In this document: one piece after another, positions 1 to 64,000 of the stretch
Numbering within the stretch: the stretch's first letter is position 1
How the letters are laid out: every line of letters starts with the position of its first letter
DNA from: the human T2T-CHM13v2.0 reference genome, Homo sapiens
Strand: one strand, 5' to 3'
Length of the DNA stretch: 64,000 nucleotides
Assembly: GCF_009914755.1 (NCBI RefSeq)
Contig: NC_060925.1
The notes under the pieces: model-generated
Told to the model about the DNA's origin: nothing
Database searches by the model: none
The model's input: the letters and a program-made list of their open reading frames with translations, nothing else
Made by a program: the position numbers and the translations under genes

Positions 1-428
1 CAGATACTACTGTGACAAGGAGAGAACTGATCACTTATTTATGGCAGTAACGCTTACTTCTAAGTACACAGAAACAATAAGAGTATATTTAACAAAGATT
101 TCATATTGTCAACTTTTTATTGTTTTTAATGTTTTCAAATATATAGTCTATAGATAAATTAAACAAGTATAAAATAAGTTGAAAGTTTAAACATCTAGCT
201 CCTATGAGTTTCAATATAAGGACTCCTTCATCACCCATCTACTTGGTAACTTTAAAAGATTCTTCCATATATTCCGCACACATGCATTTTTGTCTCACAG
301 TTGATCAAGAGAAAATAATTTTAGCAATCCATGTTCACTAGTAGTTATACTAGCAACAGCAGCAGTAATAGTAGCAACAATCATAATACTTCAACTTTAA
401 ATTTTTTAAAAAATTATGTGGTACCAAC

Positions 429-472
429 CTGGTCTCCAAAGTCCTCTGGGAATTTCCACAATACCACAGGAT
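429..472 (-). CDS. DENND1B: DENND1B coding exon 3 (44 nt; DPVVLWKFPEDFGDQ, uDENN region)
   Basis: Acceptor ATTTACAG|AT and donor CAG|GTTGGT; the peptide is visible at the end of ORF 414..620 and is in frame with exon 2. Confidence 0.96.
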
Positions 473-3400
473 CTGTAAATAATTGACATGTATAATTAAA
501 CAGCAGCAAAAGAACACATTTAAAGGAACAGTCTTGGTTAAACACTCTTAAAATTGTCAAAGCTACTTTAATTACAACATTTAAATTTTTCTTTAAACAT
601 TTATAGTTGATGACATTCACTTCTCTTCCTTTCTATAATTAAATATTTTGATTTTTTAAGAAATGTAATGACCTTCAAAATAGAAATAAATGATATTAAT
701 AACTTGGTCAGGTTATTAAAAATCATTACTGTATTTCTTTTAGCAACTCACTTTTTATTGACATACCTTAGATTTTAAGATTTTAAACTCTGAATTTTCT
801 ATTTTAACTACACTTTTAAAATACTGGTATTCCTTTGAAAAGAAAAATACAAATGTATCAAGTATGTAATAAAATATATTATAGCTCTCAGAGACTAGAC
901 CAAAATACACCTTAAATATCCATTTAAAATTCCAATTAAGATTTACAAAAACTGTAATAATATTTGCCTTATATCAGTTTTTAAATCTCATATTTGCAGT
1001 AATAGATAAGTTGGTAAGTAGATATAAAGCAGTTCATTTAAAATACAATTGATATTTGCAGGGCATTTCACAGAAATTTTTCTAGCATGTTTTATCTAGT
1101 AATTAATATATATAAATCAATATTGTTTATAAATATTCACACCAGTTTTTCATTTTCTTTGTTTCTCACAGTATTTCTCTTCTACTTAGCACACTAAAAT
1201 GCTAAGATCTTAGTTTAGTAAGCACTAATAAATATTTTAGCCATATACTTATTGTTTAATTCTGTCAAAAATAAACTTCTGAATACTTCAAATGTGTTTT
1301 AAAGGGATAGTGTATAATGGATTATTTCTTCTGGGCAAAAAAAAAACAAAACTTGAAAGCCCAAGATAAGACTAATGTGTGTAACAAGTACCACCCATAT
1401 GACAGGGTTTGAACTCCATGCCAAGTAAAAGGACTTGTGGATCAAAGATAACACTTCATGTACCAATCAGTGAAAACTTACAGCTTGATTCCATTATTTC
1501 CAATATTTCATACCATTTTCTAAAAAACACAACCTAAGGATACATATATATTTCAAAATTTTTAATTATAAAACTCAATAAATGTCTAGCAACATTTTTA
1601 GCATGAGCTGGCTCCTCTTGTGTTTATACTTAAGTTCCACAGAATTTTTTTCAGGTATTTTAAATTAAAAAGAAAAAAGTAAGCTTTCGACAATTAAACT
1701 TTTTATTTATTAAGGACTAAAAAGTTTCCATATAAATAATAAAAATCAATAATTTAAAACATCTTATATAAGAATAATACATTACAAATTTATGAAGGTA
1801 ATATTAAATGATTATATCCTCATGTAAAACAAAATGCATACATTTCTAAAATGAATGTGGAATGCATTACACATCACCTAAAAACACTCAAACATAAATA
1901 TCTTGTGGATAATTATATTCCCAATTAAAAAAAATAGACATATATTTATATGGCAGTTTTACCAAAATGGTAGCTGCTAAAATTTGAATCTCATAAAACA
2001 AAGGCATATGACAGAGTTTTCATAAAATATTAAATGAAAGTTTTTATCTTCATAAAGTAATACAATTACTAACAGCTACATAAACAAATCCTCATGCAGA
2101 AATACAGAACAGTTCTTTCTCATGAATAATGAAATTACAGGGTTTCAATGTGAATATTTAAAATCTCCCTTTTAAGTAACCTCAACTTTGTAATTACTAT
2201 TTGAGAAGATGTTTGTGACAACTTTCTTACAACTATGTCTTAAATAAGTATACTTATGTTATTGAATAGCTTACAGTTTGCCCTTGCTGTTTGTAGCATT
2301 TACCTAAATATGTTTTGCTGCCTGACTTTTCCTCACTACCATTTTTTTTCTGTATACTCTGTTTTTTCGGAGAGAGAACAAATAAGTACATGAAAACTGC
2401 ATCTATTGGTTTAAGCACAAAGTAGAAAATATCCCAGCTCTTTTCATTAAATGAATTTTACCCTTCAGCACGCAAAAAATTATTATAATCATGTGCATCC
2501 ATATTTTGAAATGGATTAACTTAGTTACTGCCTATGTGATTAGATTTAGACCACATCTGACACATCTTTGTAGCAACTTTTCAGAAGTACTGCAAAGGAA
2601 GAAACAAAAGGGCTCTGAAAAAAATAATCCGATTCAACAACTTTATGCACAAAGACTGAATTTTCTGTTCCCTGAGGATTACTTTCCAGATACTCAATCT
2701 GATCTGGCAATGTTAGGTCAATTTTATGCTGATTTTATGGGTGAAAGGATGAGAACTGCTGGTGGGAATCATCGTTGCCAGTTATGACTGATATACACTG
2801 TGTTTCTCTTTTTTCCAATGCCTACCAGTAAATCAAAGGAGACTCCATATCGTAATTAAAGAAAAAAATTTTACTGCCAACATTCTAGAAACCAAATAAA
2901 TATAAAAGGAAGAATACTTGATTTTGACATAAATATATTTAATCTCTTAGTTTAATAAGAGATAATGTTACAGCATAGTAAGAAAAAAATACAAATTTTT
3001 ATTAAATCAGTAACTTTAGAAGATGAATATTTAAAGTATGATTTGCACATCATCAACATAAGGATTCCAAATTCACTATTAAGGCTTTTTTAAAATGTAA
3101 AGTAAGATAAAGTCAGCAATATTTTATTTTCCCAATCAAATATTTCACATTTCCTGGCCCTTAACTGAAAACAAAATTAAAATAACTTAGAATACCAGTG
3201 TGATTCTACTACACTACAAAAAGAGTATGCAGTAAAAGAGCTCCAATTTGCACAAAAGGATAATATTTACTTAATTCTGTGGAATTCAAAGATGATTAAA
3301 TGTACAGTATCTTCAAATTTATGCATTTGTAAAATCTCAGTTCAGAGACTACATACTTTTGGAAAAGTATAATATACAATATTAGTATTTTTCTTGATTA

Positions 3401-3599
3401 CGGGTTTCAGTGCCTAATATACCCACACTGTAGAAGAATATGTATGAAGAAATTGAGGTCAAAACAATGAGAAGTGTGATTTACTCACGTAGCTAGGTAA
3501 TGTCTGAGGTTACAGCTTTCTTCATTGAGATGTGAGGAGCATATGTTTTAAATAATTTCCAATAATTCACAAATTTTTGTGGCCCATTTAACTTAAGTT

Positions 3600-4500
3600 C
3601 AATTTATTTCATTCAAAAATCTATGCAGTGCTAAAGAAAGAGGAAAAGTCCCTGCGTTACAATGCCCTACAACATTCACAGAGAGAAACGTCAAAGGGCA
3701 ATTTCGTTTTTGTACAAAATATTCTTTTAAGTGAGGTATCCTGTAGGAACATTTGAACTCAACTTGAAAATTCACTGGCTTAAAAATGTAAAAAAAAAAA
3801 AAAAAGTTCCTAATGAAGCAATGAAATGAGCAAAAATCATTAAAGAAAATGTGTAATTTTTTGGTAATGTATGATTTTTATTCTTTCACCTGTGGACACA
3901 TAATGGTGAACTAAACAAAACAGGGTCTACCACTTACAGAGAAGAGGAGCATCTATATATATAATGTAATAAAACTTAATGCATTTTTATGATACTAGAA
4001 GAAGGGGTACTGCAGGAGCACATAATAAGGAAATATAATTTAGAGAGTCACTAAAGGACTTCAAAAGGAAAGGACATAAACTGACACAAGTTAGACAAGC
4101 AAAGAATAATCTGGGCCATAAAGTGGGCAGGGGAGAACATTCTAGAGTGAAGAACCAATATGCATGACATCTTGAAGGTTAAAAGAAAGCAGAATACCTT
4201 TTAGAAACTGAAAAATCATCTAACATATCTGAATGTAGACTAAGAGGGAGACAATGTCTAGAGATAAAGCTGGATTGGCAAGGGAAGCCACTGAAGCAGA
4301 CAGTAGTATAAATCAAGTTAGAAAGAACAACCAGAAAGGGAGAATGCAGCTAGAGTGTGTGTTATTATGAAAGTCAAGAGAAGAGGGTGTATCTAAAAGA
4401 AATCCTCAAACAAATGCTGCAACACATTGAGAGATGATGACTGAAGAATGGCAACTATATTAAAAGACATAACACCACAGTAAGATGAGCCTCAGTGGAA
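3600..4500. mobile_element. Degraded L2 fragments
   Basis: Purine-rich L2-like motifs (gggagaacattctagag...; gaaagtcaagagaagag). Confidence 0.5.
4059..4170 (+). repeat. 112-bp dispersed direct repeat, copy 1
   Basis: 108/112 identical to 6912-7023. Confidence 0.95.
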
Positions 4501-5645
4501 GGGTAGGAAGGAGGTGGCCGATTTAAGATTATGGAATGAGTGAGTATGATGAAAGAGAGGCAGTATGTACAGAGGCAATTTACTTAAGAAAGGATACACA
4601 AAGTAGAGGAAAGTAAAGGTAGACAGAAAGCTTAAGCTAGAGATATTTGTTTTTTTCTTTTGACTGGTACAGACTTGAACATGTTTAAAAGGCTATGGGA
4701 ATTCATGAGCTAGCAGAGAGCCAGCAAAGAAGGAATACAAGATCCCTGAGAAGACAGGAAGGTTGGAATTCAGATCAAGACAGTGAGAGGAGCCTAAGAC
4801 AGAAGCTGAAGTACGTTTTCCATTGTTATAGGAAAAAGAGAAGAGGAAAGACATAAAGCCAAGTAAATCTGTAGTGCAAAAATATGAGTTTTGTGAAAAA
4901 AAACTGCTAATATTTTTCTATGTAGTAGGTAGTTCTCTAAAGCAAAGCTTTCTGCTAAAACACACAAAAAAGCTGTTGGAGCTTTAAGGAGGAGGTATGA
5001 AATAACCATTTCAGGCAGAGTTCTCAATATAGGTAGATATCCAACATGGCATTTAATGGCAGCAAAGTGGCATTTCTCTCAATTGGTGGATTCTGTCGGG
5101 GTGAGGTTTCTGTTAGTCAGGTGGATGGGAAGATAATCTAAAAGAGTGGCTGCAGATCTGAATTACGTATCTAAAGCTAATAAAAAGGAAGTCATATTTT
5201 CTGAAAAGTCCATTAATATTATATGTTATACCAAATGATACAAATGTATTTTAAAACAGCATAGTTTCAGTTAAAGGTCTACAACATATAACTGAAGACT
5301 GTAGGATTCAGAAATAAGATGACATAAATAAATGGAAGTAGAATTATGAAATCACATAGCTGAAGTCTGGGTCTTCTACTTATGAATAACACAATGCTTT
5401 CTGTGTATGATCAGAAGTAGGTTTTGAAAAATAGCAAATCAATTTCCTTGTCTCTTTCTCCCTCAGACTCTCTAGGTTGTTCTTAAAAGAGTCTCATCTA
5501 TTTATCCAAGTGTACTATATAAATACCTTTTTTGACGTGTGCTATTTTTGAAAAAGTTTGATAAGCATGTAATTTAATAATTATGGTTAAAATGATATTT
5601 TATTACATCTTCCAAAATAATTTTCAAACTCATTAATTATTGTAA

Positions 5646-5939
5646 TTTTTTTTGAGACAGGGTCTCACTCTGTCACCCAGGGTAGAGTACAGTGGCATGA
5701 GCATGGCTCACTGCAGCCTCACTCTCCCAGCCTCAAGCAATCCCTTCCATCTCAGTCTCCCAAGTAGCTGGGACTATAGGCATGCACCACCATGCCCAAC
5801 TAATTTTTTTTTTCTTTTTTGTAAAGATGAGGTCTCGCTATGTTACCCAGGCTGGTCTTGAACTCGTGGGCTCAGGTGATCGTACTGCCTCCGCCTCCCA
5901 AAGTGCTAGGATTACAGGTGCGAGCCAACATACTCAGAC
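5646..5939 (-). mobile_element. AluJ
   Basis: Dimeric Alu with J-type diagnostics. Confidence 0.92.
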
Positions 5940-6375
5940 TTACCATAATTTTATATTCAGCCTGATTGAAAAAAAACGGTTTAAGGAAACAATTCACTCA
6001 ATCATTTAGGGCCACAAATGACTTTGGTGAAGCCAGAGATTCAGAAGATCGACACTTTTGCCATTTTTCCTTGGCACAGACTCCGGCAAAACACAGATTT
6101 ACTGCATGATAGAAAGATATCACTCATTTTGACAAAGTAGTAATAAAAAGCTTCACTGATCCACTCAAAAAAGAATAGTATGATAGACTGTACTATAAAC
6201 CTTAAGACTATAAGCAACAGTGAAAATAAAAACAAATTCATTGCTGGAAAGTCTTAAATTCAGACTACATCTAATCTTGATAAAACATATATAAGCAGAT
6301 GTTTGTACAAATTATTTTGAAGTTAACCTATAGATGACAATATTTAATTTTATCATCTTCTTAAAGGTCTAATTC

Positions 6376-6845
<470 letters not shown>

Positions 6846-6911
6846 GCATGGACTATGTATCTCTCACAATGATTAGCATTATGCGTCACATGTTAAGAAA
6901 TTTAATATTTC

Positions 6912-7023
6912 CTTCAAAAGGAAAGGACATAAATTGACACAAGTAAGACAAGCAAAGGATAATCTGGGCCATAAAGTGGGCAGGGGAGAACATTCTAGAG
7001 TGAAGAACCAGTATGCATGACAT
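6912..7023 (+). repeat. 112-bp dispersed direct repeat, copy 2
   Basis: 108/112 identical to 4059-4170. Confidence 0.95.
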
Positions 7024-10000
7024 TTTTATATATTTATAAAAAATATAAATATTCTTTAAAATATGACAATAAATAATTTATATTTTCCTTTATTACATAT
7101 AGACTTGATATGACAACAAATATATCTTCATAGGGCTAGAAACAAACATCAACTATACCACTTACAGCAGAAAATAATTTTAGCAAGAAAAATACCACCA
7201 AAATGTTTTTAAAACCCAAATACTACTGATACTATAATTCTAGTTCCATATCCCAATGAAAGAATTTTATTTCAAAATTGAATGTTTTGTGACACTGGAA
7301 CCACATGATTTAAGGAACAATTATGGAGGACTATAGTTATGTGTACACAAGATATACTGCCTATTATTCCCTCTAACTTTATATGCTGTATGCTGTATAC
7401 ATACATATTGGTAGTCCATATCTAAACAAGATAGATGTCCTTTTGTACTTTTCCAACTCAGACATGTGAGAAAATTTTTCTTGCTGTAATGTCTTACAAT
7501 GCTTTCTTTCATGAATTTAAGCAATTAGTTCCAATATGGACAACAGAAAGACTATCTGTGAATGCAAAATATAGTAATAATAATAATAAGGCCTCTTTTA
7601 TTTACTTATTTGGTATTTCAAGAAAAGGTTCATTATATATGGATAGAAACTTTGTATTTTCTGAATGAGAAAGGACATTAAATATTCTTTTTTTTTAATC
7701 ACCCAAAGTTACACTGTATCCTGTGTCTGGAGCTAGTAACTATTGAAGCCAAGACTAGGATTCAGGTATCCTTGCTTCTTATATAACATCCTTTCTAAAA
7801 TATGCTGCTGCAATTTGCTATACTTGGTTGATCTTTGATTTTACTGTGCATTCATTAGACAGTAATTTAAAGAACATCCACAAGTCTAAAAGTTTCTTAG
7901 TTATCTATAGGAAGACATTCTCACCAAGCCAAATATTTGTATTTTGTAAAACAATGGCCTAAATCTTACAGACTTCCTTTGAACAATACTTGGAAATTTG
8001 TATGTGAAGAAACCTAGACAAGGAGATTAATTACTAATAATACTCAAATCAATACCTTCTCAATCTGAAATTAAAATAATTCTTCATTTAATCATGTAAG
8101 TTTGATTCACACAAAGACCTCACAGAAATGAAAACATTATTTCAAGATCTTTTACTTTATAATCACTTGCAAAAATAGAGATCACACTTCTATTTGTTAT
8201 TTTACATAATGCATACATTTAAAATTAAAACTAAGCAATTTTGAAAATATGTCCATTTGTTCACCATTCTAAAAATGCACATAAGCAATGGTGGAAATAA
8301 AATTTAATGTAATGATCCACTGTGATTATCTTCATTCGAATAAGCCATCCTGGAAAATCAAACTAGCACTTTAAAATAATTTTGGTGTTTTTGAAACTCA
8401 AACCTTAAAAAAACAATTTGGATAATGGATAATTCTAACCTTTCTAAATATTTCTAGAAAGATGTAAAATCAGCATCACAACTTAAAACAAGGAAGCTCT
8501 CTTTTGAGCAAATATTAGCAAATTCTAACTAAGGTAATGAAAATGGAACTTCAAAGAACCTTAAGAAAATATAACTCATAGCATGTTAGATATAACATTT
8601 TGCTACATCCATTCCTTTTAAACAAGACCTATTATAATAAAATGAAAACCCTCATCAATCTCCTGATAGAGTAATTCCAAACTTAACCAAACAGGGCTAA
8701 TGGGTGAGAATTGAATTGAAAACACCTTGACAAAGAAAGCAATTTCTTTTCTTCGCACTCCTCTGAAGCTGTGGGTGATCATGGTAATCGAACCATCAAC
8801 AGTGAGGGGCCATCTGTCCCAAGGGCCCTTCATGAGAGTTTTAAAAAAAACATCAACAATAAAGAAGGGAAAGAAATGCTGTACCACAGATGTTCAATCT
8901 TGATTAATCTATCGCAAGGAACTTACAACTGAGAATCAAATGTTTTGACATTTTTCAGATACTAATCATTAAAAGCCAACACAAACGTTTTTATAAGAAC
9001 ACAGGGAAAAAAAGTTAATAGGTTGCTTGTAGAAAGATGATCTGTCATACAGAACCTAATATACCTTTGAGTCAGCTAAGATCTTAAAGTTGCTTTAAGA
9101 TCATATCCTAAAGCAATAGCTTTTATTATGATTCCTTTAAGGAGGAAAGAAGGTAAGAGGCCATGCTTTAAGTTAGCATGAGACTGTTGTTTGTTATAAT
9201 TCTTTATAATTTTTATAATTATAAGAATTATAAAAAAGCAAGTATATGGTTAAATAAAAGAAGACATATATTTTTATTCACAACACTCATTATACTTAAC
9301 TCTTTGAAGTAAAATATTGTCAAGAAACAGTCTTAATGTGAAACTTCAGAATGTAAAATTAACTGAACTGCTCATAAAACAGCTTCATTTTATTCATGAC
9401 ATTTAAAATCATGTTCATATTACACCAAAAAGTAATTTTGGGTAGATGTGCAAATGCTTCAAAGCTTTCTTGCTTGATATAAAGATGGTCTGAAGTACAG
9501 TAAACTTCTAATACTCCTGGATATAACAGACACAGTTCCAATGACTTGAGAATAAGCTAAAATTCATGAATAGAATCATACTAACTACAAAAATGACTTA
9601 AAGTTCACTAACATAAAAACATGTGTAAGCTACATTAAGAATAACTGCTAAAAATATTTTAAAATTAATTTTAAAATGAAAAATACATTAAAACAAAACA
9701 TCAAAGAACCAAATTAAACCATGCATGACCTTTCTTTCAGGATATTTTCAAGTTACAATAAAAGTAAATGTAGAATAAATTTAAGATTCTAATGAATATA
9801 ATAAAGTCACTAAGAAACTTACTGTAAATGCAATAACTCTTATTTATCTTTGTATCTACAAAGCCTAGGAATGGATCCTGTCACCCTAAAGAGATGGCAC
9901 CTCAGGCACATGACAAAAGGAAAGTACAAATGCCCTCTTGAAGAAGAAACACTTGATCAACTCAGGTCTTGCCTAACATAAATGGGTAATTCAAAATTAC

Positions 10001-10089
10001 TACAGAAAATCTAAACACCTGTGATTATAACCATCAGACACAAAGAATGGAATTAAGATACTAATTTTTTTTGTTCCTCCCACACAGGC

Positions 10090-11100
10090 TTCAGATATTA
10101 AAATTACCTGAAACAGCATATATTGTAAGGATATTTAAAATGTTATACAATAACATAACTCAAAACATGAACTAGCAAATTTTGAAAACTAGAACTTTTA
10201 AAAATATAAAAATATAATCTATGAAATTAAAAGCTCAATGAATAGAACAGCATATCTTATAAAACTGAAGACAGAAATAGTGAACTAAGTCAGACACAAA
10301 TGATATTACAACAGATTGAGCCATAAAGAGGCAAAATAAATGAGAAAAGAGGTTAAGAAAAATGGAGACCAGAATAAAATAAATCTATTTAAATTTCTAA
10401 AAGATCAGACCAAAGATACCAGACTGTGTATAATGGAAGAGGGAAGAAAATAATATTAGAAGAAATAAAGGCTGATTTTCCAAAACTGATAAAAGACACA
10501 TCTTTAGATTTGGAAATGACAACAAACCTAAGCAAGATCTCAAGACAGACATGACTAGACACATCACAATGAAATTGCAAAGTATAAAAAGATATGGATA
10601 CCTTTCAAAGCATCCTAGAGAGAAAAGAGGTAAGTAGAAAACTACATACATTATTACATCGACAGCAGACTTCTCAATAGCAGCAATGGAAGCCAGAAGA
10701 CAGTGGAATAATATACTCTACAACTTAAGAACTGTGCAAACAGGAATGTAGGGAAAATAAATACATTTTCAGAAAGACAAAACTGAAAGATTTACCAAGA
10801 ATAGACCCTTTCTAAAGGAGCAGCTAAAGAAATTGTAACAGAAAAATTCTTTTTTATAAAATGCAAGAAATTATATATTTCTTATATGCAAACATATATA
10901 TAAAACAATGTTTACTGAAGCACTGTTTACAATTAGCAAAGTTTTGCAAGATAACCTATATGCCCATCAATATGAAAATGATTATACCATTATTATTCTA
11001 TGAAACACTATACAACTCTGAAAAAGACTATAGCCTTGAAAAAAAAAGTTATATTTGTTCATATGAAAAAAAATCTAAAAGAGTGATAAATGAAAATAAT
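10090..11100 (+). mobile_element. Degraded L1ME fragments
   Basis: acagcagacttctcaatagcagcaatggaagccagaagacagtggaat motif. Confidence 0.7.
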
Positions 11101-11365
11101 GAGACAAGGTGAGGTCAGAGAGTTAAGGGGGAACAAGCAGAACATAAAGGGCCTTGAGAGTGATAAAAAGGAACCTGCTTACACTCTGGGAAAGGGAGCC
11201 ACAGCAGCATTTGAATAGAGAGGAGACATGCTCTGACATATTTTAACAGGATCACCCTGGCTTCTGTGTTGAGTATAAACTGAAAGGTAATAAAATAATG
11301 AACCCAGTTATGATGCTACAGATAATATTTAAAATGAACCTCTTAGGAAAAGAACTTACATCATT

Positions 11366-11468
11366 CATATATATATGAATGACTCAGATATATATATATA
11401 CATATACACACACACACACATATATATACACACATATGGATATACACACACATACACATATATATAGA
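11366..11468 (+). repeat. (TA)/(CA) compound microsatellite
   Basis: Direct reading. Confidence 0.9.
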
Positions 11469-12656
11469 CAATTTGTGGTAAAATATCAGGGAAGGAAGCA
11501 GATAACATAAAATTTACAAGATGATCTACCCTCTTGAGACAGAATTCATGGCAAGGGCAATAAGGGTCCAAGAGTCCAATGGAAACTCTCCCAGTAGATT
11601 ATAGTGGGTGTTTTATGAACCTGACGTGGACCCAGTGATCTTGCTGGCATGTAAATACTCTGGAAAGAAAAGAATCGTGTTTTATACAACTAAATGAGTT
11701 CTAGATCTGCAGAACTTCAACATAGATGATGAGAAGCCCTCCCTACTCACTTTGCAGAACCGCAACCCAGGCTGTGAAGGATCACATGACATTAAAACTG
11801 CAAAGACCTGTGACTAGCAACATCATTATGAATGGCAGTCCAGGAGCCAAGTGCAGCAATAATGAAATAGGATATACTTCAAACAATGGGCTAAGATGAG
11901 GGTGAATATCACTGTCAGCACCCACCAAAGTCAGAAGCATAATCCTAGGTGAAGCACTAAAACAAGGTCTAGACAAATGATTGCATCAGTGATATGGAAA
12001 TAATCGCAGTGAGACATTAAGAGCAAAGGCATGAAGCATAGTAGTTGAGGTAGACAAGCAATTCCTCAGTACTTATGAGATACCCCTGGAGGGCCACAGA
12101 AATACTAAAAGAGAATGAATACCTCAAAATGGGATCGAGACCCAGAAGGTACTCAAGAGGTTATCAAGCTGGAAAAAAACTGATTCTAAATATCAATGTG
12201 ATGTGATGTCATCTATACCTTCATGTTAGAGAAATCTAAGGACTTGTGGGGAACACCTTTCAAATGTTCATAGTAAAAACTAAGAAACTTGTTAACATAA
12301 AACTATAATAATAAAATGAACACAACATAGCTATTACATTTCAGTTCACAGGTCTCTGTTGATGTAGAATGAAAAGCAAATGAAAGTAGAGATGTGAATA
12401 TTTTATTCTGTTTCTAATTAAATATGTTGTTTTATTGCTAAAATCTTCCCTGATCATATCCAGAATTTCCTTAAACTAATAATGGATAAATATCATTAAC
12501 CTTTGAGGTCAAGATTATGACTGGTAAATACAACACTGTGATACTGGCAAAAAGAATCATTTCCTTGAAGGGGCAGAAAACTATTAGTCTGAACATGCTT
12601 ACTAATAATTAAGTCCTACAGTAATTTTCACCCATTTTTCTTAAAACATAATTAGC

Positions 12657-13061
<405 letters not shown>

Positions 13062-13487
13062 CTACTAAGCAGAATTCAAGAGCAAACACAAGTTCACAAA
13101 GATAATTTGTCATGTGACATTACACAAAATTGCCATATATCTTAGATCAGCGGTAAGAAGGATCACAAGAGACCTTGTTTCCTCTCCCTACATGGCAGGC
13201 TCCTTTATGTTCCACTAAAAAAAGACACATCCTTTTATATTCTACACATATACAGGGACTGCTCCAAATCTCCCAGCTTCCCTCCTAAAGTGTAAACTAA
13301 TAGTTGAAAGTTCTTCCCAATGTCCAACTAAATATCTCAGAAGATAATTTAACTCTTTTCTCTCCTGTTGAAGAGCTGTGAAAAAAAAAAATGGATCGCC
13401 CCTACATATAATTTAAAACAAATTCAAAAACTTTTACTGAAATTCTATTTCCCATTGTTCACAAATTATTTCCTATATATCTACATA

Positions 13488-13648
13488 GCAGTTCTCAACC
13501 CTTTCTGTTCATTAGATTATCTAAGGAAGATCATTTAAATTTTTAAAAAGTGACCCTTCACCCCACCCAATACCATTCTAGACACATCTACAATTGTTTA
13601 AAAACTCCCCAGGTGATTCTTATGTGCTGTTCTGGTTGAAAACTACTG
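13488..13648. mobile_element. MER5B-like DNA element
   Basis: cagttctcaacc ... ccaggtgattcttatgtg...gttgaaaactactg. Confidence 0.65.
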
Positions 13649-15113
13649 CCACAAATCTTTCTGTAAAGAAATTTTTCTCAAGCCTTTTAAAAACCTTCTG
13701 CCATTTTTCAAGTTTCAAATATTGTTTTAAACTGGACTAAAAACAAGAACATAATATATAATGTGATATCTAAAACTAAGTGTTTTTGTAGATATTCATA
13801 AGCATAAATGAAGCAAAAATTCTATATCTCAAATTCAATTTTCCCAATGACTTGATTACAACATCCCCTTGACTAGTGTCCAACACTGAATCATATCTCT
13901 CTCACTCTACCTATGGAACCCAGACACCAATGCTAAAAGTTTCAGAATCAGCCTTCACACGCCTTCATCCTCTACGTCTAATCAGCTGCCTAACCATGTT
14001 AGTTATTTCTTCGAAATGCAGTTGTCATCCATTCCTCCTCTTCCATATTCATCTTACTCTAAATTCTTATTGCCTAATTAGTCTTCTTGCCACTCAGCTC
14101 TTCTCAACTCACTGCCACTAAATTAATCTTAAGAGTTTTTATTATTCCTCCCTTCACAGAACAATATTCAGTGGCTCACTACTGCTTAACAAAACCCAAC
14201 TCATCAAACTGTGTTAATATTTAATGCCTCATATAGAACTTTAAAATTTTAACATAACTCCATATACTAAAACCAGTGTTGCAAAATTCTGCACTTCCTA
14301 CCCAATTCCATCCTACCTATCTAAATGTATTTCCCACCAACTCCAATGCAAATTTTCTACTCAATCCCAGTGTCCTTTCACATAAATAAAATTTATTCCC
14401 AATTTCAAGGATTTACTTATACTCCAACACATGCTGCACCCCCTTCTGAAATCCTATGTTCACTTTTCTCTGTCTCTCTAAAATCAATACATTATTCCTG
14501 ATCTATGCTATGAGACCTTCCCAAAATACTACAACCACACAGACTATCCCACTTCCAGACAATAACCATCGCTACCAAACCATCTTATTTGTGTCTCCTC
14601 ATTTAAACAAAGCTCCTAAAAGCCAGAATCATGTTTCAAATTTTAATGTACACTTCATAAAGGCAGCTTTTTCAGTTTTTTATTGAGTATATTTTCCATT
14701 CTTTCCATTCAATGGATATATATAATGCAAATAAAATTATTCCCTATCATATCAATTTTTCACAGTAAATGTCATAAACTTTATTTGCTTATTTTAATGT
14801 GCTTATTTTAACAAGTAGCTGGCTTACCCTAACATAAACCTGATCAATTCTGATTTAAAGGTAATATAATAAATCAAGTAATCCTTAACACCAAAGAGAG
14901 GGAAGTGATCTGCCCTTATTTTCACTACATATTTTCACTAAAGATAACAAGCAAATGAGCAGAGTAAAGCTATTACTAATTAAGAAAGCCCCATACTTCA
15001 AGAAAGAAATAGGCAATTAAATAGTAATCATGTAGAATAAATAGTAATTATACAAATTATCCTTGGGCATTTGCCACTGACGTGTTTTTAGTTAGCCCCC
15101 ATAATGTACAGCA

Positions 15114-15465
15114 CAGTACCTCTCAAGCTTTTTGGTCTCAGGACTGATTTATTCTCTCAAATATCACTGAGGTCGTCAAAGAACTTTTGTTTAGGTGAGT
15201 TATAGTAAATGACATTTATGTATTAAAAATCAAAACTTAAAAATTAGTAAAGCACAAAAATCTTCAAGTACACACTTCATTAGTCATCAGAGTTATAACT
15301 TCATCATGTCCTGAAGCCTATGCAAAAATCTACCATATACTTGTGAGAAATGGGAACGAAAAAGGCTAATAATGCCTCACTACTACGAAAAAAGTTCTGA
15401 CCTCACAGAACTCCTGAAGTACTCCAGGGAACCGCCACAGACCCCTAGACTACACTTTGAGAGCC
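15114..15465. mobile_element. hAT-Charlie1-family internal-deletion element
   Basis: ctctcaagctttttggtctcagga ... gactacactttgagagcc termini. Confidence 0.65.
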
Positions 15466-17012
15466 AGAGGTATATCACAAAGAATTTTAAAAACAGATTA
15501 AAATAATGTTTTTATGTATGGTATAAAACTTGTTTTCTAATTAAGATTTTCTTTAAAACCTGAGAAAAAGTCAAGGTATAATTATTTATACCTTATATAT
15601 TACACAAATATAGTCCCTTTTTACAGGTAGAAAAGACAAAGGGGAGATTTCAAGGTTAAATGCCTTTAGGATATATAGGTAATAAAAATGAGTAGAGTGA
15701 GCCTACAAAAGACAGACTATAAAAGGACATGTAGTAAAAAATAGATCCCATTCCCCTTCCCAAAAAAGCAACCATTATTCAGCTCCATCCATGTGGAATG
15801 TGGGCCCAGTGTTGACAGATACTTTTGATTTTTCAAGAAAATCCAGAATATTTATGAAAACAAAATCACCTAATTTTTAAGTTGGGAAAAATAATTAAAC
15901 ATTTCATGAATACCATGTGAGCCAAATAAGGTGTGTCAGGGGGCCATTATTTTTTATCTCTGTATTATGATATGGGAACTTAAATTGGAAAAGAAAAAAT
16001 TCTTTACGGTTAATCACATGTTTAAAGTAAAGGGCTACTTGAATTTTTTAATCTGTTACGGTGGCTTTTAGACTGAAAATAGTTTTTATCTAATTTTTTT
16101 CAAATGTGCCACACTAAATGCAGGAAAATTAATCCTAATTTTGCAGATTCTAAGGTTAACATTTTAAAAGAAAATGAACATGGACATTATTAAACCTGTT
16201 TCCTTGACCTTAAGAACTTTTAAAAAAATAAGTTAGACACAAGTTGTTTAATCAGAATTGGTACATATATAAATTATATATGTATATTATTTGACATTTT
16301 TGAGATGTCTGAATTTTATAGGCACACTATCAAAAGAAAATACAATCTCAGAATAGGGTTGATCACTTTAAAAATTAGCTTACTAGAGCCCATAATGTTG
16401 ATATTACCATATGACAACTTCATGATTCAACATAAAGGACAACTGAAATCTGGGAGGATACTGGCTACTAGAAAGTTTCGAGGAATAGCAGACACTACTT
16501 TATTCTGGTAACTTCTTGAGAGTATTTACATCACAACTTGTAAGAAACAATGAGAAAATGAGACATCCAAAAGGATTAAAACAGATTAGCAAAGAACTCA
16601 TAAAGAGAAGAATTATGTCCTTTGGAACAACAAACAGAATCACACATTTAGAAAAATAATTATTGGCTGAGAAACTATAGCAGGAAAACAAACTGAAAGA
16701 AAAAGAATAAATTTGAAATTCATGACCTCAGACCAAAAATATGCTTATATTTGTTGTATATTCTAATACTAGTCTATCCTCTAGGAAAGTGAGCAATTAA
16801 TTCCCATTTAGGTTGTCCTAAAAAAAAGTAGTAAGGAAGTAAAACAATAAAAGAGTTGGGGGATTATCATTTGAAGTCTAAAACTTTCAGTAGTATATAA
16901 TTATATCTTCAGTGAATTCTTAAAGCATTCACGGCATGGTAGTTACGTGGCTGGATACTGAAGTCAAACTTCATATAGACATGCCATGCATTGTCATTCA
17001 CTCATTATACAC

Positions 17013-17220
17013 CAGGGGCGTCCAATCTTTTGGCTTCCCTGGGCCACAGTGGAAGAAGGAGAATCATCTCAGGCCCCACATAAAATATACTAAAAATAGC
17101 TGATGAGCAAAAAAAAGGAAAAACTTTTAAAATGCTGTAAGAAAGTTTATGAATTTTTTGGCCACATTCAAAGCTGTCCTGGCCACATGCAGCCTGCAGG
17201 CCATAGGTTGGACAAGCTTG
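17013..17220. mobile_element. MER30 inserted in a MIR
   Basis: caggggcgtccaatcttttggc...ggttggacaagcttg; 8-bp TSD ttatacac/ctatacat. Confidence 0.85.
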
Positions 17221-17859
17221 CTATACATGATCTTTCTCAAGCTACACAGCACTCTGTGCCTCACTTTTCTCCAATGTAAAGTAGTGATAATAGCAGTACC
17301 CACCTTGAGAGATGTTGATAGGATGAGTGGAGATTACATATATTCACTATATCATTATATGCATTCACTATCACTATTCGCTATCACTTTATTCATCATT
17401 GTAAGGCGAGATGGAAAAAATGCTGAGATACTGATGCAGAAATTTGACCATAGTGAACAGAGGTAATGCATTAAGCAAAATGGTAGGTTATTACTGGCTC
17501 TTTCTTTCTCTTCATATAAATTTACCTCCCCTCACCCAGGACCTTCCCAAGTCTGGTCACTTGTTTTGTAATGCCATCCTTCTATACTTCTGTCTTAAAA
17601 GAGTAATTCCTTAAGAAATTTTTACATTTATGGTCAACTAATTATTAGTTCAAAACTTAAGAGTGCTGCACAACAGCTCACCACCCATTCCTAACTGGCC
17701 CACCTATGTGTTTCACGTGTTCTTCTTTCCTTCAACTCACTCTCAACTTCTATTTTCTATACTTATCTCTTTGCCCTTACCTCATTATCACTCAATGGCC
17801 AGCACAATCTCTCCTCTCTGTCACCTTCTCTATCTCCTTTCCTCATTTTCTGTCATGGT

Positions 17860-18340
17860 AAAAGTGAAACTGGGTAACTACAGGAAGAAATGTGTATTGT
17901 TACCAAAGGGAATCGGAATAATAGAAGAAACATTAAGTTACTTAAAAGACACCATGGCAGACTGATCCTTAGAATATGACTCAAATAATACAATATAAGC
18001 TGCTGCTTCCCCATATGCATAGTTATTCTCAGGAATAAGTTACATACATTAATACATCCAAGCAAGAAGCCCAAGTGCATAAAACCTTAATTATTGCTCA
18101 AGATTGATATGTGACTGACAAGAGGAGAAGCAATTAGTCCAGGTTGGTAAATAAAAGCAGACAGATGACACAGTTACTAGCAACTTAACTTCCATCACCT
18201 CTAAATGGACTGTAACTACATTCTTGGTATTGACAATGCCAATATAAGATCAGACAGAGCCTCCGGATTCTTTGTACACTAAGATGCAACCATCTCCTCC
18301 AAGGAGTTGTATAATAACACTGCCCACCAGACCTATGTAT
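17860..18340 (+). mobile_element. Highly decayed ERVL-like pol (reverse transcriptase) remnant
   Basis: Ordered motifs LPKGIGIIEETLSYLKD, AAASP, YILGIDNAN and ctccaagga (PQG) resemble ERVL pol motifs. Confidence 0.4.
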
Positions 18341-20987
18341 CAACAGAATAGGTATCAAAATGCCAAATACCAAATTGGAAAGAGTCTTAATTATGTACCG
18401 CAGATATGCAGTGTCCTACTTCTTTATTTCTATAGACAAACATGATCATATTAAACAAGGAAATTGGGGAAAAAAACAATGAAGAAAAAGGATCAACATT
18501 TTGTACTCACACAACAAGAAAATAAATATTCAGAACTTGACAGAAGTCTATAATGGAGCTTTTTAGGAAAAAGAGTAAATACTAGACATCTACTGTTTCC
18601 TGCATTTATAGTGTGGTCTGCAATATACACTCTTCAAATTATGAAGTTTAAACACCTATGTTTAAGAATAAGCACAAAAAAAAATTAGAAATATGCATGT
18701 ATTATTAGACCTCAAGTATCCACCCCTGACAGTTATTTGCTTAACCTGTTTTTATAAACACAGCATACAAACCTTGATGAATGTTTCTCCTGTTATTCTT
18801 CTACCTTACCCAACACTTTTTCCCCCTTACCAGCTTATTTTACGGTCAGAGGTTAAACTGCTAACCCTTCACCTTCCAGGAAAGTTTTTTTTCCTCTCTC
18901 ATAAAAGGTTTTTCACAGTGTGCAGCAGTCGGATTAGCTCTTCTCTTCGAGAACAAAAGCTCTGTCTTTGTCTTCGTTGTTTGGGCATGGAGCCCCTACA
19001 TCAGAGGAAGCTGCTCCTACTCAACATGCACAATAATGATATTGTGAGGCCCCACGAAAGCCTGGCCTCTCAGTGTCTAGACTCTCATCCAACCAGCTAG
19101 CCAAAGAGAAAATCCTGTCAAGCACTCAGCTGAAAATTAACTAAGGTATCCTGTTGAGAACCTGATGAAGATGTTATTTGACCATACGGTAAAACTTTCT
19201 ATTGTTGAACATAAAGATAAGAGAAAAACTTTTAGAACTCAATGCTTTAACAATCCTGGTCACCAATTCACACATGGGTCAGTAAATGTATTTTACCAAC
19301 ATACAACCCCTTCCTCTATACGTGCTCTTAAAATAATACACAGGCTTATTTATGATATTCTAATCTCTTGCATTTAAAAATCTGTGCAACTAAAAGATAC
19401 ATTCAAAAAATTACAAGAAATTATATTTTATTTGCAGTATTTACATTAAATATTTATCATTAGAAATTCTGCTACTGTATTTTTCACTGAAGGACCCAAT
19501 CAAAATGCAGAAGTCAAAATAAAACTGTCATATCTTTTCATATTCCTGAATAAGTTTTAAAATATTGAACAGAAGAGAAACAGTAAACTAAAAAGTAGAT
19601 AACTGATTAAAACTTAGAAATGAAAAGAGTATATAAACCAAACCATTCTTATAAAAACTATCTGTAAATTTTTTAACCTGTAAAAAGTTAAACACATTAG
19701 ATAAATTTAAATTCAGTCATATGATGGTAGTGAAAGATAATTCTCTCAAGTATATTAAGTTATGGTTGAGTTCATGAATATTTACAAGGGGCTTTGGGGA
19801 CTGCTGCAGTTTATGAAATATTTTGTAATTTAAACCAATAGCAACAACAAATATTGAAAATTAAGTGAAAACTATATATGATTACAACCACATTTAATAA
19901 GCTCATATTGAAATCTAAAAAGGAATACACAAAAATAGATGTTTTGTGTTATTGGTATAAAAAGAAAAATCTTTTTCCTTCTTTCAAAATTGACTGCAAT
20001 ACATTACATTCGTAATTTAAAAAAAAAAACTTTGCAAAATAATCAGAATAGTTCAAAACCCTACAAACAGACAGCAATTAATGAAAGATAAGGGTGTAAC
20101 TACTGTATACAGGATTCAGAATTAAAGAATACATCATTTGTTACATACTCCATAGAGTAATATAAATTGATTTCCCAAATTTTAGGAGAAACATAAATAT
20201 GCTTTTTTTTTAACCTACAACAAACTTAACAAAAGAAATACATTTATTCATAAGGGGGAAAATAATCAATGCTTATACATAGCAGATGTCTGGCATGGAG
20301 GAGTATGTTCCTACTCTTTTAATAGACACATGAAAATCTAAGCCTGGCAAACAAAAATATTTAAATTAAAGACTCTGGAACACAGTGGATAAGTAAGAAC
20401 TGGCAGAAAATGTTAAATATTTCATTCCTACTTCTGTAGAAAAAGCGGACAAAATTTTAACAAAATTTAAAAGAACATTTCATAAAACAATAATATGCAA
20501 TTTTAAGAAAATAGATTTGGTTAAATCTATATTATATATGAATAATACAAAAGTTAACAGAAAGGTACAAAAAACAATATTGAATGGGTCCAACATGCCT
20601 ACCATTGAGTATCTTTTACATCAATGAATTAGCAATCTGTAAAATGATTACAGTACCAAATACATCCACCCAAATACTGGAGGCAGAATGGCTTTATTCT
20701 ACTATACCTCTGCTTCAAGTGGTTTTATTTCCTCAGAATGCTACACAGCTCCACCTTGGCTTTTGGCAATTAAACTAAATAAAATTTAAAAGTCCAAGAC
20801 CTCAGAGAATTCACTGTTAAAAAAAAATACTCTGAAGCTACTTCTCATGGGTTCTCGGGTACATTTCCTTTGTTAGAAGAAGTGATCTAAAGTTTTGCTT
20901 AACAGTTTATGTTTACTTTAGTGTGAACTATGAAACATTCCATTTACAAAGTGTTCTTAGACTTTTATGAATTCTAAAGGGTATTAC

Positions 20988-21039
20988 TCGAAAATACAGG
21001 TTGGGGCCATCTTTTCTCCTCCCGTGGAGCTGCCGCCAT
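20988..21039 (-). CDS. DENND1B: Candidate alternative first coding exon of DENND1B ([17 protein letters not shown]), derived from the antisense RPL24 retrocopy and flank
   Basis: 52 nt from ATG to a TCGA|GTAATA donor, phase 1, in frame with exon 3; agrees with my recollection of an alternative DENND1B N-terminus. Confidence 0.7.
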
Positions 21040-21560
21040 GAAGGTCGAGCTATGCGGTTTCAGCCGGTACAAGGTCTACCCCGGACACGGGAGGCGCTAC
21101 GCCAGGACCGACAGGAAAGTTTTCCAGTTTCTTAATGCAAAATGCGAATCGGCGTACTTTTCCAGGGGGAATCCTCGGCAGATAAGCTGGACTGTCCTCT
21201 ACAGAAAGAAGCACAAAAAGGGACAATTGGAAGAAATTCAAAAGAAAAGAACTTGCCGAGCAGTCAAATTGCAGGGGGCTATTACAGGTGCCTCTCCTGC
21301 TGATATAATGGCCAAGAGGAATCAGAAACCTGAAGTTAGAAAGGCTCAACGAGAACAAGGTATCAGGGCTGCTAAGGAAGCAAAAAAGGCTAAGCAAAGT
21401 ATCTAAAAACACTGCAATGGCTGCTGTTAAGGCACCTACAAAGGCAGCACCTAAGTAAATGATTGTGAAGCCCGTGAAAGTTTCAGTTCTCGAGTTGGTG
21501 GAAAACGCTAAACTGGCAGATTAGATTTTTAAATAAATATTGGACTTAAAAAAAAAAAAA
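21005..21560 (+). pseudogene. RPL24 (eL24) processed pseudogene
   Basis: ORF 21038..21406 [24 protein letters not shown]...; intronless; frameshift near codon 120 plus a later stop; AATAAA at ~21532; poly(A); 15-bp TSD gaaaatacaggttgg (20990-21004) / gaaaatataggttgg (21561-21575). Confidence 0.96.
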
Positions 21561-21768
21561 GAAAATATAGGTTGGAATACTGCAAAACAACCCACTCTTT
21601 TGATTTCAAGCTCAATTTTAAGCTGCAGATTCCAACTTTTATTGAACTTGAATAGCAAAAATTTTGAGTCAGAGATAACATAAGATCTACTCATTTTGAG
21701 ACTTGGGATTAAATGGTTTGCCCAATTCTTTCTACCTGTCTGTCTGTCTCTCTATCTATCTATCTATC

Positions 21769-22039
21769 GAGACAGGATCTTGCTCTCTTGCTCAGGTTGG
21801 AGTACAGAGGCACAATCATAGCTTACTGCAGCCTCAGTTGAGGCTGCCTCAGCCTCCCAAATAGCTAAGACTACAGGCGTGTGCCACCACACCCAGCTAA
21901 TTAAAAAATAATAATAATTTGTACAGACAGGGTCTCACTATGTTGTCCAAACTGGTCTTGAATTCCTGGCCTGAAGCAATCCTCACACCTTGGCCTCACA
22001 AAGCACTAGGATTAGAGGTGTGAGCCACCATGCACAGCC
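21769..22039 (-). mobile_element. AluJ with (TCTG)/(TCTA)n tail
   Basis: Alu body; microsatellite at 21736-21768. Confidence 0.9.
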
Positions 22040-24069
22040 TCTTATGTTTTAAATTAAAATAATAAATTCTATGTATGTCATAAAAATCATCCCTGAGATA
22101 ATCTGTGATAAATTTGTTACTGTAACCTTTCCTTACAAATGCCCATACTGCATTCCTGTTGTACTGGAATGTCTATTCATTAGCCCCAAGGCTCTACTGA
22201 TCTTGCTTGCCTTTCTCTTAGACTGCTATTCAGATTTTTGTTATACCACTCATTCTGAAAACAGCTTCCTTTTTATTTGCGACTGCTGAGTACACACCCA
22301 AGCATCTATTCTTTTGAATGTCTCTTTGAGACTACTTCATAAATGAGATTTCTCAATACTAGCATTTATGCAAGACATCAAAACTATTGCTATGTCTCTT
22401 GAAAATCACTGAAGACTGACTAATTGCACATAAAAAAGCCTATTCTGAGTCTAAATCATACTTCATCTTTGATAAGCCCTCATCCATTCCTAACTCTATC
22501 CCAGTTCTTCCAATTGCACACATAGGGCATATCAGAGACACTGCTCCTTTCCTACAATCAGCTATAAGGCAGCACACCAATAAACCTGACAGCAACATCT
22601 CCAACAGAATAGTGGGAAAATCATCTGCCCTATGTCGAAGTGGTTGGATCTAAGCACCACCATAGCCCTATTCCTTTAGACAATGGCTTCAAACTTTCAG
22701 ATGCATAACAATCACCTGGGAAACTTTTTCCAAAATGTAGATTACACTCCCACCTCCATCCTTAAAATAATCAAAGTATGTCCCAGGATCCTGACTTCTC
22801 AATAAATCATCTATAGCTCTAAATCACATACTGACAAACACTGAATAGCAGCTCTTTCTAAACACTTGTGGACATCTGTCTAGCAACATTAAACATTCCA
22901 TCTTGGAGGTATGACAAAACTCCACAGGCCCCTGAAAACAAGGAGATTTTTTGCACTCTATTAGACTTGTTTGCCTCTATCTACTAAGCATTATAGGAGA
23001 TTCTCCTACTTAATCATTACGGTGAGAATGCAACAATGATTCTTATTCATTTTTAGGCCTTTTCTTAGCTAGACAAGAAAAACATTCACATAGGTATCCA
23101 GGATCTAATTTACTACAGGTAGGGAAGCCTCAAGATTCTAATTATGTAAAAATTGGTGAATTTAAAAATAAATACTTAGAATTCTGCTTCAAAAAAAGAA
23201 ACAAGTAAAGCTATGTCTTCCTGTTGAGTTACAATACACATCTCCCTTTAGTCTGGTAGAACTGTGTTTTCCAATCACCTTGAGGAAATAAAGCATTACT
23301 TAGTTCTAAGATAAAATTTCCAGTATTATGCTGAAATTTTATTAGAAAGGAGAGGGTAACATAGATATCTGACCTGGAAGCAGATAACCCAGCTCATTTT
23401 CTTCCCGCAGGTTTTGATTGCCTAATTTCCTATAATTTATTGTCCCTATTTACTTTCCCCTTCAACTGTATTTACACAGATTTCTCTGACACCTGTTTAT
23501 TACATTTCTTCTCCTCTCTGTCACTGATCCAGTATGAATTAGCATGCATGAGTACCCTCTGTTATATAACAGGACAAAGGGGAGTATCTAATATTATAAC
23601 TGGAAAAGAAGCTTTCATGACAAATGATTTTGAACCAATGCTGAATTTTGAATTTAAGGTGCTATTTTTCTCATTTAGACATAGAAGTATTTTCCTTTCA
23701 AAGCCAAAAAATATCAACATTAAATCCACATAGAGAATGACAGCCAGGTCACAACAATTCCCTCGTTTCTGGGAACTACATCTTATACCCAGGGTGGGTT
23801 TTCAGTAGTTGCATCCACAATTGGTGAATGTGACCTCAGGCCAGAGCTGATAAGTCAAACACATGACCTAATCTGGCCAGTTTCTTTCTCATAGAAGACT
23901 TGGGTTATTAACTGTGAAACACAACATGGAAGATGCTGATGCAGAATCACTTTTTGGCAGAAAGATGACAGAAGATCCTCAGAACTTCCATGGTAACTAT
24001 ATTCCCAAACATTATTTACCCATGTACTTAGTTACCATAGCTTTTCTTCTAACCATAGATGCAGAATGT

Positions 24070-25240
24070 TAAAGCAGCACTTTTACATCCATAAACAGGA
24101 CATCTGCTTCCAGCCAAGAGAAAGTACAAACTGTATTTGCTCTCTCTCTAACAACTAAAAATCTAAAAAAATACATTAAACAATTTTCAGACATTAGTAA
24201 ATGCAGGACAGTGATCCCTGACAGAGATAAAACAAACAAGGTAAGCCTTACAATTGGTCTTAATATCTGGAGTTTCCAGGATGTGGCACAAGGTGGGAGA
24301 AACCCAGGCAGAGCCCAGTGGTCTTCCTGAGATGAGGTTGGAAGGCCAAAGCATCTAGACTCCACAAAGAGAACAGAGACAAAGCTGCACAGGAATAGAG
24401 CTCTGGAGAGCTGCAGAAGGTTCACCACCAACCCACCCAAGACTTTAGTGCTGATGATCAGTGCACACATATGAGGAAACTACCAGACACTGAGGAAAGA
24501 ATCACCCAAAAGAAATGGGGGGGAAATCCCAGGATCAGCTGACATTCACACCACCCAGAGTGGGAAAACCTCATAATCAACAAGAGTATCCTGTACAGTA
24601 CTCAGAGGTTAACACCTTAGCAGTGGGACAAAATCAGCACTGGACTGAAGATGACTCTGGTTTCACCTACCAAAGCTTAAAAGCAAGCCTCAAATGTTCA
24701 AACTGTTTCCAAATAACTTAACTGTAATCTAAAACAAAACCTTAAGTGCATATGGGACATATACGAGAAGAAATCATATAATGCACCATAAAGCAAGTCC
24801 TAACTGATTTAAAAGGATTCAAGCCATACCATGATATTCTCTGGAATTACATTATCAAAATATAACAGAAACATCACAGGAAAATCCCCAAATATTTGTA
24901 ACTTAAATAACATACTTCTAAATAACCCAACGGTCAAAGAAGAAATCAAAAGGAAATGAAAATCTAAATGAACTCTAAATGAAAATAAAAACAAAACTGA
25001 TAAACTGATCAAAAGAAAGGACTATTCTCTGTGAAAGACAATGTTAGTTAAAAGCATGAAAAGACAAAATACAGATGGGAGAAAAAAATGCAAATCCAAC
25101 AAAGTCATTGTATCCTGGATATATTAAAATCTTTCAAAACTCAGTAATAAGAAACCAACCCAATAAAGAAAATATAAGAGAAAGAGCTGAACAGACATTT
25201 CACCAAAGAAGATATACAGATGGAAAATAAGCAAATGATT
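24070..25240 (+). mobile_element. Degraded L1M fragments
   Basis: acttctaaataacccaacggtcaaagaagaaatc; gaacagacattttcaccaaagaagatataca. Confidence 0.7.
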
Positions 25241-28200
25241 TCATCTTAATAAAACATAATTGAGTCTTAAAATGCTTCCACCAATTTCTAAGAAATCAGA
25301 CCTTTACCTCTAAATTAGAATATGTAATGTGCTAAGATATTCTTAACAGTTCCTTTCAGTTACCCTATGAAAATTTTGCACTATCAAATATAATTTTGCA
25401 TCAGCAAAGACAATCACTACAGCCCTGAACTTGTGTTTGATTTGGGGCTGGGCAGGCATATAACCTAATTATGAGCGCAAAAGGAAGGAGAGTGCGATTT
25501 TAATTCTGTTAAGTTGGTTAAAGTGAGACTCACTGACAATGAGCAAAAACTTGAAAAAGGTAAAGAAATTACTTGTGCAGATATCTTGGGAAAGTGTATT
25601 AGAAGTAAACAAAAAATGCAAACCCTTGAAGGAGCATGCTTGATGTTGTTCCAGGGATAGCAAGAAGCCAGTGTGGCTGCAGTTAAGAGAGCAAGGGAGA
25701 AAAGTGGGAAAGGATGAGGTTAGAAATGTAAACAAGGGGGATTTGAGCCAGTTATATGGAGCCTTGTGGGTCCCTGGCAAGTCTTTTATTTGAATGATTT
25801 GAAAAGGCAGAGGGATGAATAAAAAAGGAATTATGAGCAAGAGATCCCTATATGGGGAAGACTGAGTCTCAGAAAGTCAAGGTTTGAGAATTGAGGTTGT
25901 AGACAAATTTCTATTACTGTATCGAATATGCTACACAATATATTTTGAAAACTATCAAAAGGAAGATGAAATCCTTGCTTCAGTGAGTTGATAATGTAGT
26001 TGAAGAACTAAACAATAATACAATTAAAATGACAGAATGTTTAAATTACAAGGGGCTTTTGGATAGTCTATAGCTTTTGTTTACCTGAAGGAACTTGAGT
26101 CAAGAAAGGAAAAATGATTTATGCAAGATCATATAACTAGTTGTTGGTTCAGGCAGAACTAAATTGCCACCTTCATTAATAAGTTCTTTAAAGTCCAGTT
26201 TATCAATGGTATGAAGGACAAGCTGAAGAAAAGACTATACTTATGAAGCACTTTTGCAAGATAAATAAGCATTTGTCACATTCACTTGCTTTCCTGACTT
26301 CCAAATTTCTGTCCTACAATTTTGAAGGAAGGAGTGAAAAGCAAAGCTAACACCTATGTTGATAAGTAAATTTAGTAGATCAAAAGATAAAAATCCTTCT
26401 GTATTTTGATCAGAAAAGCACACAAAGCTTTTCATATGAAGACTATATTTTCTTCCTAAAAAAGAAAAAAAGACTATTTTCTGGAATTTCTCTAGGCTAC
26501 AAAGAGAAAGGACAAGACAAGTAAATCATTATCCTCTATGTTGATAAAGCTTGCTTCCTTCAAATCAAGATAAACACCGCTGGCTGGTAAAAAATAACAT
26601 CTCCTGCCAGAGTCCTCTCACTGAAGCAGTAGTACTTCTGACATATCCCAAGATAGAGTAACCAATTAATTCATGTGCATATTCCAAAGATCATCACTTC
26701 CAACTCAACCCAACTAAGGATGTATTACCCAAAAAAGGGTTTAAAGCGATTACAATGATGCCATCCTTATTTATGCATATTTATAGAGCAAATAATCATT
26801 AAAGCAGTTTTAAACTACAAATATACTTTTAAAATTCTAATGTTAGAATATTAATCTTCAAAGTAGAACAAGCCTAATGTGAGAATGTCAATACACAATC
26901 TTTAACACATTTCTGCACAATCGTTTGAACCTAATTATCAAATTGACAATTTAAAGTAATTATAAAGTAACACAAAAACATACCTTTTATGCCATTACCA
27001 AAGATTTACTATTTAATAAAACTTCTAAAAGTAGTTTCAAATATTTAACAGGCACAAAACTTAAAACATTGGTATCTATACAATCTCACCAGGTAAAGAA
27101 TTTAAAATTTCAGTTTCATAATCCTATACACAGAATGAATAAAATGGGCATAAACTACATACACTCAAAAAGAAAAAAAAGAACTAAAATAAACGTGGCA
27201 ACCCACACCTATGGTATGCAGAAAGGCAGAAAGAACATTAAACTTCATTTAGAGATTCGATTTGCAGTCTCAGCTCTTCCACTTTATAACTTTGGAATCT
27301 TAAGTATGGAAGAACTTCACTGAGCTTTAATTTGCTCAATAAAATGAGGATAGCTACTGAACCTAACATAGAGAGTTGCTGAGAAAATCAAAATTAATTT
27401 AAAATAATATATGTAAAATCCCTTTCAATCCGTAAATTAGTACACAAATTTACATTACAAGGAGAAATGTTAAATATAATACAATGGCACTATTTCAAGT
27501 CTTGGTCGATACCATCTAACATAGCAATCTAATTTCTTTAGTAATTTTTTCTTTCAAAAACTCAGTTCATAAAATGCTTTATGTTATCAACTGTAGGCAT
27601 ATGTTTACCTAGAGGTAAATAACCACAAACTAATCTGTCATATAACATCCTAATTCTCATCATTACCATAACAATAATATCAAGGGACAGAATTTTTATA
27701 CTTTAGTCTCATATTTCTACTGTGTGCTTTGTGGAACAAGACACATTTACTGAGTACCTACTTATATAATACTCTAAATAATTTTTAAAAGAAGAAAAGA
27801 TAACATCTCTGACTTTACCAATCTTGCAGTCTAGCTGGCATAATACTGTATATTCATAAATAATGCAAATTAAAGTGATAGGAGACTTCACTTTTGGTCA
27901 TGAGGCAGTAACAGGCACAAACCAGCTGGCCCACCATAAACAATGTAAAATAAAGTAAAACTGTACAAAATATTTGAAACAAATATTTTTAAAAGTTGAG
28001 CAACAGGAAAAGCAAGACTGTGGTCTCTGGGAAAAAAAGCACTACAATCTCCCTGGCTTTCTGTCTGAAGGCACTTTCAGAACTGTAGCACACAAAAAAC
28101 TACAGTCTTTCTGAGCAGCGGAAAAAGAGAATAAAGTCTGGAGATGAAGCAAAATTTGTGGAAGATAATATCAAATACAAGGAGCATCAGAAATCTGTAT

Positions 28201-29096
28201 AAGGGTCATATTAAGTCTCTGGCCAAACACTAGGTTGCATATGTGCAGGGTGACACTCTTGACAATGTCTGGCAGTGAATAGCTGAATGGAGATTCTGGT
28301 GGTCACATAGAACCAAGAGACAGAACAAGCAGATAAAACCATGGACATGTGAGGAATTCAACTGAGACACCTCAGAAAGGTCACACTGTTAGGAGACAAT
28401 TCCAGGGGTCTCTCACTTCACTTCACTTCTTTAGAGCCCAGATAGATGACTGGGTTTTATTCCAGACTATCTTTTCCAGGATGACTGACTGACAAGGGAA
28501 GTAATCATTAACAAAGTTTTAAGTTATTAACATGATATTAACAAGATTAAATCAAACACCCTTAGAAAACAGTCTCCATCCCAAGCAGAGCGCACATTAC
28601 CTTATAGCCTTGGAAGACAGAAATACAGATATACCTTGAAGATATTGCAGGTTCAGTTCCAGATCACCTCAATAAAATGAGTATCACAATAAAGCAAGTC
28701 ACACAAATTTTGTGGTTTCCTAGTGCATATAAAAGTTATGTTCACACTATACTGTAGTCTATTAAGTGTGCAATAGCATTATGTCTTTAAAAATGTACAA
28801 ACCCTAATTTAAAAATATGTTATTGCTTTAAGAAATGCTAACAATCTTCTGAGCCTTCAGCAAGTTGTAATCTTTTTTTTGGTGGAGGGTCTGCCTCAGT
28901 GTTGATGGCTGCTAACTGATCAGCCTGGGGGTTGCTGAAGGCTAGGATGGCTGTGGAATTTCTTAAAATAAGGCAACAATTAAGTTTGCCACATCAATTC
29001 ATTCTTCCTTTCACAAAAGATTTCTTTGTACCATAAGATGTGGTTTGATAGCATTTTATCCACAGTAGAACATCTTTCAAAAGTAGTGTCAATCTA

Positions 29097-29222
29097 AGCT
29101 GGTTACAATAGTGCAGGCCTGAAGTCCTAGCTGCTACGGAGGCTGAGGCAGTAGGACTGCTTGAGCCCAGGTGTTCAAGGCCAGCCTGGGCAACATAGCA
29201 AGACCCCATCACAGAAAAAAAA
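29097..29222 (+). mobile_element. FLAM (monomeric Alu) inside Tigger1
   Basis: Single Alu arm with short A tail. Confidence 0.8.
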
Positions 29223-31059
29223 ATTGGAGTCAGTCCTCTCAAACCCTTCCCTGCTTTATCATCTAAGTTTATGTAATATTCTAAACCCTTGGTTGTCATC
29301 TCAACAATGTTCAGAGCATCTTCACCAGTAGATTCCATCTTAAGAAATCACATTCTTTGCTCATCCGTAAGAAGCAACTCCTCATACATCAAAGTTTTAT
29401 CATAAGATAGCAGCAATTCAGTCACATATTAAGGATTTACTTCTAATTCTAGCTCTCTTGTTATATCCACCACATCTGTGTTACTTACGCCACTGAAGTC
29501 TTAAATCCCTCCAAAGTCATTCATGAACGTTGGAATCGATTTGTTTCAAACTTCTGTTAATGTCGATATTTTGACCTCCTCCCATGAATCATGAAATATT
29601 CTTAATGACATCTAGAATGGTGAATCCTTTCCATTCACCAAAGAGATTTTTCAATGTGCTTTGCCAAGATCCATCAGAGGAATCAGTATCTAGGGCATCT
29701 ATAGCCTTTCAAAATGTATTTCTTACATTTAGACTTAATGATATAAAACTTGAAAGTCAAAATTACTCTTGGATCCATGGGCTGCAGAATGGATATTGTG
29801 TTAGCAAGCATTAAAACTTTTGTCTTCTTGTATATCTCCATCAGAGCTCTTGGTAAACAGGTACATTGTCAATGAGCAACAATATTTTAAAAGAAATCTT
29901 TTTTTCTAAGCAGTAGGTCTTAACAGTGGCCCTAGAATATTCGATAAGCCATGCTACAAACAGATGTGCTGTCATTCAGGCTTTGTTATTCCATTTATAG
30001 AGCACAGGCAGAGTAGATTTAGCATAATTTGTAAGGGCCCTGGGATTTTTGAATTGATAAATGAGCACTGGCTTCAACTTCAAGTCACTAGCTACATTAG
30101 CCCATAACAAGAGTCAGCCTGTACTTTGAAACTCAGAAGGCAGTAACTGACTTCTTTCTAGCTCAGAAAGCCTTACATGGCATCTTCTTTTAATATAAGG
30201 CTGTTTCATCTACACTGAAAATCAGTTGTTTAATGTAGCCACCTTCATCAATGATCTTAGCTAGATCTTCTGGATAACTTGCTACAGCTTCTACATCAGC
30301 ACTTGCTGCTTCACCATATACACTTTCATGTTACAGAGATGGCTTCTTTCCTTATCTCATGAACCAACCTCTGCTAGCTTCAAATTTTTCTTCTGCTGCT
30401 TCCACATCTCTCTCAGCCTTCACAAAATTGAAGAGAGTTAAGACCTTGCTCTGGATTAGGCTGTGACTTAAAGCAATGTTGTGGATGGTTTGTGGATGGT
30501 TCCATCCAGACCACTAAAACTTTCTCCACCTCAGCAATAAGGGTGTTTTGCTTCCTTATCATTTGTGTGTGCACTGGAGTGGCACTTTTCATTTCCTTCA
30601 AGAACTTTCCCTTTGCATTCACAACCTGACACAAACAGTTAGTCGGGTGCAAAAGGCCTGGCTTTCAGCCTATCTCAGCTTTTTAAATGCCTTCCTCACT
30701 AAGCTTTATCACTTCTAGCATTATATTTCAAGTGAAATACATGTGAGTCTTCCTTTCACTTGGACACTTAGAGGCCATTGTAGGGTTATCAATTGGCCTA
30801 ATTTCAATGTTGTTGTGTCTCAGGGAATAGTGAGCCCCAGGAGAGGGAGAGAGATGGGGCAACAGCTGGTCTGGGGTGCCCCATCTCTCTTGTTAGAACA
30901 CATACATTTATCAATCAAGTTTGCCATATTATATGGGCATGGTTCATGGTACCACAAAACAATTACAACAATAACATCAAAGATCACTGATAACAGATCA
31001 CCATATATATATTTTTTATATATATATATATATATAATATATATAATAATAATGAAAAT

Positions 31060-32899
<1,840 letters not shown>

Positions 32900-33761
32900 G
32901 AAAATGTTTTAAATATTGGGAGAGTTACCAAAATGTGACACAGAAACACAAAGTGAGCACATGCTGTTAAAAAAAAATGGCACCAGTAGACTTGCTCAAA
33001 GCAGGGCTGCTACAAACCTTCAGTTTTTAAAAAATGCAATACCTAAAAAGCACAACAAAGCAAAGTGTAATAAAACAAGATTTGCCTAAAGTATCTGCCT
33101 CCAACAGCAAAAAGCAGGCATGCTTACTGCACACTACATGCTACTTGGGTTTCCTACACTCAGGGTTCCTCTTCTATAACGTATCCAACTGCATTTGCAG
33201 GCAACCACCTGGGTGCATTCACACCCCACTCCTGTGATTCAGGGGCAAGGAAAACTGACACAAATTATTGATGCTCATGTCACTTGTGCCATAGATAATA
33301 AAGTCCTCTATTTCTGATCATGGAAACTCATGTCTTCTGATAGCATCAATGAAACCATAAGAGGCTAACCAGTTAGCACGTAAATAGAATAAAATCTCAA
33401 ACTCTACACAGTTGTTGACACACAGCTTAGGAGTAAGGCTACTTTAGCCTTAGAGGTAAAATACTCTAGACCCACCTAAAGATTAAAAACAAACATTGAA
33501 AAGATCTAATTGGTCCATCAAAAATTTGATTGCCCAACAAAACAAAATGTGATACTTAGTTAAAAAAGATAAATTTCAAACGGTCAATAATATGATATCC
33601 AAAATATTCAGCGTGTAACAAAAAATTATCAGACATGCAAGGAATCAACAAAATATCAGGGAAGTAGGGGTGGGGGGGTGGGGGCATGAAAAGTAAACAG
33701 AAACAAATCCAAAATGAAACAGATATTAGAATTACCAAAGAAGAATTTTTAAAAAGAGTTA

Positions 33762-34258
33762 TGCAGTAGGCAGAACAGTGGCCTCTCAAAGATATCTATA
33801 TCCTAATGCCTAGAACCTGTGACTGTATTATATAACATAGGAGAATTAAGATTGCAGATGCAGTTAAGGTTGCCAATCAGCTGACCTTAAAATAGGGAGC
33901 ATATCCTAGATTATCCAAGTGGTACAATCACAAAGATCCTTAGATGTTGAAGACAAAGCAGAAGTGTCAGTATCAGAGGGACAAACTAGGAAAAAGACTC
34001 ATCGGCTATTGTGGGCTTTGAAGACAGAAGGAGGCCAAGAGCCAAGGAAGGCAGGCAGCCCCTTAGAAGCTGAAAAAGGAAAGAAAACACTTTCCTAGAG
34101 CTTCCAGAAAGAAACACAGCCCTGCTGACATCTTGGTTTTTGCTCAGTGAGTACCATTTCAGCCTTCTAATTTCCAAAACTGTAAGATAATAAATTTATA
34201 TTATTTTAAGCCACTATGTTTATGGTAATTTGTTATGGCAAAACAAGAAATTAAAACA
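33762..34258 (+). mobile_element. MLT1C/D-type MaLR solo LTR
   Basis: TG...CA ends, TSD agtta/agcta, MLT1 motifs (gccaaggaaggcaggcagcc, ttttaagccact). Confidence 0.8.
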
Positions 34259-35221
34259 AGCTATTAAAACTACATCTAAGTATTTAAAGGAAAAGATAGA
34301 ATGAATTAACAGATAGAGATCCTCAGTAGAAAAACAGAATCTATTAAAAAGATTCAAAACGAAAATCTACAATTTAAAAAATACATTATTTGAGACAAAA
34401 ACATTCACTGTATGGGCTTAACAGCAGATTGGATACTGTAGAATAAAAGATTAGAGAACCTAAGTACAGAATAATTGAAACTGTACAAACCGAGACACAG
34501 AAACAAAAAATACTGAGAAAAATAAAACAGAGTCCCTGTGACTCATGAAACACTATCAGTCTAACACACATGAACTGTGTCCCCAAGGGAAAAAGAATAA
34601 AGGAGGATAAACAGAAAAACAGCTTCAATAAAATAATGTTCAAAACTTTTCTGAATATGTATGTACATATATATAAATTTATAGACCCAAGAAGCTCAAA
34701 AAGTCCCAGTCAGGATAAATACAAAGAAAACTAAACCTAGCACATAACAACCAAATTTTTGAAAACCACAATAAAAAGGGAAAACCTTAAAAGCAGACAA
34801 AGGAAAAAAAAAGATATCACATAGATAATGATTAAAAACTTCTGCTTAGGTATCATCAAAAACTATGCAAGCCAGAAGACAACAGAACATTATTAAAAAT
34901 GCTGAAAGAAAAAAACTAGAAATCTATTCCCAAGTAAATTATCCTTCAAAAATTAAGATATAATAAAGACATTTTCAGATAAAATCTGAGAGAATGTGTC
35001 ACCAGCAGACTTGATGTACAATTAATACTCCAGGCTAAAAGAAAATGAGGCCAGATCATACTTCAAATTTACATAAAGGAAGAATGCAAGAAATGGTAAA
35101 TAGTAGGTACATAAGATTTTTTTTTTCATTTCTTAACTTTTTAAAAAAGGAACTGATTGTCTAAACAAAAATAATTATGGGGATTCTCTTACTTAATAAT
35201 TTCAATTTATAGTGAAGTTTT

Positions 35222-35542
35222 TTGGGTTTTTTTGTTGTTGTTTGTTTGTTTGTTTGTTTTTGAGACAGGATCTTGCTCTGTCGCCCAGGCTGGAATACAG
35301 TAGCACCCTCAGGGCCCACTGCAGCCTGGAGCTCCTGGGCTCAAGGAATCCTTCCCCTAAGCCTCCAGAGTAGCTGGGACTACAGGTCCACACCACCACA
35401 CCCAGCTAATTCTTTTATGGTTTGTTGAGATGAGGTCTCGCTATTTTGGCCAGGCTGGTCTCAAACTCCTGGTCTCAAGCAATCCTCCCACCTCAGCTTC
35501 CCAAACTGCTGAGACTATAGGCGTGAGCCACCAGGCCTGGCC
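35222..35542 (-). mobile_element. AluJ
   Basis: Dimeric Alu with (TTTG)n tail. Confidence 0.9.
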
Positions 35543-35966
35543 AGGATTTTCTTTCATATAGAAAAAATAGTGTATGACAGCAATAGCACAAAGGAAGGAA
35601 AGGAGTAAAATATAAGTGAACTCTTGGAAGGCTCTTATACTCACAGTGGCATAATTTTAATTCACTGTAGATATGATCACAATAGATATGACATAATCAT
35701 CAAGTACAATGTAATCCTTAGAGCTACTAAAAACAAAGCCAAGAGAAGAGAAAAGCATAAAATACTAAAAAAAAGAAAAATACATTAATCTAGAAGAGAA
35801 GGAAGCAAAAAGGTAACAACAATCCAAACAAAAACCAAAAGTACAACCATAAAACAAATAAGATAATGAATTTAAACCTAACCATATCAATAATTACACT
35901 GAATACAAATGTATCAAACATTCTAATTAAAGGCAATGATTGTTAGACTGGATAGAAAAGCAAACC

Positions 35967-36012
<46 letters not shown>
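35967..36012 (+). repeat. (TAGA)n tetranucleotide STR, ~11 units
   Basis: Uninterrupted array. Confidence 0.97.
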
Positions 36013-36013
<1 letters not shown>

Positions 36014-36921
36014 AGATATAGACATAGTTTAGACATAAGACAATTTAGAAAACAAGAATGGAAAAAGAATTTCATGCAAACACTAATTATGAGGAAGGCA
36101 GAGCAGTTCTATTCATATAAAAGTAAAGACAAAAAGCATCACAAGCAAATTTCTGAAAACCACAATAAAGAAACAACCTTTTGAACTAACCCTTTTAACA
36201 TATGAAATTTCTCTGTCAGAGAAAAAGAGACAGAGACAGAGAGACAGAGAGAAATTTCATATGTTAAAATGGTTAGTTCATAAAGAAGACATAATAGTTG
36301 TAAATGTGTATGCTTATTACAACAGAGCTTCAAAATGCATGAAGCAAAACCTGACAGCACTAAAGGAGGGAACCAAGAAACCCACAATTACAGTTGGAAA
36401 TTTTAACACTCTTCTCCCAGTAAGTGAAAGAAACAGATCCAAAAAATAAAAACATAAAAGGTTCGAAAAGCACTATCAATCAACTTTATCTAACTGGCAT
36501 TTAAACAATACATCCAACAACTGCAGAATATATATTCTATATAAGTGCACACTGAATTTTAACCAAGATAGACCACCTCGTGGGCCATAAAACAAATCTC
36601 ATATTTCCAAGGATTGAAGTCATACAGAGTATGTTCTCTGACCTAAATCAAATGAAAAATAACTAATAAAAATATATCACAAAGAATCTCAAATATCTGG
36701 AAAGTAAGCACTTCATTTCTAAATAACCCACGGATCAAGAAAGAAGTCACAAGTGAAACTAGAAAATATTTTCAACTACATAACTATGAAAACACACTAT
36801 ATCCAAATTTGTAGGACACAGCTAAAACACTGCTTAAAAGTCAATTTACACATTTATGATTACATTAGAAAAAAAGAAAGGTTTAAAAATTAACACTCTA
36901 AACTTCCACATTAAGAAGCTA

Positions 36922-37230
<309 letters not shown>

Positions 37231-37451
37231 CAGGGGAGGGGAGGGGAAGGGAAGGGAAGGCAGGGGAAGAAGGAGGAGGAGGAGGAGGGAGGAGGAGGAG
37301 GAGGAGGGGAGAAGGAAAAGAAGGAGAAGAAAGAGAAGAAGGAGGAGGAGGAGGAAGGGGGGAGGAGGAGGAGAAGGAGAAGAAGAAGAAGAAGTAGAAG
37401 GAGGAGAAGAAGGAAGAGAAGGAGGAGGAGAAGGAGAAGAGGAGGAAGAAA
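37231..37451 (+). repeat. GA-rich polypurine low-complexity tract
   Basis: (GGA)/(GAA) mixtures, almost no pyrimidines. Confidence 0.95.
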
Positions 37452-38037
37452 GCAGAAATCAATGAAAACAGAAAATGGAGACATGAACAAAATACTCTAT
37501 TGGCTCTCTGAAAATATTAATGAAATTGATAAACTCCTAAACAAGACTAATAAAAAAAGAGAGGTGATATGCGAATTATTAATATTGGAAGAAAAGGGGG
37601 CTTATCACTGCAGATCTTATGAAAATTAAAAAGATAAATATTATGAATGGTTTTGTGCCAATACCTTTCACAATTAAATAAAATTCCTGAATTTTGTTTA
37701 AATTTCAAATTCCTTGAAAATTACCAAAACTGACACAAGCAGAATCCAAAAGTCTGATTAATCATTTATCTGCTAAAGAATTTGAATTCATAATTAAAAT
37801 CCTTCCCACAAGAAACATTTGGGCCTAGGTAACTTCATGGGTGAATTCTATCAAACGTTTAAAACAACAGTATCAGTATAATTCAACTAAATTAAGTTTC
37901 TATATACATTGAAGATGTAATTGTAATAAAGCAATTTTATCAGAAATATATTGAAAACACTAACTTCTGATTTTCCCTGAGTTTAGTAGCTCTTTGGCAA
38001 AAACACCAAAATAGAAATTTTTTTCAAAGACTAATTT

Positions 38038-38457
38038 TTTTTCTTTATTATTATTATACTTTAAGTTCTAGGGTACATGTACACAACATGCAGGTTTGTT
38101 ACATATGTATACATGTGCCATATTGGTGTGCTGCACCCGTTAACTCATCATTTAGGTATATCACCTAATGTTATCCTTCCCCCTCCCCGACCCCACGACA
38201 GGCCCCGGTGTGTGATGTTCCCCACCCTGTGTCCAAGTGTTCTCATTGTTCAGTTCACTCTATGAGTGAGAACATGCAGTGTTTGGTTTTCTGTCTTTGT
38301 GATAGTTTGCTCAGAATGATGGTTTCCAGCTTCATCCATGTCCCTGCAAAGGACATGAACTCATCCTTTTTTATGGCTGTGTAGTATTCCATGGTGTATA
38401 TGTGCCACATTTTCTTAATCCAGTCTATCATTGACGGACATTTGGGTTGGTTCCAAG
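38038..38457 (-). mobile_element. 5'-truncated L1PA 3' end
   Basis: L1PA 3' UTR (ttattatactttaagttctagggtacatg); 15-bp TSD ttcaaagactaattt. Confidence 0.92.
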
Positions 38458-38699
38458 TTCAAAGACTAATTTGACTACAAAAAAATTTAAACTTCTGAAT
38501 AAAGAACATAAAACAAAATTAAAAGATAAATGTTAAATTGGAAAAATATCAATATGCGATAAATAATTGGTTGCTACAGATAAAATTAAAGCCTTTATCA
38601 AACGTGCAAAAGACAAAAATATAAAATGCACCAAAGAATTATTAATGCCAACATGAAATACTGGCCAACTTTTCTAATTAATCGAAATATAAAGTAAAG

Positions 38700-39570
<871 letters not shown>

Positions 39571-39801
39571 AAAAGAGGATTAATACCCAGTATTGTGGAG
39601 AACTGTGGTACACAGAGGCTCTCTAACTATTGATAAGACTATATATCTTTTCGGAAAGGCAATCTGCCAATACATATCAAAAGTCCAACAATGATACTCA
39701 AGAACTTATTTGAAGTAGATAATAATACAAGTATAAATGAGATACATACACAGTCGGCCCATATAATAAAATTCCAGGTAACTATTAAAACTGATAAAGT
39801 A

Positions 39802-40078
39802 GGCCAGGCACAGTGGCTCACACCTGTAATCCCAACACTTTGTCAGGCCGAGGCAGGCAGATCACTTGAGGCCAGGAGTTCCAGCCTGGGCAACATGGTG
39901 AAAAATCAGCCAGATGTGGTGGTGCACACCTGTAATCCCACTTACTCAGGTGGCTGAGGAATGAGAACCACTTGAACCCAGGAGGCAAAGGCTGCAGTAA
40001 GCCAAGATCGTGCCACGCCGCACTCTAGCCTGGGCAACAATGCGAGACTCTGTCTCAAAAAAAAAAAAAAAAAAAAAA
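39802..40078 (+). mobile_element. Alu (J/S)
   Basis: Alu with TSD aaaactgata(a/c)agta. Confidence 0.9.
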
Positions 40079-41007
40079 CTGATACAGTAAATCTATTTTC
40101 AGACATGAGAAGATGTTCATAACAAATTATCAATTGGTAATGGTTAGATAATAGGATACCATGAACAGATGAACCAGTTTACGGAAAATGCATATTCATG
40201 CAAATATACTCATATAGAGATGTGTAACAGATTGTTCAACAAAATATTACCCATTATATTCTCTGGGTGATAGAATTTTAGTCTCTTCATGTTATTTTCT
40301 TCTTCTATTTGAATCTTTTGCAATGGGCCTGGAGTTTTTTGATAAAACATAAAGGCATTTACACTCATATACATACATAGGCATACATATACAGACACAC
40401 ATACTGACAGTATTTGGCTACCCTAACTTCCAATTTCTCCTAGCAAAGAAAAACTTCATTCTACCTAAAGAAATCGTTCACTTGAATCTGTAATTCCAGG
40501 CAAGTCTCTCAAGTTACTATACTTATCTGATACAAAATTGAGGTTTACTGGAAAAAGTGTGGGTTTTAGAGTTGAAATCTTGGTTCAAGTCTGCCAGTTA
40601 TATGTATCAGCCTGGTCACTTCACTTTTCTGTGCTCCAGTTTCCTCAAACATAAAATAGGAATACGAGTATATAGCCTACCAAAAGATAGGTATGAGAAT
40701 CAAATAAATAATTCATATGAAAAATACTTTCTCAACATACTTTCTAAATTAGTAGTAGTGGAAGTATCTAAATTATTAATATTGGTAGTATACACTTAAG
40801 AGTAGTATACTGCCCAACAGAAAAAAAAAATACAATGGTACAGGATGCCAAAACAAAAGAAAAAAAAGATCGGACTTTTAAAAATGGGAAGAAAACTAGT
40901 AAAGAGAAAATATGTGAAGAAATATATGCAGACAATAAGGAAATAAAATGAGCTTAAACTAATAAGAATTTCCATTTTTTAAAAAATCAAATAAATGAAG
41001 AAGTAGT

Positions 41008-41373
41008 TGTATTAGTCTGTTTTCACACTGCTGATAAACACATACCCGAGACTGGGCAATTTACAAAAGAAAGAGGTTTATTGGACTTAACAGTTCCACA
41101 TGGCTGGGGAGGCCTCACAACCACGGTGGAAGGCAAGGTAGAGCAACTCACATCTTCTGTGGATGGCAGCAGGCAAAGAGCAAGCTTGTGCAGAGAACTC
41201 CCGTTTTTAAAACCATCAGATCCTGTGAGACCCATTTACTATCACAAGAACAGCACAGGAAAGACCCATCCCCAGGATTCAATCATCTCCCAGCGGGTCC
41301 CTCCCACAACATGTGGGAATTATGGGAGCAACAAGATGAGATTTGGGTGGGAACACAGAGCCAACCCATATCA
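41008..41373 (-). mobile_element. THE1 (B/C-like) MaLR solo LTR
   Basis: tgtattagtctgttttcacactgctgataaa...ccatatca; perfect 5-bp TSD gtagt. Confidence 0.9.
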
Positions 41374-41682
41374 GTAGTTACAAAGTAGTCACATAGAGAA
41401 TAAAAAATCTGTACATTTAAAAGTATAGGGAAATATACACAATGTATAGTAAAACCAAAAAATCTTTTTCACCAATGGCATCAGGCTAGTTCTTCATTAA
41501 GAATGCCAAGAATTATCCTACACATAGTCTAGGAAGGAAGAATTAAGGAACAGAATATTTTGATTAACTAACTGATTGATAGAATTAATACATTCACCTG
41601 TTCCTCTGTGGATTTTAGCCTACCAGGCCAGACGCTGTTTGTTCCTAAATGTTTTTCCAACAATTAGAATATGCTTTTATTA

Positions 41683-41991
41683 GGCTGGGCATGGTGGCTC
41701 AGGCCTGTAATCCCAGCAGTCTGGGAGGAGGAGGCAGGCAGATCACTTGAGGTCAGGAGTTCAAGACCAGCCCGGCCAACAAAGCGAAACCACATCTCTA
41801 CTAAAAACACAAAAATTAGCTGGGTGTGGTGGCATGCGCCTGTAATCCCAGCTATTCAGGAGGCTGAGGCAGAAGAATCTTTTTGAATCCAGGAGGCAGC
41901 AGTTGCAGTGAGCCAAGATCGCACCACTGCACTCCAGACTGGGCAACAGAGCAAGTCTCCATCTCAAAAAAAAAAAAAAAAAAAAAAAAAA
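41683..41991 (+). mobile_element. AluS
   Basis: Dimeric Alu with poly(A). Confidence 0.92.
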
Positions 41992-44343
41992 TATGCCCCC
42001 ATTAAACAATTAGATTTACTATTTAGGGAAAACAATGGCATAAACAGCCAGACTTTCAGAAAAGCATGGGTCACTAATAATAAACTAATAATAAATTTTA
42101 TTCATTATCCTTTTTATTTAAAAAAATTCATTAAAACAGATGAACATTAGATACTTGTGTGTAATAATTATCAGAACCCATAATTAGAGTTAATCATTAT
42201 TAAAGAAAATACTATGCCTGAAAGGGAAAGAAATATTTGCATAAATGTAATACATCTCTCATAATCCTTAATTTTTATTGCCAGTGTTAAATTTTGCAAT
42301 CCTCTCTCCTAGCTTTGGAGTCAGAAGTCCTCACTGATATACTGTGACACTATGCCATTATATGTTAAATATATTTATATATATATATACACACTATATA
42401 TATACACAGACACATATATGTATATAAAACAAAAGAATCTATTTCTTCTTGCAAGTTACAAAAGAGATGTACCTGCAGTTTGCTTAAATTATATTAAAAA
42501 TAACCTTCTATTTAAAAGCATATTCATATAATTTATTATCTCTATTGATCATCATAGGTTTACAGAAGAAAGAAAAGGAGGATCATAACTTTTCTCATTT
42601 TAAGACAAAGAAACAGGCTCAGAGTGGTTCAACTGGAACTCCAACCCAATTTCTAACTCCAATCTAACTCTAGAGTTCTGCCATCCTACCTAGTAGCATA
42701 AAACAACAGTGAACAAAAGCAGTGAATAAAAAGCCAGTCTCACCAAAGAAACCATAAAGAGAACATCCCAGCCTGTGCCTCTCTAATGGGTAAGAAGAAA
42801 TAAGAACATATTGATCCCCTCAACCCTAGCAGACCCCAGGCCATTTACCTCCTATCATTGCATGAAGTCCATTTGCCCAGAAGTACCATACAAATATTGT
42901 CATTTTCTATGTGTTATAAATAAAATTAAGAAACACTGTTATTGAGAACTCAGGAATCTACAGAAGGGTCTTACATAAATTTGTCTGACAAAATATAAAC
43001 TTCATCAACATTATTAAATTACCTATAAAAAGGAGATTTATATCAATGATATAACAGAATCTTGCTTCAAGGATAATTTCTGGACTTAAATTCAGCATTC
43101 ACTCAAGAAAGTTATACAGGAATTCAAATAAATGGGAATAATGTCATTACCAAGATAGCCTTGAATTTTCTGTATTTTTTAATCATTCAGAAGTTGCAAT
43201 ACTTAGTATTTGTTTACACAGACCTCACAACCAATTGCACTATACCTCTCAACTAATATTTCCTTTGAGAACCCTACACTTTTGTAATATTATCCTTAAT
43301 TTTAGCTCATCATCATTCCTTCAAGGATATAAGCCCAGTGTTATTTCTATTCTAACAACTTTCTAGCTTATCAATATTAGCTCTTAGAAGTTTGAAAACT
43401 TACACATATATGGAATTCTAACTTTGTTGCTGAAGTTGTACATGTGAAAAATTTGGAAGAAAGGAGCGCTAAAGAAAAGTCACATTGTAATTTTCAACTC
43501 CTGTTTGACCTCTCTGGACCTCACCAAATATTTATATGGATGCTGTCAGATTCGGCACTACAAACTTATTCTCTGCTAAATATCCTTTTCAAAGTGAAAT
43601 TCACTAATCACAGCGCAAAATACCAAAATACGTGTCTTCTATCCTCCTTGTTCCTGACACTTCTGCAATATTAAAGAGGGGACTTGGAAGTTACTATGTG
43701 ACCTTTCTTTAGCATTCCTGTCTTCCAGATTGATCACATACATCAAAATAGGAGGAAAGTTTTTTACTAACAATTTCTGTTGAAGTGATCATACCTTTTT
43801 TCATACGGCTAACAACCACAACACAGAAACCAAATAAAAGTTTCTATCTACATGGTGCAATTTATGAAGCATTTTCATGCTATTATGTATTTGACTCTCA
43901 TAACAATTAGAGATATGCAGTGCAAATATTTTACAAATGTGAAAAATGAAAGTAATAGAATTTAAAGGACTTGATCAAAGTCAGACATCTAACAAGTGAT
44001 GAAGCCAGTACCAAGAACTATGTTTCAACTCTCGGTCCAGTATCTTCCCATTCCACCATGATGTCTATCAGGTAAAATATCTGTCTTATCTTTAAGAGGA
44101 TTCCAGAGTTTAGGCTTTTAGAAAATCGTGGCATCAAACCCATTACTCCTGTTCACCTTGAAACAGAGATTTAATTACTTATTCACAGTCCATTAAAGCA
44201 TAAGTATTAGTTTTATTAAAATGTGTCTGCTACATCTTATGAAATTCTCTCTCCTTGTTTCTCACTAAAAAGGAAAAAGGTTCAAAAGGCACACTAATTA
44301 GAATAAGAAAAAGCACAACTTTTCCCAAAGAATAGAGTACTTC

Positions 44344-44655
<312 letters not shown>

Positions 44656-44835
44656 TTAAATACTTCTTTAAAAAATTTAAAAAACCAAATAAAAGAAATT
44701 AATATAAAATAATAAAAAGAAGCAAAATACAATTAAAAGTAAAATTAGGAACTAAAGAATTAAGCTAAAACATTTTAAAGTAACATAAAAATATTAAATA
44801 TATAATAAATGAAAAAAAAACACCAAATATATTCA

Positions 44836-45195
<360 letters not shown>

Positions 45196-45755
45196 TCATC
45201 TCTTCCCCATAAACTAGGCAAAAGCACCCTCAATCTACTCTCCTCAAACCCAGCTTTTAAATTTTTAACTCAGAATGAGATTGAAAAATCCCTTAACAGC
45301 AATACATAAATAATTTTTGTGTTTTGACCAATTCAGCCATACCTTAAAAAGATCGACTTTAATCATACTTAAAATTGTTTTAAAATAAATTTAAATTATA
45401 TGTTTAGTCTGTCATATATATTAAACACAATGTAAATTATACGTTTTTGAAGAACTAAGATACCCTGAAAAGGTAAAGTGTAAGCCATCTTAAAATGTAT
45501 AAGATGACTAGAAAGCAATTCTAATCTTCATGATTTGGAAGGCATTCCAGAAGAGTTCAGTGACTTCAAACATTTTTAATGCTTTGATCAATATTTTGAG
45601 TATATCATAAGAAAGTAGCAGTAAGTGATGCAAGGTTTCAGGTAGAAAATTTGATATGAATGCCATCTCCTCTCTTTCTCTCCATATCCATTTATAAACA
45701 AAATGGTCATTGTTAATCTGGACAATTACTGAGAGAAATGAATCAAAAAATTACT

Positions 45756-46048
45756 GGCCAGTCATAGTGGCTCACACCTATAATCCCAGCACTTTTGGAA
45801 GCTAAGGTAGGCAGGTCGCTTGAGCTCAGGAGTTCAAGACCAGTCTGGGCAAAATAGCAAAGCCCCATCTCTACAAAAATTAGCTGGGCATGGTGGTGTG
45901 TACCTGTAATCCCAGCTACTCGGGAGGCTGAGGTGGGAAGATCATGCTGGGCCCAAGAGGTGGAAGTTGCAGTGAGCCAAGATCACGTCACTGCACTTCA
46001 GCCTGGGCAACAGAGTGAGACCTTGTCTCAAAAAAAAAAAAAAAAAAA
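45756..46048 (+). mobile_element. AluJ
   Basis: Dimeric Alu; TSD aaaaaattac. Confidence 0.9.
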
Positions 46049-47658
46049 TTACCCACAGATTTTATAATCCCCCAAGAAGAGTAAATTATTAGTCAATGGG
46101 TTTAGTAATGGGCTTTATAATGAATTTTAAACAGCTATATCAGCTCTATCAAAGGCAAAATTTAGAACAATGACATCTTAAACATTATACTGCGGGCTCA
46201 TTTATGTCTTCAACTATTAAGCTAAAATGAGACAAATATTTACAAATTAAAATTTTGTCTTTCAACTAGCATTCCATTTCAATATTTCCACGTTTAGGGT
46301 ATACAGTCAACATCCCTAACAAACACTACAGTAATCATTAAAAGTTGGAAGCTAGTATTTTTGTACGTAACAGTTCTTAGCTTATTATTTCTTCTCTAAC
46401 ATGTCTAAACCTGTACACAGTGAAAGAACCAACACATAATCTTGATGAAATTGTGCTGCTCCTTATTGTCAGTGATTACTCTGCAGGTATTCATCAACAA
46501 AATCACACATTTCATAGTAAAACTAAGACTCCAAAACTTAGTTCTCAAGTCTTGAAGTAATAAGAACAAAAAAATTTTAAAGACATTATTTTCTAAAAAC
46601 CAAAAAAATTAACTTCATTAACTGCTTATAATTATTAAACAGAAATTGCTCTTTTAATATGAGTAAAAATGATGAAGACCTTCAAAAATATTTTCTAAAT
46701 ATTATATTACTTCCTCTTCCAAATATCATATCTAAAATACACTGTAATCTTGAAGAAGAAAAAAAAAGAATCCTTTCTGAACCACTTCCATGCAAGTTTA
46801 AGAGCACCTATAATTTTAATGCATAGACCTTGAGGACATATGATGTTCCCGTGTATTAAAACACATTTGAACTTATTTGGCTTTCATTTGAACCATGTTT
46901 CCTGTATAAACATGTAAGTTAATTTCAAATAACTTATAATTAATTTGATGATAATCTTAAGAAAATAAAAGTCATCTAAGTTTTTATAACTACCCACGTG
47001 ATAAAATTTTAAAGGACTGCTTAATTCTAATTAATAGTAAATTTGTATACTAAACACACCCTCATGCTGGTGCATTTCTGCTACCAAACCAAGATAAAAT
47101 TATTATTTTAATGAGTAATTTCTGGAATCATATATATCTGCAGAAGGCTATCAGATGAACTAAACTGGTTGTTGTGTGCTTTTCTTCAGATTCGAGTGAT
47201 AATTAAGAAGGAACTGAAAAAGGAAAAGGCTCTATCTTGATCTTTACCAGTTCTGCCTACAAAGTTACAGTTTGTGGTTTTTCAACAGCTCTATTTAAAA
47301 AAAAAAAAAAAGTTTTTTTTAAATAAAGTGCCCGTTGCTTGTGATGACAAAAATCTGCAAGCTTTCAAAGTCCTTTACATTCAATTTTTTTTAAGATTTA
47401 AGAAATCTTCAGTAGGAATTGATAATCAGAACAATCTTTTACTAATTTCACTGTAATAACAATATAACTTATAGCAAGTAATCATTGAACACCATTCTCG
47501 TGTAAGATACCTTCCCAAAATCTACAAGAGATTCAAAGAGGTACTTGTCCTTAAAAGCCTGAAATCCAATAAACAACATAAATCAGGACAATAAAGACCT
47601 AGCTCAAGATAGACTATAACTTCCACGAGACAGACACCAAAAGGCTTATTAGTCAGCA

Positions 47659-47810
47659 TTTTTTTTTTTTTTGAGACGGAGTCTCGCTCTGTCGCCCAGG
47701 CTAGAGTGCAGTGGCACAATCTTGGCTCACTGCAAGCTCTGCCTCGCGGGTTCACGCCATCCTCCTGCCTCAGCCTCCTGAGTAGCTGAGACTACAGGTG
47801 CCCGCCACCA
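47659..47810 (-). mobile_element. Truncated AluY (right arm only)
   Basis: gcaagctc...ttcacgccat diagnostics. Confidence 0.88.
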
Positions 47811-47812
47811 AG

Positions 47813-48415
47813 CTTTTTAAATAAAATTGTACTGTGTTTATTTGAGGTGCTCAATATGATGAAATACATATAGATAGTAAAATGGTTGCTATAGTGAAGC
47901 CAATTAACGCATCTATCATCTCACATACTTACCTCTTTGCAACAGGAGCAGCTAAAATCCATGTATTTAACAACAATCCCTAATACAATACAATTTTATT
48001 AACTTTGGTCCTCATATTGTATATTGGATTTCTAGACTTGTTCATTCTATATATCTGCTATTTTGTGTCTTTTGACCTACCTTGCCTCATTTCCTCTACC
48101 CCCACCCCACCCATGGTAACCACTGTTTCATTCTCTGTGTATCCGAGCATTTAAAAATATATATTCTACATATAAGTGAGATCATGCAACTTGTTCTTCC
48201 TGGGTCTGACATATTTCATTTAGCATAATGTACTCCAGGCCCATCCATGTTGTAGCACACGGCATTATCTCCCCCGTTGTAAGGCTGAATAATATTCCAT
48301 TGCATATATGTATACACACCACATTTTCTTTATCCATTCTTCTGCTGAACTACTACAGGACCCAGCAATCCCTCTTCTGGAAAAAAGATAAAATCACCAC
48401 CTTGTAAAGACATCT
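47813..48415 (-). mobile_element. L1MA 3' end with 5' inversion
   Basis: Minus-strand L1MA 3' UTR to ~48347, then a plus-oriented upstream L1 segment (gacccagcaatccctcttctgg). Confidence 0.75.
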
Positions 48416-48646
48416 GCCAGCTTGGCGGTGGCTCACACCTGTAATCCCAGCACTTTGGGAGGCCAAGGCAGGAGGATTACTTGAGGTCAGGAGCTCAAGA
48501 CCAGCCTCCACAACAGAGTGAGACCCCATCTGTACAAAAAATGTAAAAATTAGCCAGACATGGTGACATACGCCTGTAGTACTGGCTACTCAGAAGACTG
48601 AGGCGGGAGGATCCCTGGAGCCCAGTTCAAGGCTGCAGTGAGCTAT
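48416..48646 (+). mobile_element. AluJ (3'-truncated)
   Basis: Alu body without tail. Confidence 0.88.
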
Positions 48647-51480
48647 AATTTTGTCACTTCTTTTTATATATATTTTTTTATTTCTGAAGCTTCACTTTAA
48701 CAAATCTTACCTGTTTAATACTGTAATTATACTTCTTTTAAAAGAAAGGAATTTAACAAAAATTATTAAGCCCATAATACCCTACACAATTTCCATTCCT
48801 TTTCTTTAAAAGCCATCTCAGTACCTTTATCAGTTTAACAATCCAACAAATATTTACTGAGCACATACTATGAGTCAGACACTGTTTTAGGCTCTGAGTA
48901 AACAAAATTAAATGCAACAATCCCCTGCCAAGGCAAGTTACACTGTAGCAGAGAGATTCTTTATCTTCTTCATCAGATGCAACTATTTATACCAAAAGCA
49001 ATATATTCTTTACTCTTAATTATTCACACAAGATTTTGAATATGAAGTAAAACTCCAGTTAACTTTAGAAAAAGATAACCACCTGACAACCAATTGTCTC
49101 TCCCTCTATTATCTCACAACTACCCGCAAGATCTCCCCACTCCTCTACTGTTCCCTAAGCAATGAGCTGAATTAGGTGCCTTCTTCGTACTTCAGTGCTA
49201 TATGCACTATACAACCTCTACCACAGCCTTTACTACTCTTACAATTATTGACTTGAAATTGACGCTTCCCCTTCAAGAATGCCATCTCAATTGCATTTCA
49301 TCTGTGCATGACACATAACTGGCACTCAGAAACATTCACTGAAGGAATGAGAGGGCTGAATACTTTCTATGGTGTTTAAGCTCTTCTTCTGATGTCTGTT
49401 AAGAATATCACAACAATTCTGGTCAAGCCTAGAATCAGTCAGGGGTTTTCTAAAACGAGTGGCTTTTTAAAGTTGCTGCAGAAGATTTCACTGCTATTGT
49501 TCTAAAGGTAGCACAGCATAATTGTTAAGAGCTCAGGCTCTAGTACCATAGAGACAAGTTCAAATCCTAGTCTTACTCTTAAGTCTGTGTGCTTTGGGCA
49601 AGTTGTTGAACTTGCCTCAATTTCCTTATGCTTTGAAAAGAATAACAGTCAGTAAATTTTATAGCTGAAGTGAAGACAAATGGAAGATGTAGGCTCTTGG
49701 CACATTTTCTCACATATTATAAATACCAAATAAATAGTTTCTATTACTATTTATGTAGAACATCTAACTGGAAGCCTAATCAGAGAAAATAAATTGAAAA
49801 ATAAGGTCCTGTAACCATGACATTATAGCTTTAGCTCATTAACTAGGAACTTTAAGCAATAAAAACAAGTCTTTATGAAATTCACTGAATTAATACTCTG
49901 ACTAAATATACTTATACACTTACTAAAGTTGTTAATCACAATTACAAGAGTATCAACACGTATGGTGGAAAAATGGTAAAATGAAACCAGGATTTGGCAG
50001 TTACAGATACATTTGACCCTTAGTCAACAGATCTTTCCATTATAAAAACTGCTTCTTTTTAATTGATTTGAGTTTACAAGGTTTTCTTTAAAATTAAAAT
50101 GTTCCCTTAAAAAATACATAATAAAAAATAAAAATAAAAATAAATGTTTCCCTGAAGGCTATCAGTTGTTCACACCTCACTGTTAATTAATCAGATACAT
50201 ACTTTAAGTAACACCGGTGTACTTAAAAGGAATTGTTAGTTGAAAAGTGGTGAGAAGAGGGGTAATCTTAGTGGAGCAGGCCTATATAATGCTCATTGTG
50301 AGAATTTTTACCAGTCACCAGGCAGCATGATGATAATGGCACCTACAAGGTGACAGCAGAGGGGATCCAGGAATTGTAAAAGGCATCAAAGCAATTCCCT
50401 CCATACTCCATGGGATTATACTAAGTGCTCTTTAAGGAAACTCAAGTTCTGTTATTCTACTCTTCTCTTATTCAGTGTCATAAGAATTAGTACCACAGTC
50501 TCCTAAATAAATACTTTTAAAAGGTCAAGTCAGGATCACCTTTTAGCAAGTTCCCCCACAAGGCCAGTGACTGACCTATCACAGAAACGTGAACCAAGAC
50601 ATTACTTTCTATAGATAAAATTAAATTACTACTTGAGATAAATCAAGAGTTTGAAAGTGGGAAAAGTTTTTCAATGTTAAACATTAAGCTTATTTCCAAG
50701 GAAGAAGTATTATTTTGGAAATGATTAAAAATCCAAGAGCTCAAATGTGATATTCTCATTGTTATCTGAAGTACCATGGCCATCTGCGTAAAGCACTCTA
50801 AACATGTCTATTGCTAGTATTATATGAACACTTTAAAATGTATACTGTACACAGTAAATTATTATCCCCTAACTTGCAAATAAAACATGAAAATTTAGAG
50901 AAAAAGAATATATTATCTGAGCCTAAGAAAAATCTGAAAATGAGAGAATATTATCAAAAGCACATCAGGAACATATCACCTTGAAAGTCAAGAAAACAAA
51001 GTTATAAGAAAAAACCTGAACAAACTTGCACTGTGGCAACACAGCAGTGACAAAACAACAGTCTTAAAGCATACCACTGTGAAATCTGCAGCAGAGGCCA
51101 AGCAGCCTCTGACATTTTACAGTGGAAATCATGAACATCAAAAACCAAGAGGTCACTTTAGATTAAAGCGGCAAAAATAAAGAACATGTAAACAAATGAA
51201 AGCACCTAATGAGAAAGTGATAACCAAACTATTAAAATGTAAAATTTGCAACACACCTATGAAAGTAATAATCAACAAATACTGAACAGTGAAATTTGAT
51301 TTGCTTTTTACACTTGCAGGCAGCTATGTGAAGGAGGATGTAATGCACCAAGCCACATATAAAAGTACATATATTCTCAACTATTTTCTATATAAATCAA
51401 GAAGGGCATAACCCAAGGACATGGTTCTGAAGAATCACATTACATTTTGTTCCTGGCTAGCAGTGCAAAAGAAAAAACAG

Positions 51481-51680
<200 letters not shown>

Positions 51681-52171
51681 TAGTGCATCTGAATTGAGAG
51701 ACTCAGAGTTCTTAAATGAACACAAAGTTACAGCAAAAACAACTATCATGGTAAACACATTTTACTCAGACTTTTTCCATGTTGGACAATAATGCAATAC
51801 CTCCTAAACTACTTTATTATCTGTATGATTCCTCAAGGTTCTATTTTCCAAATGTTAGAGTTTTGTTGGGTTTTAGTATGTATGAATGGTTATAGATGAG
51901 TTTTAAGGTAAATTCACAAACATATATAGCAACTGTTCTTATAAATATTTTGCTATGAAGAGAGGAAAGGAGACATAAGCACTGAATGAAAAGAGTTTGA
52001 GGATGGGGTATTCCAAAACAGCCCATTCCAAGACATATATGGACTTCTATTTCTAATGCCCCTGTACTGTCATACCAGCACACATTTAAAATCATTTCTA
52101 CAAGCAGCTCTCTGTGGATTAATGTAATCAACATTCATTTATTCAATGGCCAAGCATTAAGCTAGATCCAA

Positions 52172-52480
52172 TTTATTTTTATTTTTTATTTTTTAGAGAT
52201 AGAGTCTCCCTCTGTCACCTAGACTGGAATGCAGTGACACAATCTCAGCTCACTGCAATCTCTCTCCGCCTCCTGGGTTCAAGTGATTCTCCTGCCTCAG
52301 CCTCTCAAGTAGTTGGGACTACAGGCTCTTGACACCACACCCCGCTAAATTTTGTATTTTTAGTAGAGACAGGGATTCACTATGTTGGCCAGGCTGGTCT
52401 CAAACTCCTGACCTCAAATGATCTACCTGCCTCTGCCTCCCAAAGTGCTGGAATTACAGGTGTGAGCCACTGCACCCAGC
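52172..52480 (-). mobile_element. AluS
   Basis: Dimeric Alu. Confidence 0.92.
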
Positions 52481-53314
52481 CCCAGTTTCTTTTATTCATT
52501 CTGTAAATATTCATTAAACATGTCAGATGTGTTAAGTTTTTTCTTAAGAATACAAATTAATAAGTTCTGGTTCATGAAGAACTTACCTCAAGCAGGGCAA
52601 ACATACATTTAGACACATCAGTATTTCTCTAAATGACCATATTAAACATATCTATAATAGTACAATAAGTGCTAAAATACCAAGCAGAAGCAAAATGTTG
52701 TAGAGTCTAGTGTAGATAGTATCACTATAGACAAAAAGTTATCAAATGCAAAAAGTAAGTTTAGAGATACCTTTCTTGTGCAGGGCATGGAGGACACTAA
52801 GAATTCTTTGGCTTAAGGCTCTAATTTAACAAAAAAGTGAAAGGCAGTTAAACTGTTAACATAAGTTGCAGATAAGAAAAATTGATAATTTGAGACTGGG
52901 TTGGATAGGCAGATCAAAGTAGAAAGCTGGTAGCAAAGAAGAATTTGTTCCTAAGAGAAACTGTTCTAGGTAAAAAGAAAGGAATAAAGAAAACAAGACG
53001 TGCTAAAGATGTTTTAAAACTACTATTAAATAGCCAGAACTATTAGATCAAAGATTCACTAAATATGAAGATGCAAATCCTAAAAATGAAAAGTGACAGG
53101 GAGGGAAATGGGATGAGTTAGGCTCTGCAACCACAAAGAAAAAACTCAGTAATTGTTTTAGGTGGAATTATATTGGATTCATTAATTTTAGGGAACACAC
53201 TGTATTCCCATTTGGAAAAAATGATTTGTACCACATACAGTTTATACTCAAATATTTCCTCGCATGATAAAACCACCTATACACGTGAAGTCACTATGCA
53301 ATGGGAGGCAACAC

Positions 53315-53505
53315 AGCAGTAGTTAAAATACAGACTCTGGACAGACTACCCTGCGCAAGTTTCATCATTTCTCTGTTCTTCAGTTTCTTCATGTGCCAAA
53401 TGGAAACAAGCATTTCCTATATCATAAGATTTTTGTGAGGCTTAAATAGTACATGAAAAATATCCAGAATTTTGCCCAGCACAGAATAAGTACAACATAT
53501 TAGCT
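53315..53505. mobile_element. MIR
   Basis: cttcagtttcttcatgtgccaaatgg core motif. Confidence 0.7.
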
Positions 53506-53688
53506 GCTGCAGCTGCTGCTGCTGCTCCTCCACCTCCTTTTCCTCCTCCTCCTCTTCGTCGTCCTCCTCCTCGTCCTCCTCCTTCTCCTCCTCCTCTTCC
53601 TCCTGCTCCTCCTCCTCCTTCTCTTCCTCCTCCTCCTCCCTTTCCTCCTCCTCCTCCTCCTCCTACTACTACTGCTACTATTACTACT
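53503..53688 (+). repeat. Compound trinucleotide repeat (GCT)n-(CCT)n-(ACT)n
   Basis: Direct reading. Confidence 0.95.
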
Positions 53689-54952
53689 TGGAATAAACTA
53701 TCAACAAAATTAAAAAAGAGAAAGCTAGAGTACCAAGGCCACTTCCCAGAAGAGAAATGCTTAGAGGCATACCCAATCTTTTATTGACGAAAAGTTACTT
53801 TTCATTTCCCTGAAGTCTTAAGTCACTTTGGGGAAGGTGGGGACAGTATGGTAACAATGACTTCTGTTAACAGAATTGAGGAGAGGCCATCACTGCTGGC
53901 TGTACTTCCCTGCCTGCTAAAAGGAAGACAGACAACAAAAAGAATAAGAACACTAGCAATTATCTTGGAGATCTACCAGGAAGAGCATTAAGATCTAAAT
54001 TTTGGCACTTCACTTTTGGACAGCTGGAGCAGAAGTTACTGGGAGGTTGTTCTGCCAGGGAAACCTCCATTAAAAAAAAAAATGCCACAACTAATCTGTC
54101 AGACACCACCAGAACAAATTCTACTAACACATAGGGGACACTATAGGGAAATACTACCAACCCCTCTTATGGCATTTTTTTAGATTTGTAGAGCACTCCA
54201 TATGAAACTAACAAGCTATTTTCCAGAATGTTCTGAAATGTGTTGTTCTCAAAAAAAAAAAAATCAATATAATGCCTCTGAAACAAGTCCAAATAGCAGT
54301 AGACCAGATAAAGATCACAATCTTACCAGAGGAGCTTTATCAAGTTATATTTTAAAAGCTAATGTCATTTCACACTGTTAACTAAAATTTAATTAACAAC
54401 CTGTCTCTGAAGATACTTATCTAAGCTATTCAGGATAAATGAAAACATTTAGACTTACCTATGAAAAATGAACAAGAGAAGCATGCCAAATACCTTAACA
54501 TAATGTCACCAATCTTAGTATAAACCAAATTTACTCTAAATACATTTTCTATTTGATCAGTCAACAAAAAATTATATATTCTGAGAGTTCTTTAACAAAA
54601 GCATTTTAATTGATTTCTCAACATCTATTCATTGCCAATTTAAATAAATCAATCACAATAGTCTTGCCACCAACCCCTTTACCTCTACCCCACCAATGAT
54701 AATTTCAGGAGTGGTCAGGTGCATGCCAACTTAGGCTACCAGGATCTAAGGAAAGGCTTTCTAGGGGATTTGAAAAAAGAAACTTTCTGGCTCTAAATAG
54801 AGACATGTAAAGCCAGTGTCTGTCACCCCCAGAGTCACAAACAAAAAAGCAGAGTTCCAACTTCCACTGACAGTCTTATAACCGCAAGAAATCTAAGCCC
54901 TCCAATGACACCATTACTGTGAGTGGCAGAAATGAGAAGCAGAAAGCACCTG

Positions 54953-55016
54953 GATGTTTGACGACTTCTTGTATGAACTATATCGATGTTTGACGACTTC
55001 TTGTATGAACTATATC
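54953..55016 (+). repeat. Perfect 2x32-bp tandem duplication
   Basis: gatgtttgacgacttcttgtatgaactatatc x2. Confidence 0.97.
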
Positions 55017-55977
55017 AAGTTTCTCTAGTTTCTCTATCATTTAAACCAATCTTATGTTTGTACTCCAAAGCATCCTAATTTATACATTTTGTTTTCCAAT
55101 CTATTACTATTTAAGAATTTCACCCATGATCATTTAATGTTAGCAAAAAAAAAATTATCGTACCTTAAACAAGCTGATAATGCACATATCAGAGCCTCAT
55201 TAAAACAAATAGGTACTAACAGTTAAATATGAGGATTCCAATAACTTTTAAAATATTTTTCATATATTTTTCTATTTAAGATTTAGCTGTAAAGTAGAAC
55301 ATTGATAAAATATTACAGAAACATAAATCTCTCAATTTGGCAAAAAAATTTACTTTTATAGCCCTCTTATAGTTATTGATTTTATTATTTATAGCTACTA
55401 ATTTATCATTTGTTATTTATTATAGTTACTGATTATAGTTATTACTTGTTAGATCCTAAAATATTAGCCATATTCATACTATTTAAGTCATAATAAAAGA
55501 AGAAAGGTTACTGCTGCTTACATGGCTGAGTTTAGTTTTTTAAAATATCTTTAGAATTTTCTGCCATTTAGCCATATAGAATGGATTATTTGCAACCTAC
55601 AAAGAAGCCAACATTATTTACTTTAACCATTTATCATATTTACAACTTTACCAGGCTAGATATAAACTGTTAAAATACAAATGAAGATGTTTCTAAAAAG
55701 TAGTGATTTAAATAACAACAGCAAAAAGACAAGGTGTAATATTAAAGCAGGGCAGAAGTAGAAGATACAAACTGGAATAACTAGCTCATGAAAAGTGGAA
55801 AAGAGCAAAAAGAGGAAGAAGGGAGTAAACCACTCAAAAGCCTTTATAAGAAGACCACAATCTCTCTGACACATGCATAGATTGGGTGTTATATAAGGCA
55901 AATTGATCTTTTAACAAGATCACTTTAATACACATTTAAAATTAGAGAATCCATATTTTCCAAGTGAAATTAGCCTG

Positions 55978-56646
<669 letters not shown>

Positions 56647-57904
56647 TAATGTTGTGGTAGATATTTTTTAGATTAACTTATATCATAAACCACTATAGAA
56701 TAGAATTAAATTGGAGCTGAAAACATAATGTATCCATTTGAGTATCCATTCTACCTAATATATCCATTCTTCAAAGAGGACCCGGTTGGGGCTCAAAATA
56801 ATGCAAATGGACAAACTTTACTACATACAGGACAATAAAAGATAACTTCATCAACTAGAAAAGGCTCCCTACAACCTAGGATCACTCCTTGCCAATAGAC
56901 AAACCTGACCACAGCTGCAGTTCAGATAGACCAGGAGTACAGTAGTAGGGCCGGTGGAGCCAACAATATGTGACTTCATACTAAAATTAGCCATGCCCAT
57001 TTCACCACAACTGGGTTGGGCTTCTCTATTTTAAGGTGTGCAGCTCCAAATTACTTAAGAGTAGGTAATTGCTGGATAGTTTCTGAAGCTAAAATTGTCA
57101 GCAGACTTTCCTCCAAGGCTTTAGGATGGCCAATCAGTCTCCACGAAACCCCTATGCTTAATCATCATGCTATCCAGGGTCTAAGCACACAGCAAGTAAC
57201 GACATATACTTTAAGTATCTAGAAAGACATACCATGCAAGAACACATTAAAAGAAAATAGGCAAGAAAAGAATTCCTTATTCTTGTCTGCTAACCCTGCC
57301 GCCTACCACACATATGCACAATACACAATATGACAAAAGTGGAGGGAAATGATGAAAATCATGACATTAAAGTATTATGCTCTCATCTTTTCAGGAAATT
57401 GTACGGAACTGACAGCTGAAACCCTTCCAAGTAATTTCACACTATCGTTTACCTCCCTGCAAAAGTGCTGTGCTATTGGAGTAAATCCAACAGAAGGGGC
57501 TACTCAGTCTGCATTCTGCGTTCTGGAAACATCAGAAGGGAAGTGGTGTAGTTTCCATTGGTACTAGCAGGAGAATGTGCACTAATGTTTAAAAAAAGAC
57601 ACTAAATTTCCAAACATAAATGAAAGAAAATGAAAAGATTCGCCCTTTCACCAAAACTAATGATAACTTTACCAACGAATGGTGAAGCTGAGTTGTAAGT
57701 TATATGGGCTTAACAACACACCTGAAATTCAAGCTGCACTGATAACATTCATGATTTTTACAATCCCAGGGCAAAGACTTAACACCTATTTTATTACCAG
57801 CAACTTGAGACACTCAATGCAGAATACACATTTAGTAGTATTATTTTCCTATTACTACCATGTTCCAGCAGTCCACAATATTAACACTTGCTTTGACAGA
57901 TTCA

Positions 57905-58221
<317 letters not shown>

Positions 58222-58259
58222 GAGACCTTGTCAAATAACAGAACACAGAAGACACATAC

Positions 58260-58324
58260 CTTCATTTTCAGAGGCATGACATTTCACTTTCAACACCAAG
58301 TCAAAGGTTCTGTCTGGATTTGCC
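58260..58324 (-). CDS. DENND1B: DENND1B coding exon 2 (65 nt; ANPDRTFDLVLKVKCHASENE)
   Basis: Acceptor CTTTTTCCTTTTAG|G and donor GAAG|GTATGT; phases fit exon 1 (phase 2) and exon 3 (phase 1). Confidence 0.96.
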
Positions 58325-60530
58325 CTAAAAGGAAAAAGTTTAAATTAATTTCCTATGACAAATAAACATCTCCATGAAACTTGTATTTTCTTAATTCTAA
58401 AACTAATCTTGTTTTTGTCTCAATACATTTCATGTGACTGTATTACTACAGTATAGTAGAAATAACAATGAAACTGTTTTCTCAATTGAGCAACTTAAAA
58501 GAGCTGAGACTTAGGAATTCTGAAACTTGGGGCAAAGCATTTAAACGCTGAGACTGTTCTCCCTTACCTATGAGGTGCCTTGTCCACTTCACAGAATAAT
58601 AGTGAGGATTATAAATCAAATAACATATGTGCAAGTACTTCATTAAGTACTAAGTGCTACAAAAATGCAAAGTATTGGTTTTATCTTATTGGATCAAATT
58701 TAAAAGCCAGAGTGTCCCTAAGTGTCATTATACCCTGCCAACAGAGTTTGACACAGGTTCTCAGGCTGTCTCCAAAGGACTTGCAATATAAGTGTAAATG
58801 ATGAATACATGGTTCCACCTGCCAAGTTCTAGATCACCATAAAACATTGATAATGCTCCATGAATGTGATACGTTGCATATACTTTTCTTAAAATGTATT
58901 TACTGTACTTATGCATATTTAAAGTAGCAAACTATTCATAGCTCTAAGGCTAGCAACATAAAAAGCCTTCTTTTTATCCATTATCTTTGGAGAAACCAGC
59001 CATCTGCTTCCATGTTAGATTTTCCCACTAGAAACTGTAAGTTTACTTTGCTTAATTCAGAAGTTATTGACTTTTTTACTAACTTGCCATATTTGCAAAA
59101 TTTCAAAGCAACATTGGTTAAATTTCAAAAAGTGAACTGAAATATACTGAGACACTTTTTCTTCATAACATTGCTGTTTAAATCTCTCGTTCCATCATAA
59201 GGTAAAAGATTAAGTCTGTTACCACAACGGCCAATGTGTTAATATCTCAGTTATTCCTGCTAACAAGACCTTAGTGCCTTTGTACATTGGCTGTATTTAA
59301 TATGTACTTCCTTCAAGAAACGAATGCCAGCTCTGACTTTAAAAAAAAGCATTTCTTTTTTTGGAAGCTTTTCTTATAAGATATGAATCTGGAAACATAG
59401 GAAGTGACAAGACATATAAATTAACATGCAAATATACATTTTTTTAGCCTTTCCGCTATTAACTTGTTTCAATGGGAATAATCTGGGCTCAGATGACTTC
59501 CTCCCTCTTAAAACAATTAATGTCAAGAAGCATACTATTTTTACTCACTTACCCTGCCCACCATGATGTCAAACACACTGAAGAAAATAATTCTATTACA
59601 TAATTTCCCTCTTTCCCTAATATTCTTTAGAATTTCTCTTAGGTGTAAAAGTTAAATATTGACTCAGTTTTACTTCTGTGAAATTCAAACGGCCTTTCAC
59701 AATAATACAAATATACATGGCATTATTTTAAACTTTTTGAGAAGGAGATAGTAAAGGGTGGGTAAGCGAAGTAAAAAGGAATTCTTTCCAAAGTTAAGTT
59801 TCAGAAGAAAAATATAAAACTCATGCCTCTAAGATACCTAGAAACAAAATCACCACCGTTATTAAAATTGCTTTTTACCTAATCTCCTGAGCAAAGTAGT
59901 CGTTGATAAATACTTTAGCACACACATAAAAGTACCCTCTAATTGGATACCGTTTTGCAAGAACCATGCATCTACAGTTGCTGCATAAAGAAACACCAGA
60001 GACCAATCTAATTTTATAAGCAGAATCATAAGAAAACATCCAAGACAAAAGTAACAAACGGACTTAAGAAAACACCGGTTATATTTAATGCTCAGAGAGC
60101 ACTCGGAATAATAACCTCTTAACCTCAACGCTGACTCCCTCCCGGACACCACACGCACACAGGCAGCCCCAGGAGAGTCACATCTGACACACTCGGGGGA
60201 AGCACGAGAACCCCTCAGCGGCGGTGTCAGGGGCCGCCCGGCCTCCCCTGTCCCCCGAAAGGCGGGCGTCGACAAGGCGCTAGTGGCCTCTCCGGGAGGA
60301 GCCGCGCCAACCACGGAGGGCCGGGGACGCAGGGCGGGCAGGCTTTGCGGCCTAGCGCCCTCCCGCCGGCCGGCCAGAGGCTTGGGGGCCGGACCGCACC
60401 CCCAGCCCGCCCGGCCAACCTCGGCCGCCCGGGGAGCCGGTTGAGCGCGGAGGCGCGGAGGAGCCGAGCTGGCCTGGGAGGGGCCGCCGAGGGACGCCCG
60501 CCCCCGACGCGCCCGGGCCCCCCCACTCAC
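58325..60530 (-). other. DENND1B: DENND1B intron 1 (~2.2 kb)
   Basis: GTGAGT ... TTTTAG boundaries; G-runs just after the donor. Confidence 0.93.
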
Positions 60531-60547
60531 TTGGTCCTGCAGTCCAT
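60531..60547 (-). CDS. DENND1B: DENND1B coding exon 1 (MDCRTK, ends phase 2)
   Basis: Minus strand reads ACC-ATG-GAC-TGC-AGG-ACC-AA|GTGAGT: good Kozak context, consensus donor, inside a CpG island; matches the recalled DENND1B N-terminus. Confidence 0.96.
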
Positions 60548-60549
60548 GG

Positions 60550-60555
60550 TTACAT
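60550..60555 (-). promoter_or_regulatory. Start-stop (AUG-UAA) element 2 nt upstream of the main AUG
   Basis: Minus strand reads CCGAC-ATG-TAA-CC-ATG-GAC. Confidence 0.7.
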
Positions 60556-60672
60556 GTCGGTGTGGGGCTGTCCGTCCGGCCCCCGCGCGCTGGCCTGGAA
60601 GCCCGCAGCCCGGCCGCGCGAGGGTCGCGCCGTCCCCGCCCACGCCGGCGGCCACACAGGGAAAGAGGCTGC

Positions 60673-60699
60673 TCACAGCAGCCGTGGCGGCGGGCCCAT
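60673..60699 (-). promoter_or_regulatory. Upstream ORF MGPPPRLL* in the DENND1B leader
   Basis: GCCGAC-ATG-G strong context and TGA at 60673-60675; inclusion in the mRNA depends on the TSS position. Confidence 0.6.
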
Positions 60700-63189
60700 G
60701 TCGGCTGCGCCCCCGGCACTTCCCCGCCTCCCACCCCACCCACCAGAGCCTTTCTGTGACAGCAGCGGTGGCGTGGCCGCCGCCCCCGTCTCCGCCGGTA
60801 GCCGCCACCAAAGCTGAGGCCTCTCAGTTCCTGCGACCGGGGCCGCCCGCTGCGGCTCCTGCACCTTCTTGCAAATCAGGAAGTCGCCGGGAGGGGGAAG
60901 GGGCGCGCGGGGACGCGCCCAGCGGCTTCACCTGGGCCGTGCGGCTCGCAAGTCGGAGACTGTGGAGGAGGCGGGGGCCAGGTCCCCGCGCCCGGGCGGC
61001 CAGAGGGTGCAGGGGGAGCGCTAGTGCCTGCTGGGATGGCCCACGTACCGCTTTGCCACCTAGCCAGAAAGGCAAGGTGCCCCCTGTGTCCTCAGCATGA
61101 ACCAAACCGGCTTCCTTTCTGGGTCCAGTCCAGATTCCAGGGCGTCGGGGCTGCAACCCCACAAAGGGCGAAGTACCTGGAAAAGTACCTCGACCTGCAG
61201 TGTTTTCCACACACATACACACGGACTTGGGTTCCTTTCATTTCATACTACAAATTCAGAGCTCAAGTTGATGCCCCTGGCTCTTGCGTCACTCCAGCTG
61301 TGGCCTGCTTACAGCTCTCTGAAATCCAGAGCTACCCCCTCCTGATTCAGGAATGTTCAGACATGTGCACCTGCTAAATAGCCCTGTCAAGTAGCCAAAT
61401 GGTAGTGCCCCACTTGTCTGCGCATGTGGGAGGCAGACATTCCTATACCACAGACTGCAGTGATAACCAAGGACTAACTTTTGAACACATGTACATAGTC
61501 GCAGGCCTCATAGTCTGGCAGTTTAGGCGAGTTCAGAGAGGGCACCACTGAATAAGCGTGGGAGGGACTGATTTACACAGCCCTAAAGCACATGTGAAGC
61601 AGGTTATGTGCACTCTCACCCAGTACTTGTCATAGGTGTGTGATAGATACTTTCATCAGCATTTTACAGATGAAGAAACCAGGGAGTAATGGCAAAGCTG
61701 GAGTTCACACCAGGTCTATCTGATGCTGATTATTTACTTCTACCTCATATTGCCTGTCTCCCTCCTCTGCTGTCTCATATTTAGGATCTACTGAGAAGAC
61801 AGGTAGAAAAGTCTTATGATGGACATTCAAATGACTGTGGAAGGCCAGGCTCTTACACAGAGATCTTCTGGGAAAGGCCTTCTCCCAGCTAACACTGCCA
61901 CCCTTGACACATAGCCACAGTGTTTCTTCCAAAAGGTGGTTACTTCAGACTTTATTCATGCAGAAGTTAAGATGATGAGAGGAAACCAAATGTGGTATGA
62001 ATGTAGTGTGAGTCATAAGACATAAAAGTCAGAAAAGGAGTCTTAAGAATTAAAAAACTCAAGAGTCAGAGAACCTGAAGTTGCACTCAGTTATATAACC
62101 TTAAACTTTCTTGCCAAAATTGGGTACTACTTGGTCAACAGGATCAGAAATATTGTATAGCCATGGGCCTGTTAGTAAAAAATGAGGACGGGCCATAACT
62201 GGGAAACAAACAAACAAAAAAAAATGTGTTTATCATAAAGTGTTGTCATAGCTTGACTCGGGGTGAGACACTTCAGTTTCTCGGTTCCTACATTTGTAAA
62301 ATGGGAATTATTACTTGTACATCACATGAGCAGTGTGATGTTCAAGTAAAACAGGTGCTACAAATTTGTATTATCTTTTGAGAAATTATTCTGTGAATTT
62401 CAGTTTCACAATTAGGCAAACTATACTACATAAGTTTTCTTTTCCCAAATAAAGATTTTTCTGCATAAGTGACCATACTCCAAAGCCTTGAAAAAAAAAA
62501 TTCGTAAGCTAAAAGCCACTTCTGCCCCAACTGTTACTGAATTTCTCAAACTTCTCCTTTCATTATAATTAATTATTTCCAAAGAAAGGAACCCTACTTG
62601 GGGTGACCATATTGAGGACTTTTTAATTTGGTGTGAGGAGATAATAATACAATTGTTTTCCTCATCCATTGTTGGGATTTTATTTTAAATGACAGTCATA
62701 CCCTTGAACAGTATAAAATTGTTCTTCATTCCATTTATGTTAAGTATATCGAGGGAAATACTACACATTCGCATCCCAAAGCAAATCTTTTTAAGTGAGC
62801 TTTTAGGCTGACCATAATGAAGAGACTTATCTGTTCTGTTATTACTGAAATAAAAGGGATAGGAACATAGGTGTACATGATCTACATGCATGAGGTGTTA
62901 AAAAATTAGAAAACAAATATCATACACTTACCTTGGTAATAGCTTTAATGAAATCGATGGTATAACTTTAGTAATACTCATTTCATATAGAACTTCCCAT
63001 ATGACTGATAGAGAAGTGTACAAAGGGCAAACCTTCAAATTAGTCTTAAATCTTCCCAAGATCATATTTCAGCAATGATATTTCCTACTCGACAATTAAT
63101 ATTAACAGTTTTCAGGACCATACCAGTCAAAGAACATAGTCTGTATTGTTGTCAAAGAACATGGTCTTTATTTATTAATTAATTTGTTA

Positions 63190-64000
<811 letters not shown>

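What the first reader, a model, noticed from the sequence alone, without database searches (positions are those of the whole stretch)
20986..21040. RPL24 retrocopy read backwards supplies an in-frame alternative N-terminus for DENND1B
Seen: the palindromic CATG at 21037-21040 contains both the RPL24 pseudogene start (+) and an ATG on the DENND1B strand. The minus strand reads [17 protein letters not shown] through the retrocopied 5' UTR and the TSD into a GTAATA donor at 20987. The exon is 52 nt (phase 1), exactly the phase exon 3 needs, giving ...VFS-N-PVVLWKFPEDF. Inference: a de novo first coding exon, assembled from retrocopy plus TSD plus flank, replaces the first 27 aa (start of the uDENN module) and could alter GEF folding or activity. 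I recall an alternative DENND1B isoform with this N-terminus but cannot verify it here; its retrocopy origin is the notable point.
Basis: partly seen in the sequence, partly recalled or inferred. Interest (0 to 1): 0.85.

Follow-up and report, generated by a model that had tools for sequence, protein, structure and literature searches.

The report
Known retrocopy-derived alternative DENND1B exon
An old RPL24 pseudogene lying backwards in an intron of the human DENND1B gene is used as an occasional extra exon that could give the protein a different start, and this origin was already published in 2008.

Summary
On the minus strand, an ATG at 21039-21037 is the reverse reading of the retrocopied RPL24 CATG. 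It opens 52 nt that end at 20988 before a GTAATA donor and join exon 3 in frame. RPL24P5 is a typical processed pseudogene with a duplicated target site and an A-tail.

The exon is in RefSeq. Its junction to exon 3 matches, by distance, a splice junction reported in macrophage RNA-seq.

Baertsch et al. 2008 list "RPL24/DENN1B" as an antisense cassette exon with possible alternative translation initiation. [quoted passage not shown]

New here:
- 21198 is a real acceptor, so this is mainly an internal exon.
- Inclusion after exon 2 gives a premature stop.
- The donor is the weakest of seven annotated donors in the window, the start context is weak, and a stronger out-of-frame ATG follows.
- The first 11 codons were inherited unchanged from the old RPL24 5' UTR.
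- The copy keeps unusually many CpGs.

Translation and any effect on exchange-factor activity remain untested. Verdict: real, already known, low interest.

The parts
21006..21547 (+). RPL24P5 processed pseudogene body (5' UTR from parent mRNA model position 13, coding region, 3' UTR)
   Evidence: The + strand translation matches eL24 chains of the PDB at E 1e-63 over residues 1-120 and has 3 in-frame stops after codon 122. It aligns to the six exons of the parent gene on C3 with the introns absent. Identity to the spliced parent model is 92.2% over 540 nt, K2P 0.079.
21548..21560 (+). A-tail of the retrocopy (13 A)
   Evidence: Read directly from the sequence.
20990..21004 (.). 5' copy of the target-site duplication
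   Evidence: the repeat finder family D1, 15 nt, 93% identical to 21561-21575.
21561..21575 (.). 3' copy of the target-site duplication
21005..21005 (+). Single G between the duplication and the first parent-matching base. It is needed for the reading phase of the antisense ORF.
   Evidence: The alignment to the parent starts at 21006. The parent has C at the preceding position.
20988..21198 (-). 211-nt alternative internal exon of DENND1B. A 140-nt form, 20988-21127, is also annotated.
   Evidence: Listed in the hub's RefSeq table. 21198 is preceded by ttctttctgtag, with a pyrimidine fraction of 0.85 in the last 20 nt. 21127 is preceded by no AG.
21199..21222 (-). Acceptor AG (21200-21199) and polypyrimidine tract, the antisense of Arg/Lys codons of RPL24
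   Evidence: The same antisense acceptor is present in the parent and in 8 of the 9 retrocopies compared (RPL24P5 included); it is lost in L002.
20988..21039 (-). 52-nt coding part: ATG plus 16 codons plus the first base of a split Asn codon
20982..20987 (-). Donor GTAATA in unique flank, 3 nt beyond the duplication
   Evidence: It matches 5 of 9 consensus positions and has a U1 duplex energy of -3.4 kcal/mol, the weakest of 7 annotated donors in the window.
21008..21010 (-). Second ATG, out of frame, in a strong context (A at -3, G at +4). Its frame stays open into exon 3.
21050..21052 (-). TAG reached by the canonical reading frame when the 211-nt exon follows exon 2
   Evidence: translation of exon 1, exon 2 and the 211-nt exon.
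19411..21198 (-). Alternative terminal exon using the same acceptor, with AATAAA at 19432-19427
   Evidence: Listed in the hub's table. The polyadenylation signal was found.
429..472 (-). DENND1B exon 3, the shared acceptor exon
58260..58324 (-). Canonical exon 2. Its residues 7-27 are replaced in the alternative reading.
   Evidence: Its translation matches PDB 3tw8 chain A at positions 8-28, 21 of 21 identical.

Best explanation
This is the already described antisense exonisation of the processed pseudogene RPL24P5 in intron 2 of human DENND1B.

Shown from sequence:
- An RPL24 mRNA was retroposed against the direction of the host gene.
- Its antisense strand brought a ready-made acceptor, a pyrimidine tract plus AG from the reverse of Arg/Lys codons.
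- It also brought an ATG (the reverse of the C-ATG of the RPL24 start) and 11 open codons from the reversed 5' UTR.
- The target-site duplication and 2 nt of flank supply 5 whole codons, the other two bases of a sixth (its first base is the single G at 21005) and one more base. A weak GT in the old intron serves as donor, in the phase exon 3 needs.

Shown from annotation and print: the exon is spliced into a minority of DENND1B transcripts.

Inferred: its main effect is to divert transcripts away from the canonical N-terminus.
- After exon 2 it introduces a premature stop.
- With the donor unused it ends the transcript at 19411.
- Only in transcripts that lack the canonical ATG can the retrocopy ATG open a protein in which 17 new residues plus Asn replace residues 1-28.

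I put the chance that such a protein accumulates to a meaningful level at about 0.3.
For: - Retrocopy anatomy: eL24 match at E 1e-63. The six parent exons are contiguous in the copy. The target-site duplication matches at 14 of 15 positions. The A-tail is visible.
- ORF and phase.
- Acceptor at 21198 and polyadenylation signal at 19432.
- Inheritance of the start: all 4 differences between the copy's 5' UTR and today's parent are shared with at least 2 other old copies. Another copy, L007, reads the identical 11 residues on its antisense strand. The antisense ATG is present in the parent and in 7 of the 8 retrocopies that cover that position (RPL24P5 included).
- Print, Baertsch et al. [quoted passage not shown] ORFs are valid only in human and chimpanzee.
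- Print, preprint 10.1101/2023.05.29.542728 (passages): a junction of 20,512 nt shares the exon 3 acceptor. In this window, 473-20987 is 20,515 nt.
Against: - The preprint describes that junction as part of the 5' UTR of transcript DENND1B-201, not as coding.
- The mapping of its GRCh38 coordinates to this window rests only on distances: 20,512 against 20,515 nt, and 57,794 against 57,787 nt for the canonical intron.
[quoted passage not shown] Its Supplementary Fig. 25 was not seen.
- The 396-aa ORF of the 2008 paper could not be rebuilt here.
- I saw no protein-level evidence. Two peptide strings gave 0 papers.
- The 140-nt form starts without an acceptor, so part of the usage may come from an internal start site rather than from splicing.
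Confidence: 0.85

Rival explanations
1. The exon makes a functional, selected DENND1B isoform. Its new N-terminus replaces the first strand region of the uDENN (longin) lobe and changes Rab35 exchange activity or partner binding.
For: - The ATG is the first ATG of the 140-nt and 211-nt exon forms, an in-frame stop lies upstream, and the frame is open into exon 3.
- The replaced residues 7-27 are part of the crystallised DENN construct 3tw8.
- The short DENN-only form of DENND1B is an active Rab35 exchange factor (PMC2958468, passages).
- There are no private substitutions in the 34 retrocopy-derived coding bases. About 2 would be expected at 7% divergence, so this is weak evidence.
Against: - The start context is weak (T at -3), and a strong out-of-frame ATG lies 29 nt downstream.
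- There are 6-7 upstream ATGs when the 59879-60xxx leader exons precede the exon.
- The donor is the weakest of 7 annotated donors.
- According to the 2008 paper the ORF is disrupted in orangutan (splice site) and rhesus (start codon), so there has been no long-term constraint.
- No peptide evidence was found.
- The structural consequence was not modelled. The structure paper is not held.
Confidence: 0.2
2. The 5' part of the retrocopy acts as an internal, unmethylated promoter. Transcription starts at about 21127 on the minus strand and gives a transcript whose first AUG is the retrocopy ATG.
For: - RefSeq has an exon form starting at 21127 with no AG before it (hub table).
- RPL24P5 keeps 15 of 20 parental CpGs, against 72 of 150 in the 8 other RPL24 copies compared. 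Fisher p is 0.03. A decay rate fitted to the others predicts survival of 0.39, which gives p 0.001 for 15 or more.
- The 200-nt bin 21000-21199 has GC 0.56 and CpG observed/expected 0.88, inside an intron where neighbouring bins lie at 0.00-0.48.
Against: - A transcript beginning at 21127 could be a 5'-incomplete cDNA of the 211-nt exon.
- The 2008 paper states that the promoter is shared with the canonical variant.
- No RefSeq functional element is listed here (hub table).
- Reading the sequence, I saw no TATA or initiator motif upstream of 21127.
- The CpG test rests on 20 sites and 8 control copies.
Confidence: 0.3
3. The ORF is a chance by-product with no consequence at all: splicing noise at a weak cryptic site.
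For: - The chance of an open 17-codon frame in the right phase is about 0.15 (my arithmetic).
- The donor is weak.
- The macrophage study is about low-usage junctions (titles).
Against: - Six spliced mRNAs are cited in 2008, and several RefSeq models share the same acceptor and donor (hub table).
- The junction's usage is under genetic control and colocalises with the 1q31.3 inflammatory bowel disease signal in the preprint.
Confidence: 0.15

Closest known systems
RPL24/DENN1B entry of Baertsch et al. 2008 (BMC Genomics 9:466, Table 2, category 1B-5)
   Same: It is the same locus and the same reading: an antisense RPL24 retrocopy exon in DENND1B, alternative translation initiation, and the next coding exon shared with the canonical variant.
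   Different: The paper gives no base-level anatomy. Added here: the split of the 52 nt into UTR, one extra G, duplication and flank; the acceptor and its origin; the premature stop after exit from exon 2; the second ATG; and the CpG retention. The paper's 396-aa ORF could not be rebuilt here.
RPS15A/HK1 and RPL18/CSMD3 antisense retrocopy first coding exons (same paper; CSMD3 also in PMC7290577)
   Same: An antisense ribosomal-protein retrocopy supplies a new first coding exon and a short new N-terminus joined to a shared downstream exon.
   Different: The HK1 ORF is reported open to rhesus. The CSMD3 case is said to use a new promoter and to be testis-specific. For DENND1B the ORF is reported valid only in human and chimpanzee, and the promoter as shared.
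Antisense Alu exonisation
   Same: It works the same way: the reverse strand of a retroposed element offers a pyrimidine tract plus AG and weak donors, giving low-inclusion alternative exons. This is established knowledge, and the 2008 paper discusses it.
   Different: The element here is an mRNA retrocopy, not a SINE. The pyrimidine tract comes from Arg/Lys codons, not from the A-tail. The donor lies outside the element.
Poison (premature-stop) cassette exons
   Same: Inclusion after exon 2 puts a TAG in the canonical frame, many exons before the end of the gene.
   Different: Classical poison exons are conserved. This one is young, and sensitivity to nonsense-mediated decay was not tested.

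Membership tests
Processed pseudogene (L1-mediated mRNA retrocopy) | Intronless copy of the spliced parent mRNA | tested here: met
   Six parent exons on C3 align contiguously to 21006-21544. Parent exon borders carry GT..AG.
Processed pseudogene (L1-mediated mRNA retrocopy) | 3' A-tail and flanking target-site duplication | tested here: met
   13 A at 21548-21560. The 15-nt duplication matches at 14 of 15 positions.
Processed pseudogene (L1-mediated mRNA retrocopy) | Disabled parental reading frame | tested here: met
   3 in-frame stops after codon 122 of 157.
Antisense retrocopy exon acquisition (Baertsch Type Ib) | [quoted passage not shown] | tested here: met
   RPL24P5 is on the + strand and DENND1B on the - strand, in the intron between 58260 and 472 (hub table).
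Antisense retrocopy exon acquisition (Baertsch Type Ib) | Splice sites drawn from the antisense retrocopy or its flank, with the pyrimidine tract from oligopurine codons | tested here: met
   The acceptor ttctttctgtag|AG is the antisense of CTCTACAGAAAGAAG. The donor is in the flank.
Antisense retrocopy exon acquisition (Baertsch Type Ib) | Spliced transcripts that contain the exon | not testable with these tools
   No RNA data are available here. Print: 6 spliced mRNAs. A macrophage junction of matching length is reported. RefSeq exon models are in the hub table.
Antisense retrocopy exon acquisition (Baertsch Type Ib) | Retrocopy-derived ORF in frame with the host coding sequence | tested here: met
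   52 nt, phase 1, the same as canonical exons 1 and 2 at 82 nt.
Poison cassette exon | Premature stop in the host frame on inclusion, upstream of later junctions | tested here: met
   TAG at 21052-21050 in the canonical frame. The selected transcript has 23 exons (hub table).
Poison cassette exon | Transcript stabilised when nonsense-mediated decay is blocked | not testable with these tools
   This needs UPF1 depletion or cycloheximide RNA-seq.
CpG-island-type promoter | At least 200 nt with GC of 0.5 or more and CpG observed/expected of 0.6 or more | tested here: inconclusive
   One 200-nt bin, 21000-21199, meets it (GC 0.56, o/e 0.88). Neighbouring bins do not.
CpG-island-type promoter | Capped transcript 5' ends and an unmethylated state | not testable with these tools
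   No CAGE or methylome data are available here.

The most novel reading that the evidence does not exclude
The human/chimpanzee-specific retrocopy exon is the molecular effector of the 1q31.3 inflammatory bowel disease signal. Risk alleles would shift DENND1B splicing in macrophages towards this exon. That would lower canonical DENND1B, through the premature stop or the early terminal exon, or produce a variant lacking the native start of the longin lobe. The CpG-preserved 5' part of the retrocopy would be a germline-unmethylated regulatory element that helps this. The two published strands, the 2008 retrocopy origin and the 2023/2025 splicing QTL, do not appear to have been joined. Searches for RPL24P5 (0 papers) and for DENND1B with retrocopy terms (no listed paper holds both) found no such link.
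Probability: 0.2. Interest if true: 0.55.

Novelty: already known. Interest (0 to 1): 0.2.

Why it matters
This is a clean textbook case of how a dead ribosomal-protein copy can hand a host gene an acceptor, a start codon and a few codons in one step. Both the exon and its origin were published in 2008, and the exon is in RefSeq, so it adds no new kind of biology.

The remaining value is practical. The junction to this exon appears among splicing QTLs that colocalise with an inflammatory bowel disease locus. Knowing that the exon is young, weakly spliced and mostly frame-breaking helps in reading that association.

Tried and rejected
- The search of earlier findings was not open.
- The DENND1B-Rab35 structure paper (Wu et al. 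2011) is not held, by DOI or by PMC id. The statement that residues 1-27 include the first strand of the longin lobe is therefore inference from the general longin fold, not a result. PMC3521125 (passages) only confirms that uDENN is a longin domain.
I did not see Additional File 1 of the 2008 paper (genomic locations), Table S5 of PMC7290577 (retrocopies contributing to host transcripts) or Supplementary Fig. 25 of PMC12391537. All of these may bear on the claims.
- Searches for 'DENND1B' with 'alternative first exon' listed 2 of 3 papers, both irrelevant by their titles and abstract starts and not opened. RPL24P5 gave 0 papers. Two peptide strings gave 0 papers. DENND1B with poison-exon terms gave nothing on DENND1B in the 15 listed papers.
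- PMC11568790 only lists DENND1B among genes with splicing QTLs.
- I did not fold the alternative protein.
- Primate dating by alignment was impossible because no primate genomes are held. The age rests on K2P 0.079, roughly 36-79 million years at assumed rates of 1-2.2e-9 per site per year, and on the 2008 paper's report of presence in rhesus.
- I considered 21127 as an acceptor and rejected it, because no AG precedes it.
- I considered 60099 and 60100 as acceptors of an internal UTR exon and rejected that too, for the same reason.
Full report
**Observation**

- The + strand reads ...gccgccATGaaggtcgag... with CATG at 21037-21040.
- The minus strand reads ATG at 21039-21037, followed by 16 codons ([17 protein letters not shown]) and one further base, A at 20988. 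Then comes GTAATA at 20987-20982.
- Exon 3 starts at 472 with AT CCT GTG..., so the split codon is AAT (Asn) and the frame continues as PVVLWKFPEDFGDQ.
- Canonical exons 1 and 2 contribute 17 + 65 = 82 coding nt, the same phase. The alternative reading therefore swaps residues 1-27 and the split codon for 17 residues and Asn.
- The ATG is the first ATG in the exon from either annotated upstream end. An in-frame TAG lies 13 codons upstream.

**The retrocopy**

The + strand from 21038 translates to eL24. The first 120 residues match PDB eL24 chains at E 1e-63. Three in-frame stops follow codon 122.

The window's own genome holds the parent gene on contig C3. Its six exons align to 21006-21544 with the introns absent.

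A 15-nt target-site duplication flanks the copy, matching at 14 of 15 positions (20990-21004 and 21561-21575). A 13-A tail precedes the 3' copy of the duplication.

Identity to a spliced model of the parent is 92.2% over 540 nt, K2P 0.079. At assumed neutral rates of 1-2.2e-9 per site per year, that is very roughly 36-79 million years. The rates are assumptions, not results.

**Where each part of the exon comes from**

The 52 coding bases break down as follows:

| Part | Length | Window position |
|---|---|---|
| ATG | 3 nt | 21039-21037 |
| Reversed RPL24 5' UTR | 31 nt | 21036-21006 |
| One G matching neither parent nor duplication | 1 nt | 21005 |
| Target-site duplication | 15 nt | 21004-20990 |
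| Old intron flank | 2 nt | 20989-20988 |

The donor GT lies in the old intron, 3 nt beyond the duplication.

The copy's 5' UTR differs from today's parent at 4 of 34 positions. Each of the four states is shared with at least two other old RPL24 copies, so the parent changed, not this copy. One other copy, L007, reads the identical 11 residues on its antisense strand. The antisense ATG is present in the parent and in 7 of the 8 retrocopies that cover the site, RPL24P5 included; it is lost in L002.

The start codon and the first 11 codons were therefore delivered ready-made by the insertion. They did not evolve afterwards.

**Exon architecture**

This is where the reading needs correcting. The upstream end at 21198 follows ttctttctgtag, a pyrimidine-rich tract (0.85 over 20 nt) with AG. 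The tract is the antisense of the Arg/Lys codons CTCTACAGAAAGAAG. It is present in the parent and in 8 of the 9 retrocopies compared, RPL24P5 included.

So there are three annotated forms:
- **20988-21198** is an internal exon.
- **19411-21198** uses the same acceptor and ends 21 nt after an AATAAA at 19432, so it is an alternative terminal exon.
- **20988-21127** has no AG before it. It is either a true start site or a 5'-incomplete cDNA.

**Consequences for reading frames**

If the 211-nt exon follows exon 2, the canonical frame meets TAG at 21052-21050.

If it follows the leader exons that end at 59879, the retrocopy ATG is preceded by 6-7 upstream ATGs, several with long upstream ORFs.

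The retrocopy ATG has T at -3 and G at +4. A second ATG, at 21010-21008, has A at -3 and G at +4, is out of frame, and stays open into exon 3.

The donor matches 5 of 9 consensus positions. It gives the weakest computed U1 duplex of the 7 annotated donors in the window: -3.4 kcal/mol, against -4.2 to -9.4 for the others.

These features point to a low-usage exon whose inclusion is mostly non-productive. A protein with the new N-terminus is possible only from transcripts that lack the canonical ATG.

**What is in print**

Baertsch et al. 2008 (PMC2584115) is the key paper. I read Table 2 and the section on reverse-orientation exon acquisition in full, plus passages elsewhere. It says:
[quoted passage not shown] - The promoter is shared with the canonical variant, and valid ORFs exist only in human and chimpanzee.
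- Pyrimidine tracts in such exons often come from antisense oligopurine codons, which is what I found independently.

The retrocopy origin is therefore published. Because the ATG was inherited at insertion, the rhesus state would be a later loss. That is inference.

**Transcript evidence and the disease link**

The preprint 10.1101/2023.05.29.542728 (passages) reports two DENND1B junctions that share one acceptor and colocalise with the 1q31.3 inflammatory bowel disease signal in iPSC-derived macrophages.
- One spans 57,794 nt. The canonical exon 2 to exon 3 intron here is 57,787 nt.
- The other spans 20,512 nt. The stretch 473-20987 here is 20,515 nt.

I take the second to be this exon's junction. 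This rests on distances only, because the coordinates are from another assembly.

The preprint calls that junction part of the 5' UTR of DENND1B-201, which conflicts with a coding start at 21039. It also reports inconsistent effect directions across conditions.

The published version (PMC12391537, passages) names only the canonical junction. [quoted passage not shown] I did not see its supplementary figure.

**Noticed here: CpG retention**

RPL24P5 keeps 15 of 20 parental CpGs although its non-CpG divergence is 7.0%. The eight other copies keep 72 of 150. The four of similar age (L003, L004, L006, L007) keep 38 of 82. Fisher p is 0.03 in both comparisons. A decay rate fitted to the other eight predicts survival of 0.39, which gives p 0.001 for 15 or more.

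The bin 21000-21199 has GC 0.56 and CpG observed/expected 0.88. Neighbouring bins lie at 0.00-0.48.

This would fit germline hypomethylation, for instance an internal promoter. However, it rests on few sites and has no direct support.

**Function**

The replaced residues 7-27 are part of the crystallised DENND1B construct (3tw8). The short DENN-only form is an active Rab35 exchange factor (PMC2958468, passages).

It is inference from the general longin fold that the swap removes the first strand of the longin lobe. The structure paper is not held, and a spliced isoform could not be folded with these tools.

I found no evidence of the protein. Peptide searches returned 0 papers, though supplements and proteome databases were out of reach.

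**Verdict**

The feature is real and correctly read, but already known. The exon is annotated and its retrocopy origin was published in 2008.

The added anatomy shifts the likely role from "new N-terminus" towards [quoted passage not shown].

The only lead with some novelty is that this retrocopy exon seems to be the one behind a disease-colocalising splicing QTL. The papers I could read do not make that link.

Noticed in passing
window 21000-21199 (and 21006-21551): RPL24P5 keeps 15 of 20 parental CpGs, against 72 of 150 in 8 other RPL24 retrocopies, despite 7.0% non-CpG divergence. The 200-nt bin has CpG observed/expected 0.88 inside a CpG-poor intron. Possible germline hypomethylation.
   Followed up: partly
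window 21008-21010, minus strand: A second ATG lies 29 nt downstream of the retrocopy ATG. It has a stronger context (A at -3, G at +4), is out of frame, and stays open into exon 3. It would compete with the in-frame start.
   Followed up: partly
window 19411-21198, minus strand: An alternative terminal exon shares the retrocopy acceptor, with AATAAA at 19432-19427. It would truncate DENND1B after exon 2.
   Followed up: partly
window 59879-60448, minus strand: The alternative leader exons that end at the 59879 donor carry 6-7 ATGs with upstream ORFs. Their upstream ends at 60099, 60100, 60398 and 60448 have no AG, so they look like start sites in the promoter region.
   Followed up: partly
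L011 (C3 parent gene, exon 1) and loci L002-L008: Today's RPL24 5' UTR differs at 4 positions from the state shared by older retrocopies, so the parent's UTR changed after they formed. Copy L007 encodes the same 11 antisense residues as RPL24P5.
   Followed up: yes
window 21005: A single G lies between the target-site duplication and the first parent-matching base. The parent has C there. It may be an untemplated base added at retroposition, and it sets the reading phase of the antisense ORF.
   Followed up: no
literature, not sequence: Two unresolved discrepancies. The 2008 paper gives a 396-aa ORF that I could not rebuild. The 2023 preprint calls the junction 5' UTR of DENND1B-201.
   Followed up: no
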